Source of the DNA: an uncultured Thermoplasmatales archaeon
GTDB lineage: Archaea > Thermoplasmatota > E2 > UBA202 > DSCA01
Assembly: GCA_964414415.1 (NCBI GenBank)
Contig: CAYPWJ010000001.1
Location: 74,701 to 138,700, forward strand
Length of the DNA stretch: 64,000 nucleotides
Direction of reading: 5' to 3'
Made by a program: the position numbers and the translations under genes. Positions within the stretch are counted from its first letter, which is position 1; each line of letters opens with the position of its first letter. The notes beneath the pieces were generated by a model. The model saw nothing but the letters and a program-made list of their open reading frames with translations. It ran no database searches and was not told where the DNA came from. Shown here in pieces: positions 1 through 64,000 of this stretch.

Positions 1-591
1 GACGCAGACGTCGCGGCCAGCCTTCCTGATGTCGATGTCGTCCTCGCGGGCCTGTGCTGCGTCGATGGCCAGGATGACCGGGTTGTCGGTGCGGACTCTG
101 CCGGCCTCCATGGCTTTTTCCCTCGTCCGGCTGAGATGGACCTTTGCCCGGTCGGTCGGGTAGAGCCCGGTCTCCACGATGAGGTCCGCTTCCTCTTCTG
201 TCACCGGATAATAGAGCGTGTCGGCGTCGCTTTTCGGCAGGTCGGTAAGGTCGAGGTCGATGGTGTGCGCGTAGGTGGCGCGTATCCAGTCGCCGTCGAC
301 CTCGTAGCGTCCCTTGTCGTCCGTCGCTGCCAGGGCGACCAGGTGCTCCGTCCGCAGCCAGTGGAAGTTCAGCCGCTCGCCCTTGATGGCATCGACGAGT
401 GCCCCGAGGTTCACCCAGCCGTGATGATCCATCCGGATGCCGAACTGCTCCGGGAAATGCCGGAGGATGCCGGTGACGGTGCCGCCCAGCTTCCTGATCT
501 CCTGGTCGCTCATCAAGAACTTTCCTTTTTCGCTGCAGGTCGGACATCGCTCGTCCCGGTAGTAGCCGTGTTGTGGACATTTTCCAAGCAT
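1..591 (-). CDS. kptA: RNA 2'-phosphotransferase (Tpt1/KptA family), partial; C-terminus runs off the window
   Basis: Minus-strand translation from ATG at 591 gives an N-terminal CPxxG...CPTC zinc ribbon, then LGGTVTGILRHFPEQFGIRMDHHGWV...RAKVHLSRT, the conserved Tpt1 motifs. The start is 1 nt from the mptA stop. The + strand ORF 136..612 is its antisense shadow. Confidence 0.7.
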   Translation of the reverse strand, partial: MLGKCPQHGYYRDERCPTCSEKGKFLMSDQEIRKLGGTVTGILRHFPEQFGIRMDHHGWVNLGALVDAIKGERLNFHWLRTEHLVALAATDDKGRYEVDGDWIRATYAHTIDLDLTDLPKSDADTLYYPVTEEEADLIVETGLYPTDRAKVHLSRTREKAMEAGRVRTDNPVILAIDAAQAREDDIDIRKAGRDVCV

Positions 592-592
592 G

Positions 593-1444
593 TTATCTCT
601 CTTTTTCTCTGAGTTCCCCGAGCGTGGTAACCCGCTCGGCGAACGCGTTATGTTTATGTATCGATTCCAGGCTGGTGCTCCGCGCGGTGACCTCGACGTC
701 GTCGGGCAGCCCGGGATACCGATCCAGGACGTTTTTCAGGAGGTCCCGGACCACGTCCTCGACGAACTTGGGGTTGCCGTGGGCGTTGACCACCACGTCC
801 CGCTCGTCGTTTCGCTTCAGGATCTCGTAGGTGGGCGAGCTCATCGATGCCTCGGCGATGTCGATGAGGTCATCCGCGTCTACCTCACCGCGGCTTTCCA
901 TGACGAGCGTCGCGACGTTCCGCTGGTTGTGCGTCATCCGCGTCTCGCTGCCCTCGCTCTGCCGGATGGTCTCCATGGCGCAGGGACAGGCGGTCATGCC
1001 GGTGACCTCGACGCCGATGAACCGCTGCACCTGCTGCTCTGTGGCGACGACCTCCGCCATGATCGTGTAGGGCTCCATGGTCTTCCGGCCGTTCGGCGTA
1101 AAGCGGTCGAGGAAATAGTCAGCGGTGCCCCGGACCTCTGAGCGTGTCGCATACTCGTGTTTCTCCAGCAGTCGCTCCGCGATGTCTCCGCACATGTCCT
1201 CCAGGCTCGGCGACGGCTCACGGGCAGTCCGCTCGACGACGTCCTCGATGACCTCCGAGTTGCGCGACAGGTCGCTGCCCTTCTTCGAGGCCGGCAGATC
1301 GACGAAGACGTCCATCGACACGATGAGCTGCACGGTCCGCTGCGGCCGCTGGATGTACACCTGTTTCTTGATGCCCTGGATGCCGACCCTGGTGAGCCGG
1401 AACCGGGACTGCGGACGCCATGACTGTACATCGGGGAGCGCCAT
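593..1444 (-). CDS. mptA: GTP cyclohydrolase MptA (archaeal FolE2-type, GTP cyclohydrolase IV)
   Basis: 283 aa. Motifs MTHNQRNVATL, ACPCAMETIRQSE and the overall FolE2/MptA architecture. Confidence 0.85.
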   Translation of the reverse strand: MALPDVQSWRPQSRFRLTRVGIQGIKKQVYIQRPQRTVQLIVSMDVFVDLPASKKGSDLSRNSEVIEDVVERTAREPSPSLEDMCGDIAERLLEKHEYATRSEVRGTADYFLDRFTPNGRKTMEPYTIMAEVVATEQQVQRFIGVEVTGMTACPCAMETIRQSEGSETRMTHNQRNVATLVMESRGEVDADDLIDIAEASMSSPTYEILKRNDERDVVVNAHGNPKFVEDVVRDLLKNVLDRYPGLPDDVEVTARSTSLESIHKHNAFAERVTTLGELREKER

Positions 1445-1491
1445 GCCTCCACATCGGCCTCTGAAATATTAATCTTATGCCACGGTGCAAG

Positions 1492-1604
1492 TGCAGGGGG
1501 AGGGATTTGAACCCCCGGACTCCTTCGAGACAGGATGTCTCCTCGAACCCTTCACTGCTTCGATCTTAAGTCCTGCGCCGTTGGCCATGCTTGGCTACCC
1601 CTGC
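1492..1604 (-). tRNA. tRNA-Leu (anticodon UAA), class II long variable arm, with a roughly 28-nt intron in the anticodon loop
   Basis: The reverse-complement folds as follows. Acceptor GCAGGGG/CCCCTGC. D arm. Anticodon stem CAGGA/TCCTG with loop CUUAAGA (U33, anticodon UAA). The intron follows the loop (ATCGAAGCAGTGAAGGGTTCGAGGAGAC). Long variable hairpin CTC-GAAG-GAG. T arm GGGGG-TTCAAAT-CCCTC. Discriminator A. TATA box 1625-1634 on the minus strand about 25 nt upstream. Confidence 0.65.
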
Positions 1605-1624
1605 CTACGCCTGTATGACCACTC

Positions 1625-1634
1625 GTATATAAAA
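1625..1634 (-). promoter_or_regulatory. TATA box (TTTTATATAC on the minus strand) about 25 nt upstream of the tRNA-Leu 5' end
   Basis: AT-rich octamer at the canonical archaeal -26/-27 position relative to the mature tRNA 5' end at 1604. Confidence 0.4.
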
Positions 1635-1699
1635 GAGATGTGCCTGTACAGGGAACAGATACCAATCTACTTATATATCGCATCTATTTTCCCTCATAC

Positions 1700-3370
1700 A
1701 TGAAAAAGGTGTGCGTCGCCGTCATCCTGCTGCTTCTGCTCACATCACTCGCGCGCACCACCGGGCACACCAGCAGCACAGCAGCGTCAATCGACAGGCA
1801 GCTGCACGAGATGCCCTCCCTTGAAAACATTTCCTCGTTCATCCATGCATTGCCGGCCAGAGTGGACACCTTCGGCATGCAGCCGGGAGCCAACATAACG
1901 ATGGAGCTGGTACAGGCCACCGGGGACGTCGACATGCTCTACCGCGGCAACCAGACCTGGCTGCAGGACGCCCTCGCCACGTTCTACCGGCTGCACGACA
2001 TCTCCGTGAGCCAGCAGGCGCAACAGCGTTTTTATCACCAGACGGCGGCCGTGCCCGACGAGCTCCGGAAGGCCGTCGCGTTGCTCCTCGTTGCCTGCAA
2101 CGACGCCACGGTGCTGGCACGGCAGGCGACCCAGAACCTCACCCAGGAGGAACGCGCCTACCTCCGCCGGACCAACATGAGCGAGACCGATGTGGGAGAG
2201 ATGCTCCGGAGTACACTGATCCAGCGCTTCAACATCCTCCCGGACTTCAGTCTCTTCAAGAGCAATACGAGCTACCTGTTCAGCCTCATAGAAAAAATCA
2301 ACAGAGAGCAGCTGGTGGAGGGGAGCCTGCTCATGGCTCGGGCCGTCCGCACTGCGCTGCCCGTCATCGCCTCCCACGCTGCCTACAACGCAACGCTGCG
2401 GGATCCATCCGGGCGCATCTGCATCGGCGGCAGCGGCAACGACACCTACACCGGGGCTGTCTCCCTCGTCGTCGACGTCGGTGGTGACGACCTCTACGCC
2501 TGCAGCGAACAGGGTGAGGCGACGCTGCGTATCGACGCCGCCGGCGACGACCGGTATCAACACAGCGCTGCCAGCTCTTTCCTGGGCATCGGCATGCTGT
2601 ACGACATCGCCGGCTCCGACGTCTACCACACCGGCAACTGGTCGCAGTCCTACACCTGCGGCGGCGTTACCCTGCTGCTCGACGGCGCCGGGAGCGACAG
2701 ATACCACGCCGGGAGCTACGCGCAGGCCTGCGCTCACGCCGGCGGCTTCGCGTTTCTCGTCGACGTGAGCGGCTCCGACGTCTACAATGCCGGTAACCGC
2801 TCGCAGGGCTGCTCCAACGCCAACGGCGTCGCGCTTCTGCTCGACGTGACCGGCGACGACAGCTATACCGGGGAAAGCCACGTGCAGGGGAGCGCAACAG
2901 CCGGTGGCATCGCCCTGCTCCTCGACTGCCTCGGCGACGACCGGTATAGCTCGGCCACGGAGGCGCAGGGCGCCGGCGAAGGCTGGGCGCTTGGCCTGAA
3001 AAAGGTGAGCACCGGCTTGATGGTCGACGTGGCCGGCAACGACCGCTACGAGGCGAGCTCCCGTGCACAGGGCTACGGTACCCTTGCAGGCGTGGGATGC
3101 CTCACCGACATGCTGGGCAACGACGACTACAAGGCGACGCGCTTGTCGCAGAGCTACGGCAGCTTGTTCGGCATCGCCATGCTCATGGACCTCGGCGGCG
3201 GCAACAGCTACCGGCAGCCTATCGCTCCACCTGCTGACAGAGCCGACGGCACCTCGGTGAAGATAGACGACATCGGCGCGCTGCCCAGCGAAAAACTGCT
3301 CGACCTGCTCGACTACGTGCGCGACCGGGATATCCTGCCGCTGTCCTCATTCCTCGATATCTTCCGATAG
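1700..3370 (+). CDS. Secreted protein with about 13 tandem 22-23-residue repeats (consensus G-x-LLLD-x-x-G-D/S-D-x-Y, beta-helix/beta-roll-like)
   Basis: Start at MKKVCVAVILLLLL (signal peptide; ATG 1700; TATA CTTATATATCG at 1670-1680). The repeat unit recurs from about residue 250 to 520. The track ORF start at 1640 is an upstream in-frame extension. Confidence 0.7.
   Translation: MKKVCVAVILLLLLTSLARTTGHTSSTAASIDRQLHEMPSLENISSFIHALPARVDTFGMQPGANITMELVQATGDVDMLYRGNQTWLQDALATFYRLHDISVSQQAQQRFYHQTAAVPDELRKAVALLLVACNDATVLARQATQNLTQEERAYLRRTNMSETDVGEMLRSTLIQRFNILPDFSLFKSNTSYLFSLIEKINREQLVEGSLLMARAVRTALPVIASHAAYNATLRDPSGRICIGGSGNDTYTGAVSLVVDVGGDDLYACSEQGEATLRIDAAGDDRYQHSAASSFLGIGMLYDIAGSDVYHTGNWSQSYTCGGVTLLLDGAGSDRYHAGSYAQACAHAGGFAFLVDVSGSDVYNAGNRSQGCSNANGVALLLDVTGDDSYTGESHVQGSATAGGIALLLDCLGDDRYSSATEAQGAGEGWALGLKKVSTGLMVDVAGNDRYEASSRAQGYGTLAGVGCLTDMLGNDDYKATRLSQSYGSLFGIAMLMDLGGGNSYRQPIAPPADRADGTSVKIDDIGALPSEKLLDLLDYVRDRDILPLSSFLDIFR
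2440..3240 (+). repeat. In-frame tandem coding repeat, about 66-69 bp period, about 12-13 copies
   Basis: Periodic recurrence of ...GSDRY/GDDxY...LLLD... in the translated product. The DNA copies are diverged. Confidence 0.5.
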
Positions 3371-4702
3371 CCTGTCGAGCGTCTTCTGAACGATTTCAGG
3401 CGCGGCACCGATGTATGCAGCCGCATCGAGCGTCTCTCTGACGCCGTCTTCATCCAGCCGCGAGCGAACCGCATTGTTCTCCATGAGGACCTCCCGTAGA
3501 TGTCGGTCGCTCTCAATCGCCTCGAGGGAGCACCGGCGCAGCAGCTCGTGGGCCTCCTGCCGTCCCATCCCGTGGTCGACAAGCCGGAGCATGACCGCCT
3601 CGGCGAGCGGCAGCCCCTTGCTTCGCTCCAGGTTTTCCTTCATCCGTTCGGGGCGTACCTCGAGGTTGGCGAAGACACGATGCATCCGGAAGAGTATCCA
3701 GTCGGTGAGCACCAATGCGTGCGGGATGACGAAGCGCTCCGACGACGAATTGCAGAGGTCACGCTCGTGCCACTGCACCGCGTTCTCCCAGGCCGGCGGC
3801 AGCTGCGCTCTGACCATCCGGGCGAGGCCACATATCTGCTCGCAGGCGATGGGGTTCTTCTTGTGCGGCATCGTCGACGAGCCCACCTGCTTCGCCCCGA
3901 ATGACTCGGCTGCCTCGCCGATCTCGGTGCGCTGCAGGTTCCGTATCTCCGTCGCAAATTTTTCCAGGGAGGCAGCTATGTTGGCCAGCACGGACAGCAT
4001 CCCGATGTACCGATCCCGGCCCACGATCTGCGTGGCCGGTAGCTCAGCCTCGAGGCCGAGCTCCTCCATCACCCGCTGCTGCAGTTCAAAAAACCGCTCG
4101 GCAAAGCCGGCGCCGGTGCCAACCGCACCGGCCATCTTGCCCACCGCCACGTCACGTCGTGCCGCCGCGACACGCCGGAGATGACGGCTGACCTCTGCAG
4201 CGTAGACCGCCATCTTCAGGCCGAACGTTATCGGCAGCGCCGCCTGCCCATGCGTCCGCCCCAGCATGACCGTGTCGCGGTGCTCGTCAGCCAGATCCAT
4301 CAGCGTTCGCTGCAGCTCCCTGAGGTCATCCATGACGAGGTCGAGCGCCGCCGTCATCTGCAGCGCATTGGCGGAATCCACGATGTCGTAGGAGGTGGCA
4401 CCGAGATGCACGTAGCTGCCCGCGTCGCCGTCGCACTGTTCCGCCAGCGCCTTCACCATCGCCATCACGTCGTGATGTATCTCGCGTTCTATCTCCCGGA
4501 CCCGGTCGACCTCGACATGTTCAAGCGACGCCTTCCGGGATATCTCCTCGGCAGCCTCACCGGGGATGTTGCCCAGCGCTGCATGGGCCCGGGCGAGCGC
4601 AGCCTCGACCTGCAGCTGGTAGCTGAGGCGTCCCTTCTCGCTGAATATCTCTTTCATGGCGTTGCGGCCGTAGCGGTAGTCAAGCGGGCAGACGTTGCTC
4701 AT
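3347..4702 (-). CDS. purB: Adenylosuccinate lyase
   Basis: 451 aa. N-terminal CPLDYRYG signature, fumarate-lyase family motifs (GATSYDIVD, GSSTMPHKKNP). Confidence 0.9.
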   Translation of the reverse strand: MSNVCPLDYRYGRNAMKEIFSEKGRLSYQLQVEAALARAHAALGNIPGEAAEEISRKASLEHVEVDRVREIEREIHHDVMAMVKALAEQCDGDAGSYVHLGATSYDIVDSANALQMTAALDLVMDDLRELQRTLMDLADEHRDTVMLGRTHGQAALPITFGLKMAVYAAEVSRHLRRVAAARRDVAVGKMAGAVGTGAGFAERFFELQQRVMEELGLEAELPATQIVGRDRYIGMLSVLANIAASLEKFATEIRNLQRTEIGEAAESFGAKQVGSSTMPHKKNPIACEQICGLARMVRAQLPPAWENAVQWHERDLCNSSSERFVIPHALVLTDWILFRMHRVFANLEVRPERMKENLERSKGLPLAEAVMLRLVDHGMGRQEAHELLRRCSLEAIESDRHLREVLMENNAVRSRLDEDGVRETLDAAAYIGAAPEIVQKTLDRLSEDIEE

Positions 4703-4765
4703 GGCATGACATCCGGCTTGGATTATAATTCATTTTTGGCTTCTTGGCCTCGCCATGCCGATAAA

Positions 4766-4883
4766 TGCGGGCGCCGGGATTTGAACCCGGGTAATAGCCT
4801 GTTTGCGCCCCTTCCTTTGCGATGTAACGCTTTTAAAGGGTTACCTGGCAAGGCTATGTGATACCAATCTACACTACACCCGC
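4766..4883 (-). tRNA. Intron-containing tRNA. Best fold is tRNA-Gly(GCC) with a 44/45-nt intron. An alternative 1-nt-shifted fold gives Trp(CCA).
   Basis: Acceptor GCGGGTG/CGCCCGC (with G-U). T arm CCGGG-TTCAAAT-CCCGG. Discriminator A. Anticodon stem TAGCC/GGCTA with loop UUGCCAG gives U33, anticodon GCC and A37. Loop nucleotides UUGC can pair with intron GCAA, leaving a 3-nt bulge AC|A, which is consistent with a BHB splice motif. The CCA reading requires G33 and a 2-nt 26-spacer. Confidence 0.6.
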
Positions 4884-5003
4884 GGTGTGCAGCCTGTAAA
4901 TGGCATGTCCATCCAAATACTTTGCGGTTCAGGTGGATTCGCTGCCGGCGGCGGACGGCATACCACAACGTTTTTATAACGTCGCCGCTATTCATCGACC
5001 GCA

Positions 5004-5074
5004 GGGAATGGGGTTAAAAAAATGAAAACCATTTCATTTTTTGCCTCCCAACCTCCCCCCATTCCCGCTTTTTA
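5004..5074 (+). other. Nested inverted repeats (GGGAATGGGG...CCCCATTCCC with inner AATGAAA...TTTCATT) followed by a T5 tract. Possible small structured RNA or terminator.
   Basis: Seen directly in the sequence. Lies in a 320-bp AT-rich intergenic region between the tRNA at 4883 and the small gene at 5201. A TATA-like TTTTTATAAC sits about 35 nt upstream. Confidence 0.3.
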
Positions 5075-5200
5075 CTCCGTGCTCTGTTTACTCCATACTC
5101 TGTGATGACTTGTTTGGTATCTGTCGGACCCGGTAGCGTTTTCTTGCAGACAAAAATTTTATAATTGTTAACTCCATTGTGTGGTAGGAGGTGAAAAGAC

Positions 5201-5392
5201 GTGTTAGACAACGACGTATACAACCTGATGGAACAGCTGCTCGAGGAGAGCAAGAGTCTCTGGCAGATAAAACACCACTACAAGGAGGATGCGGCCGACT
5301 GCGATGAATGCCGCCGCTTCTGGGAGCAGCTGGAAGAGGACAAGGAGCAGCACATCGAGGACCTAGAGCAGCTGCTCCGAAGCCACCTGTAG
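5201..5392 (+). CDS. Small acidic coiled-coil protein with a CxxC pair (hypothetical, 63 aa)
   Basis: GTG start preceded by GGAGGTG (spacing about 8 nt). No overlapping ORF. A pyrimidine/T-rich stretch follows the stop. Confidence 0.55.
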   Translation: MLDNDVYNLMEQLLEESKSLWQIKHHYKEDAADCDECRRFWEQLEEDKEQHIEDLEQLLRSHL

Positions 5393-5426
5393 CGCCTTTC
5401 CCTCTTTTCTTTTTCCCTCGGGAACA

Positions 5427-5436
5427 TTTTTATGTA
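5427..5436 (+). promoter_or_regulatory. TATA box (TTTTATGTAG) for ligA. The ATG lies 22 nt downstream of the box, a leaderless-type spacing.
   Basis: Position relative to ATG 5458. Confidence 0.4.
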
Positions 5437-5457
5437 GCATCTGGTTTTTGACCCAGT

Positions 5458-7497
5458 ATGGTCGAGCTACCGGCAGACGAAAAAAAACGCCTCCGCGCTC
5501 TCTCCAGGGATGAGGCAGCAAAAAAAATCGAGGAGCTCCGCGACGACATCCGCCACCACAACTACCTCTACTACGTCAAAAACGAGCCCGAGATATCCGA
5601 CGCGCAATACGATAAACTCGTCAAGAAGCTGGAGCTGCTTGAAGACGAATGGCCGGAGATGGTGACCGAGGACTCACCCACCCAGCGGGTCGGTGCTCCA
5701 CCTGTCGATGAGTTTCCAACAGTCGAGCACGTCAGGCCCATGCTCTCGCTCGACACCGCGGACGAGGAAGAAGTCCAGGCGTTTCACGAGCGCGTGCAAC
5801 GCGAGCTCGGCGTCGACGAGGTGGCATATGCACTTGAGCCCAAGCTCGACGGCCTCAGCATCGAGGTTATCTACCGCAACGGCTCCTACGAGCGTGGTGC
5901 CACCCGCGGCGACGGTGTCAACGGCGAGGACGTCAGCAACAACATCAAGACCATCCGGGCGGTGCCCCTCCGGCTGCACGGCGACGCCGACGACCTGCCC
6001 GATATGCTGGCCGTCCGCGGCGAGGTCATCATGCACATCGATGCTTTCGAGGCATACAACAAGGAACTGATCCAGGAGGGCGAGGAACCGATGGCGAATC
6101 CGCGCAACGCCGCCGCTGGCTCGCTGCGGCTGCTCGACCCCAGCAAGACAGCGGAGCGACCGCTGGATGTCTTTTTCTACGAGATCATGAACTACGAGGA
6201 CATCGACCTGGACACCCAGGCCGAGGCCCTTGAGCTGCTCGAGCGGCTGGGGCTCAAAACCAATCCGCTGGCTGAGGTGCATACGAGCGTTGAAGACCTC
6301 CACGCCTACCACGACGAGATGGAAGCGCGGCGGGAGGACCTCAGCTACGAGATAGACGGCGTGGTCATCAAGGTCAATCGCTTTGATTTCCAGGAGCAGA
6401 TGGGCACCAAGACCCGGAGCCCCCGGTGGGCCGTCGCCTACAAGTTCCCGCCGCGCCGCGAGGAGACCCAGATACGGGACATCACGGTCCAGGTCGGCCG
6501 GACGGGCATCCTGACGCCGCTGGCGCTGCTCAAGCCCGTCGACGTGCAGGGCGTAACGGTATCGAGGGCCAGCCTGCACAACCTGGACTATGTGAGAGAA
6601 AAGGACATCCGGATCGGCGACTGGGTGAAGGTCGTCCGAGCCGGCGACGTCATCCCTGAGGTGCTGGAGCCCATCGAGGAGGAGCGGAGCGGCGACGAAG
6701 AACGATTTGAGATGCCGCAGCAGTGCCCTGTGTGCGGCAGCACCGTCGTCAAGGATGGCGCCTACTACCGCTGCTCCGGCGGGCTGAGCTGTCCGGCGCA
6801 GCTCAAAAAAAGCATCGAGCACTTCGGCTCAAAGGGCGCGCTTGACATCGAGGGCCTCGGCGAGCAGACCGTCGCGCTGCTCGTCGACGAAGGCCTGGTC
6901 GAGCGGGTCAGCGATCTCTACCGCCTGGATGTCGACGACCTGACCGGGCTGCCGCGCTTTGCCGAGACCTCGGCTGCAAACCTCGTCCAGGCGATCCGGG
7001 GGAGCACGGAGCAGCCGCTCGACCGGGTCATCTACGCGCTGGGCATCCCGCACGTCGGGCGGCATATGGCCCACGTCCTGTCGGAGCAATTCGGCAGCAT
7101 GGATGCATTGATGCATGCCTCGCGGGAGGATCTCCGCGATGTCAGGGAGGTCGGGCCGGAGATAGCGCACAGCGTCGTCGACTTCTTCAGCGAGGAACGC
7201 AACCTGGAGGAGATCGAACGGCTGCGTGAGCACGGGGTCACGATGGAGTATGAGCCGGCGACCGGCGCCTTGGAGGGCCTGACGTTCGTGTTCACCGGCT
7301 CCCTGGACAATTATACCCGGGGCGAGGTGAAGGAGCTCGTGGGGCGGGAGGGCGGCCGTGCGGTGTCCAGCGTGAGCAACAGGGTTGACTACGTCGTCGT
7401 CGGCGCGGATCCCGGCTCGAAGCTTGACAGGGCGCGGGAGCTCGACGTCGAGGTCATCGACGAGGCGGCGTTTGAGGAGCTCCTGGGCGACACATAA
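5458..7497 (+). CDS. ligA: NAD+-dependent DNA ligase (bacterial LigA type; full domain set)
   Basis: 679 aa. N-terminal Ia domain (HNYLYYV...ISDAQYD), adenylation KxDG (EPKLDGLSIEV), OB fold, Cys4 zinc finger (CPVCGS...CSGGLSCPAQ), HhH repeats and a C-terminal BRCT domain. Confidence 0.9.
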   Translation: MVELPADEKKRLRALSRDEAAKKIEELRDDIRHHNYLYYVKNEPEISDAQYDKLVKKLELLEDEWPEMVTEDSPTQRVGAPPVDEFPTVEHVRPMLSLDTADEEEVQAFHERVQRELGVDEVAYALEPKLDGLSIEVIYRNGSYERGATRGDGVNGEDVSNNIKTIRAVPLRLHGDADDLPDMLAVRGEVIMHIDAFEAYNKELIQEGEEPMANPRNAAAGSLRLLDPSKTAERPLDVFFYEIMNYEDIDLDTQAEALELLERLGLKTNPLAEVHTSVEDLHAYHDEMEARREDLSYEIDGVVIKVNRFDFQEQMGTKTRSPRWAVAYKFPPRREETQIRDITVQVGRTGILTPLALLKPVDVQGVTVSRASLHNLDYVREKDIRIGDWVKVVRAGDVIPEVLEPIEEERSGDEERFEMPQQCPVCGSTVVKDGAYYRCSGGLSCPAQLKKSIEHFGSKGALDIEGLGEQTVALLVDEGLVERVSDLYRLDVDDLTGLPRFAETSAANLVQAIRGSTEQPLDRVIYALGIPHVGRHMAHVLSEQFGSMDALMHASREDLRDVREVGPEIAHSVVDFFSEERNLEEIERLREHGVTMEYEPATGALEGLTFVFTGSLDNYTRGEVKELVGREGGRAVSSVSNRVDYVVVGADPGSKLDRARELDVEVIDEAAFEELLGDT

Positions 7498-7932
7498 TCG
7501 CCGGGTATATAAAGGAGTCTCGGAAATCCTTAACTCTATCGCCCGCGGAGGGGTGCCTCGAGCTCCAGATTGAGGCTCTCAACGGGGATGACACGTCACA
7601 GGTGGAGATGGCGCGGGAGTCCGTCAAGCGCGTCGAGGCGGTCATCAACATCGTCGAAAAAAGGCGAGATACACGAGTAAGCCTGTCGGGGCGACGGGTG
7701 CCTCGGATGCCAGCAGACATCTTTCGACGGTGCCTGTAGTTGGACCTGCTTTTCCATGCTTCCAGTCCCTGCTCCGTGGCGCGTTGCGGAAAATAGATAT
7801 ATTTTAAAAATGCTGTTTGTTTCCGCATTGGCGAGCCGTGAGCGTGAAACGGACGGAGATGTACAGCTGCCGCTCCTGTACCAGGAAAACCATGAAACGA
7901 GGGATTGAACCAAAAATGGAGAATAATACGTT

Positions 7933-9258
7933 TTGACCATGGAATGGAGGTTGACGTCCCGGTCTCCACCAAAGGCATTGCTTGTCGTCGTCGTGGCAGC
8001 TCTGGGCCTCTACCTGATGTGGATATGGCGTCCACTGGGCCTGTTTCATTCCTGGAATGAGGCGTACTACATGATGCGCGTCGCACATATCGCTCGGGGT
8101 GGAAGCTATTTTGACTGGGGGTTTGACAATCCGCCATTGTTTGTATATGTGCTGACTGTGCTCTCCAGGCTACGTCTCAACCTGGTCTTTTTTCGGTTGT
8201 TCATCGTTTTCTGTACGCTCATCACCACCTGCGGGGTCTACGAATTGGGATCCGTCTTTGCAGATAAAAAAACAGGGATGGCGGCGGCTATCCTCTACGC
8301 GTTTTTTCCGTTGACCGTTGTATTCAGTAAAAAACTGCAGATTGACATGTTCGGCGTCATGTTGATGACGCTGTCTTTTTATTTTGCTGTCATAGGCGTA
8401 AAGCAAAAACGGTCATGGCTTCATCTCTCGGGCGTGTTGCTCGGCCTCGCCGTTCTAACGAAATTTCCATTTGGACTGGTGGCGATTCCCATCCTGTATT
8501 ACCTCTATAGAAAAGACGTCGGATGGAAACGGATTCTTTTCACGTTGTCCGAGGGCGCCCTCGTCGCGTCGCTGTGGGCCGGATACGTTGTGATGACACG
8601 CCCCTCGTTTTTCGACGAACGAGTCTCGTCGTCCTCCAATTTCTTTGGCTTCGGGGCCATGCACGCCGGGGCTCCTCTCTACCAGCTGGCGATGGTGGCG
8701 ACTGCAGTGCTGACGCTGGCATTGTTGCTTGCGCTGTTTTTTCGGAGGCAGCCGGCGAACGTCGAAGAGAGAACCCTCGGTGTGTTTTCCATCGTCTATG
8801 CGCTCTTTTTCATGGTGCTCCCTAACCATGAATACTACCTGCTGCCGCTGCTGGTGCCATTGTTCGTCTACGTGGCCCTGAAATGGCAGAGGGGGCAGTG
8901 GCGGAAGATAGCTATTGGTTTCCTGCTGGTTTCTCTTCTCCTGCTGGCCTGTCGGCCGGTCTACGAAGTAAACTGGCGGCGGACGACGAACTATATCGAA
9001 ACGAGATACGCTGCAGAAAACATAACGGTGTATGCCTCCAACCCCCGTGCGGCGGGATATTATCTCCATCGCAATGTCACGTTACTCACCTCTCGTGTGG
9101 ATGACGGTTTCCCGCCCAATGCCGTTGTAGCGTTCACCTGCTACGACGTCGCCAACCTGAAAGCTGTTCATCTCTGGGAACCCATCCAGGAGCAGCTGGT
9201 GCTGCTGAAGCAGTGGGACGACAAAATGTTCATCTATGGAGGCGAAGCGCTGCCATGA
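7933..9258 (+). CDS. Polytopic membrane glycosyltransferase, GT39/GT83 (PMT/ArnT-like) family
   Basis: 441 aa. About 11 predicted TM helices with a DxxE-like loop. Directly upstream of a Dpm1-like GT2 gene, the classic donor-synthase/transferase pair. Confidence 0.7.
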   Translation: MTMEWRLTSRSPPKALLVVVVAALGLYLMWIWRPLGLFHSWNEAYYMMRVAHIARGGSYFDWGFDNPPLFVYVLTVLSRLRLNLVFFRLFIVFCTLITTCGVYELGSVFADKKTGMAAAILYAFFPLTVVFSKKLQIDMFGVMLMTLSFYFAVIGVKQKRSWLHLSGVLLGLAVLTKFPFGLVAIPILYYLYRKDVGWKRILFTLSEGALVASLWAGYVVMTRPSFFDERVSSSSNFFGFGAMHAGAPLYQLAMVATAVLTLALLLALFFRRQPANVEERTLGVFSIVYALFFMVLPNHEYYLLPLLVPLFVYVALKWQRGQWRKIAIGFLLVSLLLLACRPVYEVNWRRTTNYIETRYAAENITVYASNPRAAGYYLHRNVTLLTSRVDDGFPPNAVVAFTCYDVANLKAVHLWEPIQEQLVLLKQWDDKMFIYGGEALP

Positions 9259-10340
9259 GTGTCTCCATCGTCATCCCAACGTTTAAAGAGCGGGGGAATC
9301 TGCCGGAGCTGTTCACCCGTATTTTCGCCGTTCTGGAGAGCGAGGGCATCGACGGCGAGGTCATCGTCGTTGACGACGACTCCCGGGATGGAACCGAAGG
9401 CTTTGTGCACAAATATGGCCGGGAGCGCCCCGTCGACGTCGTCGTCAGGAGAGACGAGAGAGGGCTGGCATCGGCCTGCGTCGAAGGCTTCCGGCATGCC
9501 AGCAACGACGTATTGCTGGTCATGGACGCCGACCTGCAGCATCCCCCGGAGAAGATACCCGCTCTGCTTGCGGCCATCGAGGCCGGTGCCGACATTGCGA
9601 TCGGCAGCAGATACGTGGAGGGAGGAAGCCTTGGCGACTGGGGCGTCGGCAGAAAACTGGTATCTAGGGCTGCCGCCTCCCTAGCGTCTCTCTTTTTTCA
9701 CACGGTCGCTGGCGTAAAGGACATTGAGTCAGGATTTTTTGCCTTCAAAAAAGACGTTATACAGGACGTCGACCTTCACCCGACGGGATACAAAATCCTG
9801 CTTGAGATTCTGGTGCTCGGCAGTTATACCGCTGTCGAAGAGATAGGATTCCGGTTTGGCGAACGAAAAAAAGGCGAGAGTAAACTCGGGCCGTCGGTCG
9901 TTGTTTCCTACCTTGCACATCTCTGGCATCTCCTCCGGGCATCCGGGCGGTTGACCCAGCTTATTTTATTTTGTCTGGTCGGCCTCGTCGGCGTCGGCGT
10001 CAACCTGGCCGTCCTGTATATCCTCACCGAGGCAGGGATGTATTACCTGCTGTCCGGGGCGGTCGCGATCGAGCTGTCGCTGCTGACCAATTTTGTCCTC
10101 AACCGCAGCTGGACCTTCAGAGACGAGGCACGACACGTGGGGCTGGCCAAGGCACTTGCCAAAGACCACGTCACCCGCTCGATAGGTATGGGGATAAATG
10201 TTGGCTGTCTCTACGTGCTGACGGAGTTCGCTGGACTGTTCTACATGCTCTCTATGCTGGTCGGCATCGGCCTTGCCACGCTGTGGAACTTCGTCGGCAA
10301 CGTCAGGTGGGTATGGACGCCGTCACGAGACGACGGATAA
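9255..10340 (+). CDS. Dolichyl-phosphate hexose synthase-like GT2 glycosyltransferase fused to a C-terminal GtrA-like 4-TM domain
   Basis: Start at MSVSIVIPTFKE (M15 of the track ORF). DxD region VIVVDDDSRDGT and the GT2 fold motifs. C-terminal GtrA-like helices. Confidence 0.8.
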   Translation: MSVSIVIPTFKERGNLPELFTRIFAVLESEGIDGEVIVVDDDSRDGTEGFVHKYGRERPVDVVVRRDERGLASACVEGFRHASNDVLLVMDADLQHPPEKIPALLAAIEAGADIAIGSRYVEGGSLGDWGVGRKLVSRAAASLASLFFHTVAGVKDIESGFFAFKKDVIQDVDLHPTGYKILLEILVLGSYTAVEEIGFRFGERKKGESKLGPSVVVSYLAHLWHLLRASGRLTQLILFCLVGLVGVGVNLAVLYILTEAGMYYLLSGAVAIELSLLTNFVLNRSWTFRDEARHVGLAKALAKDHVTRSIGMGINVGCLYVLTEFAGLFYMLSMLVGIGLATLWNFVGNVRWVWTPSRDDG

Positions 10341-10425
10341 GATACTCAGTTTCCCCTATTATGTTGGTCACGGCGGATGCCGTACCAACCTTTTTTAATT
10401 GCAGGGTGTTCATCCATGTGGCGCT

Positions 10426-12120
10426 ATGAAAAACCGCGAGATGGCCGAGATCCTGTACGAGATCGCCGAGCTGCTCGAGATGAAGGACGTCGACTTCAAG
10501 CCCCGCGCCTACCGCCGGGCGGCGCAGAACATCGAGTCACTCGGCACAGACATCGAGGAGCTCCACGCTGACGGGACGCTGCAGGACATCCCCGGCGTCG
10601 GGAAGAGCATCGCCGAAAAAATCGAGGAATACCTGGAGACCGGCTCCGTGGAGACACTGGAGCGGCTGCGAGAGGAGACCCCGGTGGACATCCAGGAGCT
10701 CTCCGCGGTCGAGGGCCTGGGCCCCAAGCGCATCGAGACGCTGTACCAGAAGCTGGGCGTTACGACGCTCGACGACCTCGAGGAAGCCGCCAAGCAGCAA
10801 AAGATCAGGGAGCTGGAGGGATTCGGCGCGAAAACCGAGCGGAACATCCTCGAGGGCATCGCCTTCGCCCGGGAGAGCCACGACCGTTTCCTGCTCGGCT
10901 TCGCGCTCCCCGAGGCTGACGACATCGTCGAGCAGCTTGAGCCACACGTCAGCCGGATAGCCGTGGCGGGATCGCTCCGCCGCAGGCGGGAGACCATCGG
11001 AGACGTCGACATCCTCGCCGTGACGGACGGCGACGCGATGGAGGTCTTCACCGGCATGGAGCACGTGGACCGGGTCCTGGTCAAGGGAGAGACCAAGACC
11101 TCGGTGCGCCTGCAGGGCGGCCTGCAGGTGGACCTGCGCATCGTCGACGCGGAGAGCTTCGGCTCCGCATTGCAGTACTTCACGGGCAGCCGGGACCACA
11201 ACATCGCGGTGCGGAAGCGCGCCATCCGACGGGGCTACAAGCTCAACGAGTACGGTCTCTTTGACGGCGACAAACGAGTGGCCGGTGAAACCGAGGAGGA
11301 CGTCTACAGGGCGCTCGACCTGGCCTGGATCCCTCCGGAGCTGCGGGAAAACCGCGGAGAGGTGGCGGCGGCCGAGGAGGGGACGCTGCCTGACCTCGTC
11401 GACCTCGACGACGTGAAGGGAGACCTGCAGATGCATACCACGTGGAGCGACGGCGCGAACTCTATAGATGAAATGGTGGAGGCAGCCCTGGAGCTCGGCC
11501 ATGACTACATCGCGATCACCGATCACGTCGGCTCGCTGCGGATCGCCGGCGGCCTCAACGCCGACGAGGTGGCGGAGCAGGCAGACGAAATCCAGGCGGC
11601 CCGCGACACCTATGACGGCATCCATATCTTCCACGGCGTCGAGGCGAACGTCATGAAGGACGGCAGCCTCGATGTCGGCGACGATATCTTCGAGCGGGTC
11701 GACCTCGTGCTGGCCGGCCTCCATTCGGCGTTTCGGATGGACGAGGCGGCGATGACCGAGCGACTCGTTGCAGCTGTCGAGCATCCCGCGGTGGACATCA
11801 TCCCGCATCCGACCTGCCGGCGTCTCCAGAAACGGGAGCCCATCGAGGTTGACCTCGGCCGGGTGCTGCAGGCCGCCGCTGACAGCGACGTCGCCATGGA
11901 GATCAACGCCTACCCGGAGCGCCTGGACCTCAACGACGCTCACGCCCGGCGGGCGAGAGATCTCGGTGTCACGCTGTCCATAGGCACCGACGCTCACCGC
12001 GCGGATCATCTCCGCTACTACGAGCTCGGTATCGCGGTTGCACGGCGCGGCTGGCTTGAAGAAGACGACGTGCTCAACACGCTGGATGCATCGACGCTGG
12101 AGAAGCGCTTTGCACGCTAG
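10426..12120 (+). CDS. polX: Family X DNA polymerase (PolX) with a C-terminal PHP phosphoesterase domain
   Basis: HhH motifs (GVGKSIAEKIEEY, GLGPKRIETLYQ). Pol beta-like nucleotidyltransferase (GSLRRRRETIGDVDIL). PHP domain (HTTWSDGANSIDEM...ITDH...GVEAN). TATA TTTTTTAATTG about 30 nt upstream. Confidence 0.85.
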   Translation: MKNREMAEILYEIAELLEMKDVDFKPRAYRRAAQNIESLGTDIEELHADGTLQDIPGVGKSIAEKIEEYLETGSVETLERLREETPVDIQELSAVEGLGPKRIETLYQKLGVTTLDDLEEAAKQQKIRELEGFGAKTERNILEGIAFARESHDRFLLGFALPEADDIVEQLEPHVSRIAVAGSLRRRRETIGDVDILAVTDGDAMEVFTGMEHVDRVLVKGETKTSVRLQGGLQVDLRIVDAESFGSALQYFTGSRDHNIAVRKRAIRRGYKLNEYGLFDGDKRVAGETEEDVYRALDLAWIPPELRENRGEVAAAEEGTLPDLVDLDDVKGDLQMHTTWSDGANSIDEMVEAALELGHDYIAITDHVGSLRIAGGLNADEVAEQADEIQAARDTYDGIHIFHGVEANVMKDGSLDVGDDIFERVDLVLAGLHSAFRMDEAAMTERLVAAVEHPAVDIIPHPTCRRLQKREPIEVDLGRVLQAAADSDVAMEINAYPERLDLNDAHARRARDLGVTLSIGTDAHRADHLRYYELGIAVARRGWLEEDDVLNTLDASTLEKRFAR

Positions 12121-12193
12121 CGATACATTGAGAGCCCGGCTTTTCTGGAGTGACTGGCATGTCGAGCCGTTCAGGGACGTAGAGCCGGAAAGG

Positions 12194-12205
12194 AAAATAT
12201 TATTA
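12194..12205 (+). promoter_or_regulatory. TATA box (AAAATATTATTA) about 29 nt upstream of tRNA-Asp
   Basis: Position relative to the tRNA 5' end at 12229. Confidence 0.4.
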
Positions 12206-12228
12206 ACGGGCATCCTATACCACTCTGA

Positions 12229-12353
12229 GCCCCGGTAGTGTAGTGGTTATCATGCGAGCCTGTCGAGGCCCCGCTGGGGCTGCAGCAAGCTCGCGACCCG
12301 AGTTCAAAGCCGTGTCGCGTCCTGCGGCATGGATGAAAATCTCGGCCGGGGCG
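12229..12353 (+). tRNA. tRNA-Asp (GUC) with two introns: a canonical 22-nt intron (12266-12287, between positions 37 and 38) and a 31-nt intron in the T-loop (12309-12339, between positions 59 and 60)
   Basis: Exons assemble into a 72-nt tRNA. Acceptor GCCCCGG/CCGGGGC. D arm GUGU-AGUGGUUA-UCAU, typical of archaeal tRNA-Asp. Anticodon stem CGAGC/GCUCG with loop CUGUCG|A. T arm CCGAG-UUCAAA|U-CUCGG. Discriminator G. Intron 1 forms a textbook hBHBh' motif: CUGU pairs with GCAG, the bulges are CG|A and CA|A, and the upper helix is GGCCCC/GGGGCU. Intron 2 has central helix UUCA/UGAA and 3' bulge AA|U, but a relaxed 5' side. Confidence 0.7.
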
Positions 12354-12435
12354 CTCCTTTCTTTTCCCCCGTGCCTGGTGCTTCCCGAAACTTACTTATA
12401 TGTAGCGAGGATAGTTCTCCCTGTCAGGTGACCGT

Positions 12436-14691
12436 ATGAAAGGAAAGCGGCATGTCATGCTTGTGTTTGGCCTCGTTTTTTTTATCGTTGCTCCCTCACT
12501 CGGGTTCGTGGTGACTCCGTCGATGAAGCGAGTGCCAGACGACCTGGACAAGACCATCCGCTATGAGGGTGACTTCGGTGTATTCAATACCTCGACGCTG
12601 CAGATGGATTACGTGGACGTGGAGATATGCCGGAACGTGACCGCGATTGAGGAACACGACGGTGTGCTGCTTCTCCGGGAGGATATATCAATTGTCAACA
12701 GCCGGACGGACGAGCAGATCCCGGAGCTGTCCGACACCAACATCTGGGCCATCGATCCCTACACCTCCAAAAACGTCAGGGGGTACGGTGACACGGAGCG
12801 CGTCGGCCAGTATATCTTCCCGATTGGCGTCGAGAAAAAACGGTATACCATCTGGAACGGCGACATGGACGGCCCCTACAGCGAGGGATACGTGGACGTT
12901 GAGGACGCGACGGGTGTCGCCCGCTACCAGGCCGAGGAGACGGTTGCCGGCACGACCTGCTACAAGTACCACGGCGGCCAGGAGGAAGTCTGGATCGGGC
13001 CGGGTCCGGAGGGCACCCCGCCGGGCACCGAGATGTATTACGAGGGCGAGCAGACCGCCTGGGTCGATCCCGAGACGGGCACCATCGTGGACTACGACAA
13101 ACACATCCGGCAGTACCTCGAGTTCCCCGACCTCAACCGGCTGCCGGCTGACCTGAACACGACAGCGCGGCTGAGCGGCACCATCGCCATGTTCAATCTC
13201 TCCAGCGCGGCATCCGACGATCCCTACGACCGGTGGAACGCTAGCGTCCGGCGGCACGTCTGGGTGGAGGAGGCATCCACCGACGAGATGTACATGGTCG
13301 GCAGCGAAACCATCGCACGAGACAGCGACGGCGATCTCCTCCCGGGTGACTTCCAGGCGTACAGCGTCGACGGCGTCAACCGGACCACGATGCACTATCA
13401 TCCACATTTCAGCGACAAGAGCGGCCGGCTGACGTTTCCCATCGGCGTCGAACAGCGCGACTACGAGCTGTGGAACAGCGACATCGGTGCCTCATCGACC
13501 GCCCGTTACACGGGGCAGACATCCATCGCCGGGCTGCCGGTCTACCGCTACCGGGTCTCGGTCGAGGAGCATCCACGCGGTACCATGTCGATCCCCGGGA
13601 TGAGCGACCGCCACGTCGACCTCTCATACAGCGGCGACACGGTCTACTACGTGGAGCCCGCCACCGGCAGCGTCGTCAACGTCGAAAAGACAGGCGTCGT
13701 CGAGGCGACGTTTCCCGACCTGCATACCATCCCAGAGAACACCCATACAGAGCTCGAGATGAACGGCGACCTCTGGATCCTCGGGCAGGGGCGCACCGAC
13801 ATCCGGATGCATCGGGAGGTCACGGCGACCGACACCCACTACGATGAAGGACGCAAGGTCATCCTGCTGCGCGACAACACGACGGTCTACGATCAGGCAA
13901 GCGGCGAGGTCGTCGAGATGGCGTCCGGCAGCGCGGTGCACGGCGTCTACGCAGAGACGGCCAGAGAGGCCCCGAACTACGGCGACCGCCACCGGGAGGG
14001 CGTCTTTACGTTTCCACCAGGCGTGGACAAGCAGACCTACCAGATGTGGAACACCGAGATCGCTGCGACGTCACCCGCCCGCTTCGTCCGTGAGGAAGAC
14101 CACGCCGGCATCCACACATATCTGTTCGAGACGGAGGAAAGCCGGCAGGTCTACGACCCCACAGAGGGCATCGAGCAGGAGGTCAAATATACGACGACGA
14201 CGCGGTACTGGGTGGAGCCCAACAGCGGCATGGTCATCGACATGGAAAAGACCTCGGAGAAAAAAGTCAATCTCCTCAACTACCTCGTCGGCATCCCGGG
14301 CCGGACCTGGGTGAAGGCCTACGAGCTCACGCTGTCGTTTTCCGACGGCACCGTCGCCAAAAACGTCCGGGCAGGACGGACGGCGGCAGCCCAGATGCAG
14401 CTCTCCGGCAGCACGATGCCGGTCACCACGGTGAATCTCTCAACCGCGGGGTTGATGGACAGCGTCAGGGCGGCACGGCAGCAAAAACAGCAGGTGCAGC
14501 AGCTCGACGAAAACAAGGTCAAAGCCGTGGATTTCCACTACTGGATGAGCCATGCGTCGGTGGAGCAGATGGCGGACGAAGCGCAGACAACCGGCTTCAT
14601 GCTCATGCTGCTCCAGGTCATCCTGCCCGTCCTCCTCGTGATTTTCGGTGTTGCCCTCGCTGTGCTCTGGTGGGTCAACCGGCCCGAGTAG
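12436..14691 (+). CDS. Membrane-anchored surface protein made of three tandem roughly 230-aa domains (DUF3068-like), with signal peptide and C-terminal TM helix
   Basis: Three copies of the block FPIGVEKKRYTIWN / FPIGVEQRDYELWN / FPPGVDKQTYQMWN, each followed by a Y..Y...E hallmark. N-terminal hydrophobic signal. C-terminal LMLLQVILPVLLVIFGVALAVLWWV anchor. Confidence 0.6.
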   Translation: MKGKRHVMLVFGLVFFIVAPSLGFVVTPSMKRVPDDLDKTIRYEGDFGVFNTSTLQMDYVDVEICRNVTAIEEHDGVLLLREDISIVNSRTDEQIPELSDTNIWAIDPYTSKNVRGYGDTERVGQYIFPIGVEKKRYTIWNGDMDGPYSEGYVDVEDATGVARYQAEETVAGTTCYKYHGGQEEVWIGPGPEGTPPGTEMYYEGEQTAWVDPETGTIVDYDKHIRQYLEFPDLNRLPADLNTTARLSGTIAMFNLSSAASDDPYDRWNASVRRHVWVEEASTDEMYMVGSETIARDSDGDLLPGDFQAYSVDGVNRTTMHYHPHFSDKSGRLTFPIGVEQRDYELWNSDIGASSTARYTGQTSIAGLPVYRYRVSVEEHPRGTMSIPGMSDRHVDLSYSGDTVYYVEPATGSVVNVEKTGVVEATFPDLHTIPENTHTELEMNGDLWILGQGRTDIRMHREVTATDTHYDEGRKVILLRDNTTVYDQASGEVVEMASGSAVHGVYAETAREAPNYGDRHREGVFTFPPGVDKQTYQMWNTEIAATSPARFVREEDHAGIHTYLFETEESRQVYDPTEGIEQEVKYTTTTRYWVEPNSGMVIDMEKTSEKKVNLLNYLVGIPGRTWVKAYELTLSFSDGTVAKNVRAGRTAAAQMQLSGSTMPVTTVNLSTAGLMDSVRAARQQKQQVQQLDENKVKAVDFHYWMSHASVEQMADEAQTTGFMLMLLQVILPVLLVIFGVALAVLWWVNRPE

Positions 14692-14722
14692 CTCACAGCT
14701 CCCCGGGGCTACCGGAAGGAGG

Positions 14723-16540
14723 CTACCTGAACTGCGGCCGGCGGCTCAGCCGCCGCGGGAGCGACAGCGGCTCAAACGGCCGCCCCTGCATTTTTTGCTG
14801 GACGAGCGCTTGGAGGTCGTCGAGCGACAGCTCGTCGGGACAGTCAAACCGGCAGCGAGGCTGAAACACGCCGTCCTGCTCACGGTCGCCGTAGACGATG
14901 ATGACCGGCACCCATTCCTTCTCGGCGGTGCGGATGCGCTTCGACACGCTTGCGTCACGGTCGTCGACGTCCACCCGCGCGTCGATGCGGTCGGCGAGCT
15001 GGAGGCAGTCGTCGTTGAACTCGTCCCGGACGGGGATGAGCCGTATCTGCGTGGGTGACAGCCAGAAGGGCAGCATGCCCTTGCCGCCCTGCTCCATCTT
15101 CTTTGCCTCTGACTCCAGCAGCGCGCAGACGCAGCGGTCGATGCCGCCCGAGATGGAGGTGTGGAGGAGCAACGGATGCCGCTGGTCGCCCTGCTCGTCG
15201 GTGTAGGTGATGTCGAACGACGCGGGGTTCTCGACGTCTATCTGGACGGTCGACAGCGCGAAGGACGTGCCGACCGAGTCGTTCATGTTGAACTCGTACT
15301 TGGCGACGAAGTAGAAGTAGCGCTCGTTCCACATCTCCACCAGGATGGGTCGCCCCCACTCGCGGGCGAGCTCCACCGCAAAGTCCCGGTTGTCCTCGAA
15401 GAACGAGCGGACGAACCGGACGGCGACCTCGCCTTCCAGCTCGTTGAGCCGTATCCAGTCGAGCGACAGCATGAACTGCCGCCTGAACTCCTCCAGCGCC
15501 TGCTCACGGTTGCTGCAGAGGGTATGCATGTCGGGCATCGTGAACGAACGGAGGCGCTTAATGCCCGACAGCTCGCCGTGCTGCTCACGGCGGAAGGAGC
15601 GCGCCAGCTCGAAGAGGCGCAGCGGGAGCTGCCGGTAGGAGACGATCATGTCGTGGGCCATCAGGTACTGCCCGAAGCAGGCGGCGAAGCGCATGAACAG
15701 CTCGTCGTCGCCGCTCCGGATGCGGTACTGGCGGGCGGGGAACTTGGACAGGTATTTCTTCAGGGCCGGGTGCTCGGTGTCGTACATCAACGGCGTCTCG
15801 ACCTCCATCGCCCCGGCCTGGAGGCACATCTGCTCGACCTGGCGCTCCAGCAGTTTTTTGACCAGGCGGCCCTTGGGGTACCACCGCATGTGGCCGGGGC
15901 CGGCGCCGGGCTCGTAGTCGACGAGCTCCAGGTCCTGCATCAGGCGGATGTGCGCCGGCGTTTGCTCTGCTTTGCGGCTGCCGTGTGCCTCGTACTCGTA
16001 GAACTTCCTGAGCTCCTTGTGCCCCTCGAAGTCAAAGCTGTCGGCTTCGACGAGCTCGCCGTCAGGGGTGAGCACGTAGAACGTCGACGGTGCTGTCTCC
16101 TCCGCCGGCGTTTCCTCTTTTTTCTCCGCTGTTACGGTCCGGGACAGCTCCGCCAGCGGGTGCCCCTTGCAGCGCAGGGCGAAGGCCTTGTACCAGCCGA
16201 ACGGCGCCTGCTTGACTGTGAAGTCGTCGGCCAGCCGGTCGTGCAGCTGCGCCAGTGCCTCCTGCGCCGCCTGGATGCCGGCGAGGTCGGTAGCGAGATG
16301 CGCATATGGATACAGCATGACGCTGTCTACGCTGACTTTTGACGCCACGTCGCGTATCTCCCGGGCGGCGTTGTCGACAACGGCGTCGATGTCGCTCTCG
16401 TCGCCCTGTTCGACGGCGACGAAGACCGCCAGCGCCTCGTCGAGCCTGTCCTCCATTGCCTCGAGTTCCTGGGCGCTGTCGAGGGCCTTCTGTTTTGCCT
16501 CGTATTCGATGTAATCGGTGTGGAGCAGCAAAAGCTTCAT
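14723..16540 (-). CDS. thrS: Threonyl-tRNA synthetase, archaeal type (N-terminal archaeal editing domain plus class II core and anticodon-binding domain)
   Basis: 605 aa. Class II motifs (FRREQHGELSGIKRLRSF, GGIDRCVCALLE) and the archaeal-specific N-terminal editing domain. Confidence 0.9.
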   Translation of the reverse strand: MKLLLLHTDYIEYEAKQKALDSAQELEAMEDRLDEALAVFVAVEQGDESDIDAVVDNAAREIRDVASKVSVDSVMLYPYAHLATDLAGIQAAQEALAQLHDRLADDFTVKQAPFGWYKAFALRCKGHPLAELSRTVTAEKKEETPAEETAPSTFYVLTPDGELVEADSFDFEGHKELRKFYEYEAHGSRKAEQTPAHIRLMQDLELVDYEPGAGPGHMRWYPKGRLVKKLLERQVEQMCLQAGAMEVETPLMYDTEHPALKKYLSKFPARQYRIRSGDDELFMRFAACFGQYLMAHDMIVSYRQLPLRLFELARSFRREQHGELSGIKRLRSFTMPDMHTLCSNREQALEEFRRQFMLSLDWIRLNELEGEVAVRFVRSFFEDNRDFAVELAREWGRPILVEMWNERYFYFVAKYEFNMNDSVGTSFALSTVQIDVENPASFDITYTDEQGDQRHPLLLHTSISGGIDRCVCALLESEAKKMEQGGKGMLPFWLSPTQIRLIPVRDEFNDDCLQLADRIDARVDVDDRDASVSKRIRTAEKEWVPVIIVYGDREQDGVFQPRCRFDCPDELSLDDLQALVQQKMQGRPFEPLSLPRRLSRRPQFR

Positions 16541-16592
16541 GGAGGTAAAGCATCCCTGGATATAAAAATCTTACAGATATGGAAATGGTCTC

Positions 16593-17654
16593 TCAGACAT
16601 GGGTCAGCAGCCAGTGGATGACGGGAAGCCGTTCGAAGATTTCCATATGTTTAGCCTTGGCGAGTTTGACGCGGAATCCTTTATACGACCATCCGCTTTC
16701 TAATCCGTCTTCATCCACTGCTTTAACCTTTATGCTTTTAGTTTCTCCTATGTCACCTATTTCGTCGTAGGTATGGGACAGCGTGACGGTGGCACCGCTT
16801 TCGAAAGGTCCATAGGTGGTGTTGGTCTCATTCTCCCAGTCCCATTGGACGATGAGGGTAATTTTATCATCATTTGGGTCATATACATGGGCCTGTAGCT
16901 TGTATTCCTTTCTCCATTTGACTGTGTCGTTTCCCTGTAGTATTGGTTCATAGGGCGGATAGTCCTTTTCTACTTCGTTTACTGGTCCAAAAAACATATT
17001 ATCAAACCGTAGTTCAACCTCTGGTGAAGGCAATTGATCCCTGCTGCTCTTCCAGCCTATTTCTAAATTAACATATCTGCTAGTCTCTTCGAAATAAAAA
17101 TTCCTATCGTTAGGGTCGCTACAATTAAACTCTACATACTTCCACTCATTATAAGGCGGAGTTATCTCTATAATTTTTGCATTCCCTCCATTCCATATAT
17201 CATTTTCTCTATACTCCGCGGCACATATAATAATCCGGGTGTCACTAGGGTTACCAGTAATTTTGTACCAGAAACCAACATGATAATACTTGTTGGGTTC
17301 TATCTTTATCTTTGAAGCGGTATTTGGCCACCAACCATTAAAAGCATGATTATCCAAATTGGTTATCCCTGCGGATTTACTACCCGAATGGGCATATTTA
17401 GAATCCCAAAGAGGCTTGGTTTCACCCATTCCATCAAAAAGCCATCTTGCAGGTTTATCATCAGAGCCAAATTCAAACGAAGGATTTTCAATGAGATTCG
17501 TGCCATTCAAGCTGCTCGGGGCGCATTTACTCTCCATCGATGCCCCGGTAAACGTTCCACCTGGCTTGTCTGCCGGCTGGATGGCTGCAATCGGCACAGC
17601 CAGCAGAGCGACTATCAGAAAGCAGATGACCACTCTGGAGGGTATCCATCTCAT
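16593..17654 (-). CDS. Secreted protein with a CBM/jelly-roll-like domain and a C-terminal PKD/Big-like domain, encoded in a low-GC islet
   Basis: Start at MRWIPSRVVICFLIVALLAVPIAA (M139 of the track ORF, signal peptide). By eye about 45% GC with A/T-ending codons, against about 65% in the flanks. Confidence 0.6.
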   Translation of the reverse strand: MRWIPSRVVICFLIVALLAVPIAAIQPADKPGGTFTGASMESKCAPSSLNGTNLIENPSFEFGSDDKPARWLFDGMGETKPLWDSKYAHSGSKSAGITNLDNHAFNGWWPNTASKIKIEPNKYYHVGFWYKITGNPSDTRIIICAAEYRENDIWNGGNAKIIEITPPYNEWKYVEFNCSDPNDRNFYFEETSRYVNLEIGWKSSRDQLPSPEVELRFDNMFFGPVNEVEKDYPPYEPILQGNDTVKWRKEYKLQAHVYDPNDDKITLIVQWDWENETNTTYGPFESGATVTLSHTYDEIGDIGETKSIKVKAVDEDGLESGWSYKGFRVKLAKAKHMEIFERLPVIHWLLTHV

Positions 17655-17806
17655 TTTATTTGCCTCTAAACCACAAAATGGTATATCGTTCATAAACCCA
17701 TCGAAAATGTAGCTTCCTTTTAAGATGTAATCTAAAGGCTTTCCGTATATCGTTCCTTCGGAAAGAGTACGCGAGGGTTTGCCAGAGACTCGCTCTATTC
17801 CCGGTT

Positions 17807-18223
17807 TCAGTATGAAGCCAGATACGGCTGCAGCGTCACGCGGAGCTCTTCTGGGTCGCGGAGCCCGGACATCGTGACCGCGGTGCCGTCGCCGTGGACG
17901 GTGACGTCCGTGTAGCCCAGCAGCGCTCCGGCGTAGCCCCGGCTGACCTCCAGGCCGGTGACGTCGGGGAGCGACAGGTCGCTGTGTTCCATGCGGAGGA
18001 GAAACGCGTAGTGTTCCTCCGCCCTGATGACCCGCTGGGTGGTGACGAGATACCGGACGCGTATCCATTTCACCGCGGCGTAGACGATGAAGAAAAGGCC
18101 CAGGCCGTAGAGCAGCAGCGTCGCACAGCCGAGCAGCCAGAAGAGCCAGAGCGACCGCAGCGATACCCGCCGCCAGAGGATGCGCTCGCCTGGGTGGAAA
18201 TGAAGACGGGTCTGCAGCGCCAT
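17807..18223 (-). CDS. Bacterial-PH-like (bPH_2/YdbT-type) membrane-flanked domain protein
   Basis: 138 aa. Two N-terminal TM helices then a PH-like domain. The start overlaps the upstream DUF63 stop in TGATG, indicating translational coupling. It is the C-terminal segment of the artefactually long track ORF 17807..19483. Confidence 0.6.
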   Translation of the reverse strand: MALQTRLHFHPGERILWRRVSLRSLWLFWLLGCATLLLYGLGLFFIVYAAVKWIRVRYLVTTQRVIRAEEHYAFLLRMEHSDLSLPDVTGLEVSRGYAGALLGYTDVTVHGDGTAVTMSGLRDPEELRVTLQPYLASY

Positions 18224-19377
18224 CAGACCCCCATGCCGATGCGGAGCAGGTCGCGCAGTCCCGGCGACAGTCCGAGGACGAGCACGAACAGCTTTATCAG
18301 CCCCCGGAGCGTCTTCCTGCCCCGGAGCTCCTCTCGGAGATAGACGTCCAGCGCGTAGACGATGCCGAGGACGATGCCGAGCTTGGCCAGCGGGTACCCG
18401 ATGCCGCCGCCGTGCTCCATCAACATCTCGGGGATGGGATGTTTCTCCTGGTAGCCGATGCCCATGCCCAGCGGGTCGACCACGGCCAGGTAGCTCACCC
18501 AGCCGTCTATCATGTGACCGAAGACGAGCGCCAGGTTGACCATCGAGGTGCCGGGGCGCCATCCCTGCCATCGCGACAGCGTGTAGACCAGCCCGGTGAC
18601 GCCGACGGCGAGCGCTGCGACGAGCGGCAGGATCACCATGTGGACGTCGCCGGGGATGCGGCTCCACTGGTATCCGAGCATCCAGCGGCCGACGAGATAC
18701 AGCGTGGGGAGCAGCAGGAAGAGCCCGACGGTGAACAGCCCGCTCGTCGTCTCGTGGGGCAGCAGCTCGTAGCAGGCGACGGCGGCGAGGGCGAACGCGG
18801 CGACCAGGAGCGGTGAGAGCGGCGCCCCAATCCATCCGTCGAGCAGGAGAGATGCCGCGGTGTAGGCGGCGACGAGGAGCGCCAGCGATGCAGCATGGAT
18901 CTGCCGTCCGCTGCGGCGGGACGCCCGGCCGGCGAGGATGCCGACGGCCAGGCCGACGGCGAGGTAGACACCGATCTGGATGTAGATGACCGGCGAGATG
19001 AACAGGTAGGCGAGCGGCCGCTGGAACAGCCCGCTGTCCTCCAGCGCGCGGAGCGTCGCGCCGAGCACGATGTAGGGCGACGTGCCGGCGATGAACCGTG
19101 CGTCGACTTCGATGTCCAGCCGCCGGAACACGCGGTACATCCCGTAGAACGCGACGAGGAGGAACAGCCCGTATACGAGCTCGGAGAGCACCGTGTAGCC
19201 CGGCGCTGCCTCGACGCCGTGATAGCTGACCGGGTGTCCGACGGCGTCGGCGACGACCGGGCCGACGAAGTACTTCCAGATGAAGCTGTCGTAGACCAGC
19301 CCGGGGGCGAGCAGCAGCGCTGCGATGAACGCTCCCGTGACGGCGGCTGCAGCGACGGCGATGGTCCGGCGGTGCAT
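18223..19377 (-). CDS. DUF63-family polytopic membrane protein (archaea-specific)
   Basis: 384 aa, about 10 TM helices. Conserved YLREE region near the C-terminus. Confidence 0.7.
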   Translation of the reverse strand: MHRRTIAVAAAAVTGAFIAALLLAPGLVYDSFIWKYFVGPVVADAVGHPVSYHGVEAAPGYTVLSELVYGLFLLVAFYGMYRVFRRLDIEVDARFIAGTSPYIVLGATLRALEDSGLFQRPLAYLFISPVIYIQIGVYLAVGLAVGILAGRASRRSGRQIHAASLALLVAAYTAASLLLDGWIGAPLSPLLVAAFALAAVACYELLPHETTSGLFTVGLFLLLPTLYLVGRWMLGYQWSRIPGDVHMVILPLVAALAVGVTGLVYTLSRWQGWRPGTSMVNLALVFGHMIDGWVSYLAVVDPLGMGIGYQEKHPIPEMLMEHGGGIGYPLAKLGIVLGIVYALDVYLREELRGRKTLRGLIKLFVLVLGLSPGLRDLLRIGMGV

Positions 19378-19476
19378 CTATTGGGAAACAGCCACGCTTA
19401 ATAAAGCGTTGGTTCCATGCTTTGCCGGAGTCCCCGCGGTACAAAACGTTAAAAAGGAGTCCTGTGTTTCCCTGCC

Positions 19477-19617
19477 ATGGCACGGTTCCCTGAAGCCGAG
19501 GAACGGATCCTCAACAAGCTCATCTGCATGAAGTGCAACGCCCGTAATCCGCCGAAGGCCAAGCGCTGCCGCCGGTGTAAGTCGCCGCATCTCCGTCAGA
19601 AGTCACGTGGCGCCTAG
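19477..19617 (+). CDS. rpl40e: 50S ribosomal protein L40e
   Basis: 46 aa: [46 protein letters not shown], the C4 zinc-ribbon L40e signature. Not in the track because it is below the 60-aa cut-off. The region contains a near-palindromic ACGCTTAATAAAGCGT (19394-19409). Confidence 0.8.
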
Positions 19618-21599
19618 TCGTTGGACGGGCAGTCGGGATTGGCGCACCTCGTCCATTTTCCCTTGTATATGGTGGTTACGAGCGGCGCGCCGCATTCGTC
19701 GCATTGTTCGCCGGCGTAGAACACGCGTCCTTTCTGCGGCAGCGGGTAGCTCGTCGTGCAGTCGGGGTAGTTGTCGCAGCCGATGAAGCGCTTGCCGCGC
19801 CGCGACCGGATGCGCATGAGGTTGCCGCCACAGGTGGGGCATTTCCCCATGTAGCGCTGTTTGAACATGGCTTCCTGGATGACCTCGCCGATGACGTCTT
19901 TTCGCTGCTGCAGCTGGCGGAGCGCCTGTTTGAGGAGCCGGCGGGAGTCCTGGACGACTTGCTCGAGTGTCTTGTCGCCCTCGGCGATCTCGTTCATCTC
20001 TTCTTCGAGCTCGGCGGTCATGTCGGGCTTGGTGATCCGCTCGGCGCTCTGCTCCAACGCTTCGATGACGGCGCGGCCGGTCGGTGTCGGCTTCAGCCAT
20101 TTCCCGGTGATGTAGTTCCGGGCGTAGAGCTTGCCGATGATGTTGTGTCTGGTTGACTTGGTGCCGAGGTTGTTTTTTTCCATCATGGCGAGGAGGGAGC
20201 CCTGCCCGTAGCGGCGCGGCGGCTTTGTCTCGTCCCGGTGTTTCGTGATGTCGTCGACGCTGACGACCTCGCCCTCGGTGAGGTGGAGCGGCTGTTCTTT
20301 TTTGTTGTAGTGCGGGTAGATGGCCCGCCAGTTGGCTTCGAGCAGCTCGTATCCCTCCGCCGTAAATGCTTCGCTGGCGATGTCGAGCTCGGCGGTGGAC
20401 ACGGCGGCTACGGCGTCCTCGGTCAGCGTGGCGAGGAACCTGCGGACGATGAGTTCGTAGATGCGCCATTCCTGTTTGTTGAGTTTGTCGCGTGTGGCTG
20501 TGCCGACGGGATGGATCGGCGGGTGGTCTTTGCTGAATTTTTTGCCCCGCGTCGGCTTGTCCCGTCGTTTTTCCCGGGTGAGTTCGACGTCGTCGGAGAA
20601 GACCTTCGTGAGCTTGTCGAGGATGCTCTTGATGGGCAGCCCGGGCGGGTAGACGGTGTTGTCCGTCCTGGGATACGAGATGTAGCCGCGCATGTAGAGC
20701 GACTCCGCGGTCTTCATGGCTGCGCCGGCGGAGAAGCCCAGCCGGGATGCCTGCCGGAGGAACGTCGTGGTGTTGAATGGCGACGGTGGATACTCGCTTT
20801 TTTCTTCGCGCTCGTAGCGTGTGACGGTGCCTGCGTCGGCCTGCGATATTTTTTTGTAGATAGCCGCGGCGTCGTCTTTATCCCAGAATTTGCCGTGTTT
20901 GTGCTCTGCCTTGAAGGAGACGTCGTCGCTGCAGGAGGCGATGAGCCGCCAGTAGGGCGTCGGCGTGAAGGCCTCCCGTTCTTTTTCCCGGTCGACGATC
21001 AACGCCAGGGTGGGCGACTGGACGCGTCCGACGGACAGGAAGTCCTTTCCGAGCTGGTTGGACGCCAGCGAGATGAAGCGGGTGAGCGTGGCGCCCCAGG
21101 CGAGATCGATGATGCGCCGCGCTTCGGCAGATGCCGAGAGGTTACGGTCGAGGCCGCCGGTGTCGTCGAACGCCCCCCGGATTTCGTAGGGCATCAGGGA
21201 GCTGAACGTGGCGCGCTCCACCTGGTGGGTGCCGTTGAGCAGGTCGACGCCTTCGACGCCGATGAGTTCACCCTCGCGGTCGTAGTCGGTGGCGACGATG
21301 ACGCGCTCTGCGTCGTCGGCGAGTTTTTCGAGCGCTGAGGCGATGCGCCGGTTGCTGGTCTTCCGGACGGGTTCGACGTCGACGAGGTCCAGCGGTGAGA
21401 CCTCGCTCCATCGATTGTATTGTTTGGGATAGTCGAGGGAGACGATGTGGCCGCGCAGCCCGATGACCTTCCATGTGCCGTCGTTGAACGTGTAGCAGGG
21501 GACACCGTTTATCCGGCTGCGCGTTGATTCGCCGTCGGACAGGATGTAGGCGATGCGGCTGGCGGCCATGTTTTTCTCGCAGATGACGAGCGTGTTCAT
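19614..21599 (-). CDS. topA: DNA topoisomerase I (type IA, archaeal TopA) with C-terminal zinc-ribbon repeats
   Basis: 661 aa. Toprim N-terminal domain (VICEKNMAA...DYDREGE). Active-site region ([10 protein letters not shown]). C-terminal Cys4 fingers (CPTCGG...CDNYPDC, CDECG...CANPDC). Confidence 0.85.
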
Positions 21600-22903
21600 T
21601 GTCGTGCTAACACCTCATTGAGTTTTTCAAGAAAAGCGTTTTCCTTCTCCCGGGGGATGGTGGCGCCTGCCGCCACGGGGTGTCCGCCGCCTGTGCCGCC
21701 GACAGCCGTCGCTGCCTCATGCATTCCCTCAGCGAGGTCGAGGCCCCGTGCGACCAGCTGGGGGGTTCCCCTGCTCGATATGTCTATCTGGCCGTCCTGC
21801 GGCGACAGCGCGATGACGGGCCTGTCGGGGGGAAAATGCGGCAGATACTCCATGGAGAGGCCGGCTGCGACGCCCTTCAGCGTGGCGTCCTTGATGTGGA
21901 AGGCAGTGAAATGGCTGTATCGCTCCGGCTCTTCTTTCTCCAGGGTCTTCATCTCCTGGCGGATGCCGTCCCGGTAGCGCTGCTGCAGCTCGCTGGCTGT
22001 CTCTGCCGCATCCTGGCTGCCGAGGCAGAGTGCGACGCCGACGCCGGGACGGTTGCTCCGGGCGCAGGCGTTCATCTTTGACGTCAGATCGGCGAGTGTC
22101 CCGAACCGCTGGCCGACAGCCGTGCTGTAGATGAGCGTGACCTCGGCGGCCTGCTGCTCAAGGAGCTTGACGGCCAGCGCGGACAGCAGCTTTTTGTGTC
22201 CCGTGTCGGAGAGCTCCTGGAAGGGCTGCATCGGGTCTATGTCGAGGTCCTTGAGGAAGCGGATGGCGCCGCCGCCCCGGAAGCCCGTGAAATAGGGATC
22301 GATGGACTGCTCAAGGGCGTCCATGAGCGGCACATCCGGAGGGAACACGGGCTGTTCCTCCATAGAAACGACGTCGCTGTCGACGGCCCGCTGGAGCAAT
22401 TGTTCGTTGAGTCCCTCGAAGCCGCCGACGTGCTGCCGGTCGCCGATGGCGCCCGCCAGGGCGAGCTCCGCCAGGTCGAGGTTGTCGCCGTCGACGGCGA
22501 GCGCGAGCGCCAGGCTGGCGGTGGCGCCGCAGGCCTCCCGGCTGCCGTCCATCCCGTAGCTCCGGACGTTGAGGTTGATGCCCTCGTCGAGGCTCCCGTC
22601 GATGACGTGGTGGTCGGCGAGGATGACCCGGCAGGGCAGCCCGTTGAGCTCCTCCAGGTTGCCGCTGCCGATGTCGCAGAAGACAGCGAGGTCATGCTCG
22701 TCTGTGACCCCGTCAGCGACCCCGCTGCCGGTATGCCGGATGGAGACGTGGTAGCGGAGACCGAGGCGGGTGAGCGTGACCGCCATGACCGCCGCGGCGG
22801 CGATGCCGTCTGCATCGCTGTGAGAGATGACTCTGACCCGGGCGCCCGGCTGCAGGGAGCGTATCAGGTCAGCGGCATGGTCAGCCGCCTGCTCAAAATC
22901 CAT
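21596..22903 (-). CDS. DHH/DHHA1 phosphoesterase, archaeal RecJ-like/GAN-type nuclease
   Basis: Start at MDFEQAADH (M119 of the track ORF). DHH motifs (ISHSDADGIAAA, ILADHH) and DHHA1 GGGH. The 118-codon upstream extension in the track is an artefact; it lies 22 nt beyond the stop of the neighbouring large gene. Confidence 0.75.
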   Translation of the reverse strand: MDFEQAADHAADLIRSLQPGARVRVISHSDADGIAAAAVMAVTLTRLGLRYHVSIRHTGSGVADGVTDEHDLAVFCDIGSGNLEELNGLPCRVILADHHVIDGSLDEGINLNVRSYGMDGSREACGATASLALALAVDGDNLDLAELALAGAIGDRQHVGGFEGLNEQLLQRAVDSDVVSMEEQPVFPPDVPLMDALEQSIDPYFTGFRGGGAIRFLKDLDIDPMQPFQELSDTGHKKLLSALAVKLLEQQAAEVTLIYSTAVGQRFGTLADLTSKMNACARSNRPGVGVALCLGSQDAAETASELQQRYRDGIRQEMKTLEKEEPERYSHFTAFHIKDATLKGVAAGLSMEYLPHFPPDRPVIALSPQDGQIDISSRGTPQLVARGLDLAEGMHEAATAVGGTGGGHPVAAGATIPREKENAFLEKLNEVLARQ

Positions 22904-22925
22904 GCCGGATACATCGGCTGCGGTA

Positions 22926-25900
22926 TTAAAATGTTGGGATACGCCCGTGGAGCCAGCGGAGTCCACGTGCGATGACGCCACGGGCGCCGGACAGGAGCAC
23001 CGCGATGCCTGCCACGGCGAGCCAGAAGCCCAGCGCGGGCATCCAGCTCGCCGCCACGCGTGCGCTGCCGATGCCGGGCAACGCCAGGGCGACCCGGCCG
23101 CTGCCCCACAGACTGCCCGTGACGACCGCGGCGGCCATCGACATCCCGACGGTGAAGAGAGCGACGGCCAGCGATGCAGCGAGCAACGCAAGCAGGGGAA
23201 GCCACCGCCACCGCTCCAAATAGAGGAGGTGGAGCACGAGCAGCACGCCGGCGGCAAGCGTGAGCGCCGCGACGACGGTGCCCATCGCGGCGAAGAGCGA
23301 CGGCAGCCCCGCTATGTCACCGCCCATGTAGCCCGTGTCGCTGCCCAGCGTGACCATCTTCGCCGGCAGCAGATAGACGCTCGACGCTACGTCAAGGCCG
23401 TCGCTGCCGCCGTGGAGCTGCCACCACGTGTGCAGCGGAGCGACGAGCAGCAACACCGCAGCGGCAAGATACGCGGCGCGCTGCAGGGTCAGCCGCCGGC
23501 GCAGCAGGTATACCATGGCGCCGGCTGCAGCGATGACGATGACTGTGCCCAGCAGTGGATACAGCGGCTGCTTCGCTGTAACGAGATCGACCGACGTGGC
23601 TGCGGTGACGAAGACGTCGCGCTCCCCGACGACGTCGCCGCCGCTGCGCGCCACTATGTGGTAGCTGCCGGGCGGGAGCTCCGTTGCCTCAATCTGGTGG
23701 CCGTTTCGGGTTATCGCGATGCTGCAGTCCTGCCGCATCCCCCGGCTGTTGCGGCATGCCACCTCGAGCTGGTAGGCGGCGGGAAACGTCACCGTGACGT
23801 GGCTGCCGGGTATCTCGACGTCCCGCTCAAGGGTGAATGACTTGTAGCGGACGCGCAGCGTGTACGACGCGGCTGGCAGCCGCTCGAAACGATAGCAGCC
23901 GTTGCTGCGCTGCTCACCCGTGAGCAACGTGGATGTTACCATTTCGCCGCTTGTCAGGACGGGCTGCAGCTGGACGCCGGGCGGCATCCCCAGCGTGTCG
24001 CGGATGGTGACGTCGAGGCTGTGGAACGCCGCCGTCAGCGCGACGCCGCCGGGGTGCGGCAGCCGTATCTGCTGTTCGTGGAGGACGAAGCCCCGGTGGC
24101 GTGCCTGCAGGGTGTAGGCGGCGGGCATCGGCGCCCGGAGCGCCGCGGTGCCGTCGCTGCCGGTGACGTTTGAGGCAACCGTGGCATCCTGGCTGAGCAG
24201 CCGGATGTCTATGCCTTCGATGCCGTCGCCGTGCTGGTCGCGCATCGCCACCCGGAGGATGCCCTCAAGCCGGCAGATGACCCGGGTCGACATGTCGCCG
24301 GTGAGCTCGATGGCCTTGGTGCCGATGTACCGCCGGCCGTCGAGGCCGCCCTTTACCTTGACGACGTAGAAGCCGGCGGCGACGCGGGGAAACACGGCGG
24401 TTTTGAACAGCGATGCATTGCCGAGGTCGAGGCCCAATGGAGCGCCGACGTCGAGCGGGATGCGGCTTGCCACACCCGAGGATACCATGGTGCCATTCCG
24501 CCAGAGCTCGACCGTCGTCGCGGGCAGCTGCCGGCCGGTGATGAGGGACAATGCGGGTGCGAGCGGCAGCGATGGCGCCAGGTGCGTCGTCACGCTCAGG
24601 CGGTGGCGCTCGCCCGCCTGACCGGTGATGCCGGTGCCGCTGCACAGCCGGCATTCTTTCAGCTGCTCGAACGCCGTGACCTCTCGCTTGACGGCGGTGA
24701 CGCCGTCCTGCTGGGTGGCGTAGAACGCCGATGTAAACGTTGCGGTGAACCCGGCCGGGATCGTCAGGTCGTGGCTGCCGCCTCGCTCGTAGGCGTTCCT
24801 GCCGAGGCTGATGCCGCCGCCGTCGACCTCGAGCCCGGGGACGCTGACTTCCTGCCGGCCGACCGCCCGGACCTGCATGCCGGGCAGGGCGGGAGCAGGC
24901 GACGTGGTGTTGAAGAGCAGTGCGTAGGCGGTGCCGCTGTCGCCGCTGTCGATGGAGACCCAGGCGGGGCTCCCGACGTCGATGTCATCTTGGGTGTCGA
25001 GCAGCCATTTGTAATCCGTCGATTCGGGGTTCTGGTCGAGCCGGTATTCGTGGACGATGTGGTCCTCGGTGTTGACGTGGAGATACGGCGGGATCTCCCC
25101 GAGGTTGAGCCGGTCGATCGACGAGCTCCGCGCCTTGACCGTCAGCAGATACGCGTAGACGCCGTCCTCGTTGGTGAGCCCATCTATCCGGCATCTCTCG
25201 CGGACGTGATGGGTGACTGAGGTCAGCAGTCGTTTTTCGCTGCCGGGGCTGTGGTAGTAGGTGTAGTAGGCCGTGGTCTCGACTTTGCCGCCGCGGCTGC
25301 TGCTCCGGATGCCGACCCGCGTCATCAGCGGGCCGTCGACCATGATTTGCTTGGACAGCAGCTTTTCGTCGGTGCCCCGGTCGCGGCCCTCGTACCAGAA
25401 GAACGCGTAGGAGGCAAGCTGCCCCCAGTTCTGGACCTCGAAGCGCTGCCGGCCGGGCAGCTGCTTGATGACCTTCTGAGCCATGTCGATGCCGAAGAAG
25501 TCACCCCGCTGGCCGACGCCGTAGACGAGGCTGCCGTCGTCGTGGATGCTGTAGTAGTCGAGGTCGATGCTGTAGCCGGGGACAGGCTCATAAAAATAGC
25601 TGCCCTCGGCGACGCTGACGTGGTCTTCGTAGCCGGGCGCTGCTGTCTCGCTACTGTCGTAGGCAAGGGTGTAGTCGCCGGGGCCGCGCAGGAGGAACAC
25701 GAGCTTGCACGCCGATATGTGTGCTGCATCGGTCCGCTCCAGGTCATATATCTGGCATTCCAGCTCCACGCTGCCCGTCCCGTCGTCATACAAAACCCGG
25801 ACTGCATGATTCCGGATGTCGGCGGCCCAGCACGGCTGCCGGAAGCGCACTCTGATGTCGACGGGCTGTCCCGTCATCTCCTCCGTCAGCTCGGGCAGCG

Positions 25901-26024
25901 TGATGTCCTGCCGGTACGGCATGTCCACGGGCTGCCCAGCGGCTGGCTGCACCAGTTCGCCGGGCCAGACCGGGGCGAGCAGGATCATGCTGACGATGAG
26001 GATAAACGCGCCTTTCCGGAGCAC
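22926..26024 (-). CDS. Large surface protein (1032 aa): signal peptide, repeated carboxypeptidase-regulatory/transthyretin-like beta-sandwich domains, C-terminal polytopic (about 8 TM) membrane domain
   Basis: N-terminal MLRKGAFILIVSMILLAPVWP. Several roughly 80-aa Ig-like repeats. A hydrophobic C-terminal third. Confidence 0.6.
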   Translation of the reverse strand: MLRKGAFILIVSMILLAPVWPGELVQPAAGQPVDMPYRQDITLPELTEEMTGQPVDIRVRFRQPCWAADIRNHAVRVLYDDGTGSVELECQIYDLERTDAAHISACKLVFLLRGPGDYTLAYDSSETAAPGYEDHVSVAEGSYFYEPVPGYSIDLDYYSIHDDGSLVYGVGQRGDFFGIDMAQKVIKQLPGRQRFEVQNWGQLASYAFFWYEGRDRGTDEKLLSKQIMVDGPLMTRVGIRSSSRGGKVETTAYYTYYHSPGSEKRLLTSVTHHVRERCRIDGLTNEDGVYAYLLTVKARSSSIDRLNLGEIPPYLHVNTEDHIVHEYRLDQNPESTDYKWLLDTQDDIDVGSPAWVSIDSGDSGTAYALLFNTTSPAPALPGMQVRAVGRQEVSVPGLEVDGGGISLGRNAYERGGSHDLTIPAGFTATFTSAFYATQQDGVTAVKREVTAFEQLKECRLCSGTGITGQAGERHRLSVTTHLAPSLPLAPALSLITGRQLPATTVELWRNGTMVSSGVASRIPLDVGAPLGLDLGNASLFKTAVFPRVAAGFYVVKVKGGLDGRRYIGTKAIELTGDMSTRVICRLEGILRVAMRDQHGDGIEGIDIRLLSQDATVASNVTGSDGTAALRAPMPAAYTLQARHRGFVLHEQQIRLPHPGGVALTAAFHSLDVTIRDTLGMPPGVQLQPVLTSGEMVTSTLLTGEQRSNGCYRFERLPAASYTLRVRYKSFTLERDVEIPGSHVTVTFPAAYQLEVACRNSRGMRQDCSIAITRNGHQIEATELPPGSYHIVARSGGDVVGERDVFVTAATSVDLVTAKQPLYPLLGTVIVIAAAGAMVYLLRRRLTLQRAAYLAAAVLLLVAPLHTWWQLHGGSDGLDVASSVYLLPAKMVTLGSDTGYMGGDIAGLPSLFAAMGTVVAALTLAAGVLLVLHLLYLERWRWLPLLALLAASLAVALFTVGMSMAAAVVTGSLWGSGRVALALPGIGSARVAASWMPALGFWLAVAGIAVLLSGARGVIARGLRWLHGRIPTF

Positions 26025-26079
26025 GACCGTTCATCCCCAGGGCGCTATAAGTGCTTTGTGGGATTTTTGTGGAAATAAT

Positions 26080-26132
26080 TTAACGCTACATTTTCACATT
26101 TTTTTTCTGTTTCCGGCAAAATGTAGCGGTAA
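26080..26132. repeat. 15-bp inverted repeat TTAACGCTACATTTT / AAAATGTAGCGgTAA (1 mismatch) separated by 23 nt. A third copy, TTTTGTAGCGTTAAG, lies at 26245-26259.
   Basis: Direct observation at the left edge of low-GC islet 2, immediately downstream of the RM gene. Confidence 0.5.
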
Positions 26133-26295
26133 CCATCACAAACGGCAAAAACAGCGATGCTCCTCATGACAGCGCCCCTTTTTCGAGACAAAACACCCCG
26201 ATATTTTTAGTTCTACATTTAACTATAAAAACCATATTTTACTATTTTGTAGCGTTAAGTACGGAGGGAAGGAAGGCGGCGATTATTCCGGCGCT

Positions 26296-29200
26296 TCAAA
26301 ACCTGTCGAGGAAGGTGTCGATGACGGCGATGTCGTCCTCGCTTTCTATGTTGTAGAGGTCGAACACCGTCTGGTTGAGTTTGTCTTCCAGTTCTGCAAC
26401 TGTCGGCATGTCTCTGAGTTTCCCGATGTCTTGGTCGTGCATCTCTAAAATCTGCTGTACCAACTCATTGTTCACTGGCACTCGGATGATTATCTCTTCT
26501 TCCTTCGACAGTTTTTTCCCGTTGAGCGTCCGGGCAATGTATTCATATTTTTCGTCCGTGTTGATACGGTAGTCGTCGATGTAGTCGTCTTTTCCCAGCT
26601 TTATTTTCTTTCCTTCATCGAGGCCGGTCTGGATGGATATGGATGCCTCGCGGTAATAACGCTTTGTTGTATGCCGTATCTCGAAGAATTCGTCCACTAC
26701 ATCTTTTTTCCGTAGCGCTGAGAAGTACGGTGTGGGAAACATGTCGATTTTGCGTTTCAACTCCTCGATGCCGACTATCTGTTCTGCCACTTCTTTAATC
26801 TCTTCTAGGAAATCGAGTTCCCCATCTTTTTCTGCTGTTTTGATTGGCAGGAGCTTGATATAGGCGTCTGCGTAGGAATACGACTTCCCCGCATAGATGG
26901 TGCTTATGTGCTTTAGATAAAAGTCTAGCAAACTCGAATTCAACAGGCCAGTTAAGTAAAATGGAAATTGCTTCTCAGATTTTAGCAGAATCCCATAAAT
27001 TCCTCCGCCCTTTCCTCCGCCCTGAAACACATACTTTGCCTCATTGTCGTAGCAGTAATCACCTTCCTGAGAATTGAGTTGAACAAGTATTTTCTTTTTG
27101 TCATATTTGTCCTTGCTTCGGGGGTACCCCATCCCGTACCATTTATGCTCTTGGTTTTTCCCTCTCCTGAATTTGCCGCCCTCGCGGCTTCTCAAATCAT
27201 CTTCTATGCTCTCAAGATAACTCCACCCCTTCGGATACAAGTCCTCGATATAGGTGTCGCCGTAGTCAAACTTGCCCTCATATTCCTTGGATGGAATCAG
27301 CTTGTATTTCTCCTCGCCGTCGATTACATACTGTTGATAGGGGAAGAGCACATACCACCCCTTCCAGTCAATACGCCAGCGTTCGACATCCTTGCCGAAA
27401 AGAAAAGGCCGTACCAGCCCTTTCTCCACCTCAACGGGGTCGCCACCGCCCTTTGGCCGGGCGACAATAGTGTCTTCCCTCTCTTCTATCAGTTGTAGCA
27501 CATAGAAGTCATCTTTGCTAGTTGAAACCCCTTGAAATCCTCCGCTTTTAGTTTTGGTGAAATCCTGTAAAAGACTGCATCCCTCTTCTATCTGGCTGAA
27601 AACCTTCCATTCATTTGGGGGCATCAGGTACCAGCCCTGGGCGCGGAGGTTGTCGTACGGGAAATAAAACGCATCCGAGAAGTCGCCGACGACGTGGCTG
27701 TCCCCGTTTTCCAATTGTTCAAAGCAATGTTCGACATCTGCTAGCAGCTCTTCCCCATCATCACTGTCCCTGAATACACGTGCAACCGGAAAGCGGTGCT
27801 GCCGTCGTGGTCCCTTCGAAAACACGAAAATCGCCGGGTAATTCAAGGCGTCCTCGAACACGCGGCTGTCCTTCATGTCCAGCAGCTTGTCTATCTGCGC
27901 CTGCTCGGGCAGCCCGGCACGCATCGGCTTGCCATAGTTGGTGAGCAAAAACCGGTTCGAGACGATGTAGCTCAGTTTCCCCGCATGGCCGCCCTTTATC
28001 CACTTCAATCCTCGCTCGATAAACGGAACAAAGATGTCATAGTTACCCTTTGCCCAGTCATAGCAGCCCGACCATCTATTCTTCTGTTTCTCCGGTATAT
28101 CCTGAATCCGAACGTAGGGAGGATTACCAACCACGAAGTCGTAGTCAACAAAGTTTTTCAACAACGCTGCCAGCAGCACATCCTCAATCGACTTCACCAG
28201 CCGTCCGTCCTCAAAGTCACTTTTCAGAAGTTTTATCTTCTCCAACAGGTCATAGGCGTAGTCCTCGAAAAACTCGGCCAGCAGGCTCCATTTCTTGTCC
28301 ACGAGGTAATGACGCAGGTTTCTTTCAAGTCGGTCAAGGTTCACCGACTCTCGCTCCTCAACTGCGTCACGTTTCACAGTGTCAAATACCGCCTGCAGCG
28401 CACCGAAGTATTCCTCTGTCCGCTGGATATCTGTATGTTCACGGACGGTTATGATGTCAGGGATACGGAAGTCATCTTCGAAAAACGTTCCCTCGTCGCC
28501 CTGCACCGGCAGTTCGATGGACATGGTAAACGTCTTCCCGACGCCAAAGTCAGTTATCTTCATCCGCCCGCTCTGCTGTTCCATCGCTAGGGAATCCGTC
28601 CGAAAGATCGGCAGCCGCTTTAACACAAAGCCCGGGTCTTCTTCCTTCGCCTTCCGATAGGTTGGGAGCAACGCGAGCGTGAACTGCACCTGCGCCATGA
28701 TGGTGGCAAACGGGTGGATGTCAAAGCCGACGATGTGATACCGGTTGCATAGCTCGTCAAGCACCTTCCCCCATCCATGCTGTTCTGCCTTACGCTTTGC
28801 ACCGTCCAGATACCGTTTCAACGCCTCGACGAGAAACGTACCTGAGCCGCAGGCGGGATCCAGCAGCCGTCTGTCGACCGTCTGCTCGCCGGTGTAGCCG
28901 ACGGAATCCAAGATATAGTCAACTACTTCCATCGGTGTATAGAATTCACCGAGCGCCTTCCTCGTCTCAGTATCGAAATAACGCTGGTAGAGGATACCCA
29001 GCGGGTCGCCCTCGACGCGCGAGAAATCAAACTTGTAGATGGCGAGCAGCAGCTTCGCAACGTTTTTTCCAAATGTCGACATCTGCAGAGTGGTATCGCT
29101 AAAGAACTGCTGGTAGCTACGCCGGTCAAATTCCTCTGTCCACCAGTAAAAAATATCCTCCTCGAACACAGACGCAATGAGCTTCTCTTGCATATCTCTG

Positions 29201-30174
29201 ATGATCTGAGTAGCGATTTTCGGATAAGACGACTGAGCGATATCTACATCCGACCGAGAGGCGCGGCGCACCTCATTCTCAAGCAAATCAGAGAAATGAG
29301 CGTCAGGGAAACCGTAGTCCTCGCATGACTTCGTCAGGATAAGCCGCATAAAAAGAGCGAATGCTGTCTCCAGAGCAAACGTCATCAGGTATCTGTCCTC
29401 CTTTTTTCCGGGGGACAGCCCGGCTTTCTCAAAAACATGCGCCCAGTGATCCGGCACCTGGCTCTTTGTCAGCGACTTTGCATAGGAGCGCTTCCAGAAC
29501 TCGTAGGCGCTTTTGGTAAAACGCGAGGTTTCCCTGCTCTGCTCAAACAGATTTATGATCGAGGAGACAAGCTCGGAAAACAGAGAGTCCTCCTTGAGCC
29601 TGAAGCTTTCATAAAAATGCCCTCGAGATGTTTCTGTATCAAGCGATAGCCGTTCCTCGGCGGGCTTGAACTTGTCGATATACGTCAGCACATTGTCAAT
29701 TTTGGTCGTGCCGTAGTCAGGCTTCGAGAGCAGCCGTATGCCCTCACTTACCATCTCTTCGTCTATCTCCGACATGCCTCCGGAGATGTCGTTTCTCCGC
29801 AAAAGCCGCTTCTGCTGCCGTTCATAGAAAATAAGCTCCCGTCCATTGTAGAGAAGACCATAGTCTGCCTTTAGCTCATCGACATATTTTTCCTTCAGAT
29901 CATCTTCAAAATACCCGAGGTCGTCCACTCCTGGCTTTTTAAATTCGATGACAAAGACGATATCTCCAAACTCGTCGGTGCAATGGATATCGGTCCGCTT
30001 GCCTGTTGCGATGCGTTCCTCAAAGAAGATGTCGTTTTTCTCATATCCAAGATTTTCCAGGATTTCTTTTTTAGAAAATTTTATCCGAAGTGTTTCCTCG
30101 TTCATCTCCGGGTTATCCTCCACCTCCTGCCATAAATCACGTAACGCTTCAAATATGTCACCTACCTTTGACAT
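26296..30174 (-). CDS. Type IIG (Eco57I/MmeI-like) single-chain restriction-modification enzyme: N-terminal PD-(D/E)xK nuclease, gamma-class N6-adenine methyltransferase, C-terminal target-recognition domain
   Basis: 1292 aa. Nuclease motif D...FVIEFKK. MTase motif X GEFYTP, motif I LDPACGSGTFLV, motif IV VVGNPPYV. TRD with the LLNSSLLDFYL signature. By eye about 46% GC. Confidence 0.8.
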   Translation of the reverse strand: MSKVGDIFEALRDLWQEVEDNPEMNEETLRIKFSKKEILENLGYEKNDIFFEERIATGKRTDIHCTDEFGDIVFVIEFKKPGVDDLGYFEDDLKEKYVDELKADYGLLYNGRELIFYERQQKRLLRRNDISGGMSEIDEEMVSEGIRLLSKPDYGTTKIDNVLTYIDKFKPAEERLSLDTETSRGHFYESFRLKEDSLFSELVSSIINLFEQSRETSRFTKSAYEFWKRSYAKSLTKSQVPDHWAHVFEKAGLSPGKKEDRYLMTFALETAFALFMRLILTKSCEDYGFPDAHFSDLLENEVRRASRSDVDIAQSSYPKIATQIIRDMQEKLIASVFEEDIFYWWTEEFDRRSYQQFFSDTTLQMSTFGKNVAKLLLAIYKFDFSRVEGDPLGILYQRYFDTETRKALGEFYTPMEVVDYILDSVGYTGEQTVDRRLLDPACGSGTFLVEALKRYLDGAKRKAEQHGWGKVLDELCNRYHIVGFDIHPFATIMAQVQFTLALLPTYRKAKEEDPGFVLKRLPIFRTDSLAMEQQSGRMKITDFGVGKTFTMSIELPVQGDEGTFFEDDFRIPDIITVREHTDIQRTEEYFGALQAVFDTVKRDAVEERESVNLDRLERNLRHYLVDKKWSLLAEFFEDYAYDLLEKIKLLKSDFEDGRLVKSIEDVLLAALLKNFVDYDFVVGNPPYVRIQDIPEKQKNRWSGCYDWAKGNYDIFVPFIERGLKWIKGGHAGKLSYIVSNRFLLTNYGKPMRAGLPEQAQIDKLLDMKDSRVFEDALNYPAIFVFSKGPRRQHRFPVARVFRDSDDGEELLADVEHCFEQLENGDSHVVGDFSDAFYFPYDNLRAQGWYLMPPNEWKVFSQIEEGCSLLQDFTKTKSGGFQGVSTSKDDFYVLQLIEEREDTIVARPKGGGDPVEVEKGLVRPFLFGKDVERWRIDWKGWYVLFPYQQYVIDGEEKYKLIPSKEYEGKFDYGDTYIEDLYPKGWSYLESIEDDLRSREGGKFRRGKNQEHKWYGMGYPRSKDKYDKKKILVQLNSQEGDYCYDNEAKYVFQGGGKGGGIYGILLKSEKQFPFYLTGLLNSSLLDFYLKHISTIYAGKSYSYADAYIKLLPIKTAEKDGELDFLEEIKEVAEQIVGIEELKRKIDMFPTPYFSALRKKDVVDEFFEIRHTTKRYYREASISIQTGLDEGKKIKLGKDDYIDDYRINTDEKYEYIARTLNGKKLSKEEEIIIRVPVNNELVQQILEMHDQDIGKLRDMPTVAELEDKLNQTVFDLYNIESEDDIAVIDTFLDRF

Positions 30175-30175
30175 G

Positions 30176-30838
30176 CTATTCCTCTATTTTCTCAAAGGAA
30201 TCCACGGTGAAATTTTCCCCGAAATCGGCTCCGTTGAACCGATATTTGTTACCGGCCAGTTTTACGTCGAGAAGACAGTCGAGGTCCTCGTCGTCCATCT
30301 CCTTCGCCATCTCCAAATCTATATCGGTTAATCTTTCAGCTACCTCGCCATTTGCCACCATCACCTTGCTGGTGGAATCAAGAGCAACCTTTATCCGGAA
30401 ATCCTCGACCGGCTCCACGTCCAGATGGACGGGACAGTGGTCGTTCACTAAGACCCGGTTGCATTCGGGGCATCGCTCGATATAGCCGCTCTTCGGCACA
30501 ATCCTCGTAACGTGCCCCTCTATCCCACCGTTGTCTCCAGCCTCTATCTCTTCATCCAGCTTTGTTATCTTTGTTCGAGAGTTAAGATTGACTTGAGACT
30601 GTTCATTCCATACATCCACCACGACGCCCTTGAAAAGATAGCTTTCTCCTTCTTGGAGCTCCGGCAACTGTGATTTTTTCCATGAGACAAACTTGAGTTT
30701 ACCGGTCTCATCGCCGAGCAACCCCACCTGGGCGATAGCATCCGAGCGTGGCTCCCAAAGCTGGAGAACCTTCGCTTTTAGAGACACCCATTCCCCTTCC
30801 TCTGTTAATTCTTCGATTTTTCGCATCTCCGCTGACAT
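30176..30838 (-). CDS. RPA-like single-stranded-DNA-binding protein: one OB fold plus a CxxC...CxxH zinc ribbon and an acidic tail
   Basis: 220 aa. OB-fold hallmark VSLKAKVLQLWEP...GLLGDETGKLKFVSWKK...GESYLFKGVVVDVWN. Zinc ribbon CPECNRVLVNDHCPVH. The stop codon is 1 nt from the RM gene start, indicating an operon. A/T-ending codon usage as in the RM gene. Confidence 0.65.
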   Translation of the reverse strand: MSAEMRKIEELTEEGEWVSLKAKVLQLWEPRSDAIAQVGLLGDETGKLKFVSWKKSQLPELQEGESYLFKGVVVDVWNEQSQVNLNSRTKITKLDEEIEAGDNGGIEGHVTRIVPKSGYIERCPECNRVLVNDHCPVHLDVEPVEDFRIKVALDSTSKVMVANGEVAERLTDIDLEMAKEMDDEDLDCLLDVKLAGNKYRFNGADFGENFTVDSFEKIEE

Positions 30839-30928
30839 ACCTATTTTCCCCTATCCAATTCTACAAATGCCGAGGCAATAATAAATTTTGCTTTCGATGC
30901 AGCATCTTCTAGAAACTTCCAAAATGTG

Positions 30929-31519
30929 CTATTGCCCCTGTTTTTTGAAGTTCAGGACGGTGTCGTGGACGATGTGGTCGTAGTGGTGGAGGTCCGTCTG
31001 GATGCGCCGGCTGAGGGTGAAGCCCACGTCCCTGGCTGCCTGGACGGCGACATCATTGTCCATGTGCCGGAGGTAGACCGACAGCAGGCCGTCAGGGGTC
31101 AACACCCGGCCTATCTCGCCGAGCAGCTGCCGTCGCCTGTCAGGCGTAAAAAAATCACTGTGCAAGACATCATATATCAGGGCAGCGTCCATCGCGGCAT
31201 CGTCAAACGGCAGCGTCAGCGAGCCCGCCGTCTCCATTATCTCAACGTTGCCGACCCCGTAGGTCTCCAGCCGCCCGCGCAGCGACTCCAGTTTCCCGTG
31301 GTCGCGGTCAAGCGCATAGACGACGCCCGACGGTGCGACCAGCATCGCCGCCGGCAGGACATACATCCCCGTGCCGCAGCCGAAATCCAGCACCCGGTCA
31401 CCCGACCGGAGGCCGACCTCCAGCAGCATCCGCGCGCCCAGGCCGTCAAGCCAGCGCCTGCCGTCCTCGTTCATCACCGATGTATCACCACGACGGTTAA
31501 AACATGTTTCCCCGACCAT
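30929..31519 (-). CDS. Class I SAM-dependent methyltransferase
   Basis: Start at MVGETCF (M37 of the track ORF). Motif I VLDFGCGTG, motif post-I VYALD. High GC again. Confidence 0.7.
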   Translation of the reverse strand: MVGETCFNRRGDTSVMNEDGRRWLDGLGARMLLEVGLRSGDRVLDFGCGTGMYVLPAAMLVAPSGVVYALDRDHGKLESLRGRLETYGVGNVEIMETAGSLTLPFDDAAMDAALIYDVLHSDFFTPDRRRQLLGEIGRVLTPDGLLSVYLRHMDNDVAVQAARDVGFTLSRRIQTDLHHYDHIVHDTVLNFKKQGQ

Positions 31520-31523
31520 ACGG

Positions 31524-33215
31524 CTAGCGCGCCTGGTCGATGAACACCGGCCCGAGATACGCCATGTAGCCGCCGTCCGTGCCGCCCTGCCGGACGGCGA
31601 CCCAGTAGAAGTCATTGTCCTGGACATCTGGATCCTCCACCGTGACGGTGCAGACGTCGCTGTCCGGCGTGACGTGCTCGACGACCCGGCACCACGGCCG
31701 CCCGCGCTCCCGGTTTTTCTTGACGACCCAGATGTCGGTTATCGGCCGGTCGAGCTCCTCGGGCGTGAAGCCGTGGGGGCACATCGTCTTCCCGCTGCTG
31801 TCGTTCCCCTGGAACGTCGACCGTGCGGTCACCCGTATATCCAGGGGAGCGGTACAGTTTATCCGGCGGCCGTAGGCGAGCTGTCCGTCAAACCGGGCGT
31901 TCGCCCGTATCTTGAGGAGCTGCGACGCGTAGCAGCTGCCGTTGTTCAGGGCGTCCCATATCTCCCCGCGGGTGTTATGCACCGCGTAGACGGCAGCGAG
32001 ACCGGAGGGCGCCCCGAGATGACTCAGGTTGGTTTCGGCGCTGCCCGGCCTGGGGTAGTCGTGGGTGTCGCTGCCTGCGATGAAGGCGAATGGCTGCCGC
32101 CCGTCATGCTGGCTCCACTCCCAGCAGGCGTTCTCGATCCAGGCGTCCGTCTGGTTGATGAACTGTTCCTCGGGGTAGGGAAACCGCCATGGCACCCCCG
32201 GGGTATAGTGCTGCCCGACGGCGCTGCCCCATCGGCTGTAGACCTCGGCGCCGCGCAGCACCTGGTCGCGCGCCGTCTCGTGCTGCACCCCGTCGGCGAG
32301 GTAGGTGAAGTTTGTGGCGAAGCTCAGGTCGCTTGGTGTTTTGCCCTGGGGGTGATGTGGAAACCCGATGACGCGGTGCCCCCGCTCATGCTCCCGGGCC
32401 ATCGCCTGGAAGATGCCGTCGTAGGTGGGCCGCTGCCAGTCGGCGTACTCCGGCGCCCCTGGATATATGTCGCGGTAGTAGAAGTTGACATGGCCGACGT
32501 CCTGGCATCCATCCCGCGACCACCGGCGGCCGCCGAGGCTCCACTCCGCCGCGGTCCACTCGAAGCCCAGCAGCGTCGAAAAGACGCCCGGGTTGTAGTG
32601 CTCCCTAGCCGCGCTTTGTATCAGCTTCCATTCGCCGTGCAGCAGCAGCTTGTACATGATAGTTCGGAGCCAGTCAGATCGGGGCACCCCGCCGAACTTG
32701 ACGTTGAAGCCGTCTATCAGCTCCGCGTGGTCGGTGCAGGCGGCGAAGTCAAGGTAGTTGTCGGCGACGGCGTTGCCGTACATCTCGTCGATCCGGTAGT
32801 CGCCGTCGGAGCTCCGGGTATGCCAGTGGATGTCGCCAAAAAACAGCTGCTTCAACCTGACCGGGACGGTGTCCATATCGGACCCGTGGCTGTTCGCCGC
32901 GTAGACGGTCAGGTTGACATAGCTGGCGGAGAGCGGCGTCGGCTCCGGGTCATACAGCACCGGGTCATCCCCCGCAAAAGTGCCGTGTCTGCCCCCGTCG
33001 TCTATCTGCCAGGAGAGCTCCGCCGGGTCGCCCGTGACCTCGCAGTCGACGATGTCTCCCTCGTAGACCACGGCGTGTGGCTCCACGTCGAGCCGGACCG
33101 AGGGCTGCCCGTCGACGTTTCCCTCGCCTGCAGGCACCTCCCCCAGCGAAGGCAGCACCGGCATGGCCACGAGCGTGCAGAGCGCGACGATGGAGACAAT
33201 GGCTTTCTCGTTCAT
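31524..33215 (-). CDS. Secreted DUF3604/PHP-like metal-dependent hydrolase-family protein
   Basis: Start at MNEKAIVSIVALC (signal peptide; GGAGG 7 nt upstream). Motif FGDIHWHTRSSDGD. Confidence 0.55.
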   Translation of the reverse strand: MNEKAIVSIVALCTLVAMPVLPSLGEVPAGEGNVDGQPSVRLDVEPHAVVYEGDIVDCEVTGDPAELSWQIDDGGRHGTFAGDDPVLYDPEPTPLSASYVNLTVYAANSHGSDMDTVPVRLKQLFFGDIHWHTRSSDGDYRIDEMYGNAVADNYLDFAACTDHAELIDGFNVKFGGVPRSDWLRTIMYKLLLHGEWKLIQSAAREHYNPGVFSTLLGFEWTAAEWSLGGRRWSRDGCQDVGHVNFYYRDIYPGAPEYADWQRPTYDGIFQAMAREHERGHRVIGFPHHPQGKTPSDLSFATNFTYLADGVQHETARDQVLRGAEVYSRWGSAVGQHYTPGVPWRFPYPEEQFINQTDAWIENACWEWSQHDGRQPFAFIAGSDTHDYPRPGSAETNLSHLGAPSGLAAVYAVHNTRGEIWDALNNGSCYASQLLKIRANARFDGQLAYGRRINCTAPLDIRVTARSTFQGNDSSGKTMCPHGFTPEELDRPITDIWVVKKNRERGRPWCRVVEHVTPDSDVCTVTVEDPDVQDNDFYWVAVRQGGTDGGYMAYLGPVFIDQAR

Positions 33216-33326
33216 GTCACATCCTCCCGTGCAGCGGGCAGAGCAGACAAACACGCAGCGGTATATAAGATTTGGAGCATCCCCGCGGATGGAGAGACGG
33301 CAAAAAGAAAAAGAGAGAAAAAGGCG

Positions 33327-33554
33327 CTACGTCCGGGTTATCGCCAGCGTCGCCAGCGACGGCGGCTGATAGAGCGGCATCGAGGTGTCGTTTATCGGCA
33401 TCGGAGCCAGGTAGGACGCGTTGCTCTGCATGTCGGGTATCGCGGTGACACCGGCCGACGGCGCGTCCACCGGGGCGACAGCCGCGGTGGCGCCGGCCAG
33501 CGTGACGCCGAACACAACAGCTGCGACGCCCATCGCGAGCAGCTTCTCCATCAT
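33327..33554 (-). CDS. Small secreted protein (75 aa, hypothetical)
   Basis: N-terminal hydrophobic signal MMEKLLAMGVAAVVFGVTLAGATAA. GC-rich third positions. Upstream of the DUF3604 gene on the same strand. Confidence 0.35.
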   Translation of the reverse strand: MMEKLLAMGVAAVVFGVTLAGATAAVAPVDAPSAGVTAIPDMQSNASYLAPMPINDTSMPLYQPPSLATLAITRT

Positions 33555-33825
33555 GTCACGTCAAACCCAGCGGGCTTTTTAACTGTTGCTCCCACATCCA
33601 CGCCGCCATAGAACAGCGGCGGTTATCCCCGGCAGCGGAGACACCGCCCGCACCGGGGGCAGCGCAGTGCATCATCGGCGGAATTGTAGCCGCAGCGGTC
33701 GCAGACCATGCAGCCACAACGGGCAGGGCATGTAAAAACAGATGCGGGGGCCGCCACGCAGGCTTTTAAATTTTGCGTCAGCACCAGCAAGCAGGTCCCG
33801 TTATCTTTCGGGCGAGAGCAAAATG

Positions 33826-34077
33826 TTATAGGGTACCTATGACGTAGCGGGCTATGAATCCCATGAATAGAGCGTATGAAAAATTGACGACTGTTCCCAC
33901 AAGATAATATTGCGGGTTTTTGGTTATTTCTTTCGTTCGTACCAGAGCCTTCGCTGTGAAGATGATAGACAAAGCGAGGAATTCATTTGCCACAACAAGA
34001 GATATCACAATAAAGTTTTCGCAGATTCCGATGACGAATCCTATATCTCCAAGCTGTGCGCTTACCCTCCCACCCAC
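33826..34077 (-). CDS. Small 3-TM membrane protein (83 aa), in low-GC islet 3
   Basis: Hydrophobic. A/T-ending codon usage like the neighbouring gene. Paired with a SatD-like gene. Confidence 0.45.
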   Translation of the reverse strand: MGGRVSAQLGDIGFVIGICENFIVISLVVANEFLALSIIFTAKALVRTKEITKNPQYYLVGTVVNFSYALFMGFIARYVIGTL

Positions 34078-34155
34078 GTATTGACGTATTGAACTACATT
34101 TCTTACCAGTATCGTGCTACTTGCAAATGTGAACACATAGATGCCGGCCAATACG

Positions 34156-34863
34156 CTAAGGAGTATGCTTTCGTTCATGCTTTGTGTACCTTATCAGTAG
34201 CTCGTTTATCAATTTTTCAGCATCTCTGATTTCTTTCCAATGTGCCCCTCGTAAGGCCTTTGAGACTGCCTGTTGCGTAATATGTTGTTTTTGTGCGACT
34301 GCCTTCTGTTTGCCCAGCTTCTCGTAGCTGTCTATGATGTCCTTTTTTCCCTTCCAGTGACTATATTTTATGATAGCCGTTAAATTTGCGATAGTGGTGA
34401 TTTCCCTGTCTAATGATTTTTGTCCCAAATCAAAATAAAAATAATCGAACGGCTTTTTTGTGTTCCGTACCGTCTGTCTGGCCTTCGTTTTTAATTTTTC
34501 CAGATAGCTATCGGCCCGTTTAAATGCTACTCCATCTATTTGGGATGCATTTCTGGTCTCCAAAGCGACATCCAGCTTCCCAAAAACAGCCGCAAATCTA
34601 ATTTTAAAGGGAAGCATATGCTCCTGGATTTCTCTCATTACATCATACGTGGTTTCGATGTTCTTTAGAACACCTGCTATCTCATCGCCTTTGACCACCA
34701 TACATTTTGCAAATAATTTATCCTCAAATTTTTTGTTCGTTGCTTCTACTGAATGGGCAAGTTTTCTTCCATATCTGTTCCGATTCTTTATTTTTGCTGA
34801 TCCTATGACGTCTCCGACAATCGTCACGAATTTTTTATCCATATTTTTTGTTAATTGCATCAT
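34156..34863 (-). CDS. SatD-like protein with a C-terminal sigma-70-region-4-type helix-turn-helix
   Basis: 235 aa, lysine-rich. N-terminal VTIVGDVIGSAKI motif. C-terminal ITQQAVSKALRGAHWKEIRD HTH. By eye about 35% GC. Confidence 0.5.
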   Translation of the reverse strand: MMQLTKNMDKKFVTIVGDVIGSAKIKNRNRYGRKLAHSVEATNKKFEDKLFAKCMVVKGDEIAGVLKNIETTYDVMREIQEHMLPFKIRFAAVFGKLDVALETRNASQIDGVAFKRADSYLEKLKTKARQTVRNTKKPFDYFYFDLGQKSLDREITTIANLTAIIKYSHWKGKKDIIDSYEKLGKQKAVAQKQHITQQAVSKALRGAHWKEIRDAEKLINELLIRYTKHERKHTP

Positions 34864-34885
34864 GATATTTAAAACAATCTATTTT

Positions 34886-34981
34886 GGTTGTAAACTATAT
34901 TACAACCTTATACATTTGTTTTTTTATATACAACTTTTTAAGTTGTAAAAATGCGTATGTGCTGGCCATAGCGTGCACATA
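34886..34981. repeat. Three palindromes in 96 bp upstream of the SatD-like gene: GGTTGTAA-n6-TTACAACC (34886-34907), ACAACTT-TTT-AAGTTGT (34930-34946) and TATGTGC-n12-GCACATA (34956-34981)
   Basis: Direct observation. Likely operator sites or the element end. Confidence 0.5.
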
Positions 34982-34983
34982 CA

Positions 34984-35178
34984 TCACCGCTTTCTCTCCT
35001 GGTTGAGGCGGTATTCCCGATCGCCGGTCTTCACCAGGATGCCCTGCTCCTCCAGCCAGCGATCCCGCCGCCGGATATACCTGATGGAATCCCGGAGCTT
35101 CCACCGCGGCGTCGGCCGCCGTACGGCGCTGCCCTTCTCCGGTCCACGGATACGCTTATCCTGTTCATCTAGCGTCAT
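34984..35178 (-). CDS. Small basic protein (64 aa from MTLDEQDK; hypothetical)
   Basis: Minus-strand TATA TTTTTATATG (35212-35219) about 35 nt upstream of this internal ATG. The track ORF extends to 35256. No recognisable family. Confidence 0.3.
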   Translation of the reverse strand: MTLDEQDKRIRGPEKGSAVRRPTPRWKLRDSIRYIRRRDRWLEEQGILVKTGDREYRLNQERKR

Positions 35179-35300
35179 TTCTCTCGTGCGGTAGCTCTCA
35201 ATCCGTTTGCCATATAAAAATCTTCCTTGCTGCCTTCTTTCCCCATCGCAGACCAATAACCTTTTAATTGACCCGTCGTTAGGATACCGCCGTCGATACC

Positions 35301-35627
35301 ATGAGCAAAAAGAACGACGACGAAGACGAATACATCCGCGTCCGCCGGCCGGACCGGAGCAACAACGAGCTCTACGCCATCATCGAGAGTGTCTACAAGG
35401 GCTCCAGGATGAAGGTCGTCGCCGAGGACGGCACATCGCGCATCGCCCGCATCCCGGGCAGCAAACGCCGGGGGATGGGCCGCATCCGCCGCGGAGACCT
35501 CGTCATCATCGTCCCGTGGAACATCCAGCCCGACGAAAAAGCCGACATCATCTGGCGGTACTGGAAGAACCAGGCCCGGTTCCTCAGCCGGAAGGGCCTC
35601 CTCCCCGACCAGGTCGACATCTTCTAG
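35301..35627 (+). CDS. eif1a: Translation initiation factor 1A (aIF-1A)
   Basis: 108 aa. S1/OB core ...GSRMKVVAEDGTSRIARIPGSKRRGMGRIRRGDLVIIVPW...ADIIWRY. Confidence 0.85.
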   Translation: MSKKNDDEDEYIRVRRPDRSNNELYAIIESVYKGSRMKVVAEDGTSRIARIPGSKRRGMGRIRRGDLVIIVPWNIQPDEKADIIWRYWKNQARFLSRKGLLPDQVDIF

Positions 35628-35653
35628 CCGACCGCGTCGCCTCCCTCTCCGCA

Positions 35654-35974
35654 TCAGTTATTTTTCCGCGTGGTCCACGCCGGCCAGCGACGCGACGTAT
35701 TCGATCGATGCTGCGGAGATACCTCGTCATCCCGGTAGTCTTCCGACCGCGCTCTGTTGACCGGCATCCACTCCCGCATCCGTCTGCCCATGGACTCAAA
35801 CGGCTCGATTCCGTCCCGTGTGAGCAGTTCATCCTCCAGCGATGTGGAGGAGTTCACGCAGACGCCGTCCATGTGGAGCGATGCAAACAGCTTTCCGCCG
35901 ACATAGTAGGCAGGGACCGTACATCTATCCCGGCTGCACCAGCGGATCGTCCAGTAAAAACGAGTCAAGGACAT
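35654..35974 (-). CDS. MmcQ/YjbR-like small protein (weak call)
   Basis: Central YYVGGKLFASLHMDG...DELLTRDGIEPF...MGRRMREWMPV resembles the YjbR family. Confidence 0.3.
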   Translation of the reverse strand: MSLTRFYWTIRWCSRDRCTVPAYYVGGKLFASLHMDGVCVNSSTSLEDELLTRDGIEPFESMGRRMREWMPVNRARSEDYRDDEVSPQHRSNTSRRWPAWTTRKNN

Positions 35975-36129
35975 CCTTGTGTTTTTCGTTGAACACTCCG
36001 GGACACATGTCTCCCTCCCCGTTTCATCTATCCATTACAGCAACCACACCGGTGTATATAAAGCCTGGAGCTCCCGGCGGGTATCCTGAAGCCCGCCCAG
36101 ACAGACCGCCCCTCCCGTGTGCCGTAGAC

Positions 36130-36684
36130 CTACAATCCCAGCTCTTCATGGACGGCCTGCAGCGCCGGCAGCGCCGTCGCCACGAACGCCTCCACATCCA
36201 TCCCGAGCTCCCTGCACCGCCGTATCCGGTCACGGTCGATGCTCTTGGCGAACGAGCTGTCGTCTATCTTTTTCATCACCGACGCGACACGGACCTCCCC
36301 GAGCGTCCCGTTCGGCATCACCAGCGCCGTCGCCACGACCAAGCCTGACAGCGCGTCGCTCGCGATCAACGCATGATCCAGCGCCGTCGACGGTTCAACG
36401 CCCGTGTGCCGCCAGTTGTGCGCCCGGATTGCCTGTAGCGCCTCCTCAGGCAGCTGGCCCTCCAGCATCTCCGCCGACCGCGCGGCGTGCCGCTCCGGCT
36501 CGTCCTTCGTCTCCTCGTAGTCCAGGTCGTGCAGCAGCCCCGTCAGCCACCACAACTCCGCGCCATGGCCGAGCTCGACGGCCAGCGCCTCCATGATCGC
36601 CGCCACAGCTATCATGTGCTTCCGGAGGTTCACCGTCTCCACGTGCCGCTCAAGCAGCTCCATCGCTTCATCTCGTGACAGCAT
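36130..36684 (-). CDS. HD-domain phosphohydrolase
   Basis: 184 aa. His-Asp pair in ...LLHDLDYEE... and the downstream conserved H/D residues. Confidence 0.7.
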   Translation of the reverse strand: MLSRDEAMELLERHVETVNLRKHMIAVAAIMEALAVELGHGAELWWLTGLLHDLDYEETKDEPERHAARSAEMLEGQLPEEALQAIRAHNWRHTGVEPSTALDHALIASDALSGLVVATALVMPNGTLGEVRVASVMKKIDDSSFAKSIDRDRIRRCRELGMDVEAFVATALPALQAVHEELGL

Positions 36685-36751
36685 ACAGCCACATCACGGG
36701 CGATACATTAAACGTTTTCGAACAAAAAAGAAAAAACGAGGGGAAAGAGAG

Positions 36752-37270
36752 CTACGCGAGCCGCGGGAGATGCAGCTCGACGTAGTAATGCGAGACGGTG
36801 CCGGGGAACCAGTCCGTCCTGATGTGCCCGACGGGCTCGTATTCCGACATCTCGGGTCCCCACAGCGCCGTGTAGGTGCCGTCGTACTGCCCGTTCCAGA
36901 TGGAGTCGTTGTCCACCCAGGTCATCTCCAGCCGGTGGCCGTCCATGTCGAGCTGCATCGCCTCGTCGGTGTACGCGAGCAGCGTCACGTTCCACAGATG
37001 CCGGTCGAGCGGGTCGCCGAGCCCGCGCTCCAGCGCGATCTCCAGCGTGCCGGTGCCGTTGTCCAGGGTCAGGTTGGCGTAGTAGCTGCCTGCATACTCG
37101 AAGCCGCCCTTCGGTCGGCCGCAGTCGTTGATATAGAACGATCCATGTGCTTCGCCGCTCTCTGCAACCACGTCGCTCGTGTTGTCGAACTCCATCGCGA
37201 CCAGCGCCAGGGCGCCGGCCGCAACCAGGCCAATGACGGCGACAACAACCGTCAATATTTTTCGGCTCAT
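36752..37270 (-). CDS. Membrane-anchored extracellular protein (172 aa, hypothetical)
   Basis: N-terminal TM MSRKILTVVVAVIGLVAAGALALVA. A minus-strand TATA at 37288-37297 lies about 23 nt upstream of the ATG. Confidence 0.5.
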   Translation of the reverse strand: MSRKILTVVVAVIGLVAAGALALVAMEFDNTSDVVAESGEAHGSFYINDCGRPKGGFEYAGSYYANLTLDNGTGTLEIALERGLGDPLDRHLWNVTLLAYTDEAMQLDMDGHRLEMTWVDNDSIWNGQYDGTYTALWGPEMSEYEPVGHIRTDWFPGTVSHYYVELHLPRLA

Positions 37271-37287
37271 GGCCCCGAAAGCAGCCT

Positions 37288-37297
37288 GTATATAATG
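37288..37297 (-). promoter_or_regulatory. TATA box (TGTATATAAT) for the leaderless minus-strand gene 36752..37270
   Basis: Position about 23 nt from the ATG. Confidence 0.4.
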
Positions 37298-37310
37298 CCG
37301 TATCGAAAAC

Positions 37311-37328
37311 GTTCACCGGGCGGTGAAC
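37311..37328. promoter_or_regulatory. Perfect 18-bp palindrome GTTCACCG-GG-CGGTGAAC between two divergent promoters. Candidate transcription-factor operator.
   Basis: Direct observation. Flanked by the TATA boxes at 37288-37297 (minus) and 37345-37355 (plus). Confidence 0.35.
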
Positions 37329-37344
37329 CGCCCTGCCGTCCTAC

Positions 37345-37355
37345 ATCATATATAG
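37345..37355 (+). promoter_or_regulatory. TATA box (ATCATATATAG) about 25 nt upstream of the PrsW gene ATG
   Basis: Position. Confidence 0.4.
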
Positions 37356-37374
37356 CCTCGCTGGATATGTCTCC

Positions 37375-38073
37375 ATGACGCTGCAATGGGTCATCCTCAT
37401 CGTGCTGGCGTTTCTCCCGCCGCTGCTCTACATGGTATGGATCCGGGACACCGAGCGCTACCACCGGGAGCCCTGGCTGCCCGTCCTCTTCTGCTTCGCC
37501 TGGGGCGCCACCATCGCCATCGTTGCGTCGCTCTTCCTCGAGCAGATCCTCGGCATATCGCTGGCTGCCTCGCTCGGCGACACCTCGGCGTACGCGTTTG
37601 CGATGACGGTCGTCGTCGCGCCTGTCGTGGAGGAGTTCACCAAGCCGCTGGCGCTGCGCTTCAGGATCGTCCGGCGTGAGCTCGACGAGATCGAGGACGG
37701 CTTCATCTACGGTGCCGCCGCGGGCCTGGGTTTCTCCGCCACTGAGAACCTGTTCTACGAGGTCAGCTTCCTCGACCGGGGCATCGTCGTCTTCGTCGCG
37801 CTCGTGCTGCTCCGGACCGTCGGCGCCTGCCTGCTCCATGCGTCGGCGACGTCGCTCACGGGCTACGGCTACGGCCGCTCGCTGCTCCGCCGCGGCGGCT
37901 CCGTGCTCCCCTACTTCGGGCTGGCTATCCTGGCGCATGCTGTCTACAACTTCACGGTCTCCTTCCAGGTCGCCGGCGTCGCTGTCGGCGTGGCTCTCGC
38001 CCTGCTGTTTTCGCTGTTCGCCATCCGATGGGTCCGCGGCAGAATCAAGGCGTTCGACCGTCGGCATCCCTAA
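37375..38073 (+). CDS. PrsW-family intramembrane metalloprotease
   Basis: 232 aa, polytopic. Motifs EEFTKP, FSATENLFY and HAVYNF, typical of PrsW/CPBP proteases. Confidence 0.7.
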   Translation: MTLQWVILIVLAFLPPLLYMVWIRDTERYHREPWLPVLFCFAWGATIAIVASLFLEQILGISLAASLGDTSAYAFAMTVVVAPVVEEFTKPLALRFRIVRRELDEIEDGFIYGAAAGLGFSATENLFYEVSFLDRGIVVFVALVLLRTVGACLLHASATSLTGYGYGRSLLRRGGSVLPYFGLAILAHAVYNFTVSFQVAGVAVGVALALLFSLFAIRWVRGRIKAFDRRHP

Positions 38074-38762
38074 AAGGGCATGATGGAGAGCGCTCCGAGG
38101 AACAGGACGACGCTCACCGCCAGGAGGCCGCCCCAGATGTCCTTCCGCCACCGGAACACCTTGCGGCCGTCCAGCGGGCCGAAGGGCAGCAGGTTGAACA
38201 CTGCCAGGAAGGCGTTGATAGCCGCGATGAACAGCGCCGCTGCCCCGACGATGCCGCCGACGACGAGCCAGAGGGACATGAACGCCAGCGCGATGACCAC
38301 GTTGGTCGCCGGACCGGCCACCGATATACGGCCGCTTTCCTCGCGGCTCGGGCGACCAAAAATCTGGACGGCGCCCGGAGCGGCGAAGACGATGCCGACG
38401 GCGACGCCCAGCACCAGCGCGAACAGCAGCCCCTGTGGATACATCCGGAATTCGGACCAGTAGCCGTACCGCTGCCCCATGTACTTGTGCGCCAGCTCGT
38501 GGCAGAAAAACGCCGTCGCAATCGCCAGGAACGACAGCGGCAGATTTGTCACTACTTCGTTCAGGTGAGACAGCGGAGGATTCGGCCCGAACGCGAACGC
38601 GAACGCGACGGTCAACACCGCCATCGCGATGCCGATGTGCAGGAGCTCCCGCCGGCTGAACGAGATACCCGGCCTGCGCTGCCTGACGCCGCTGCTGCCC
38701 CCGGTCGGGATGTCGTGAAACGAGTAGTAGACCCGTCGGTCGTCCATGCAGGGCCAAACCAC
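38070..38762 (-). CDS. Site-2 protease (peptidase M50) family zinc metalloprotease
   Basis: 230 aa. HELAH in a TM helix plus a downstream LPFGPLDG motif. Convergent 4-nt overlap with the PrsW gene. Confidence 0.7.
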   Translation of the reverse strand: MVWPCMDDRRVYYSFHDIPTGGSSGVRQRRPGISFSRRELLHIGIAMAVLTVAFAFAFGPNPPLSHLNEVVTNLPLSFLAIATAFFCHELAHKYMGQRYGYWSEFRMYPQGLLFALVLGVAVGIVFAAPGAVQIFGRPSREESGRISVAGPATNVVIALAFMSLWLVVGGIVGAAALFIAAINAFLAVFNLLPFGPLDGRKVFRWRKDIWGGLLAVSVVLFLGALSIMPF

Positions 38763-38806
38763 CGGTGTTTATCAATGTTTGCGTGCCGTCACGGGGCTGC
38801 ATGACG

Positions 38807-39634
38807 CTACGACGATGCCTCATCTCCCGCGGCTGTCACCGCGTTCTCCAGCATGCAGGCGATGGTGACCGGGCCGACGCCGCCCGGCACCGGCGTAACC
38901 GTCGCCGCGGTGTCGCGCATCGACGCCATGTCGACGTCGCCATGGACGCCGTCCTCATCGCTGACGATGGCCACGTCGACGACCACGGCGTCCTCCCTGA
39001 CGTGCCCGGCGGTTATCAGCCCCTGGACGCCGGCGCCCGTGACGACGACGTCTGCCTTCGTGGTGTATGCAGCCACGTCGTCGGTGTAGACGTGGCAGAC
39101 CGACACCGTCGCGTCGCGATTCAAGAGCATGTCCGCCAGCGGCTTCCCGACGATGTCGCTGTGGTTGACAACCGCGATGTCGGTGCCCTCCAGCGCTACC
39201 TCCTCATGCTCCAGGATACGGATGACCGCCCTGGGGGTGCAGGGCGCCAGCCGCTCGATGCCCAGCTGCGTCCGCCCGAGGTTGCAGGGATGGACACCTT
39301 CGACGTCTTTCCCCGGGTCGATCCGTTCCACGAGCGCCTGATAATCGATGCCGGGCAACGGGAGCTGCACCATGACGCCGTCGACGCCGTCGTTTGCATT
39401 CAGCGCGTCCACCGCCGCGGCCAGGTCGTCCATCGAGGCGTTGCGGGGAAACGTCATCGTCTCTGCCTCGATGCCCACCCGCTCGCAGGCCTGCTCCTTC
39501 AGCCGTGCATAGAGCGCCGATTCCTTGCTGCCCTCCATCATGATGGTAGCGACGTGGATGTCTCTCCCGGCGGCTCGCTCGCGCACCGATGCCTCCATCT
39601 CGGCGGCGATGGCTCTCCCGTCAACGATGTGCAT
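38807..39634 (-). CDS. folD: Bifunctional 5,10-methylene-tetrahydrofolate dehydrogenase/cyclohydrolase
   Basis: 275 aa. Motifs ...VQLPLP..., GHVREDAVVVDVA and PGGVGPVT(IA)ML. Confidence 0.85.
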   Translation of the reverse strand: MHIVDGRAIAAEMEASVRERAAGRDIHVATIMMEGSKESALYARLKEQACERVGIEAETMTFPRNASMDDLAAAVDALNANDGVDGVMVQLPLPGIDYQALVERIDPGKDVEGVHPCNLGRTQLGIERLAPCTPRAVIRILEHEEVALEGTDIAVVNHSDIVGKPLADMLLNRDATVSVCHVYTDDVAAYTTKADVVVTGAGVQGLITAGHVREDAVVVDVAIVSDEDGVHGDVDMASMRDTAATVTPVPGGVGPVTIACMLENAVTAAGDEASS

Positions 39635-39684
39635 AGCTCGAAAACCAGCGGCGGTAAAAAAAGGTTGCCCGGTTCAGGCGTGGT

Positions 39685-39840
39685 TCAGGCGTAGATGTGC
39701 AGCGCGGTGACGACCACGGCGGTGCCGATGCCCATGGCGATGACCAGCCGCGGATCGATCTTCATCCCGGTTTTTTCTTCGTCGAAATAGCGGACGAGGC
39801 CGGCTGCCGACTGGAAACCGCTTCCTTCTTTCTTCGCCAT
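39685..39840 (-). CDS. secG: Preprotein translocase subunit Sec61beta (archaeal SecG)
   Basis: 51 aa: MAKKEGSGFQSAAGLVRYFDEEKTGMKIDPRLVIAMGIGTAVVVTALHIYA, the archaeal Sec61beta signature (GxQSSAGLxRYFDEE plus a C-terminal TM). Below the track cut-off. The + strand ORF 39697..40188 is its antisense shadow. Confidence 0.75.
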   Translation of the reverse strand: MAKKEGSGFQSAAGLVRYFDEEKTGMKIDPRLVIAMGIGTAVVVTALHIYA

Positions 39841-39864
39841 ATCCAGGCAATATCCTCCCGTTAT

Positions 39865-40617
39865 TTAATTGTTGTGCTCCGCCTCGTCGACCGGCCGTGC
39901 AGGGACGCCGACGTAGGTTCTCCCCGCCGTGAGCACCTGGTCCTCCAGCACCAGCGCATGCAGCCCCACCGTCACGTTATCCTCGATGACCGCGCCGGGC
40001 ATGATGACCGCATTGGCGCCGATGAGGCAGTTGTCGCCGATCCTGACGGGCTTCACCCGCAGCCTGTCCTCCGTCACGTGCCCCAGGATCCAGGAATGTC
40101 CGCCGATCAACGTGTTCTCCCCTATCTCGGCCATGTAGGGGTCATGGATGAGCTCGCTGCCCGCCAGCACGCTGCTCCGCCCCATTGACAGGCCGGCCAG
40201 CCTGACCAGCCTGGTGCGCAGCGGCACCAGCGGCAGCAGGCTGACGATGCGCAACGCCGGCCGATACAGCACAAAGAACAGGAGATACCGGAAGAACTGC
40301 CCGTCGCGTATCGACACCTCGTGTTCACCCGGAGCCACCCGCAGCCGCATCGCCCGGATGAACAGCGCCGGCATCAGGGTCTCCATCACGATTAACAGCA
40401 GTGTCTCCAGCACCAGGGCAAACGTGAACGCGGTCAGATGGACGAGGCTGCCGAAGTCAACGAGACGGATGACAAACACAAGCGATATCACGGTGGGCAG
40501 CGCCCCGAGGGTCAACGCCAGCACCGGTGTAGCGACGAGGAGAAATGCCCGGCCGATCGATGTCAGGGAGAAATCATATGTCTCGAACCGGATGTCGGAG
40601 CCCCTGTCACCCGTCAT
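39865..40617 (-). CDS. Membrane-anchored hexapeptide-repeat (left-handed beta-helix) acyl/acetyltransferase
   Basis: 250 aa. About 4 N-terminal TM helices, then LbH repeats (IGENTLIGGHSWILGHV...IGDNCLIGANAVIMPGAVIEDNVTVG). Confidence 0.7.
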   Translation of the reverse strand: MTGDRGSDIRFETYDFSLTSIGRAFLLVATPVLALTLGALPTVISLVFVIRLVDFGSLVHLTAFTFALVLETLLLIVMETLMPALFIRAMRLRVAPGEHEVSIRDGQFFRYLLFFVLYRPALRIVSLLPLVPLRTRLVRLAGLSMGRSSVLAGSELIHDPYMAEIGENTLIGGHSWILGHVTEDRLRVKPVRIGDNCLIGANAVIMPGAVIEDNVTVGLHALVLEDQVLTAGRTYVGVPARPVDEAEHNN

Positions 40618-40657
40618 GTCGCCCCTAAACAGACAGCGATATTAGAATGCTTTGCCT

Positions 40658-41806
40658 TCAGGGTTCGTAGCCCCACCGGTCGATGGTAGCGTGGAAATGA
40701 TTGGATATCCGGGCCTGGAGTTCCTCGTCGACCTCGTAGCTGTGCGAGAGATCCGACTGTGTCGCCAGGTAGCCGCGGATGTCGTCCTCCGCCGCGGCGA
40801 AGCCCGGCAGGTCCAGCTCCTCGTAGATATGCGTGGTGACCGACAGCGGCCGGTCGACGAGCTCTTCGAAGCGTATCTCGACGAGGTTGCCGTCAGGGAT
40901 GAGCTCCCGCTCTTCGTGGTATTTCTCATACATCCGCCGGTACAGGGATACCATCCAGCGCTCCAGCGTCGACCATTCGGGCGGTCGCTGCACGCAGTAG
41001 AGCGTCATCTCGGTCTCGATGTTCCGCTTCATCGACAGGTACACGTGATACGGGTTCCGGTATATGTGCACGAACTTGGCGTCGGGAAACATGTCGAGCA
41101 GCAGCCGTATCCGTGCCGTGTTCGCCGGGTTTTTGACGACCAGCCGCCGGCCGCCGCTGGCCACCGTCACCTTCTGCAGGAAATAGCGGTACATCTGCTT
41201 CCATTCCTTCACCGTATGGGGCGGGACGTCCTCCATGCAGACGTAGCGGTGGTAGCGCTCCATGTTTCGGGGGAAACACCAGCCGTTGTAGAAGGCATAC
41301 GGGGAGAGATTGCCCATAGCGTATTCTTCCTCCTGCGGCAGGTCAGCGCCGAGGTCGACGTTGTCCTCCGGCCGCGTGTCGGGGAGCGACGCCTCGACGA
41401 TGGGCTTGACCAGCCGTTCGAACCTGAGAAACAGGCCGGGGGTAACCGTCTGGAACGTGGTGGGGTAGCCGAACTGCTCGTCATGTGCGAGAATGTTGTG
41501 GAGAAACGTGGTGCCGCTCCGCCAGTGACCGACGATGAACACGGGCTTCCTGACCGCCGTGCTCGCTATCTCGTCGTCATGCCGCCGTCTCTCGAGCAGA
41601 TTCAGCGGGCTCATCATGAGGCTCATCGCCACCGAGTACAGCGTACGCGGCACGCCGACTCCGTCGATGCGAAAGCGGTTCTGGACGAGCAGCCGCAGCA
41701 GGTTGGTGAACGTCGAGCCGGCGAGCGGTGTGAACGTCACCTCGAACGGCTGTATATCCATCACGTCATCTAACCCGTTATCTGACTGATCTGCAGCTTC
41801 GACCAT
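40658..41806 (-). CDS. Sulfotransferase-family protein (P-loop PAPS-binding type)
   Basis: 382 aa. 5'-PSB loop VGHWRSGTTFLHNIL. 3'-PB region RNPYHVYLS. Directly upstream of the LbH acyltransferase on the same strand. Confidence 0.7.
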   Translation of the reverse strand: MVEAADQSDNGLDDVMDIQPFEVTFTPLAGSTFTNLLRLLVQNRFRIDGVGVPRTLYSVAMSLMMSPLNLLERRRHDDEIASTAVRKPVFIVGHWRSGTTFLHNILAHDEQFGYPTTFQTVTPGLFLRFERLVKPIVEASLPDTRPEDNVDLGADLPQEEEYAMGNLSPYAFYNGWCFPRNMERYHRYVCMEDVPPHTVKEWKQMYRYFLQKVTVASGGRRLVVKNPANTARIRLLLDMFPDAKFVHIYRNPYHVYLSMKRNIETEMTLYCVQRPPEWSTLERWMVSLYRRMYEKYHEERELIPDGNLVEIRFEELVDRPLSVTTHIYEELDLPGFAAAEDDIRGYLATQSDLSHSYEVDEELQARISNHFHATIDRWGYEP

Positions 41807-41923
41807 GGTATATGTCCATCACTCCAATGCCGGCCGCCATATGAAGCTTATCCCCGCCGTGGCGCACATGCTGCCTCCTGGAACGGGCAAAATGTTTTAT
41901 GGCCATCCACCATTTCCTGCACC

Positions 41924-43081
41924 ATGAAAGCCGTTGTACTGGGCGGGGCGGGCGTCGTCGGCAGCTACGTCGTCCAGCGCCTGTCCCAGACCGACACCTT
42001 TTCCAGCATCAGGGTCGCCGACCTCAACGAGCAGCGCGCCAAAGATATCAGCCAGGAGAGCGACAGGGTTGAATGGATGCAGCTCGACGTCACCGACCGG
42101 CAGAGCCTGCAGGACAGCCTGCAGGACGCCGACGTAGCGGTCAACTGCGTCGGTCCCTTCTACAGATACGCCCCCGCCATCATCGAGGCGGCCATCGAGG
42201 CCGGCGTCGACTATGTCGACGTCTGCGACGACTACGATACCACCGAGACGGTCATAGACGACCTGCACCAGCAGGCCAGCGATGCCGGCGTGACCTGCAT
42301 CGTCGGCCTTGGTGCCAGTCCCGGCCTCACCAACGTCATCGCCGCGTATGCAGCCCGGCAGCTCGACAGCGTCAGCGACGTCGCCGTCTACGTCACCCGG
42401 GGCATCGGCGAACAGGCAGGGGCGGCTATCCCGTACCACATGCTCCACTGCTGGCTCGGCGAGGTCCCCGTCTACCGGGGCGGGCAGCGCCGAACGGCAC
42501 GAGGACTGGTCGACGGCGAACGATACGTCACGTTCCCGCAGCCGTTCGGACAGGCACCCGTCTACTACTTCGGGCACCCGGAGACCGTGACCATCCCGCG
42601 CTACATAAAGGGCGTCCAGAACGCCTCCTGCATGGGCACGTTTTTCCCGCCTGACTTCCGGGAGGCGCTCCTCCAGGCGCAGTCACTCGGCCTGCTCTCA
42701 GGCACGCCGATCGAGGTGCAGGGCCACGACATCGCCCCGCGTGACTTCATGGCCTCGTATGTCTCATCGCTCGGCGGCGCCATGCTCAGGCAACATACGG
42801 ACATCCCGTCCGGCGGCGCGGTCATGGTCGAAGTCGCCGGCACCACGAATGGTGAGCCGCAGCGGTATCGCTTCGCAGGCACCTCTCACATGCGCGAGGG
42901 CACCGCCACCCCTGCAGCGCTCGGGGCAACGATGCTCGCCGCGGGTGACATCAGCTCGCCGGGCGTCCAGTCGCCGGAGGCATGTGTCCCCCCGCAGCGC
43001 TTTCTCAACCGGATGATGCAGCAGCAGGTGTTCGGCGACATCTGGATGACGACCACCGAAAAAATCACCGGGCAACTCTAG
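41924..43081 (+). CDS. Saccharopine dehydrogenase-family NAD(P)-dependent oxidoreductase (saccharopine DH / carboxynorspermidine DH-like)
   Basis: 385 aa. N-terminal Rossmann motif VVLGGAGVVGSYV. Sacchrp_dh-type C-terminal domain. Confidence 0.7.
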   Translation: MKAVVLGGAGVVGSYVVQRLSQTDTFSSIRVADLNEQRAKDISQESDRVEWMQLDVTDRQSLQDSLQDADVAVNCVGPFYRYAPAIIEAAIEAGVDYVDVCDDYDTTETVIDDLHQQASDAGVTCIVGLGASPGLTNVIAAYAARQLDSVSDVAVYVTRGIGEQAGAAIPYHMLHCWLGEVPVYRGGQRRTARGLVDGERYVTFPQPFGQAPVYYFGHPETVTIPRYIKGVQNASCMGTFFPPDFREALLQAQSLGLLSGTPIEVQGHDIAPRDFMASYVSSLGGAMLRQHTDIPSGGAVMVEVAGTTNGEPQRYRFAGTSHMREGTATPAALGATMLAAGDISSPGVQSPEACVPPQRFLNRMMQQQVFGDIWMTTTEKITGQL

Positions 43082-43104
43082 CCGCTCACTGCAGGGCCGA
43101 CGGT

Positions 43105-43995
43105 TCAATCATCGGCACGCCGGCGGGCCAGCCCGACAACGTCTTCCACGTGGTCGTAGCCGTGCTCCGCCAGCCAGCGGTGCAGATCCCGGCAGATATC
43201 CTTGAAGACAGCCACGCCGCCGTAGCGCAGGCTGCTGCCGATCTGGACCGCCGAGGCGCCCGCCATCAGGTACTCCACGACGTCTTCAGCGCCGTTTACG
43301 CCGCCGACGCCGACGACGGGCACGTCCAGCGTGCCGGCGAGCTCCCAGACGCAGCGGACGCCGACCGGCCGGATGGCCGGGCCGGAGAGCCCCCCTGTCA
43401 CGTTCGCCAGGACCGGCATCGCCACGTCGACGTCGATGCGCATCGCCTTCAGGGTGTTGACGGCCACCAGGGCGTCAGCGCCGCCCTGCACCGCTGCCTC
43501 GCCACGCTCCAGGACGCCGTCGGCGCCGAGCTTCACCCAGACCGGCACCTCGACCGCATCCTTCACCGCGCGGACCACGGCCGGGATGCGGCGAGTGGGC
43601 ACCCCGGCGCCATACGAACCGGCATGTGGACAGCTCATGTTGAGCTCGAGCGCCGCCACCTCCGGTGCCATTGCCTCCGCCACGGCGGCGAACTCCTCGC
43701 TGCTCCGCCCGAAGATGCTGCCCACCACGACGTCCACGTCAGCCGCTCTGAGCTCCTCGAGGTAGCACTCGACGCCCGGGTTGGGCAGCCCCATCGCGTT
43801 GAGGACGCCGTGCTCGAGTTCCACCACGCTGGGGTTGCCGTAGCCCGTGCGCTCCTCGAGGCCAACGGACTTGGTGACGACGGCTCCGGCGGCACGGCAG
43901 CGTTCCATGCTGCCCGCGGTCATGTCGAGCACTCCAGAGGCGAGCATCAACGGGGTCTCCAGACGCAGGGAGCCGACCGACGTTGCCAGACACAT
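43105..43995 (-). CDS. pyrD: Dihydroorotate dehydrogenase catalytic subunit (class 1)
   Basis: Start at MCLATSVG (M85 of the track ORF). Motifs ...NMSCPHAG... and GGVNGAEDVVEYLMAGASAVQIGS. Minus-strand TATA 44017-44025 about 25 nt upstream. Confidence 0.8.
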   Translation of the reverse strand: MCLATSVGSLRLETPLMLASGVLDMTAGSMERCRAAGAVVTKSVGLEERTGYGNPSVVELEHGVLNAMGLPNPGVECYLEELRAADVDVVVGSIFGRSSEEFAAVAEAMAPEVAALELNMSCPHAGSYGAGVPTRRIPAVVRAVKDAVEVPVWVKLGADGVLERGEAAVQGGADALVAVNTLKAMRIDVDVAMPVLANVTGGLSGPAIRPVGVRCVWELAGTLDVPVVGVGGVNGAEDVVEYLMAGASAVQIGSSLRYGGVAVFKDICRDLHRWLAEHGYDHVEDVVGLARRRADD

Positions 43996-43997
43996 AG

Positions 43998-44006
43998 TTT
44001 TTAAAT
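43998..44006 (+). promoter_or_regulatory. TATA box (TTTTTAAAT) for nop5. A second TATA (TATTTAAAA, 44017-44025) serves divergent pyrD. Back-to-back leaderless promoters in a 31-bp intergenic gap.
   Basis: Each box lies 25-27 nt upstream of its ATG. Confidence 0.45.
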
Positions 44007-44026
44007 GCAGGACCGTATTTAAAACA

Positions 44027-44989
44027 ATGCCGAAATACGTGAAGACCACCTGGTTTGGTACCTTCCTATACGACGAGGAGGGCATCATCGAGGCGACGTT
44101 GTTCCCCGCCGACGTTGACGCAATCGCCGACCGGCTGCAGCGGATACGCGCCGGTGAGATACTCGACGAGGAACGCGCCCTCAAGGAGCACGACCCTGCA
44201 ACGGACGAACGACGACTTCGCTCACTTTTTGCATACCGCGATGACATCCCCGGCCTCGATGTTACCCCGGGCGAGCACGGTTATGACACCGACCTGCTCC
44301 GCCAGGCGTCCATCAGGCTTGCAGAGCGGCAGATGCAGCAGGAGCGGCGGCAGCGGAGCACCCGCATCGCCGAGGCTGTCACGGCGCTCGACGACCTCCT
44401 CAAAACCCGCAACATCCTCATGGAGCACATCGAGGACTGGCACGGCTACTTCACCGGCAACGTTGACAGGGGCGAAAACCTGCCCCGCCATGTCATCGAG
44501 GAGTGGCAGATGACCGGCAGCGGTGAGCTCGACCGCCAGGAGGAGGCATCTCTCGTCGCGCTGGCCAGGGTAGCAGCAGATATGCAGGAGGCCAGGGAGA
44601 CACTGGAGACCTACGTCAGCAATGCTATGCAGCAGATGGCGCCCAACGTCAGCGCCTTGGTGGGCGAGACCATCGCCGCTCGCCTCATCGCCGCTGCCGG
44701 GTCGCTGCAGCGGCTCGCCGAGCTGCCGGCTGGGACCATCCAGGTGCTCGGTGCAGAAAAAGCCCTGTTCCAGCATCTCCGCAAGGGGACGCCGCCCCCG
44801 AAGCACGGCATCATCTTCCAGCATGAATGGGTCAACACGGCACCCAAGAAGAAGCGGGGGAAGATAGCGCGGAGCTTTGCCGCCAAGATAGCTATCGCCG
44901 CACGGGCGGATGCCTTCACCGGCCGTGACATTGCCGGGCAGCTCCGCGAGGAGATGGAGGACCGGCTGAAGGAGATACGCCGGCGGTGA
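44027..44989 (+). CDS. nop5: C/D box sRNP protein Nop5 (Nop56/58 homologue)
   Basis: Start at MPKYVKTTWFG (M61 of the track ORF). C-terminal NOP domain (NVSALVGETIAARLIAAAGSLQRLAELPAGTIQVLGAEKALFQHL...PKHGIIFQH). Confidence 0.8.
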   Translation: MPKYVKTTWFGTFLYDEEGIIEATLFPADVDAIADRLQRIRAGEILDEERALKEHDPATDERRLRSLFAYRDDIPGLDVTPGEHGYDTDLLRQASIRLAERQMQQERRQRSTRIAEAVTALDDLLKTRNILMEHIEDWHGYFTGNVDRGENLPRHVIEEWQMTGSGELDRQEEASLVALARVAADMQEARETLETYVSNAMQQMAPNVSALVGETIAARLIAAAGSLQRLAELPAGTIQVLGAEKALFQHLRKGTPPPKHGIIFQHEWVNTAPKKKRGKIARSFAAKIAIAARADAFTGRDIAGQLREEMEDRLKEIRRR

Positions 44990-45004
44990 ACCAGCGCCGA
45001 TCTA

Positions 45005-45454
45005 TCACGGGAAGCCGTAGGGAAGAGACGGCACCATCTGCGGGGTCACCACCAGCCCGACGACGAGCGCGCCGGCGACCAGCAGGCCGACCCGCAGGTA
45101 TCGGTCGAGCTCCTCGTTGACCAGGGAGCCGAGGAACAGCGTGCCGCCGAGCACGAGGCCGCCGAGGTTGTAGAGGACCAGCCCGGCCTTGAGGACACCG
45201 CTGCCCCCGGCGACGTTGCAGACGACCGCGCCGAGGAAGACGACGAGGAGACCGACACCGACCGCCAGCGTCATCATCTTTTTTGAGAACAGGCTGGAGA
45301 TGTCGACGTTCGTCGACGGGCCGGTGACGGGATGCTCCGATGACGCACCATCGTTGGCTGTCGCTTCTCCGGCGAGTGCGCCGCCGCATTCAGGACAAAA
45401 CTGCATGTCCTCCTCGATGTCTGCTCCGCATTCAGGGCAGTACATGGTCATCAA
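45005..45454 (-). CDS. Zinc-ribbon membrane protein (hypothetical)
   Basis: N-terminal CPECG...CPECG ribbon followed by 3 TM helices. Confidence 0.5.
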   Translation of the reverse strand: MMTMYCPECGADIEEDMQFCPECGGALAGEATANDGASSEHPVTGPSTNVDISSLFSKKMMTLAVGVGLLVVFLGAVVCNVAGGSGVLKAGLVLYNLGGLVLGGTLFLGSLVNEELDRYLRVGLLVAGALVVGLVVTPQMVPSLPYGFP

Positions 45455-45599
45455 AATAGGCTGCTTCTTAAAAAATATTTATATTTCTTTTACCAGCCGG
45501 GGTCAGTTAAATATAATTACATCGCGACAGTGTACAAAAGAGAAAGACTCCCCAAGGTATTTAATAGGCGAACGGATTAATAGATACGAGTTGGGAAGC

Positions 45600-47090
45600 A
45601 TGAACACCACCTATTTTGCACACATCTTGGCACCAGAGAGAGCACACCATCCCGAGCGGAGCAACGCCACCCTCGAGAGAGTCATCGAGGTCCTCCACAA
45701 CGTCCTCGGCGACGACGCCACGCCGCATGTCGAGCAGCTCCGGGAACACCTCGACGTACACGAGCGAGCACCGCTGACACGGGAGCAGGCAGACATCGTC
45801 GCGGCCACGCTCGACGGGGCAGCGCTGCCCCATCACCTCATACGGGAGATAGCCGGGCAGCTCAAGGAATCCGAGCTTGCGACCGCCGAAGCACGAGAGC
45901 TCCACAGCCGATACAAGATACCCGTCTCCGCTTTGGAGGAAGACATCGTCCCCGTCCGGGGCGACGGCTGCTGGATACGCGATACCCACGGCGAGTGGTA
46001 CCTCGACATGGACAGCAACTACAGCGCCACCAACCTCGGGATGGCCAACGAGGAGCTCGCACGTGGGCTCTACAACCAGGCCCGGCTGCTCGTCTCCATG
46101 AAGGAAGACCGCGTCCAGATAGCCCGCACACGCTTCCTCAAAGAAATCAGCCAGATGATGCCGCCCGGGCTCACACATTTCTACTGGCAGAACTCCGGCG
46201 GCGAGGCAGTCGACAAATGCATCAAGTTCGCCAAAGCCTACACCGGCTGCAAGGACGTCGTCGCGTTCAAAAACGGCTTCCACGGCCGCACGCATGGTGC
46301 GGTGGCAGTCACCTGGAACGAGGACTACCGAAAGCCGTTTTTTCTGCACGAGGAGGACTGGGTCCATTTCGCCGAGTTCAACGACATCGACTCAGTGCGG
46401 CAGGCCATGGACGACAGCGGCGCCCGGACCATCATCATGGAGATGGTGCAGGGCGAAGAAGGCGGGAATCTGCCGGCAACGCAGGCATTCATCGACGACC
46501 TCTGGAAGCTGGCGGAGCAACGCGACGCGGTCATCATCGACGACGAGGTCCAGGCCGGCTTCGGCCGCACCGCCACCTGCGAGGGCGACTGGTTCGCCTG
46601 CCAGAGCTACAACGTCACCCCCGATCTGATGGCCATCGGCAAATCCTTCGGCGGCGGCTATCCCGTCACGGCAGTCGTGACAACCGAGGAGATATCCGAT
46701 GCGATGCAGCCCGGCTGGGACGGCTCCACCTTCGGTGGTAACCCCATGGCGATGACCGCCGCGCTCATCGCAACCCGACAGATGTGCCGCCGCGACGTCA
46801 CCGGCAACGTCATCGCCAGAGCAGCGCAGATGCGCGAGGGCTTTGCCGAGCTCCAGGAAAAACATCCCGTCATGGACGACATCCACGGCCGCGGTCTCAT
46901 GCTCGCGTTCTCCGTCGGCAGCGAGGACAACGTCGAAGAGCTCCAGCGTCAGCTCCGCATGCGGCACGTCAAGTCAACGCTGTCCACCGGCCCATACATC
47001 CGCTTTTTGCCGCCGACGATCATCAGCCAGGGCGAGGTCTCGTTCTTCCTCGACCGGCTCGACGAGGCGCTCGGCCAGTTGTCCTGCTGA
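45600..47090 (+). CDS. Class III (ornithine/acetylornithine/GABA-type) PLP-dependent aminotransferase with a roughly 120-aa N-terminal extension
   Basis: Start at MNTTYF (M138 of the track ORF; AT-rich promoter upstream). Class-III motifs (GFHGRT, IIDDEVQAGFGRTA, IGKSFGGGYP, ST(F)GGNP). The family fold normally begins near ...VPVRGDGCWI..., which here is residue 120. Confidence 0.8.
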   Translation: MNTTYFAHILAPERAHHPERSNATLERVIEVLHNVLGDDATPHVEQLREHLDVHERAPLTREQADIVAATLDGAALPHHLIREIAGQLKESELATAEARELHSRYKIPVSALEEDIVPVRGDGCWIRDTHGEWYLDMDSNYSATNLGMANEELARGLYNQARLLVSMKEDRVQIARTRFLKEISQMMPPGLTHFYWQNSGGEAVDKCIKFAKAYTGCKDVVAFKNGFHGRTHGAVAVTWNEDYRKPFFLHEEDWVHFAEFNDIDSVRQAMDDSGARTIIMEMVQGEEGGNLPATQAFIDDLWKLAEQRDAVIIDDEVQAGFGRTATCEGDWFACQSYNVTPDLMAIGKSFGGGYPVTAVVTTEEISDAMQPGWDGSTFGGNPMAMTAALIATRQMCRRDVTGNVIARAAQMREGFAELQEKHPVMDDIHGRGLMLAFSVGSEDNVEELQRQLRMRHVKSTLSTGPYIRFLPPTIISQGEVSFFLDRLDEALGQLSC

Positions 47091-47120
47091 CAGGAGCGGG
47101 ATACAGCACTGCTGATAACG

Positions 47121-47576
47121 ATGGTGGATATAAAAAACAGACGCTGGTTGATCGGCAGGCTCCTCCTGGGTATCGCCGTCTCCATCTTCATATTTGTATG
47201 GTTTTTCGTCCTGGAGCCGACTGTCGACCTGACGCCGGGTCCGGACCACCTGCAGACGGGCGCCAAGGTCGCCATCACCGACGTCGAGACCCAGGTAACC
47301 GGGAGCCAGTTCAACGTCACCTTTCGCCTTGAAAACGTCGGCGACGAAAAAGCCCAGGCACTGATGCTCGATCCAGACGTCAGAGACCAGGACGGCGACA
47401 ATCGAACCACCGGGGGATTCACCACCGTGGCCCCTGGGTTAGCTGCAGGCGCCACCGTCACGGAGACGATATCCCTCGACATCCAGCCCGGCGACAGCCG
47501 ATATACCGCCCACGTGGACGTCTGGTGGATGGCAGGGAACGCAAGCTACACCTACAACTGGACGGTAGAACAGTGA
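47121..47576 (+). CDS. Single-pass membrane protein with an extracellular domain (hypothetical)
   Basis: N-terminal TM LIGRLLLGIAVSIFIFVWFFVL. No conflicting ORF. Confidence 0.45.
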   Translation: MVDIKNRRWLIGRLLLGIAVSIFIFVWFFVLEPTVDLTPGPDHLQTGAKVAITDVETQVTGSQFNVTFRLENVGDEKAQALMLDPDVRDQDGDNRTTGGFTTVAPGLAAGATVTETISLDIQPGDSRYTAHVDVWWMAGNASYTYNWTVEQ

Positions 47577-47749
47577 GCGAGCAACACCTCCCCTAGCGAT
47601 GCAGTCCTCCATCCCGCTCGACCACCGACGGAAGCATTTCTCTCCGGATTCATATACCCCTCACCGTTCAACCCGCTATCCGGGCGCCGTTCTCATCATC
47701 TCCAGGCACCTTCGTTAACCTTATATTGCCTGTTGCCATACCGTGTAGG

Positions 47750-48193
47750 ATGGCAACCGTCGATGAGATTCTGGAAGAGCAGCGCGAGGAGGGGCGCCGC
47801 ATCATCGAGCGTAGCTCGACGTCCCGGGAGCTGTTCGAGGAGCTCAAGGAGGAATGCCCCCACATCCCCGAGGAGGAGCTCGTCCGTCTTTTCAAGTCCG
47901 TCGCTGCAGGCACCAAGATGGTGGACAGCGCAATCGTCGCCGCGGCACACAACATGGAGTACAACGCGACGCACCCCGCGCCCAAAGAGCGACCGTGGAT
48001 AGACCTGTTTTTCACCGACGCCGCCCGGGACATCATGACACCCGGGGAACTCATGCAGGACGACGACCTCTACCACGATTACATCGAGATGATCGGCTCG
48101 CTCGAGGCGAAATACGACGACCAGGAGGAGCAGCCCGATCTCTCCATCTTCAGGCGGCAGACCACGATGTTCCTGAAAAAACAGGTGGAATGA
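47750..48193 (+). CDS. Acidic hypothetical protein (147 aa)
   Basis: Start at MATVDEIL (M9 of the track ORF). TATA CCTTATATTGCC about 30 nt upstream. First gene of the flavoenzyme cluster. Confidence 0.45.
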   Translation: MATVDEILEEQREEGRRIIERSSTSRELFEELKEECPHIPEEELVRLFKSVAAGTKMVDSAIVAAAHNMEYNATHPAPKERPWIDLFFTDAARDIMTPGELMQDDDLYHDYIEMIGSLEAKYDDQEEQPDLSIFRRQTTMFLKKQVE

Positions 48194-48196
48194 CAC

Positions 48197-49645
48197 ATGC
48201 GGATAGAGCAGCATCCCATCCTCGACTTCGACCGACACAATTCCTTTACGTTTTCATATGACGGCGAGCCCGTCACCGCCTACCGAGGCGAGAGCATCGC
48301 CGCCGCCCTGCATGCAGCAGGCGTCAGGGTGCTCTCCCGGAGCGTCACTCGCGACCGCCCGCGAGGCTTCTTCTGCGGCATCGGCAAATGCTCCTCCTGC
48401 CTCATGCGCGTCGACGGCATCCCGAGCGTCCGGACGTGCATCGTCCCCGCCGAGCAGGGCATGGAGGTCGAGCCTACACGGGGGCGGCTTCCCGAGGTGT
48501 CCTTCAACGCGCAGCCGGCCATAGACATCGACGTCGAGGTGCTGGTCATCGGGGCCGGCCCGGCGGGCATGTCAGCAGCCATCGAGGCGGCCAGCCACGG
48601 CAGCCACGTGCTGCTCCTCGACGAAAACCCCAGGATGGGCGGGCAACTCGTCAAGCAGACCCACAAGTTCTTCGGCTCACGGGAGGAGCAGGCGGGCACC
48701 CGCGGCGTCACCATCGCCCGCGAGCTCGAGCGGCGCATCGCGGAACTGGCGGACGACGGCCGCGTCGACACGCTGCTGCAGACCACCGCCTTCGGTTACT
48801 ACGACGGCGGCAACGGCTCACACGTCATCGCCGCCGCGAACCGCATGGACAACCAGTTGTACCGCGTCACCGCCCGGCAGGTCATCATTGCCACAGGCGC
48901 ACAGGAAAACATGCTGGCGTTCCCCGGCAATGACCTCCCCGGCGTCTACGGCGCTGGCGGCGTCCAGACGCTCATGAACGTCTATGGCGTCAGGCCCGGC
49001 GAGCGCGTGCTGATGGTCGGCGCTGGCAACGTCGGACTCATCGTCTCATACCAGCTCCTGCAGGCCGGCGTCCAGGTCGAGCGGGTCGTCGAGGCCATGC
49101 CCCGGATCGGCGGGTACCACGTCCACGCGGCGAAGCTCCGCCGGCACGGCGTCCCCATCCAGGTCAGGCATTCCATCCGGGAGGTCTACGGCGACGAGGC
49201 GGTCGAGGGCGCAACCATTGTCGAGCTCGACGACGACTGGAACGAGATCGAGGGAAGCACGGAGGACGTGCCCTGCGACACCGTCTGCCTCGCCGTCGGA
49301 CTGACTCCCTCAGCACGGCTGCTGTTCCAGGCCGGTGCAGCGCAGCGGTACATCCCCGCCGCCGGCGGCCACGTCGCCCTCCACAACGACCGGATGGAGA
49401 CCTCCATCGCTGGCCTGTATACAGCCGGTGATACGTCGGGCATCGAGGAAGCATCGACGGCCATGGTCGAAGGCAAAATCGCCGGGCTCGCCGCCGCCGA
49501 TACGCTGCACGACGTCAGCGACGCAGAGGCACTGCTGCAGGACTACCATGGTCGCCTGGCGGACATGCGCGCCGGCCCGTTCGGCGAAAAGTCACGACAG
49601 GCGAAAAAAACCATTTGCGAGGAGGCAGACGATGCCGGAATATGA
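48197..49645 (+). CDS. HcnA/HcnB-like fusion subunit: N-terminal [2Fe-2S] domain plus FAD/NAD(P)-binding pyridine-nucleotide-disulfide-oxidoreductase domain (alpha subunit of a proline/opine/sarcosine-type dehydrogenase complex)
   Basis: 482 aa. Cys cluster CGIGKCSSCLMRVDG...C. Dinucleotide folds VLVIGAGPAGMSAA and MVGAGNVGL. Confidence 0.7.
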   Translation: MRIEQHPILDFDRHNSFTFSYDGEPVTAYRGESIAAALHAAGVRVLSRSVTRDRPRGFFCGIGKCSSCLMRVDGIPSVRTCIVPAEQGMEVEPTRGRLPEVSFNAQPAIDIDVEVLVIGAGPAGMSAAIEAASHGSHVLLLDENPRMGGQLVKQTHKFFGSREEQAGTRGVTIARELERRIAELADDGRVDTLLQTTAFGYYDGGNGSHVIAAANRMDNQLYRVTARQVIIATGAQENMLAFPGNDLPGVYGAGGVQTLMNVYGVRPGERVLMVGAGNVGLIVSYQLLQAGVQVERVVEAMPRIGGYHVHAAKLRRHGVPIQVRHSIREVYGDEAVEGATIVELDDDWNEIEGSTEDVPCDTVCLAVGLTPSARLLFQAGAAQRYIPAAGGHVALHNDRMETSIAGLYTAGDTSGIEEASTAMVEGKIAGLAAADTLHDVSDAEALLQDYHGRLADMRAGPFGEKSRQAKKTICEEADDAGI

Positions 49646-50096
49646 ACGCAGCGGCGTGCTCGGGGAGGACGACCTCAACCTGCCGTCGGAGGAACAGCTG
49701 CGCAATGGTGTTGCAGTCATCGAATGCGTGCAGGAGATACCCTGCAATCCCTGTGTCGACGCATGCCCGACCGACGCGATATCCATGGAGGACATCAACG
49801 CGCCGCCCCATGTCGACTACGAGACATGCATCGGCTGCGGTCAATGCATCGCCGTCTGCCCCGGCCTCGCCTGCTTTGTCGTTAAATTGGAGGACGAACA
49901 CGCGCTGGTGACGCTCCCCTACGAGATGCTCCCGCTGCCAGAGGAGGGCGACCATGTTGCCGCGTTGAACCGCCGGGGTGAACGGGTCGGCGACGCGGTC
50001 GTCCGCGAGGTCAGAGAAGGAGACACGCCCATCATCACAATTGAGGTCGCGCCGGAGCACGCGATGCAGGCCAGAGCCATCGAGGTGGAGCTATGA
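49632..50096 (+). CDS. 2x[4Fe-4S] ferredoxin-domain subunit
   Basis: Start at MPEYERSG (GAGGAGG 7 nt upstream). Motifs CNPCVDACP and CIGCGQCIAVCP. Overlaps the alpha gene's 3' end by 14 nt. Confidence 0.65.
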   Translation: MPEYERSGVLGEDDLNLPSEEQLRNGVAVIECVQEIPCNPCVDACPTDAISMEDINAPPHVDYETCIGCGQCIAVCPGLACFVVKLEDEHALVTLPYEMLPLPEEGDHVAALNRRGERVGDAVVREVREGDTPIITIEVAPEHAMQARAIEVEL

Positions 50097-50362
50097 CGAC
50101 CATCATCTGCCGCTGCGAGGACGTCACCGAGGCGGACATCGTCGCGGCCATCGAAGACGGCTGCCGGACGCTCGACGGACTCAAGCACCGCCTCAGGCTC
50201 GGCATGGGCCCATGTCAGGGTCGCACCTGCCTCACTTTGGCGGCGCGCATCCTCGCCCGGGAGACAGGCCAGTCCATCGAGGAGCTCCAATGGCAGACAG
50301 CGCGGCCGCCTGCGGTCGCCGTCTCGCTCGGCACCCTCGGAGGTGACCGTGATGATCGATGA
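50093..50362 (+). CDS. BFD-like [2Fe-2S]-binding small subunit
   Basis: 89 aa. CRCE...C...CQGRTC pattern. ATGA overlap with the preceding gene. Confidence 0.65.
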   Translation: MTTIICRCEDVTEADIVAAIEDGCRTLDGLKHRLRLGMGPCQGRTCLTLAARILARETGQSIEELQWQTARPPAVAVSLGTLGGDRDDR

Positions 50363-51500
50363 GACAGCGGTCGCGGTCGTCGGCGGCGGCATCAACGGCT
50401 GCGCCCTCGCCTACGAGCTCTCGAAGCGCGACATCGACGTGGCCGTGGTAGAGCGAGACATCCTCGCGAGCGGCGCCACCGGGCGATGCGGCGCCGGCAT
50501 CCGCCAGCAGTGGTCCACCAGGGAGAACGTCACCCTTGCCATGAGAAGCATGGATATCTTCGAGCAGCTCAGCGAGGAGCTCCAGGCGGACATCGGCCTC
50601 CGGCAGGGCGGCTACCTGGTCATCGTGCACGACGAAGACGGCATGCAGCAATCGGAGCGGAACGTCGAGCTGCAGCAGTCGCTCGGCCTGAACGTCGAGC
50701 TGCTGTCGCCCGAGAAAATCACGGACGTGGTACCCATCCTGGACGTCGATGGTATAGACGCCATCGGCGCCACGTTTTGCCCCACAGACGGCCACGCGGA
50801 CCCGTTCAAGACGGCACATGCCTACGCGAGGGCTGCAGAGCAGCAGGGCGCCCGGTTTTATCCGTTTACCGAGGTCGAGGACGTGCTCACAAACGGCGGC
50901 GCGGTCGTTGGCGTCCGGACCAATCGGGGCGACATCACCTCGGAGTACGTCGTCAACGCCGCCGGGGCCTGGTCGAAACAGATAGCCGGGATGGCCGGGG
51001 TGGAGCTGCCCAACGTGCCAACCAAGAAAGAGATCCTGGTGACGGAGCGGATGGAACGGGTCTTCGACGCCATGGTCATCTCGTTCAAGGACGGCATCTA
51101 TTTCAGCCAGCAGGAGGAAGGCCAGGTGCTCGGCGGCATCCCGCCGCCGGAGACGGTGACGGGCTATGATGACACGGCGACGCTGTCGTTCCTCCAGCAC
51201 ATGTCCCGGACGCTGACCCGGTACGCGCCGGTGCTCCGGCACATCAACATCCTGCGGCAGTGGACCGGCTACTACGACGTCACACCGGATGCACGGCCAA
51301 TCCTGGGCGAGGTCGACGAGCTCCAGGGTTTCGTCCAGTGCAACGGCTTCTCCGGCCATGGGTTCATGCTGGCCCCCATCGTCGCCCGGGTGATCGCGCA
51401 GCGCATCGCCGGCGAGCAGCCCGAGGTGGACATCTCGGGGCTGCGCTACGACCGCTTTAGCAAAGCGGATTTCGAGCGGGAGCAGTCCGTCGTCGGCTAA
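50352..51500 (+). CDS. FAD-dependent oxidoreductase, DAO/SoxB/HcnC family (beta subunit)
   Basis: ATG at 50352 preceded by GGAGGTG. Motif VAVVGGGINGCALAYEL and C-terminal ...CNGFSGHGFMLAP. Confidence 0.75.
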   Translation: MIDETAVAVVGGGINGCALAYELSKRDIDVAVVERDILASGATGRCGAGIRQQWSTRENVTLAMRSMDIFEQLSEELQADIGLRQGGYLVIVHDEDGMQQSERNVELQQSLGLNVELLSPEKITDVVPILDVDGIDAIGATFCPTDGHADPFKTAHAYARAAEQQGARFYPFTEVEDVLTNGGAVVGVRTNRGDITSEYVVNAAGAWSKQIAGMAGVELPNVPTKKEILVTERMERVFDAMVISFKDGIYFSQQEEGQVLGGIPPPETVTGYDDTATLSFLQHMSRTLTRYAPVLRHINILRQWTGYYDVTPDARPILGEVDELQGFVQCNGFSGHGFMLAPIVARVIAQRIAGEQPEVDISGLRYDRFSKADFEREQSVVG

Positions 51501-51567
51501 TGACGGCAGTATACGTCCGTCGGATAAGAGAACCTTTAAAAGTATCCTGCATTATAGTGACACCGAG

Positions 51568-53079
51568 ATGGACAAAGTCGTGGCAGCGGTAGGTGTGGCA
51601 CTCCTCGTGTCCTCTGGCGTTTCGATGGCTGTTCAAAATGCTGACGGAGGTGATGGCTGCTGGGAGAGGCGATACGACGGCATGGGAAACGGGGCGGCCG
51701 CCGACATTGTCCCTGCACATGACGGCGGATTTGCCGTTGTTGGGTCTACAGCGTCGACGGTGGATGGCCAGCGGGATATGTGGCTCTTGAAGCTTGATTC
51801 CCAAGGGAACAGGGAATGGGAACGATTTTACGGCGGAGCGCAGAGCGAGCGGGCCTGGAGCCTGGTACGGACAGATGACGGATACCTGCTCGGAGGCTAC
51901 GTTGAAACCTCAGGATTGAAGGGCGAGGAGTTCTGGCTGATACGGGTAGGCGAGCACGGCCACATGATATGGAACAGGACGTATGGCGGGGGCGGAGACC
52001 AAAAACTGGATGCAGTCATCACCACGGCTGATGGTGGATACGCTGCGGCGGGGAGAACAAGTTCCGCCGATAATCCTGGAGACGTGTGGCTTCTGAAGAT
52101 AGACGGAGCGGGCAACGTCGCATGGACCCGCAGCTATGGGGGAGCCGAGATGGATGTCGGCACAGACATCGTTGCAACATCCGATGGATACCTCATTGGC
52201 GGGAGGACCGACTCCTACGCTTCACATGGGGGGTGGGATAGCTGGCTGATCAAGACAGACGGGCAGGGACATGAAGAATGGAACAGAACGTATGGCTGGA
52301 ACAAATTGGAGTTTTGTACCTATATCGAAGAAACACCGGACGGCTACGTTCTGGCCGGCTACACCGAGACCGCCGACAGATGGGGCGAAGCCTATCTGAT
52401 AAAAGTAACAAGGCAGGGAGAGGAACAGTGGAAACGCCGCTACGGCGGATGGAGCATGGACCAGATAGATGATTTCAAGGCGATAGAAGATGGCTATATA
52501 TTGGCAGGAGGTACAGACAGCTATGGATTAGGCGACTTTGACGCATGGCTGCTAAAAATTGATACAGATGGAACCGAGCTATGGAACAAGAGTTTCGGAC
52601 AACGAGAAGCAGATTGGGCACACGCGGTATTGCCGGTAGATAGTGGTTATCTCTGGGTTGGCCATTCCAACGTCTACCATCCGCTCCGCAGAGAACGTGA
52701 AACAGACGCATGGATAGTGAAATGCGATGACGCTCCGCCGCCAACACTTGCCATCTCCCGGCCGAAAGACGGGCATCTGTATCTCTTCGACATGGAAATA
52801 ATGCCCTACGAGCAGACGATCGCGATAGGCGGGATCACGGTAACCGCCGAAACAGGTAGCCCCGGCCGGATAGACAGGGTAGCATTCTACGTGACTGGCT
52901 ACGACATCTACGAGCATCGTCCTCGCGCTGTTATCTCCGAGCCGCCATACCAGTGGAAATGCCGCAGGCTGGGGATGGGGCAACCCATCCAGATAATAGC
53001 TGGCGGATACTACGGCCAGGCTGGAGGCGTAGCGGTGGACAAACAGGAGATACGCATCTTCAACATGGTTCCGGGATAG
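51568..53079 (+). CDS. Secreted beta-propeller repeat protein (about 7 blades of about 48 aa; SBBP/PQQ-like repeat) with a C-terminal Ig-like domain
   Basis: Signal peptide, then repeats of consensus DGGY...AG.T.S...G..D.WL.K.D..G...W...YGG. TATA CCTTTAAAAGT about 30 nt upstream. Confidence 0.65.
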   Translation: MDKVVAAVGVALLVSSGVSMAVQNADGGDGCWERRYDGMGNGAAADIVPAHDGGFAVVGSTASTVDGQRDMWLLKLDSQGNREWERFYGGAQSERAWSLVRTDDGYLLGGYVETSGLKGEEFWLIRVGEHGHMIWNRTYGGGGDQKLDAVITTADGGYAAAGRTSSADNPGDVWLLKIDGAGNVAWTRSYGGAEMDVGTDIVATSDGYLIGGRTDSYASHGGWDSWLIKTDGQGHEEWNRTYGWNKLEFCTYIEETPDGYVLAGYTETADRWGEAYLIKVTRQGEEQWKRRYGGWSMDQIDDFKAIEDGYILAGGTDSYGLGDFDAWLLKIDTDGTELWNKSFGQREADWAHAVLPVDSGYLWVGHSNVYHPLRRERETDAWIVKCDDAPPPTLAISRPKDGHLYLFDMEIMPYEQTIAIGGITVTAETGSPGRIDRVAFYVTGYDIYEHRPRAVISEPPYQWKCRRLGMGQPIQIIAGGYYGQAGGVAVDKQEIRIFNMVPG

Positions 53080-53110
53080 CCGCTTTGCCTCCTTCCGGCT
53101 GCCGCCACCA

Positions 53111-53122
53111 TTATATTTATAA
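53111..53122 (+). promoter_or_regulatory. TATA box (TTATATTTATAA) for the rpoE'-spt4-DUF359-rps24e-rps27ae operon
   Basis: The first in-frame ATG at 53126 is too close to the box. The ATG at 53153 sits about 32 nt downstream, preceded by GGTAGGAG. Confidence 0.45.
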
Positions 53123-53152
53123 GCGATGGGTCTATTTCAGGTAGGAGATTTC

Positions 53153-53698
53153 ATGTATTATATGGTTAAGAAGGAAGATACCATCCGCATCCCGCCCGAC
53201 CACATCGGAGAAGACCTGGAAGAAGTGAGTACCACCATCGTCCAGGAGACCTTTGAGGGCACCATGGACAAGGAGCACGGGCTCATCCTGGTCGCCGAGG
53301 ACGTGGAGCGGACGGGCGAAGGCAATATCATCCACGGCGATGGAGCTATCTATCAGGACGTGGCCTTCGACGCTCTGACCTTCAAGCCCGAGCAGCACGA
53401 GATCATAGATGGTATCATCTGCGACGTCGTCGAGTTCGGTGCCTTCTGTCACATCGGGCCACTCGACGCACTCATCCACAAAAGCCAGATTATGGACGAC
53501 CACATCGTCATCGACGCCGAAAACAAGCGGATGGAGGGACGTGAGACCAACAATTCGCTGAAGGTCGGCGACGTCGTCCGCGCCCGCATCGTCACCATTT
53601 CACTCAACGAGATGAATCCCCGGGAGAGCAAGATCGGGCTTACGATGCGGCAGCCCGGCCTGGGTAAAAAGGAATGGCGCCGGGAGGAGAACCAATGA
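53153..53698 (+). CDS. rpoE: DNA-directed RNA polymerase subunit E' (Rpb7 homologue)
   Basis: Start at MYYMVKKEDTIRIPP (M10 of the track ORF). S1 domain at the C-terminus. Confidence 0.85.
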   Translation: MYYMVKKEDTIRIPPDHIGEDLEEVSTTIVQETFEGTMDKEHGLILVAEDVERTGEGNIIHGDGAIYQDVAFDALTFKPEQHEIIDGIICDVVEFGAFCHIGPLDALIHKSQIMDDHIVIDAENKRMEGRETNNSLKVGDVVRARIVTISLNEMNPRESKIGLTMRQPGLGKKEWRREENQ

Positions 53699-53871
53699 AG
53701 GCCTGCAAGAAATGCCACATGCTGACCGAGGACGACGTCTGCCCCTACTGCAACACGCCGACGTCGGAGCACTGGCAGGGCTACATGGTCATCATCGACC
53801 CTGCTCGCTCCCGCATCGCAGACAAGATGGGTATCAAGATGCCCGGCAAATATGCCCTGAAGGTACGATGA
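53695..53871 (+). CDS. spt4: Transcription elongation factor Spt4 / RNA polymerase subunit E''
   Basis: MKACKKCHMLTEDDVCPYCN zinc ribbon. ATGA overlap with rpoE'. Confidence 0.8.
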   Translation: MKACKKCHMLTEDDVCPYCNTPTSEHWQGYMVIIDPARSRIADKMGIKMPGKYALKVR

Positions 53872-54365
53872 CGTACGTGTTGCCTGACGAGCGACGCCAC
53901 GAGCTGCGGGAGCCCATCGGCGTCGTCCTTCAGGAGGAAGACCTCGATGGAGCGATGCCTCGTCCACTCATCTCGGTGGGCGACATGGTGACCACCACGC
54001 TGCAACGGCGTGGCGTCGAGCCCGACGTCGCAGTCGTCGACTACCGGGTGGAACGCTCGCCGTGCGGCGATGCTGTCAGGCAGGCAGTCCAGGATGCCGG
54101 GGACATGACTCGGCGGGTCAGCAATCCAGCCGGCGTCATCACCGACGAGCTCTGGCAGGCCGTCGAGACAGCGCTTGACAGCGACACAGCGACGCGGATA
54201 GAGGTCGACGGCGAGGAAGACCTGGCGGCCCTGGTTGCTATCGCGCTTGCCCCTGTGGGAGCGACGGTCCTGTATGGGCTGCCGTCCGAGGGTATTGCCC
54301 GCGTCGCCGTTACGTCGGATTCAAAGGAAAAAGTCAGACATGTCCTTGAGGACATGGAGGAATAA
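53868..54365 (+). CDS. DUF359 (COG1909) protein, the archaeal GTP-dependent dephospho-CoA kinase family
   Basis: Start at MTYVLPDE (M53 of the track ORF; ATGA overlap with spt4). Conserved position in the archaeal rpoE'-spt4-DUF359-S24e-S27ae operon. Confidence 0.7.
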   Translation: MTYVLPDERRHELREPIGVVLQEEDLDGAMPRPLISVGDMVTTTLQRRGVEPDVAVVDYRVERSPCGDAVRQAVQDAGDMTRRVSNPAGVITDELWQAVETALDSDTATRIEVDGEEDLAALVAIALAPVGATVLYGLPSEGIARVAVTSDSKEKVRHVLEDMEE

Positions 54366-54367
54366 AC

Positions 54368-54709
54368 ATGGAAATCGAGATAACGTCAAGGAAGGAAAAC
54401 AAGGTTCTGGAGCGAGAGGAAGTTGCCTTCACGCTGCAGTTCGAGGGCAAGACGCCCTCCCGGAAGCAGGTGCAGCAGCAGCTGTCTGATGTCATCGGCA
54501 GAAACATTATCGTCGTGGAGTACATCAAGCCGATGTACGGCGCCAGCAAGGCGACGGGCTACGCCAGAGGGTATACCTCGGCGAGGCAGGCCCGCGCCGT
54601 CGAGCAGCAGCACATCCTGGAGCGGAACAATCTCGCCGGCGGTGAACCGGAGCAAGCAGCTGCGGAGGAAACCGAAGAACCGGAAGAAGCGGCAGCCAAG
54701 GGGGAATAA
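54368..54709 (+). CDS. rps24e: 30S ribosomal protein S24e
   Basis: 113 aa. Motifs ...[12 protein letters not shown]...KTPSRKQV... and an acidic tail. Confidence 0.85.
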
Positions 54710-54710
54710 C

Positions 54711-54857
54711 ATGAGCAAGCGAGATCTGTATAAGGTAGAGGACGGCCAGCTGGTCCGCACCCGCAAGGTCTGTCCCAAGTGTGGCGACGGCGTGTTTCTC
54801 GCCGAGCACGATGACCGGCTGAGCTGCGGCCAGTGTGGCTACACTGAATTCAAGTAA
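54711..54857 (+). CDS. rps27ae: 30S ribosomal protein S27ae
   Basis: 48 aa: [48 protein letters not shown] (C4 zinc ribbon). Hidden as the C-terminus of the artefactual track ORF 54423..54857. Confidence 0.8.
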
Positions 54858-54858
54858 C

Positions 54859-56166
54859 ATGGACGGCATGCTCGACGCGCTCGGCGTTGACGACGTCGAC
54901 GAGCTCTTCGCGGACATCCCCGGGGAGATACGCATCGACGGGCTTGATCTCCCGCCGGGCATGCCGGAGCGTGAGGTGGAGCGTCACATCGACGTGCTGC
55001 TCGGCCGAAACCGTTCCTTCAGGGACATGCCCTCGTTTCTGGGCGGCGGCATCCAGCCTCACTACGTCCCGCCGGCGGTGGAGCACGTCATTGCACGGAG
55101 CGAATTCTTGACTGCCTATACTCCCTACCAGTCGGAGTTCTCGCAGGGCATCCTGCAGGCGATGTTCGAATATCAGTCCATCGTCTGCGAGCTCACCGGC
55201 ATGGACGCGGCCAACGTCTCGATGTACGACGCGGCCACGGCGCTGGGAGAGGCAGCCGGCATGGTCGCCCGGAGCAGCAGTGGCAGCCTCTTTTTAGTCC
55301 CGGAGCATCTGTCACCGGAAAAAAAATCCGTGCTTCGCAACTACCTGCGGAGCACCGACCTCACGATGCGGGAGATACCGGTCAGCGAGGGCCGCGTCGA
55401 CCTCGATGCAGCTGCATCACTGGCTGACGACGCAGCCGGTGTATATCTCGAGAATCCAAACTACTGGGGTCTTATAGAGGGCCGCGTCGACGAGATCAGG
55501 GCGCTCGTCGAGGATACAGACGCGATGCTGGTCCTGGGTGTCGACCCGTTGCTTGCGGCGGTGACCTGTCCTCCCGCTGACTATGGCGCGGATGTCGTCA
55601 TCGGCGACGGCTGGTTCGGCTGCCCGATGAACTACGGCGGCGTCCGCCTGGGCATGTTTGCCTGCCGGCGGGAGCACGTCCGGCAGATGCCCGGCCGTGT
55701 CATCGGCGCCACCCGTGACAGCGATGGCAAACGCGCCTTTTGTATGACGCTGCAGACCCGGGAGCAGCATATCCGTCGGGAGCGCGCGACGAGCAACATC
55801 TGCACCAATCAGGCGCTGTGCGCCATTGCATTCGCCGCCTACGCGGCGCTGCACGGCACCGCGGGACTCCGAAAGCTGGCAGCCGTCAACATGCGCCGTG
55901 CACGCTACACGGCGGAGCAACTCGCCGATGTTGGCTTCACGCTGCCCTACGACGACCTGTTTTTCAATGAATTCGTGGCGGTGCCGCCCGTCGATGCAGA
56001 CATGCTCACCGAGCAGCTGCTGCAGCACGGTTTCCAGGGCGGCCTCCCGCTCACGGACGGACCCGACAACGCGATGCTGTACGCCGTTACAGAGGTGCAC
56101 ACCCGGGAGATGATAGACGACATGGTCGCGGCGACGGCCGACATCATCAGAGGCCACGATGTATAG
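54859..56166 (+). CDS. gcvPA: Glycine dehydrogenase (decarboxylating) subunit 1
   Basis: Start at MDGMLDALGV (M9 of the track ORF). Motifs ...FLGGGIQPHYVPP...TPYQSEFSQG.... Confidence 0.85.
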   Translation: MDGMLDALGVDDVDELFADIPGEIRIDGLDLPPGMPEREVERHIDVLLGRNRSFRDMPSFLGGGIQPHYVPPAVEHVIARSEFLTAYTPYQSEFSQGILQAMFEYQSIVCELTGMDAANVSMYDAATALGEAAGMVARSSSGSLFLVPEHLSPEKKSVLRNYLRSTDLTMREIPVSEGRVDLDAAASLADDAAGVYLENPNYWGLIEGRVDEIRALVEDTDAMLVLGVDPLLAAVTCPPADYGADVVIGDGWFGCPMNYGGVRLGMFACRREHVRQMPGRVIGATRDSDGKRAFCMTLQTREQHIRRERATSNICTNQALCAIAFAAYAALHGTAGLRKLAAVNMRRARYTAEQLADVGFTLPYDDLFFNEFVAVPPVDADMLTEQLLQHGFQGGLPLTDGPDNAMLYAVTEVHTREMIDDMVAATADIIRGHDV

Positions 56167-57592
56167 GATGGCCTCCTACGACGAGCCGCTGCTCAACGAG
56201 CTTTCCGCCACGAGTGACAAGGCTGGCGTGGAGCCACCGTTGCCAGACGAGCTGCAGCGCACCAGCCTGGCTGTCCCCCACCTCGATGAATGCAGCCTGC
56301 TCCGCCACTATGTCCATCTCAGCCAGATGAACTACGGTGTCGACACCGGCACCTACCCGCTGGGCTCCTGCACCATGAAGTACAATCCCCGGCTGGGTGA
56401 ACGACTGGCAGGCCGCCATCGGATGACCGGGCTGCATCCCCTGCAGCATCCGTCGACGGTCCAGGGCATCCTCGAGATGCTGCACCGCCTCAAAAAGATG
56501 CTCTGCGCTATCACCGGGATGCATGCTTTTTCACTGCAGCCCGCAGCGGGGGCACACGGCGAGTTCACCGGGATGCTCATCGCTCGCGCCTACCATGAAC
56601 AGCGGGGTGAGCAGCGAAGCGAGGTCATCCTGCCGGACAGCGCCCACGGCACCAATCCCGCCTCGGCGAAAATGGCCGGCTTCGACGTCGTCGAGCTACC
56701 GTCACAGGAGGGGCGCGTCGATCTCGATGCGCTCGATGCAGCCCTGTCGGACGACACGGCGGCGTTCATGCTCACCAATCCCAACACCCTGGGCATCTTC
56801 GAGCGCGACATCCTCGAAATCGCGGCGATGGTCAAAGAGGCGGGCGCCCTGCTGTATTATGACGGTGCAAACCTCAACGCCATCATGGGCAAGGCTCGGC
56901 CCGGCGACATGGGCTTCGACATCGTGCATCTCAACCCGCACAAGACATTCGCGACGCCGCACGGCGGCGGCGGGCCCGGAGCCGGTCCGATCGGTGTCAC
57001 CGGGGAGCTGGAGCCATATCTGCCGGTACCCCGCATCGCGCGTGACGGCGACGGCGGCTACCGATGGAGCTACAGCCATCCATGCTCCATCGGTCGGATC
57101 TCGCATTTCTACGGCAACGTCCCCGTGTTGCTCAAGACCTACGCCTATCTGCTCCGCACCGGTGCAGGGCTGCAGCGCGTCGCCGAGCGAGCGGTATGCA
57201 ACGCCAATTATCTCCTCCAGCAGCTCGACAGCAGCGCCTACAGGCTGCCGTATCCAGGGCGCCGGATGCATGAGTTCGTGGTCAGCGCGGAGCCGCTCAA
57301 GGAAAACGGCGTCAGGGCGCTCGACGTCGCCAAACGCCTCCTCGACCACGGGCTGCATCCGCCGACGATGTACTTCCCGCTCATCGTGGAGGAGGCATTG
57401 ATGATTGAGCCCACCGAGAGCGAAAGCCGGGCGTCGCTCGATGCATACGCGGCGTCACTCAACGACATCGCCAGGGAGCAGCCGGAGACGCTCCAGCGGG
57501 CGCCGCAGCGGACGCCGGTGAAGCGCATCGACGAGGTCAAAGCAGCCCGGAATCCCCGTCTCACCTGGAACGACCTCGATGGCGAACGGTGA
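56159..57592 (+). CDS. gcvPB: Glycine dehydrogenase (decarboxylating) subunit 2, PLP-binding
   Basis: 477 aa. Motifs ...GSCTMKYNP..., HLNPHKTF (PLP lysine) and GGGGPGAGPIGV. Confidence 0.9.
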   Translation: MYRMASYDEPLLNELSATSDKAGVEPPLPDELQRTSLAVPHLDECSLLRHYVHLSQMNYGVDTGTYPLGSCTMKYNPRLGERLAGRHRMTGLHPLQHPSTVQGILEMLHRLKKMLCAITGMHAFSLQPAAGAHGEFTGMLIARAYHEQRGEQRSEVILPDSAHGTNPASAKMAGFDVVELPSQEGRVDLDALDAALSDDTAAFMLTNPNTLGIFERDILEIAAMVKEAGALLYYDGANLNAIMGKARPGDMGFDIVHLNPHKTFATPHGGGGPGAGPIGVTGELEPYLPVPRIARDGDGGYRWSYSHPCSIGRISHFYGNVPVLLKTYAYLLRTGAGLQRVAERAVCNANYLLQQLDSSAYRLPYPGRRMHEFVVSAEPLKENGVRALDVAKRLLDHGLHPPTMYFPLIVEEALMIEPTESESRASLDAYAASLNDIAREQPETLQRAPQRTPVKRIDEVKAARNPRLTWNDLDGER

Positions 57593-57864
57593 AGCCATAT
57601 ATCCCCTCTCGTTTTCTGTCCATGGAGGTCGAAGAAATCGGCATCCGGGATCGCCTCAGAATGCGGAAGATGCAGAACCTGGCGGTCATCGAGGTCATGT
57701 ATAACCCGGACAGCGAGAGCTATCAGCTCGTCATGGGCATCGACATCGAGAAAAAACTGCTGACGAGCACACCCCGGAAGATGGTCCGGGTGACCTGCAC
57801 ATACGACGAGATATCAGCGGGTATACAGCGCTACCTCGACGAGGAGATACTGCCCGCGGCATAG
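57589..57864 (+). CDS. Small hypothetical protein, translationally coupled to gcvPB (GTGA overlap)
   Basis: 91 aa. No recognised family. Alternative start at MEVEEIG (57622). Confidence 0.4.
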   Translation: MKPYIPSRFLSMEVEEIGIRDRLRMRKMQNLAVIEVMYNPDSESYQLVMGIDIEKKLLTSTPRKMVRVTCTYDEISAGIQRYLDEEILPAA

Positions 57865-57867
57865 GCG

Positions 57868-58446
57868 TTATTGTTCCCGTCGGTCGAGCTCGTTGTGCAC
57901 CAGGGTGATGCACTGGTCTGCCTGCAGCGGCAGCGGCGACACCGCGATCGTGCGTTCCGCGCTGCCCTCGACGACATCCCGGCATGACGGCGGCAGACCG
58001 CCGTGGTCACCCAGGATGAAGAGACAGTCATTGAGACCGCCGGCGACACGGATGTCTTTGCCGCCCTCGTGCAGGTACACCACCGGGTACGGCAGCTCGT
58101 CGAGCAGCCCCGCCAGGTCACGCCGCGCCACCGAGACGCCCGAGGTGCTCTCCTGCCAGCGTTCGCCGACATCGACGGCAAGCGCCTTCCTGACGATGCC
58201 GCCGATGGAGCGCTCGTCGGGTCCCATGGATCGGAGGCTGTCTCCTGCAACACGGAGCGCCTTCGGTGGATCCGGCGGCCCGAGGAGCAGCAGATAGATT
58301 GCAGCGTCGCTTCGTATGCCGTGTGAGATGAACAGCGACTGCGCCAGGCATCGACACAGAACATCCATCCGGCCGGCGGTGGGCAGTCCGTTGAGGTTGA
58401 ACGGCGCCGTAGCCGCCTGGCTTCCGACGATCAAAAAACGGCGCAT
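57868..58446 (-). CDS. trmY: tRNA (pseudouridine54-N1)-methyltransferase TrmY (DUF358, SPOUT fold)
   Basis: 192 aa. Motifs MRRFLIVGSQAATAPFNLNGLPTAGRMDVLCRCL and ...YLHEGG.... Confidence 0.75.
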   Translation of the reverse strand: MRRFLIVGSQAATAPFNLNGLPTAGRMDVLCRCLAQSLFISHGIRSDAAIYLLLLGPPDPPKALRVAGDSLRSMGPDERSIGGIVRKALAVDVGERWQESTSGVSVARRDLAGLLDELPYPVVYLHEGGKDIRVAGGLNDCLFILGDHGGLPPSCRDVVEGSAERTIAVSPLPLQADQCITLVHNELDRREQ

Positions 58447-58489
58447 GGATGCTCCATCGGCATGGACGTCAAATAGCTTACGATGGCTG

Positions 58490-58885
58490 TCAGCCGTCGC
58501 CCTCGATTTTCTGCTGCATGCTGTCCAGGTATGACGGCAATCCCTCGATGTCCTTCACCATGCTGTTCTTGGCCAGCAGCCCCCGATACTCGGTGATGCA
58601 CCTGGTGCGCCCGGAGAGGTTCTGTTCGATGGCGCGCGACAGCCGGCCGCCCTTTGTATCCCAGTCGGTCAGCACGATGACTTCGTCATAGGCGGCAGCG
58701 ATCCAATCACAGACATCCACCAGCGGGCGACCAGAATGCACCGTCAGGATGTCCCCCGGCATCCCGAGGCTGCGGAGCGCCGCCACGTCCTTCTCGCCCT
58801 CCACGAGGATGGGTATGGTCTCGTTGCGGCTCCGCACCTCCGCGATGATGTCCATAACCGCTTCCAGTCCTTCCCTATAATCCAT
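58490..58885 (-). CDS. Small Toprim-domain protein
   Basis: Start at MDYREG (M27 of the track ORF). Motifs ILVEGEKDVAALRSLG...VIVLTDWDTKG. Confidence 0.55.
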   Translation of the reverse strand: MDYREGLEAVMDIIAEVRSRNETIPILVEGEKDVAALRSLGMPGDILTVHSGRPLVDVCDWIAAAYDEVIVLTDWDTKGGRLSRAIEQNLSGRTRCITEYRGLLAKNSMVKDIEGLPSYLDSMQQKIEGDG

Positions 58886-59213
58886 TGTTGAGCCGCTGTA
58901 CGACAGCGTCGACCGGCCGACGCACATGTATGCGTTTCTCCCGGCTGGTGTGGCCACGGGCAAGCGTTACCTCGTTGGATGCCACATCAAAAAACCCGGC
59001 TACCAGTTCAAGGAGCTCCCGGTTTGCCTTCCCCTGCTGCGGCGCCGCCGTCACCCGTGCCTCAATCTGATGTCGCCACTGGTCGTAGCCGGCTGGAAAC
59101 CGCGCGCTGTCACTGCCGGTGGACACCCGGACGCTGATGAGCGTGCCGTTGCTCTGTTCCTCGAGTGCCGCTGCCACGTTACGGTCGGCTGCTGCCACAG
59201 CTACAAAAAACAC
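58875..59213 (-). CDS. DUF167 / UPF0235 (YggU-like) protein
   Basis: 112 aa. Motifs ...EGKANRELLELVAGFFDV...VTLARGHTSREKRI.... Confidence 0.6.
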   Translation of the reverse strand: MFFVAVAAADRNVAAALEEQSNGTLISVRVSTGSDSARFPAGYDQWRHQIEARVTAAPQQGKANRELLELVAGFFDVASNEVTLARGHTSREKRIHVRRPVDAVVQRLNNGL

Positions 59214-59271
59214 CCGGTGATATAAACATTTGCCGCTGCGACATTTTTAAACCAGTGGCGCTTTACCATCC

Positions 59272-59703
59272 ATGGACGTGCTGCTCGGCGTGGGCAACGA
59301 GGCCAACGGCGACGACGCCATCGGCCCCTGGATAGCCCGCCGTTTTAGCAAGCCAGGATGGCGCGCCGTTGACTGTTTCACCGTCCCGGAGAACTACACC
59401 GGCGAGCTGCGGCGGATGCAGCCCCGCCGCGTCGTCATCATAGATGCCGCTGACATGGGCCTGCAGCCCGGCGACATCCGTATCGTTCCCAAAGACAGGA
59501 CGGGCAGCGCGACCTTTACAACGCATGCGATGCCGCTCAGCGTGTTTATCGACTACGTCGAGCAGGTGACCGATGCGCAGGTGACGCTTATCGGCGTCCA
59601 GCCACAGCGCTTCGACGAGATGAGCGACGCGGTCAAACACGCCGGAGAGCGCCTCCTCGACATCCTCACGTCGGGCGGCATCGAGCGTCTCCCGCGGCTG
59701 TAA
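59272..59703 (+). CDS. Hydrogenase maturation endopeptidase-like protein (HycI/HyaD/FrhD family)
   Basis: 143 aa. Motifs VLLGVGNEANGDDAIGPWIARRF and ...VVIIDAAD.... Confidence 0.65.
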   Translation: MDVLLGVGNEANGDDAIGPWIARRFSKPGWRAVDCFTVPENYTGELRRMQPRRVVIIDAADMGLQPGDIRIVPKDRTGSATFTTHAMPLSVFIDYVEQVTDAQVTLIGVQPQRFDEMSDAVKHAGERLLDILTSGGIERLPRL

Positions 59704-59705
59704 TG

Positions 59706-60300
59706 CTAGACGGTCTGCACCGCCATCGCTTTGTTCCGTCCACCGGGCTCGTATCCCCAGCGGTCGATGGTGTGATGCCAGTGTCGGTAGATGCGCTCCT
59801 GCATCTCCCGGCTGATGTCGTAGCGCCGGTGGCATAATCACGCTGCGCGGCGACGTAGTCAGCGAATCGCTGTTCCGCCTCTTTGCAGTGAGGGAGGTCG
59901 AGCGAGGTGTAGATGTCCCGCAGCGTCGCCATCGGCTCAGCGACGAAGTCCTCGTAGCATATCTCGACGAGGTTGCCGTCGGGGATGCGGCTGCGCTGCC
60001 GGAAAAACCGCTCGTACATGACCCGGTAGCAGTACAGGATGTCCTCCTCCACCCGGCCGAGGTCGAACTCCTGCAGCGCATAGAGCGGCAGTATGTTCTC
60101 GTAGAGCCGCTGGTGGAAACGTACACGTGGTAGGGATTCCGGATGATGTGCACGAACTTCGCGTCGGGAACATGTCCAGCAGCTCCTTCACCCTGGCCCG
60201 GGCTTCGGCATCTACACCCTGACCATCCAAGCGGATGACACCAGCGGCAACACGGGCAGCGCCGACATGCGTGTCTTCTACACGGCTGTATCCTCCCCGC
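59706..60300 (-). pseudogene. Decayed paralogue of the sulfotransferase at 40658..41806: N-terminal P-loop part missing, at least 3 frameshifts
   Basis: Three minus-strand frames in succession encode ARVKELLDMFP / DAKFVHIIRNPYHVY / FHQRLYENILPLYAL...LYCYRVMYERFF...IPDGNLVEICYEDFVAEP...IYTSLDLP / HWHHTIDRWGYEP. These are collinear with residues about 240-382 of the intact paralogue. Confidence 0.6.
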
Positions 60301-60375
60301 GAGCAGGTAGCGTTTCCCGCCTTCTTTACCGACACACATGCAGGCGGGCAATCCTTAAAAACCACGCTGTGATGC

Positions 60376-62226
60376 ATGTCCATGAGGTTGAGAGCACAGC
60401 TATTGGCAGTCATTGTAGCAGGATTCTTTGTGGCGAGCGCCGTGAGCGTCGGCATCCCCGGCGCCGTCGAGCAATCAGAGCAGCAGCTTTCACCGGTCAA
60501 CGATGCCACGTCGAGACAGCTATCCATGGATTTCCCGGCGCCGACCCTGAGCGACAAACAGGGCTACGTCAACGTCAACGTCGACGGCTGCCGCCGGACG
60601 CGCAGCGCCGGCCAGCCCATCCTGCCGTATGCATCGAAAACGATGACGTTTCCGCTGGGTACACGCGTCACCGACGTCCAGGTCAGCACGGGCGACGTCG
60701 CCAGGATGGAGCTGCCTGGCAAGCCGATGCCCGCCCCACGCCTTATCTCCCGCGACGGCGACCTGACGAGCGAGGTCAGGGAGGGGCCGGTCTACCGCGG
60801 CAGCCAGACGTATCCATCCGAATGGGTGCGCTGGCGGACCAGCGGCGGCCTCAAAAATGGCGAGCACGTCACCTATCTCACGCTCAACGTCTACCCGGCT
60901 CGCTATCATCCCACAGAGAGAAGCATCGAGTACATCCGCAGCGTCGACATAACGGTCTCCTGCAAGCCAGGCGCGGGCCTGGAGACCGGCGAGGGTGCCG
61001 ACATGGTGGTCGTCAGCCCGCTGACGTTCTATCCAGCTGTCAACCGCCTCATCGAGCACAAGGAGTCGCTTGGCGTCACATGCCAGTGGGCGACGCCGCT
61101 GCAGATAAAAAGCGGCAGATACTTCCCGGTCGAGGGCAGCGATGCGGCAGAGCAGATCAAGTATTTCATCAAGAACGCCGTCGAGGAATGGGGCACCCGC
61201 TACGTCCTCATCATGGGTGCTCCCGGCAGAGTGCCGATGCGGACCGTCTACACGCAGCCCGCCGCCGACAGCTCGGAGACCTTCACCAGCGACCTCTACT
61301 ACGAGGACCTCTACGACGGCAGCGGCAGCTTTTGCTCGTGGGACAGCAACGACAACGGCTACTACGGCGAATACAACCACTCCGGCAACATCGACACGAT
61401 GGACCTGTACCCCGACGTGCACGTCGGCCGGCTGGCCTGCCGCAGCGTCATCGAGGCCTGGCTCGCGGTCGACAAGATCATCACGTATGAGAGCAGCGCC
61501 GCCGGCGACTGGTACAAGCGCTTCCTGGTAGCGGGCGGCGACTCGTTCAACGACGGTCCACGGTGGGGCACCGACTACTACGAGGGCGAGATAACGGTCA
61601 ATCAATCGGTCAGCTACATGGACGGCTTCACGCCGGTGAAGCTCCTCGGCTCCAACGGCCGGCTTTCAACGGACAACATCAAGGATGAATGGAGCCAGGG
61701 CGCTGGCTTCGTCAACCTGGAGGGTCACGGCAATTATCTCTCCTGGGCGACGCATCCGCCGCATCAGTATAACACCTGGGTCGGCATCCAGGTGCAGGAC
61801 ATCCCTGACCTCAGCAACACGGGCAAACTGCCCTTCGTCGTCCTCGGCGGCTGCCACATCGCCGACATGGGGCACACCTATGAATGCTTCGCTTGGCAGC
61901 TCGTCCGCGCCGTCGGGAAGGGTGCCATCGCCACGACGGGCTTCACCAGCCTCTCCTGGGGTGCCGACGACGACGTCAACGGCAACGGCCAGCCAGACAT
62001 CATTGAATACGCGAGCGGTTATCTCGACACCCTGGTCTTCAAGCAGTACGGCCAGGACGACATCAACGTGGCAGGCGCGGTCTGCGATGCAGCCGTCACC
62101 GAGTATCTCAACACGGCGCCGGTGGAATGGAACAACGCCTACCTTGACATCTGGGACTGCAAGACCGTCTCCGCCTGGGTGTTGCTCGGCGACCCGTCGC
62201 TGCAGCTCGGCGGTACAGCAGGATAA
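60376..62226 (+). CDS. Secreted peptidase C25 (gingipain-like cysteine protease) family protein
   Basis: 616 aa. Signal peptide MSMRLRAQLLAVIVAGFFVASAVSVG. Catalytic-region motifs ...YVLIMGAPGRVP..., NLEGHGN and VVLGGCHIADMG (His/Cys dyad context). Confidence 0.7.
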   Translation: MSMRLRAQLLAVIVAGFFVASAVSVGIPGAVEQSEQQLSPVNDATSRQLSMDFPAPTLSDKQGYVNVNVDGCRRTRSAGQPILPYASKTMTFPLGTRVTDVQVSTGDVARMELPGKPMPAPRLISRDGDLTSEVREGPVYRGSQTYPSEWVRWRTSGGLKNGEHVTYLTLNVYPARYHPTERSIEYIRSVDITVSCKPGAGLETGEGADMVVVSPLTFYPAVNRLIEHKESLGVTCQWATPLQIKSGRYFPVEGSDAAEQIKYFIKNAVEEWGTRYVLIMGAPGRVPMRTVYTQPAADSSETFTSDLYYEDLYDGSGSFCSWDSNDNGYYGEYNHSGNIDTMDLYPDVHVGRLACRSVIEAWLAVDKIITYESSAAGDWYKRFLVAGGDSFNDGPRWGTDYYEGEITVNQSVSYMDGFTPVKLLGSNGRLSTDNIKDEWSQGAGFVNLEGHGNYLSWATHPPHQYNTWVGIQVQDIPDLSNTGKLPFVVLGGCHIADMGHTYECFAWQLVRAVGKGAIATTGFTSLSWGADDDVNGNGQPDIIEYASGYLDTLVFKQYGQDDINVAGAVCDAAVTEYLNTAPVEWNNAYLDIWDCKTVSAWVLLGDPSLQLGGTAG

Positions 62227-62355
62227 TCTGCCGTGTCCGATCCAGGGCCACTGGAGCGACGGCGGCCATCGGTGTGCAGCCGTCTGCCGTACAGCCATAC
62301 TACGGGCGGCGTAAAACCAAATAAATCCCTGCCGTTTATCCATGGAGATGCAACC

Positions 62356-63762
62356 ATGAGAAAAACAAAGATCGTGGCCACCATCGGACCTGCATCGGAG
62401 ACGCCAGAGGTGCTCCGGCAGCTCATCGACAACGGGCTGGATGTCGCCCGCCTCAACTTTTCGCACGGCACCCACGAACAGCACGGCCGGAACATCGATG
62501 CTATACGGGAGCTCAGCAGCGAGGTCGCCGTCATGCTGGACACGCAGGGACCTGAGATACGTCTCGATGTCATGGAGCAACCCGTCGAGCTCCGCGAAGG
62601 CATGACGGTCACCCTGACGGGCGACGGCGAGACAGGTGCGGCGACACTCCCCGTTGCTTATCCTGACTTCCTGGAGCACATCCAGGGGGGAGACACCGTT
62701 TTGATCGCTGATGGCGCCGTTGCCCTCGAGGTGACAGACGTCGGCGACGTGGCGACCTGCCGCGTCCGATACGGCGGGACCGTCACCGGTCAGCAGTCGG
62801 TCAACGTCCCCGGCAGGGATCTCGACCTGACGGCACCCACCGATAAAGACCGCCGGGACATCGCGTTTGGCGCTGAGAAAGACGTGGACTACGTGGCCGC
62901 CTCGTTTGTGGAGACACCCGGGGAAGTCCGTGAGATACGACAGCTGCTCCGCGAGCACGGCTCCGCGGCCGGTGTCATCCCCAAGATAGAGAGCATGCAG
63001 GCGCTGGAGCACATCGATGCCATCATCGCATCTGCCGACGGCGTCATGGTGGCGCGCGGCGACCTGGGCGTCGAGATACCTGCCTCGGATGTCCCGCTGA
63101 CCCAGAAGAACATCATCAGGAAGTGCAACAAGCGGGGGACGCCGGTCATCACGGCGACGCAGATGCTTGAGTCGATGACGGAGCATCCACGGGCGACGCG
63201 CGCCGAGGCATCCGACGTGGCAAACGCGGTGCTGGACGGGACCGACGCCGTCATGCTGTCCGCGGAGACCGCCGTCGGCTCCTATCCGGTGGAGGCTTTC
63301 TCGTTTATGGCCGAGGTGCTGGAGAAAGTCGAGACGTTTTTCCAGGATCACGTCCATCGGACCGTCGAAGGCGGCAGCGACACAGTGGCGGACATCATCT
63401 CCAAGAACGTCTGGCGGGTCTGCAACGAAATCGACGTCGATTACATCGTCGCGCATACCTCGTCCGGCTCGACCGCCCGGAACATCTCCAAATATCGGCC
63501 GATGACCGACATCATCGCGTTCACCAACTCCCGGACGGTGCAGCGGCAGCTCCGCCTCGTCTGGGGCGTCCGTCCGCACCGCATCGCGTTCAAGGAGTAC
63601 TTCGACGACCTCATCTACGACACCACTCGCTTTCTGCAGCGTCGTGAGCAGGTCGGCGAGGACGACACCCTGGTCGTCACCGCCGGCGTTCCCAACTCGG
63701 TGACCGGCATCACCAACCTGATGGAGATACGCCGGGTCGGCAGCATCCTTGCCGCCGGATAA
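62356..63762 (+). CDS. pyk: Pyruvate kinase
   Basis: Start at MRKTKIVATIGPAS (M42 of the track ORF). Motifs ...ARLNFSHG... and MVARGDLGVEIP. TATA AACCAAATAAATCC about 30 nt upstream. Confidence 0.9.
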   Translation: MRKTKIVATIGPASETPEVLRQLIDNGLDVARLNFSHGTHEQHGRNIDAIRELSSEVAVMLDTQGPEIRLDVMEQPVELREGMTVTLTGDGETGAATLPVAYPDFLEHIQGGDTVLIADGAVALEVTDVGDVATCRVRYGGTVTGQQSVNVPGRDLDLTAPTDKDRRDIAFGAEKDVDYVAASFVETPGEVREIRQLLREHGSAAGVIPKIESMQALEHIDAIIASADGVMVARGDLGVEIPASDVPLTQKNIIRKCNKRGTPVITATQMLESMTEHPRATRAEASDVANAVLDGTDAVMLSAETAVGSYPVEAFSFMAEVLEKVETFFQDHVHRTVEGGSDTVADIISKNVWRVCNEIDVDYIVAHTSSGSTARNISKYRPMTDIIAFTNSRTVQRQLRLVWGVRPHRIAFKEYFDDLIYDTTRFLQRREQVGEDDTLVVTAGVPNSVTGITNLMEIRRVGSILAAG

Positions 63763-63799
63763 ACGAAAACCTTTTTAGCGCAGCCAGGCTTGCTACGTC

Positions 63800-64000
63800 G
63801 TGGATGAGTGCACCCTCCCGCTGAACTGCGCGTCGCTCGACCGGCTGCTCGGCGGCGGCCTCGAACGCGGCATCGTCACCGAGCTACACGGCGAGGGCGG
63901 CAGCGGCAAGACGAACATCTGTCTTCAGGCGGCTCGGAACGCGGCTGCCAACGGCGACAAAGTCGTCTACGTCGATACCGAGGGCGTATCCGAGGAACGC
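63800..64000 (+). CDS. radB: DNA repair/recombination protein RadB (RecA-superfamily paralogue), 5' partial in window
   Basis: GTG start 63800. Motifs ...SLDRLLGGGLERGIVTELHGEGGSGKTNICLQ... (short N-terminus before Walker A, unlike RadA). Confidence 0.65.
   Translation, partial: MDECTLPLNCASLDRLLGGGLERGIVTELHGEGGSGKTNICLQAARNAAANGDKVVYVDTEGVSEER

Follow-up and report, generated by a model that had tools for sequence, protein, structure and literature searches.

An interrupted tRNA-Asp gene between PolX and PorA-like genes

The stretch of archaeal DNA analyzed here, a 64-kb window, carries a tRNA-Asp(GUC) gene at 12229-12353 on the forward strand. The gene is intergenic, with a PolX gene (10426-12120) on one side and a PorA-like gene (12457-14691) on the other, and both its sequence and ARAGORN on the spliced form divide it into three exons and two introns (Table 1), in the order exon 1 (GCCCCGGTAGTGTAGTGGTTATCATGCGAGCCTGTCG), intron 1 (aggccccgctggggctgcagca), exon 2 (AGCTCGCGACCCGAGTTCAAA), intron 2 (gccgtgtcgcgtcctgcggcatggatgaaaa) and exon 3 (TCTCGGCCGGGGCG). 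Exon 1 holds the 5' strand of the acceptor stem, the D arm (with G10.U25 and G18G19), the 5' strand of the anticodon stem, and loop nucleotides C32 U33 G34 U35 C36 G37. Exon 2 continues with A38, the 3' strand of the anticodon stem, a 4-nt variable loop, the 5' strand of the T stem (12298-12302) and T-loop nucleotides U54-A59 (12303-12308). Exon 3 supplies U60, the 3' strands of the T and acceptor stems, and the discriminator G73; CCA is not encoded.

When the exons are joined, ARAGORN reads the resulting 72 nt as tRNA-Asp(gtc) with all stems paired, the predicted 3' half being ...GAGUUCAAAUCUCGGCCGGGGCG. The spliced sequence has every element that we looked for in a tRNA-Asp(GUC) cloverleaf, namely a 7-bp acceptor stem, a D arm with G18G19, a 7-nt anticodon loop with U33 and GUC, a 5-bp T stem and a T-loop of the form TTCRANN (here TTCAAAT), along with the discriminator G73. 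This clean call bears out the two-intron tRNA-Asp, with the same intron bounds and 72-nt product, that had been put forward in an initial annotation of the sequence. Once intron 2 is taken out, ARAGORN itself names an intron at 37/38. By sequence alone, the junctions of intron 1 could slide by up to 2 nt and those of intron 2 by up to 3 nt along an A run, always with the same product; we assign positions 37/38 and 59/60 because they are fixed by the geometry of the bulge-helix-bulge (BHB) motif rather than by the sequence.

Table 1. tRNA genes detected in the window, with the parts and putative flanking signals of the tRNA-Asp gene
Feature	Position	Strand	Description	Basis
tRNA-Leu(TAA)	1491-1604	-	28-nt intron at 37/38	Rfam, ARAGORN with intron option
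tRNA-Gly(GCC)	4766-4883	-	45-nt intron 4801-4845, strict BHB	Rfam, ARAGORN with intron option, removal scan
Putative BRE/TATA promoter element AAAATATTATTAA	12194-12206	+	~29 nt upstream of tRNA position 1	Sequence
tRNA-Asp exon 1	12229-12265	+	37 nt; tRNA positions 1-37	ARAGORN cloverleaf of spliced sequence
tRNA-Asp intron 1	12266-12287	+	22 nt; position 37/38	ARAGORN and BHB scan
tRNA-Asp exon 2	12288-12308	+	21 nt; positions 38-59	ARAGORN cloverleaf and relatives
tRNA-Asp intron 2	12309-12339	+	31 nt; T-loop position 59/60	Minimum-energy fold and BHB scan
tRNA-Asp exon 3	12340-12353	+	14 nt	Sequence, ARAGORN, relatives
T-rich tract TTTCTTTT	12358-12365	+		Sequence

Structure of the two introns and their effect on gene detection

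In the BHB geometry that we used, an outer helix is followed by a 3-nt bulge, a 4-bp central helix, a second 3-nt bulge and an inner helix, and the precursor is cut after the second nucleotide of each bulge. Intron 1 has all of these elements. Its central helix pairs C32-U35 (12260-12263) with GCAG (12282-12285), giving CUGU/GCAG with one U.G pair; C36 G37|A and C A|A38 form the bulges, six base pairs (GGCCCC/GGGGCU) make up the inner helix, and the 5-bp anticodon stem serves as the outer helix. The BHB scan labels it 'strict', with the 4-bp center, two 3-nt bulges and flanking helices of at least 2 bp of the hBHBh' motif, in agreement with the textbook motif described in the initial annotation. 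The 3' end of the intron, GCAGCA, also permits a second pairing register, which the minimum-energy fold favors; in relatives with GCAGAA or ACAGAA, the BHB register is the sole one possible. All relatives retain GCAG or ACAG, while the intron is otherwise variable and its length ranges between 22 and 47 nt. In one of them (L003) the inner helix gains a compensated A-U pair, and in another (L012) the GCAG of the central helix has become ACAG. Intron 1 is thus an ordinary strict BHB intron, matching in its 4-bp center, two 3-nt bulges and flanking helices the canonical archaeal 37/38 intron as defined by Marck & Grosjean 2003 (quoted in PMC6379350), with no notable difference.

Intron 2 has a different structure. 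Its outer helix is the 5-bp T stem, and its central helix, formed by U54 U55 C56 A57 (12303-12306) and UGAA (12334-12337), is a perfect UUCA/UGAA; the 3' bulge, A A|U60 (12338-12340), is also perfect. At the 5' site, A58 A59|G (12307-12309) lies opposite one unpaired A (12333), which makes a 3x1 internal loop and no clean bulge. Beyond this loop, 12310-12318 pairs with 12324-12332 in a 9-bp inner hairpin. An unconstrained minimum-energy fold reproduces this structure exactly at both 37 and 60 C, and the BHB scan labels it 'off1', meaning that the inner helix is displaced by one nucleotide. Intron 2 therefore falls outside the strict hBHBh' motif, since its 5' bulge is not clean and its inner helix is one nucleotide out of register; the outer helix, 3' bulge and 4-bp center are intact and the cleavage sites symmetric, as in a relaxed hBH-type motif at 59/60, hBH being the name of this class in the published nomenclature (PMC3239211, PMC6379350). 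Folds and scan label alike uphold the good central helix, good 3' bulge and relaxed 5' side first noted from the sequence. Removal of the intron restores the T-loop consensus TTCAAAT.

We considered other identities for the inserts and rejected them. Intron 2 is not a C/D-box guide RNA, as its GGAUGA is no C box and 31 nt is too short. A self-splicing group I or group II intron has a ribozyme core of hundreds of nucleotides that matches Rfam intron models; the two inserts measure 22 and 31 nt, and no Rfam intron model matches the region. Comparison of introns 1 and 2 with each other revealed no evident sequence similarity, and hence no hint of a transposed intron.

Standard finders miss the gene, as the initial annotation had anticipated. 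Without its intron option, ARAGORN makes no tRNA call across the 64-kb window; with the option, it calls tRNA-Leu and tRNA-Gly and misses tRNA-Asp, and these same two genes are the only ones in the window that Rfam matches at its gathering score. On the unspliced tRNA-Asp gene, the Rfam tRNA model (RF00005) reaches 16.8 bits, against a gathering score of 29, in a truncated alignment with the wrong fold. We also carried out a removal scan, in which each BHB-like candidate (4-bp center, flanks of at least 2 bp, intron of 10-70 nt) was excised before ARAGORN was run. The ~7000 candidates in the window led to two genes, those for tRNA-Asp and tRNA-Gly; a few alternative calls fell within the known genes. 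The same scan on one reversed and three shuffled windows, with ~6200-6900 candidates each, gave no tRNA call. Gene recovery therefore exceeds chance. In practical terms, standard annotation would leave the source genome and its relatives seemingly without a tRNA-Asp, with consequences for estimates of their completeness and for what is inferred about their codon usage.

Source lineage and conservation among relatives

GCA_905333555.1 (contig CAJOUV010000012.1) and the assembly of run ERR5414699 both encode proteins identical to ones in the window. The named relatives of its threonyl-tRNA synthetase (ThrRS), from 85% down to 53% identity, are all Thermoplasmatota, Thermoplasmata or Thermoplasmatales metagenome-assembled genomes. 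Judged by these protein matches, the source is an uncultured member of the Thermoplasmatota and not a crenarchaeon.

Related tRNA-Asp loci came from a scan of one genome per species (L003, L004 and L005, each from an uncultured Thermoplasmatales archaeon), from a metagenome scan for the T arm with its insert (five further loci, L008-L012) and from following ThrRS synteny (L013/L014, from GCA_034660695.1). The exons hardly vary among the eleven related loci, which represent eight distinct related versions of the gene. A homologous T-loop intron of 30-32 nt, with varying loops and compensatory stem changes, is present in seven distinct versions; this intron is found in L003, L005 and L008-L013, and L003 and L005 have the same two-intron tRNA-Asp gene as the window. 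The exons of L004 are 100% identical to those of the window. Its intron at 37/38, of 45 nt, is a different one, and the T-loop intron is absent, so that the T arm reads CCGAGTTCAAATCTCGG. With the Rfam tRNA model, the L004 gene reaches 51.5 bits (E 3e-10), above the gathering score of 29. Given the identical exons, this score indicates that the exons of the window are probably bona fide tRNA by covariance model, and the intron-less T arm of L004 means that the predicted junction of exons 2 and 3 exists in nature.

Some of the substitutions in the exons and introns are compensatory. Exon 1 is identical in L003, L004, L005 and L010, and each remaining relative has 1-5 substitutions in it, some of them compensated changes in stems; in the anticodon stem of L012, C27:G43 is replaced by U:A and A29:U41 by G:C. 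In the inner helix of intron 2, per-sequence folds show pair 2 as C:G or G:C, pair 9:17 as G:C or U:A, and pair 10:16 as C:G, A:U, G:C or U:A. A MAFFT alignment of six versions of the T arm with intron 2 has 97.8% of its cells paired, compared with 25-46% in slid controls. Formal covariation on that alignment is weak, with one pair showing a double change and 74 of 500 shuffles reaching the observed score. We used per-sequence folds for covariation because indels misalign the inner helix in the alignment, and the stronger compensatory signal accordingly belongs to those folds and not to a single alignment. Apart from an unpaired A57.C in L012, nothing varies in the central helix of intron 2, which therefore gives no covariation evidence. 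Both motifs appear in unconstrained folds of the window and of five of the six relatives that have intron 2; in the minimum-energy folds of L012 and L013, the central helix did not form unaided.

The irregular 5' site has been retained along with the rest of the motif. All seven versions of intron 2 have a one-nucleotide excess on the 3' strand opposite the 5' splice site, with different facing nucleotides (G/A in the window, A/G in L008, U/U in L012). In L013 this extra nucleotide is shifted inward by one position, and in L008 and L009 a formally strict register is possible with a 2-bp inner helix. As far as sequences and predicted folds can tell, the 3x1 asymmetry at this splice site is kept across the clade.

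The loci that share the T-loop intron are considerably diverged. L003, L005, L010 and L011 are syntenic with the window at ~80% nucleotide identity, and L008 and L009 at ~70%. L013 keeps the PorA-like/ThrRS neighborhood at 58-68% protein identity and has 43% G+C, and L012 has 38% G+C. Overall, versions with the T-loop intron span 38-63% G+C and ThrRS identities down to 68%, and the intron is therefore old within the clade. A more distant locus, L015 (ThrRS 61-62% identical), has no tRNA-Asp beside its PorA-like gene and is for that reason uninformative on the intron.

The flanks of the gene also carry conserved elements. An A/T box corresponding to the putative promoter element is kept at an equal distance from the gene in L003, L004, L005, L008-L011 and L013, despite diverging flanks, and L012 has a diverged A/T-rich box at this site; from its sequence and position, we infer that the box is a promoter. 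T runs directly follow the gene in all relatives, and the T tract of the window is likely a transcription stop. Further downstream, the element CCCGAAAC(A/T)TACTTATA, at 12384-12401 on the forward strand, is kept in the window, L003, L005 and L008-L013 even where the flanks have diverged (the L008 and L009 extracts end within it); it is probably part of the promoter region of the PorA-like gene. The gene that follows tRNA-Asp is not always the same. In L005, the match to the PorA-like protein of the window, at 24-629, has just 28% identity, compared with 77-78% in L003, L010 and L011, and by this measure the neighbor gene differs in an otherwise close relative.

Proposed splicing, the endonuclease question and known parallels

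Taken together, the sequence evidence indicates that the tRNA-Asp(GUC) gene at 12229-12353, from an uncultured Thermoplasmatota archaeon, is very probably functional, with two protein-spliced introns of BHB type. In archaeal tRNA splicing, EndA cleaves bulge sites and an RtcB-type ligase joins the exons. From the observed anatomy of the gene, its propensity to fold, its conservation and the presence or absence of the introns among relatives, we infer the course that transcription, cleavage and ligation, and the enzymes involved, would take. Transcription, directed by the upstream A/T box and ending at the T tract, would yield a precursor in which a bulge-helix-bulge extends both the anticodon arm and the T arm. 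EndA would then cut after the second bulge nucleotide at 12265|12266, 12287|12288, 12308|12309 and 12339|12340, and an RtcB-type ligase would link the exons. The ends would be trimmed last, and CCA would be added at this late stage because the gene does not encode it. The T-loop intron is predicted to use the T stem as its outer helix and to lock U54-A57 in the central helix; with these nucleotides sequestered, the T-loop/D-loop elbow could form only after the intron has been removed.

Which type of EndA would carry out these cuts bears on how the T-loop intron is interpreted. The alpha4 enzymes, and the alpha'2 enzymes characterized to date (those of A. fulgidus and T. acidophilum), have narrow specificity, and (alpha-beta)2, epsilon2 or loop-bearing enzymes cut relaxed motifs efficiently (PMC5829648, PMC6379350). 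The initial annotation had held that the non-canonical position of an intron demands a broad-specificity endonuclease; this needs rewording, as the reviews tie the demand to a relaxed motif (PMC5829648, PMC6379350), which in our case is the 3x1 loop. A narrow alpha'2 EndA, if that is the enzyme here, might not cut the relaxed 5' site efficiently. A tblastn search with five EndA sequences, none of them from Thermoplasmatota (the M. jannaschii query was checked against 1A79), gave no EndA match either in the window or among the loci retrieved. An EndA profile search of a large protein collection returned Methanopyrus, Sulfolobales, Methanococcales and similar sequences, none tied to the source lineage.

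One possibility is that both introns of a functional gene are removed by an ordinary alpha'2 EndA of narrow specificity that tolerates the 3x1 loop, in which case no special enzyme would be implied. We regard this as a serious possibility that falls somewhat short of probable. Intron 2 is canonical in its central helix, its 3' bulge and the two helices that flank them, with a single extra nucleotide deviating, and the formally strict register available to L008 and L009 points the same way. The A. fulgidus alpha'2 EndA cuts a bulge-helix-loop at 37/38 in a full-length precursor, and the characterized Thermoplasma enzyme is of the alpha'2 type (PMC6379350). On the other hand, a relaxed D-loop intron was not visibly removed in vitro by the A. 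fulgidus alpha'2 EndA (PMC5829648), and reviews associate relaxed or multiple introns with loop-bearing, (alpha-beta)2 or epsilon2 enzymes. The other tRNA genes of the window also speak against an ordinary enzyme. All three tRNA genes detected there contain introns, and two of the four introns are relaxed on the 5' side, as the tRNA-Leu intron has a 3-bp central helix and an A35.G mismatch by the 5' bulge; this fits an intron-rich lineage. If a fraction f of the tRNA genes is split, the chance of finding three of three split is f cubed, and f is therefore probably above ~0.37, as estimated from three genes in one window. The three split genes fit an intron-rich lineage with a tolerant enzyme, without proving one.

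It is tempting to speculate further that this clade, with its range of 38-63% G+C, became rich in tRNA introns and has long kept a T-loop intron with a fixed 3x1 loop, and that its EndA broadened in specificity independently of the known routes. We consider this about as probable as the ordinary enzyme, and less likely than not. Possible routes under such a scenario would be a new insertion in an alpha'2 enzyme or the acquisition of an epsilon2 or (alpha-beta)2 enzyme. If true, independent broadening of EndA would extend the proposed co-evolution of tRNA and EndA to a new phylum, one whose sole biochemically characterized endonuclease is listed as narrow-specificity. The EndA of the clade is predicted to tolerate a 3x1 internal loop at a splice site, and a conserved natural substrate exists for it.

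That the locus is instead a decaying pseudogene, with the 31-nt T-loop insertion left in place and another gene supplying tRNA-Asp, is very improbable. Rejection by standard finders and the imperfect 5' side of the BHB would suit a decaying gene. However, the exons are invariant or compensated in eight distinct versions while both introns diverge freely, the promoter box and the T tract are conserved, the insertion retains the exact geometry for cleavage at symmetric sites, and the locus persists in lineages with ThrRS identity down to 68% and with 38-63% G+C. A different fold without a T-loop intron is scarcely credible, since of its two candidates the 72-nt tRNA-Asp that ARAGORN calls with intron 1 alone removed has mismatches in the acceptor and T stems, the 53-nt partial Rfam match at 12229-12281 lies, with its 16.8 bits, far under the gathering score of 29 and has an E value of 0.61 and no T arm, and both leave unexplained the exon 2-exon 3 junction that L004 presents just as removal of intron 2 predicts.

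For a functional tRNA-Asp gene with two BHB-type introns, the closest described case is the pre-tRNA-Cys(GCA) of ARMAN-2 (Ca. Micrarchaeum acidiphilum), which has a 59/60 intron of the relaxed hBH type (Fujishima et al. 2011, PMC3239211). Both introns occupy the T-loop site 59/60 in a relaxed motif, intact at the bulge on the outer-helix side and disrupted on the other, and both archaea are non-TACK. In contrast to the ARMAN-2 case, the window gene encodes another tRNA in another phylum and also carries a canonical intron; moreover, the EndA of ARMAN-2 is a three-unit epsilon2 enzyme for which cleavage of relaxed motifs has been demonstrated. In general kind, our gene belongs with the tRNA genes with several introns known from Thermoproteales and other Crenarchaeota (Sugahara et al. 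2008, reviewed in PMC4033280). These also pair a BHB-type intron at 37/38 with a second one at a non-canonical site, and they too are unseen by standard finders until the introns are removed, but the crenarchaeal enzyme is an (alpha-beta)2 EndA with a Crenarchaea-specific loop and the window genome is that of a member of the Thermoplasmatota. The pre-tRNA-Glu(UUC) of Methanopyrus kandleri, with a canonical intron and a relaxed HBh' intron in the D-loop (Kaneta et al. 2018, PMC5829648), offers a euryarchaeal-grade parallel of a two-intron tRNA whose second intron is relaxed and lies outside the anticodon loop. It differs in that its second intron is in the D-loop and of HBh' type, and in that its EndA, an (alpha-beta)2 enzyme that lacks a specific loop, is inefficient at cutting the relaxed intron.

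BHB introns at 59/60 are already well described as a phenomenon, and two-intron and T-loop-intron tRNAs are a kind well known in other archaea and, as far as we found, not described in this Thermoplasmatota lineage. A 2014 review lists multiple-intron tRNAs in Crenarchaeota, Nanoarchaeum, M. kandleri, M. thermautotrophicus, Korarchaeum and ARMAN-1/2, and Thermoplasmata are absent from its list (PMC4033280). We found no published report of non-canonical tRNA introns in Thermoplasmatota in a literature coverage that is incomplete. The phyletic range of multiple-intron and T-loop-intron tRNA genes now reaches the Thermoplasmatota. Such introns would mislead as the phylogenetic marker for which they had initially been recommended, as the source is a member of the Thermoplasmatota, outside the lineages classically known for them.

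Several other features of the window deserve mention. A ~75-nt element of nested hairpins lies near a tRNA gene both in the window (5000-5072, read on the reverse strand) and in L004 (2686-2760, forward strand), and is 83% identical between these otherwise unalignable sequences; its outer stem is GGGAATGGGG/CCCCATTCCC, its interior holds GGGAGGC and an A-run/T-run hairpin, and no Rfam model matches it. A bacterial-type NAD-dependent DNA ligase (5458-7497, forward strand; DNA_ligase_aden, OB, ZBD, HHH_2 and BRCT domains) is encoded in this archaeal genome near the PolX-PHP polymerase gene. About 1.2 kb of the window (16582-17819) is missing from the syntenic L003, L010 and L011; an open reading frame that overlaps this segment (16593-18068, reverse strand) has at most a borderline CBM_4_9 match. 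Finally, a 1292-aa protein with N6_Mtase, Eco57I and TaqI_C domains (26296-30174, reverse strand) looks like a fused restriction-modification enzyme. Its gene lies in a G+C dip at ~24-36 kb (0.54-0.57, against 0.58-0.65 elsewhere), a stretch that may be an acquired island.

What the first reader, a model, noticed from the sequence alone, without database searches (positions are those of the whole stretch)
26040..30925. A 4.9-kb low-GC defence islet: a single-chain Type IIG restriction-modification enzyme in an operon with an RPA-like ssDNA-binding protein
By eye the segment falls from about 65% to about 46-50% GC, with A/T-ending codon usage in both genes. Both edges are marked by short inverted repeats, so this looks like horizontally acquired cargo. 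It carries a 1292-aa fused PD-(D/E)xK nuclease / gamma-class N6-adenine methyltransferase / TRD enzyme (FVIEFKK, GEFYTP, LDPACGSGTFLV, NPPY, LLNSSLLDFY). Immediately upstream, with stop and start 1 nt apart, sits a 220-aa protein with a canonical RPA-type OB fold plus a CxxC...CxxH zinc ribbon. Type IIG enzymes are normally stand-alone. A dedicated ssDNA-binding partner translated from the same transcript is not a standard Type II RM arrangement. It may mark a nucleic-acid-handling accessory, for example substrate presentation, protection of host ssDNA or control of the enzyme. No integrase or transposase is present.
Basis: partly seen in the sequence, partly recalled or inferred. Interest (0 to 1): 0.72.

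Follow-up and report, generated by a model that had tools for sequence, protein, structure and literature searches.

The report
Restriction enzyme with RPA-derived partner gene
A horizontally acquired two-gene module in an archaeal chromosome pairs a single-chain restriction-modification enzyme with a cut-down copy of the replication protein RPA, and the same pairing recurs in many uncultivated archaea, which suggests these enzymes work with a dedicated single-stranded-DNA-binding helper that does not appear to have been described.

Summary
Two abutting minus-strand genes (220 aa, 30176-30838; 1292 aa, 26296-30174; 1-nt spacer) fill a GC trough: 0.50 against 0.62 for the rest of the window, and GC3 0.59-0.62 against 0.78-0.89 for host genes.

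The large protein is a Type IIG enzyme by profile search. Its PD-ExK triad, motif I and NPPY are invariant across 19 homologues.

The small protein is a stripped-down paralogue of archaeal RPA, not the housekeeping RPA. It has an N-terminal OB fold plus a zinc-bearing OB fold of the RPA70 DBD-C type.

The pairing is conserved. It recurs with gaps of -8 to +11 nt in more than 12 independent contexts (Thermoplasmata, Nanohaloarchaeota, ANME-1, Bathyarchaeia, Halobacteriota MAGs), often among other defence genes. Partner and enzyme co-diverge (Mantel r 0.98).

The constant part of the partner is the Zn-OB domain. The N-terminal module varies: an RPA OB fold, a domain weakly resembling the PolD DP1 N-terminus, or none. 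The same Zn-OB also occurs fused to the primase large subunit.

I found no prior description. The best reading is a mobile two-component Type IIG system whose replisome-derived partner couples the enzyme to ssDNA or replication intermediates. The module is well supported. The mechanism is inferred.

The parts
30176..30838 (-). Partner gene, 220 aa. OB fold 1 spans about aa 16-93. After a linker near aa 100 comes a Zn-bearing OB fold 2 (aa ~105-218) with ligands C123, C126, C135 and H138. It is an RPA paralogue that lacks the N-terminal domain and C-terminal tail of canonical PRK07217-type RPA.
   Evidence: NCBIfam NF005553 216.8 bits, below the 353 cutoff, matching positions 70-295 of 311. hhalign against haloarchaeal RPA gives E 1.7e-57 over positions 69-298 of 311. 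PDB 2kbn (M. mazei MM0293 OB domain) matches aa 2-101 at E 9e-30. The AF2 model has pLDDT 85.
30179..30538 (-). The conserved core of the partner (aa 101-220). It is a Zn-ribbon-containing OB fold of the RPA70 DBD-C type with a three-helix insertion. This is the only part shared by all partner variants.
26296..30174 (-). Single-chain Type IIG restriction-modification enzyme, 1292 aa. It has an N-terminal PD-ExK nuclease (D62, E77, K79), a gamma-class N6-adenine methyltransferase (motif I 438-449, NPPY 684-687) and a TaqI_C-like target-recognition domain (about 923-1134), followed by a C-terminal extension.
   Evidence: Pfam and PADLOC hits. D62, E77, K79, L438-F447 and N684-P686 are invariant in 19 homologues of 36-65% identity. 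The only PDB sequence relative is M.BseCI 7qw5.
30175..30175 (-). The 1-nt spacer between the partner's stop codon (TAG) and the enzyme's ATG. A GAGG lies 7 nt upstream of the ATG. The layout is consistent with translational coupling.
   Evidence: Direct reading of the sequence. Equivalent gaps of -8 to +11 nt occur in 11 other loci.
30839..30925 (-). Upstream intergenic region with a candidate archaeal promoter. A TATA-like TTTATTAT lies at 30885-30878, preceded by a purine-rich BRE-like GAAAGCAAAA, about 44 nt before the ATG.
   Evidence: Read by eye. This is an inference only. No archaeal promoter tool was available.
26025..26295 (-). AT-rich 3' intergenic region with T-runs and three copies of TTAACGCTACA (26080+, 26122-, 26248-). 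It may be a terminator region or a relic of the insertion.
   Evidence: Four matches in the window against 0.27 expected, three of them here. No Rfam match.

Best explanation
This is a mobile, two-gene Type IIG restriction-modification module.

Shown. The large gene encodes a complete nuclease-methyltransferase-TRD enzyme with intact catalytic motifs. The small gene encodes two RPA-type OB folds. The two genes are co-transcribed by layout, abut in many unrelated genomic contexts, and have diverged in step.

Inferred. The partner is a dedicated subunit or adaptor of the enzyme. Its invariant Zn-OB (DBD-C-like) domain provides the link to the enzyme or to ssDNA. Its N-terminal, replisome-derived module (here an RPA OB fold) binds ssDNA. 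Together they couple a one-TRD, probably one-strand-methylating enzyme to single-stranded DNA at replication forks or in replicating invaders. That coupling could serve either to methylate nascent host DNA promptly or to license the enzyme on replicating foreign DNA.

The islet entered this archaeal chromosome by horizontal transfer and is partly ameliorated towards host composition.
For: Enzyme identity.

Partner fold.

Foreign composition.

Full OB+Zn-OB partner directly upstream of an enzyme homologue:
- L029/L030, partner 82% and enzyme 88.5% identical to the window
- L031, 54/65%, lying between two integrases and next to an OLD-family nuclease
- L014, 55/64%
- L003, 54/61%, and L002, 56/68%
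- L018
- L035/L036, 35/41%, next to Hachiman genes

Zn-OB-only partners of 119-138 aa: L032, L040/L041 (ANME-1), L008 (Nanohaloarchaeota), L022 and L025.

196-aa form with a different N-terminal domain: L037/L038, L044/L045 (Bathyarchaeia) and L046.

Eleven further partner-enzyme pairs share an identical longest-contig length in the two hit lists.

Co-divergence: Mantel r = 0.98, p = 1e-4, over 12 loci.

The solo copies nest inside the RM-linked clade with support 100.

The modules joined to this Zn-OB are all replisome parts: an RPA OB fold; a DP1-N-like domain (NCBIfam E 1e-4 to 8e-4, PDB 2kxe E 0.57); and PriL in P0366/P0372.

Of the three SsoSSB base-stacking aromatic residues (identities recalled from memory), two align with W53 and W77 of the partner (alignment).

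Canonical full-length RPAs on haloarchaeal plasmids pair with their usual companion gene, not with RM enzymes.
Against: There is no experimental or structural evidence that the two proteins touch. A complex model could not be run.

Two enzymes inside the clade have no partner (P0127 and P0170), and Halorussus relatives at 33% identity have none. The partner is therefore dispensable for at least some enzymes of the same length and architecture.

The partner lacks the C-terminal helix that canonical RPA70 DBD-C uses for trimerization, so any docking mode is unknown.

Many partners lack the N-terminal OB fold. ssDNA binding by that fold therefore cannot be the essential feature.

Co-divergence proves co-inheritance, not physical or functional interaction.

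One-strand methylation is assumed from the single MTase/TRD architecture and was not shown.

Most loci are MAG or metagenome contigs.
Confidence: 0.55

Rival explanations
1. The partner is a regulator rather than a working subunit. It would be an analogue of the C (controller) proteins of Type II systems, or an antitoxin-like inhibitor. It would bind nucleic acid (its own mRNA or promoter) or the nuclease domain. That would delay or restrain cleavage while a newly acquired module methylates the host genome.
For: The small gene lies upstream of and is tightly coupled to the enzyme gene, as C genes often are. The module is mobile and so faces the establishment problem. The minimal partner is a single small Zn-binding domain. 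Some enzymes do without it.
Against: There is no HTH or other known controller fold. The fold is an RPA-type OB fold. N-terminal modules drawn repeatedly from replisome proteins are hard to explain for a pure expression switch. No conserved operator-like repeat was found upstream.
Confidence: 0.2
2. The partner is an invader sensor or range-extender. It would bind ssDNA of rolling-circle plasmids, ssDNA viruses or viral replication intermediates, or act as a decoy for viral anti-RPA factors. It would then recruit or activate the nuclease there, as some bacterial defences monitor SSB or ssDNA.
For: RPA-type ssDNA-binding folds. Defence-island context: OLD nuclease and integrases, Hachiman, ThsB-TIR, PycTM, Csa3/Cas6. 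In one relative an EVE-domain reader protein occupies the same upstream slot, which suggests that the slot holds interchangeable nucleic-acid 'reader' modules.
Against: A site-specific dsDNA enzyme with its own TRD does not obviously need an ssDNA sensor. No relatives were found on viral contigs or phage records that would suggest an arms-race origin. This reading overlaps with the best explanation and cannot be separated from it by sequence alone.
Confidence: 0.15
3. The adjacency has no functional meaning. An RPA paralogue simply hitch-hikes with an RM gene on mobile DNA, or it is the element's own replication SSB.
For: RPA paralogues are common on haloarchaeal plasmids. Solo copies of the 220-aa family exist: L001 next to a canonical RPA operon, and L005 next to Csa3/Cas6.
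Against: Only these two genes are shared among loci whose flanks are otherwise unrelated. Gaps are -8 to +11 nt. Co-divergence holds down to 35%/41% identity. The plasmid RPAs are the full-length form with the canonical companion gene and no RM enzyme. The solo copies nest within the RM-linked clade. No replication initiator or integrase lies in the window islet.
Confidence: 0.05

Closest known systems
Type IIG restriction-modification enzymes (Eco57I/MmeI/BpuSI-like single-chain R-M-S proteins)
   Same: One polypeptide with an N-terminal PD-ExK nuclease, a gamma-class N6-adenine methyltransferase (motif I before NPPY) and a TaqI_C-like TRD. Profile hits to Eco57I, MmeI_Mtase, N6_Mtase and TaqI_C, and to PADLOC REase_MTase_IIG.
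   Different: Type IIG systems are defined and counted as a single gene in the archaeal surveys I read (PMC12988326 and PMC10609329). Here a conserved second gene is translationally coupled upstream. No solved Type IIG structure was found by sequence; only M.BseCI matched. The recognition site, cleavage position and strand(s) methylated are unknown.
Archaeal RPA of the PRK07217/NF005553 type (Haloferax Rpa3-like 'replication factor A', ~310 aa; M. mazei MM0293, PDB 2kbn/2ken)
   Different: It lacks the N-terminal ~68 residues and the C-terminal ~13-residue tail. It scores well below the family cutoff. Its composition is foreign. It is paired with an RM enzyme rather than with the usual downstream companion gene seen next to full-length RPAs.
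Eukaryotic RPA70 DBD-C, Pyrococcus abyssi Rpa1 C-terminal OB and Tetrahymena Teb1 OB-C
   Different: Sequence identity is only 13-20%. The protein ends at beta5, so the C-terminal helix that forms the RPA trimerization bundle is absent.
BREX PglX and MADS Mad2 methyltransferases
   Same: Weak profile similarity in the methyltransferase region (NCBIfam BREX-2 PglX 73.5 bits, MAD2 44 bits).
   Different: Scores are far below the cutoffs of 400-900. No BrxC, PglZ or other BREX/MADS genes were seen in any of the loci examined. The protein carries an N-terminal PD-ExK nuclease.
Controller (C) protein-regulated Type II RM operons
   Same: A small gene lies upstream of, and is co-transcribed with, the nuclease-bearing gene of a mobile RM module.
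   Different: C proteins are HTH transcription factors. This partner is a tandem OB-fold RPA derivative.

Membership tests
Type IIG restriction-modification enzyme | Nuclease, methyltransferase and target-recognition domains in one polypeptide | tested here: met
   Pfam HSDR_N_2 at aa 26-122, N6_Mtase/Eco57I/MmeI_Mtase at aa 398-773 and TaqI_C at aa 923-1111. PADLOC REase_MTase_IIG E 7e-53.
Type IIG restriction-modification enzyme | Intact PD-(D/E)xK catalytic motif | tested here: met
   D62, E77 and K79 are invariant in 19 homologues. HSDR_N_2 scores 24.2 bits against a cutoff of 25 in the window protein, and PF13588 is listed for most homologues.
Type IIG restriction-modification enzyme | Gamma-class N6-adenine MTase motifs (motif I FxGxG-type before motif IV NPPY) | tested here: met
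   LDPACGSGTF at 438-447 and NPPY at 684-687. Both are invariant across homologues.
Type IIG restriction-modification enzyme | Site-specific cleavage at a fixed distance and methylation of the same site | not testable with these tools
   This needs enzymology or methylome data.
Type IIG restriction-modification enzyme | Acts as a stand-alone single-gene system | tested here: not met
   A conserved, co-diverging upstream partner gene is present in more than 12 contexts. This deviation is why I call it a variant.
Archaeal RPA, NF005553/PRK07217 'replication factor A' | Scores above the family's curated cutoff over the full length | tested here: not met
   216.8 bits against a cutoff of 353. Only positions 70-295 of 311 are matched.
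Archaeal RPA, NF005553/PRK07217 'replication factor A' | OB fold followed by a Zn-containing OB fold | tested here: met
Archaeal RPA, NF005553/PRK07217 'replication factor A' | Housekeeping context: host-typical composition and a downstream RPA-associated companion gene | tested here: not met
   GC3 is 0.59 against 0.78-0.89 in host genes. The downstream gene is the RM enzyme. Canonical layouts are shown.
Archaeal RPA, NF005553/PRK07217 'replication factor A' | Binds ssDNA | not testable with these tools
   Only indirect support. W53 and W77 align with two SsoSSB residues, W56 and F79. Their role as base-stacking aromatics is recalled from memory and was not checked here.
BREX (PglX) | PglX equivalog score and companion genes BrxC/PglZ | tested here: not met
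   73.5 bits against a cutoff of 400. No BREX genes in the window or in related loci.
C-protein-controlled Type II RM | Small HTH controller protein | tested here: not met
   No HTH hit. The fold is a tandem OB.

The most novel reading that the evidence does not exclude
A widespread archaeal class of two-component Type IIG systems exists. In it, an adaptor built from replisome parts tethers the restriction-modification enzyme to the replication fork or to ssDNA. The adaptor has an RPA DBD-C-type Zn-OB core plus an RPA OB fold, a DP1-N-like domain, or nothing. This would be a prokaryotic counterpart of replication-coupled maintenance methylation. It would also be a concrete answer to how enzymes that methylate asymmetric sites protect daughter duplexes at fork passage, which a 2025 review calls 'mostly obscure' (PMC12707154).
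Probability: 0.3. Interest if true: 0.85.

Novelty: new variant of a known kind. Interest (0 to 1): 0.66.

Why it matters
Type IIG enzymes are treated as self-sufficient single genes in defence-system catalogues. A conserved, co-evolving partner would mean that those catalogues miss a component. It would also mean that heterologous expression of such enzymes alone may give misleading activity or toxicity.

The partner is built from replication-protein domains. That makes a specific idea testable: restriction-modification at asymmetric sites may be coupled to replication forks or ssDNA. How host DNA stays protected during fork passage is still listed as an open problem.

The case also documents a replication protein (RPA) being recruited into a mobile defence module. 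It supplies a compact Zn-OB domain family (119-220 aa) for biochemical study.

Tried and rejected
(1) Terminal inverted or direct repeats bounding the islet. Only chance-level pairs were found, plus one local hairpin and motif cluster on the 3' side.

(2) Virus carriage. No relatives on IMG/VR contigs or in phage records.

(3) tRNA or Rfam elements as integration targets or regulators. None found.

(4) A second, canonical RPA gene in the window. None found.

(5) The idea that the partner variants are deletion derivatives of one ~310-aa architecture. hhalign shows no homology between the N-terminus of the 196-aa form and the N-terminus of haloarchaeal RPA.

(6) Cultured, annotated examples. Haloarchaeal plasmid RPAs are canonical rpa-companion operons. 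Halorussus plasmid enzymes at 33% identity have no partner.

(7) Monophyly of all RM partners relative to canonical RPAs. This is unresolved in a neighbour-joining tree of 137 columns.

(8) Naming the host organism. Only the assembly accession was obtained (GCA_905333555.1, contig CAJOUV010000012.1). The sources gave no organism names.

(9) Precise insertion boundaries by comparison with an empty site.

(10) Co-folding of partner and enzyme. Not possible, because the tool takes single chains only and has a 1200-aa limit.

(11) Literature. Five full-text searches and three papers read found no mention of an RPA, SSB or OB-fold partner for Type IIG enzymes. Absence from that library is not proof of absence.
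Full report
OBSERVATION

The junction reads GAG-GAA-TAG-C-ATG, a 1-nt spacer with a GAGG just upstream of the second start.

GC falls from 0.62-0.70 to 0.44-0.56 between about 26000 and 31000. The pair is 0.497 GC against 0.620 for the rest of the window. Third-position GC is 0.62 and 0.59 for the two genes, against 0.78-0.89 for five flanking host genes. So the segment is foreign in composition, but most of its codons still end in G/C, which looks like partial amelioration.

The flanks are ordinary archaeal chromosome: ThrRS with the archaeal editing domain, topoisomerase IA, a DHH protein, a CarboxypepD_reg protein, a small-molecule SAM methyltransferase and DUF3604. No integrase or transposase domain appeared in the ORFs tested within about 10 kb.

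The 'inverted repeats at both edges' are weak. One 15-nt hairpin and a threefold TTAACGCTACA motif lie in the 3' intergenic region. Nothing pairs the two edges.

The same pair in the same context is present in NCBI assembly GCA_905333555.1.

THE ENZYME

Pfam gives Eco57I (9e-25), N6_Mtase, TaqI_C, MmeI_Mtase and HSDR_N_2 (24.2 bits, cutoff 25). PADLOC gives REase_MTase_IIG at 7e-53. Matches to BREX PglX and MADS models are far below their cutoffs.

In an alignment of 19 homologues at 36-65% identity, D62, E77 and K79 (the PD-ExK motif), motif I (L438-F447) and N684-P686 of NPPY are invariant. The family therefore keeps both activities.

The family is large, with 1021 hits at E below 1e-10, and mostly archaeal.

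THE PARTNER

NCBIfam places the 220-aa protein nearest 'replication factor A' NF005553, but at 216.8 bits against a cutoff of 353, matching only positions 70-295 of 311. Profile-profile comparison with haloarchaeal RPAs gives E 1.7e-57 over positions 69-298. It is therefore an RPA paralogue without the N-terminal ~68 residues and the C-terminal tail.

Residues 2-101 match the solved OB domain of M. mazei MM0293 (2kbn) at E 9e-30.

The AlphaFold model (pLDDT 85) shows two OB folds. The second carries the C123/C126/C135/H138 zinc ribbon between beta1 and beta2, and three helices between beta3 and beta4.

IS THE PAIRING REAL?

Homologues of the small protein form a distinct ~220-aa family at 50-95% identity, from Thermoplasmatota-type MAGs.

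A full OB+Zn-OB partner lies immediately upstream of an enzyme homologue in these loci:
- L029/L030: partner 82% and enzyme 88.5% identical to the window
- L031: 54/65%, between two integrases and next to an OLD-family nuclease
- L014: 55/64%
- L003: 54/61%
- L002: 56/68%
- L018
- L035/L036: 35/41%, beside Hachiman genes

Other enzymes of the clade have a shorter partner that keeps only the Zn-OB half, at 119-138 aa. These are L032, L040/L041 from ANME-1, L008 from a Nanohaloarchaeote, L022 and L025.

Others again have a 196-aa form with a different N-terminal domain: L037/L038, L044/L045 from Bathyarchaeia, and L046, where an unknown 446-aa gene is intercalated.

A profile of the Zn-OB core finds 288 proteins, mostly in these two size classes. 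Eleven of them share an identical longest-contig length with an enzyme homologue, as does P0029.

Intergenic gaps are -8 to +11 nt. Flanking genes differ from locus to locus and often include defence genes (ThsB-TIR, PycTM, Hachiman, OLD, Csa3/Cas6, ParE).

Pairwise identities of the Zn-OB core and of the first 500 enzyme residues correlate at r = 0.98 (Mantel p = 1e-4, 12 loci). So the two genes travel and diverge as a unit.

Exceptions:
- Two enzymes in the clade have no partner (P0127 and P0170).
- One has an EVE-domain gene in the upstream slot (L042).
- Halorussus plasmid enzymes at 33% identity stand alone.
- Two solo partner genes exist (L001 and L005), but they nest inside the RM-linked clade in a neighbour-joining tree with support 100.

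Full-length RPAs on haloarchaeal plasmids keep the canonical rpa-companion layout and are not next to RM genes.

MECHANISM

Shown: a complete Type IIG enzyme; an RPA-derived tandem-OB partner; operon layout; foreign composition; conserved adjacency; co-divergence.

Inferred: the partner works with the enzyme. The invariant element is the DBD-C-type Zn-OB. The modules attached to it are all replisome parts:
- an RPA OB fold (this window);
- a domain weakly but position-consistently similar to the N-terminus of the PolD small subunit (NCBIfam E 1e-4 to 8e-4; PDB 2kxe E 0.57);
- the primase large subunit, in free-standing proteins P0366 and P0372.

I therefore favour an adaptor that couples the enzyme to ssDNA or the replication fork. 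An enzyme with one methyltransferase and one TRD is expected to mark asymmetric sites on one strand. That expectation comes from established knowledge of MmeI-type and Type III enzymes and was not shown here. For such systems, a recent review calls protection of daughter duplexes at fork passage 'mostly obscure' (PMC12707154).

Rival readings remain open: a controller- or antitoxin-like regulator, or an invader-ssDNA sensor. Pure hitch-hiking is strongly disfavoured.

COMPARISON AND NOVELTY

The enzyme is a member of the Type IIG kind on every feature that sequence can test. The one exception is the 'single stand-alone gene' feature, which is not met.

The partner works like an RPA fragment, but it fails the membership tests for housekeeping RPA (score, termini, context).

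Archaeal RM and defence surveys define Type IIG as one gene and do not mention an RPA, SSB or OB partner. Five full-text searches found no description.

I class it as a new variant of a known kind: a conserved two-component Type IIG module.

Limits: nearly all comparative loci are MAG or metagenome contigs; the census is a sample, not exhaustive; the host lineage is not named; no interaction was tested.

Noticed in passing
window 33750-35000: A second, separate low-GC islet (GC 0.36-0.44). It carries a SatD-family gene at 34156-34863(-) with GC 0.39 and GC3 0.41. It is probably another horizontally acquired gene, about 3 kb from the RM module.
   Followed up: partly
window 16593-18068: A 491-aa CBM_4_9 domain protein with GC 0.476 and GC3 0.44, well below the host level. 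It sits directly next to the ThrRS gene.
   Followed up: no
window 26080-26258: Three copies of TTAACGCTACA (one on the + strand, two on the - strand) lie within 180 nt of the AT-rich region downstream of the enzyme gene. The whole window has 4 matches against 0.27 expected. The motif could be a terminator structure, a protein-binding site or an insertion relic.
   Followed up: partly
L042 4552-4992 and L043 4361-4801: In an enzyme homologue of 38% identity, the upstream slot holds a 146-aa EVE-domain (PF01878) gene, 8 nt from the enzyme start, instead of a Zn-OB partner. This suggests that small nucleic-acid 'reader' genes are interchangeable at that position.
   Followed up: no
L046 6593-7933: A 446-aa protein with no Pfam or NCBIfam match lies between the 196-aa partner and the enzyme in a Halobacteriota MAG. 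A primase large-subunit gene lies 1.5 kb upstream. It may be a third component.
   Followed up: partly
P0366 and P0372 (about 530 aa; no locus fetched): These are fusions of the archaeal primase large subunit (PF04104) with a C-terminal Zn-OB domain. That domain scores 168 and 112 bits against the RM-partner profile, so the same domain type is used by a replisome protein.
   Followed up: partly
L037 4411-5001; P0249-P0365 (alignment A4): The ~196-aa partner form has an N-terminal helical domain ('GYGYQIHPDALKLL...'). It weakly resembles the N-terminal domain of the PolD small subunit DP1 (NCBIfam PRK04036.1-3 E 1e-4 to 8e-4 at positions 5-72; PDB 2kxe E 0.57). Its Zn-OB half is very conserved; mean column identity over the whole 196-aa alignment is 74%.
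   Followed up: partly
L001 1776-3828 (same contig as L015; same arrangement at other coordinates in L016): In a Thermoplasmatales MAG with 65% GC, a 220-aa-family gene has native GC. It sits divergently next to a canonical 430-aa RPA and its companion gene, with no Type IIG enzyme. A low-GC N4/N6 DNA methyltransferase lies 1.6 kb downstream.
   Followed up: partly
L049, L050, L051 (haloarchaeal plasmids): 163 haloarchaeal plasmid records carry RPA homologues, and one Halococcus dombrowskii plasmid has 6 matching places. In the three records examined these are full-length genes followed by a ~190-260-aa companion gene. Plasmid-borne RPA operons are common in Halobacteria.
   Followed up: partly
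L003 4549-5673: A 374-aa ORF lies about 1.8 kb upstream of the partner-enzyme pair in a Thermoplasmata MAG. By eye its N-terminus ('...GCAGIDKQSICDF...') looks like a group II intron-type reverse transcriptase. It was not scanned against profiles.
   Followed up: no

Follow-up and report, generated by a model that had tools for sequence, protein, structure and literature searches.

Type IIG restriction-modification enzymes are usually regarded as restriction systems complete in a single chain, and to our knowledge each works as one polypeptide, with no accessory protein of its own. On the other side of the present comparison stand the archaeal RPAs, whose canonical Rpa1-like members work together with an RPA2-like protein, RPAP, encoded next door (PMC3376784, PMC8329085), and among which Rpa3 of Hfx. 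volcanii has a role in DNA repair (PMC3376784). No description of an RPA or OB-fold partner of a Type IIG enzyme was found in full-text searches of the literature or in recent surveys of BREX and of archaeal immunity. The locus presented here is taken for a restriction-modification system of the known Type IIG, but with an accessory gene that derives from an RPA.

The locus is situated in a 64-kb stretch of archaeal DNA, the whole of which was analysed and is called the window below. The names attached to the eIF-1A cluster mark the host as a MAG of the Thermoplasmatota. Its first gene is a 220-aa open reading frame with an ATG start on the minus strand, which the earlier note had placed at 30176..30838; the coordinates and the quoted peptides were confirmed and the frame is real. 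The name RPAL was given to the short RPA family (214-239 aa) that includes this gene. The Type IIG gene (1292 aa, 26296-30174) starts one nucleotide after the RPAL stop codon (TAG-C-ATG), and the two genes are apparently coupled in translation. The layout is as follows.

30839..30928, minus strand: intergenic stretch upstream of RPAL; it holds a TATA-like box rich in A/T, TTTATTAT (30878-30885), recognised by reading of the sequence some 44 nt ahead of the RPAL ATG, and this box is a putative operon promoter.
30176..30838, minus strand: RPAL gene, encoding a 220-aa RPA-derived protein (OB plus DBD-C-like zinc OB), by ORF, NCBIfam NF005553, AF2 and Foldseek.
26296..30174, minus strand: gene of the Type IIG restriction-modification enzyme, 1292 aa, by Pfam HSDR_N_2, N6_Mtase, Eco57I and TaqI_C, PADLOC REase_MTase_IIG (7e-53) and a GC3 of 0.62.
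26025..26295, minus strand: AT-rich intergenic stretch that bounds the island on its 3' side; a 15-nt inverted repeat lies in it at 26080-26132.

The best NCBIfam model for RPAL is NF005553 "replication factor A" (311 aa, haloarchaeal Rpa3 type; E = 4e-64), with a score of 216.8 bits that is below the curated cutoff of 353 and with profile positions 70-295 of 311 covered. In a PDB profile search based on 69 relatives the N-terminal half matched the OB domain of M. mazei MM0293 (2kbn, 7e-40) and the Sulfolobus SSB (1o7i, 7e-8), while the C-terminal half matched P. abyssi RPA1 (8c5y/8aaj, 5e-6 to 2e-5). The AF2 model has a mean pLDDT of 87.5 and consists of two barrels; its top Foldseek matches are 2ken (target-normalised TM 0.86, rmsd 1.7 Å), P. 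abyssi RPA1 and fungal/human RPA70. The protein had been described in the earlier note as RPA-like, with one OB fold and a zinc ribbon. Its RPA-like nature is borne out by these profile and structure matches, and the OB fold itself is supported by 2kbn and by a confident AF2 model. The ribbon is likewise present, but the count of a single OB fold has to be corrected, for the ribbon sits inside a second, DBD-C-like OB (residues 106-218).

The aromatic residues W17, F50, W53, Y67 and W77 of the first barrel are invariant, strictly so in all full-length RPAL members, and in the HMMER alignment W53 stands opposite W56 and W77 opposite F79 of the Sulfolobus SSB, which we take to be the ssDNA-stacking residues of that protein. 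As judged from the sequence, binding of ssDNA by this barrel is likely. The zinc ligands, CX2CX8CX2H, show no variation in 27 family members, nor in 69 sequences including haloarchaeal RPAs. In the AF2 model the second barrel runs in the order beta1, zinc ribbon, beta2, beta3, three helices, beta4, beta5, and this agrees with the DBD-C architecture that MacNeill described in archaeal Rpa1-like proteins (PMC8329085). The domains are located as listed.

30557..30790, minus strand: N-terminal OB fold (OB1, residues 17-94), a predicted ssDNA-binding barrel, by the 2kbn, SsoSSB and 2ken matches and the invariant aromatics.
30185..30523, minus strand: DBD-C-like OB domain (residues 106-218) with a three-helix insert, the sole part kept in short forms of 119-155 aa, by AF2, the P. 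abyssi RPA1 profile match, the short forms and PMC8329085.
30425..30472, minus strand: zinc ribbon CPECNRVLVNDHCPVH (C123, C126, C135, H138), invariant in two alignments.

With the Rpa3-type RPAs (NF005553 PRK07217; Hfx. volcanii Rpa3 with Rpap3; M. mazei MM0293, 2kbn/2ken) RPAL has in common the same two-domain core and the CX2CX8CX2H ligands, its identity being 44-46% to 309-aa haloarchaeal Rpa3-type proteins and 51% to the MM0293 OB domain. In contrast to RPAL, Rpa3-type RPA possesses an N-terminal domain, a C-terminal tail and a downstream RPAP gene; RPAL is devoid of all three, and the Type IIG gene occupies the RPAP position. In the alignment all 40 of the 40 complete 308-324-aa Rpa3-type relatives carry an N-terminal extension of 63-79 aa together with a C-terminal tail of 14-21 aa, whereas neither the tail nor the N-terminal domain occurs in any RPAL member, a few having 3-20 extra N-terminal residues. 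An RPA gene followed by RPAP (COG3390) was seen at L009, L015, L017, L018, L028, L029, L031, L032, L034 and L035 as well as on the Haloarcula plasmid pNG200, and every canonical Thermoplasmata RPA locus recovered (n=10) has an RPAP gene; at the RPAL loci none was found after any RPAL, and the window contains none. When compared to RPA70 DBD-C and P. abyssi RPA1 (4gop, 8aaj, 8c5y), the C-terminal domain of RPAL has the same topology, that is an OB fold interrupted by the zinc ribbon, with the three-helix insert between beta3 and beta4. RPAL differs from them in that it ends at beta5 and therefore has no C-terminal helix for the trimerisation bundle, in that it has only one further OB fold, and in that RPA32- and RPA14-like partners are absent. 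Plasmid-borne haloarchaeal RPAs (for example on Haloarcula marismortui pNG200; 163 plasmid records) are RPA3-type proteins on mobile replicons, however they are full-length (about 309 aa), have RPAP immediately downstream and show no link to a restriction enzyme.

RPAL and the Type IIG gene together make up an island of about 4.9 kb, in which GC is 0.45-0.52 compared to a background of 0.63. GC3 amounts to 0.59 in RPAL and 0.62 in the Type IIG gene as against 0.76-0.92 in 29 host genes, and the CAI, for which the other genes of the window served as the reference set, is 0.441 for RPAL (z = -3.0, second lowest among 35 genes) and 0.496 for the Type IIG gene (z = -2.3). The codon usage of RPAL is foreign, and the Type IIG gene has a like composition. 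Atypical codon usage is also found in the window in an unknown gene at 51568-53079, in two glycosyltransferase genes and in a SatD-family gene. No direct repeats flanking the island were found, no tRNA is present in the whole 64-kb window, and the two island genes and the neighbouring genes scanned gave no match to integrase families. Scans of the island for sigma-70 promoters and terminators, with models that do not apply to archaea, gave shuffle-level results only.

This foreign composition bears on whether RPAL might be the essential replicative ssDNA-binding protein of the window's archaeon. Such a role would accord with OB and zinc domains that look intact and with the lack of any other RPA/SSB in the 64-kb window, nevertheless it is exceedingly improbable in view of the codon usage and of the distribution of the family. 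RPAL-specific peptide patterns occur in only about 6 of 185,579 species-representative genomes, hence RPAL cannot be a lineage's essential RPA; moreover, it is frameshifted in L027 and truncated in the short forms. In related Thermoplasmata the operons are canonical, with a multi-OB RPA and RPAP; one related genome has both kinds, RPAL and the canonical RPA1-RPAP operon lying side by side (L009/L024). RPAL is very likely not the replicative RPA of its host.

In a collection of 5.8 billion proteins about 30 RPAL proteins (50-95% identity) were found, mostly in Thermoplasmatota MAGs. Of 21 independent loci about 15 have a Type IIG orthologue directly downstream of RPAL; these linked loci come from Thermoplasmata, from Nanohaloarchaeota and from unbinned metagenome contigs. 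A full-length RPAL followed by the Type IIG gene is seen in the window (L001) and at L002/3, L004/5/11, L007/8/10, L022, L026, L039, L044 and L045/46, whereas four of the linked loci (L016 from Nanohaloarchaeota, L030, L033, L047) have an RPAL short form of 119-155 aa that consists of the zinc domain alone. In two the enzyme gene is damaged, by a frameshift in L006 and by reduction to a 42-aa stub in L042/43. The genes overlap by 8 nt or are separated by 1-6 nt, with 14 nt in L030. The neighbourhoods of the linked loci are otherwise unrelated and often hold integrases, toxins (ParE), group II intron RT, AbiEii and Hachiman HamA with its helicase. No third conserved gene besides RPAL and the enzyme is common to the gene tables of all loci, and the matches listed in an all-against-all comparison of ORFs were mostly shadow frames of these two genes.

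The identities of RPAL and of the Type IIG enzyme to the window pair are 82/89, 56/68, 55/63, 54/61, 51/50 and 37/41%. In a neighbour-joining (NJ) tree the RPAL clade is monophyletic with respect to haloarchaeal RPA3, and since the Type IIG-linked members fill every sub-branch, including the deepest, while the unlinked ones are scattered tips, the linkage can be regarded as ancestral and the orphan RPALs as secondary. The pairing was also approached from the enzyme side, in a context sample made up of homologues at 41% and 52% identity and five at 31-34%. Both of the former have RPAL or a short form upstream (HMM E = 2e-61 and 1e-41), while none of the five latter (three on haloarchaeal plasmids, two in IMG/VR) has the partner. 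Unlike its stand-alone relatives at 31-34%, the clade at no less than 41% identity carries an RPA-derived partner gene. The relatives at 31-34%, of the same length and architecture, do without the partner, so that an enzyme of this type has no intrinsic need of RPAL. There is little doubt that RPAL is a member of a conserved two-gene module. It is an RPA-derived, horizontally moving operon partner that is inherited together with a Type IIG enzyme, and it can coexist with canonical RPAs.

Intact RPAL without a Type IIG gene occurs at four loci (L009, L013, L037, L040), and the short contigs L025 and L027 are also without the enzyme gene. The RPAL of L009/L024 has a host-like GC and adjoins the canonical RPA1-RPAP operon, the one of L013 adjoins Cas6, and the one of L040 is situated in a SNF2/SWIM/PemK island. 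Because of these intact orphans, and of the host-like copy beside the RPA1 operon in particular, RPAL may have a function of its own. The same copy, with no Type IIG gene at hand, is also what would be expected if RPAL were an accessory repair RPA of the host, equivalent to Rpa3, that reached the vicinity of restriction genes by passive hitch-hiking in a variable region, and the closest characterised relatives are indeed of the haloarchaeal Rpa3 type. This explanation is very improbable and is largely refuted by the linkage data, for the linkage persists down to 37%/41% identity although the surroundings are otherwise unrelated. The two genes also diverge together, have overlapping reading frames and share a foreign composition, RPAL is missing RPAP and the termini that define Rpa3, and the family is extremely sporadic.

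The earlier note had proposed, in view of a codon usage that it took to be foreign, that the gene is more likely borne by an element, like phage or plasmid SSBs, than the host's replicative RPA, and that this bears on the action of its operon partner, the Type IIG enzyme. The foreign usage stood up both by GC3 and by the CAI, although it is not unique in the window, and the proposal is supported by the island of low GC and low CAI, the recurrence of the gene pair, the rarity of the family and the existence of distinct RPA-RPAP operons. The comparison with phage or plasmid SSBs holds as a generic likeness only. A phage or viral SSB as the source of RPAL was rejected, since there was no PHROGs match, no tblastn match in 50,697 phage records and none in IMG/VR, and a BFVD search with RPAL returned generic tandem-OB matches only, such as LEF-3.

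The second gene encodes an enzyme of the Type IIG kind (Eco57I/MmeI-like; PADLOC REase_MTase_IIG) with full architecture, intact motifs and a variable specificity domain. According to Pfam and PADLOC a nuclease, a gamma-class N6-adenine methyltransferase and a specificity domain are all present in one chain.

29809..30099, minus strand: PD-(D/E)xK nuclease domain (residues 26-122; D62...E77-x-K79), by HSDR_N_2 and alignment.
27856..28983, minus strand: N6-adenine methyltransferase domain (motif I DPACGSG, motif IV NPPY), by Pfam N6_Mtase and Eco57I.
26842..27408, minus strand: TaqI_C-type target-recognition domain, within the least conserved part of the enzyme, by Pfam TaqI_C (6.9e-10).

Among 26 homologues the nuclease residues D62, E77 and K79 are invariant, as are D439-G445 (DPACGSG) and N684-P686, and Y687 of NPPY is kept in at least 90%. 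Mean identity falls to 0.25-0.31 over most of residues 801-1050 as compared to 0.66-0.77 at the methyltransferase motifs, and in the L044 enzyme the target-recognition region is replaced. With invariant catalytic and AdoMet motifs and a variable specificity region the enzyme looks active, and it is conserved in the way expected of a restriction system that works and diversifies its targets. A BREX/Pgl identity of the enzyme was rejected, the best PglX model giving 73.5 bits against a cutoff of 400, and no PglZ, BrxC or BrxL is present near the loci according to the gene tables. Three unassigned segments of the enzyme gave no match in Pfam, no RPAP-like or RPA-like sequence was detected within it by BLASTP, and the single-sequence AF2 model of its C-terminal 293 aa (pLDDT 32) was unusable.

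On balance RPAL is probably a stripped-down descendant of a euryarchaeal Rpa1/Rpa3-type protein, the first gene of a mobile defence module and a nucleic-acid-binding accessory of the Type IIG enzyme. The RPAL lineage would have kept the ssDNA-binding OB and the zinc-containing DBD-C-like OB and would have lost the RPAP gene as well as both termini, namely an N-terminal domain of some 65 aa and the short C-terminal tail. The defence module would be horizontally mobile and made up of two genes, RPAL first and the single-chain Type IIG enzyme second, and in it RPAL would be made in step with the enzyme and would serve as its accessory subunit. The DBD-C-like zinc domain is proposed as the part that partners with the enzyme, because it alone is present in all variants; it could touch the enzyme directly or act together with it on one DNA molecule. 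The OB fold at the N-terminus might contribute ssDNA binding and in this way anchor the enzyme to ssDNA or to ssDNA-dsDNA junctions, or gate it there, the targets presumably being replication intermediates of incoming viruses and plasmids or the host's own forks. Since the short forms are without the ssDNA-binding OB, this binding cannot be a universal essential activity. The effect might go in either direction, that is towards activation and targeting (of replicating invaders, ssDNA or rolling-circle elements) or towards restraint and fork-directed methylation for self-protection. That RPAL binds ssDNA, that it associates physically with the enzyme and in which direction it acts are inferred, and the parts of the proposal differ in strength. 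The chances of a physical complex of RPAL and the enzyme are about even, while a specific targeting or gating role is doubtful.

Restraint of the nuclease is also the core of a different explanation, in which RPAL is a safety or control factor that acts like an antitoxin or regulates the operon as C proteins do in Type II systems. By binding the mRNA or the enzyme, RPAL might then ensure that DNA in a newly entered host is methylated before it is cut. Its upstream, tightly coupled position is that of a controller gene, yet position upstream of a nuclease gene is the sole trait that it has in common with controller proteins: their identity was rejected for RPAL, in which no HTH family was recognised and upstream of which no operator-like repeat was found. 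The orphan RPAL outlasts a lost or truncated enzyme (L042 stub, L040, L037, L013) and the clade at no less than 41% identity yielded no orphan enzyme, an asymmetry expected of a protective component; however, this asymmetry is weak, as the sampling was mostly on the RPAL side, with two loci on the enzyme side. In addition, a fused restriction-modification polypeptide has less need of temporal control. The dispensability of the ssDNA-binding OB in the short forms would suit a control factor, whereas the strictly conserved ssDNA-contact aromatics of OB1 in full-length members argue for a role in DNA binding. Altogether a control factor is unlikely, and a nucleic-acid-binding accessory of the enzyme is the reading retained here.

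The significance of the pair lies in the fact that a partner derived from an RPA and dedicated to the enzyme has stayed with a Type IIG clade over deep divergence (about 37-41% identity, Thermoplasmata plus Nanohaloarchaeota), and such retention implies an unrecognised requirement, which may be ssDNA recognition, fork targeting or restraint of the nuclease. A requirement of this kind matters for the question of how Type IIG enzymes keep from cleaving self DNA and recognise invaders that are replicating. In RPAL the archaeal/eukaryotic RPA core, its poorly understood DBD-C domain included, has also been exapted, and since the short forms keep only the DBD-C-like domain, it is this domain that is pointed to as the functional minimum. 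It is possible, if tentative, that a eukaryote-like RPA module was recruited as the sensor or gate of a restriction enzyme, in which the OB would read ssDNA and the DBD-C-like zinc domain would couple the signal to the Type IIG nuclease-methyltransferase. If true, the self/non-self decision of a restriction-modification system would depend on the strandedness of DNA as well as on its methylation, and we know of no earlier restriction-modification system with such a decision.

For annotation, 220-aa "replication factor A" genes of the RPAL kind should not be counted as replication machinery. Catalogues of defence systems, in turn, miss the RPAL partner gene, for which neither PADLOC (no match) nor PHROGs has a model. 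Fusion of RPAL to the Type IIG enzyme was found neither among the 150 best hits of an exhaustive profile search nor among the 120 best enzyme homologues, the longest of which, P0191 (1413 aa), carries a C-terminal DUF433 fusion.

The RPA-derived short protein (RPAL) and its Type IIG restriction-modification enzyme can be followed into loci of other genomes and contigs (L-numbers), where RPAL may be reduced, or the enzyme gene broken or missing. In four of these loci the RPAL position is occupied by short partner proteins of 119-155 aa:

L016, 7935-8345: short partner
L030, 552-1019: short partner
L033, 468-872: short partner
L047, 4638-4997: short partner

A zinc-ribbon/DBD-C-like domain is the sole content of these proteins, and directly 3' of each gene lies a Type IIG orthologue (46-54% identity). 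One of the four loci comes from a Nanohaloarchaeota MAG; a further short form is known as the cluster representative P0394 (122 aa).

RPAL is also found at loci where the enzyme gene is missing or disrupted, or beside other systems:

L009, 1776-3828 (the same as L023; in L024, 4608-6660): RPAL with RPA1-RPAP, Thermoplasmatales archaeon SpSt-1185
L013, 8164-11513: orphan RPAL beside a CRISPR-Cas-like cluster, translations inspected by eye
L006, 10668-14545: broken Type IIG gene of an RPAL module

RPAL of SpSt-1185 has a host-like GC of 0.63 and is adjoined, in divergent orientation, by a canonical operon encoding a 439-aa RPA1 and a 274-aa RPAP, the RPA2-like partner. The Type IIG gene is absent from this locus, and a low-GC N4/N6 methylase gene is located 1.6 kb beyond; RPAL may have been domesticated in this archaeon. 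Read by eye alone, the translations of the L013 cluster suggest a Csa3-like regulator (putative), a protein of 250 aa resembling Cas6 and an ORF of 604 aa resembling a large subunit. In L006 RPAL is intact and the Type IIG gene survives as three or more pieces, among them ORFs of 157, 155 and 711 aa; upstream there are an integrase and a DUF4062/NACHT gene.

The enzyme family has other associations as well:

L045, 6628-10046: Hachiman-like pair, HamA and a DEAD-box helicase
L051, 9014-14014: stand-alone Type IIG homologue and opposite-strand genes, Halobaculum plasmid

The Hachiman-like pair stands immediately 3' of the RPAL-Type IIG module that has diverged furthest, a setting consistent with a defence island. 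The L051 homologue (31% identity) adjoins UvrD-like helicase and PD-(D/E)xK nuclease genes on the opposite strand, possibly a different partnership for the family. The homologue P0191 (1413 aa, 37% identity) carries an additional C-terminal region, named DUF433 by JGI, and is apparently a fusion to a small antitoxin-like domain.

RPA3-type genes occur in 163 haloarchaeal plasmid records, and on pNG200 (33 kb; L048, 3778-5451) RPAP is kept directly 3' of such a gene; plasmid-carried RPA-RPAP pairs therefore seem to be common among haloarchaea.

The low-GC RPAL-Type IIG island is not the only atypical stretch of the window:

34156-34863, minus strand: SatD-family gene, 235 aa (PF16264, 4.7e-17)
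7933-10340 and 51568-53079, plus strand: genes with atypical codon usage

The SatD-family gene (GC 0.39, GC3 0.40, CAI z = -3.8) is a second islet, 3.3 kb from the island and foreign to a greater degree. It is arranged likewise in L001, and its weak PADLOC match is RmrT (0.0037). The PMT_2 mannosyltransferase and GT2/GtrA glycosyltransferase genes (GC3 0.66-0.69) and a 503-aa ORF without a Pfam match (GC3 0.60, CAI 0.451) are probably additional acquired or variable genes.
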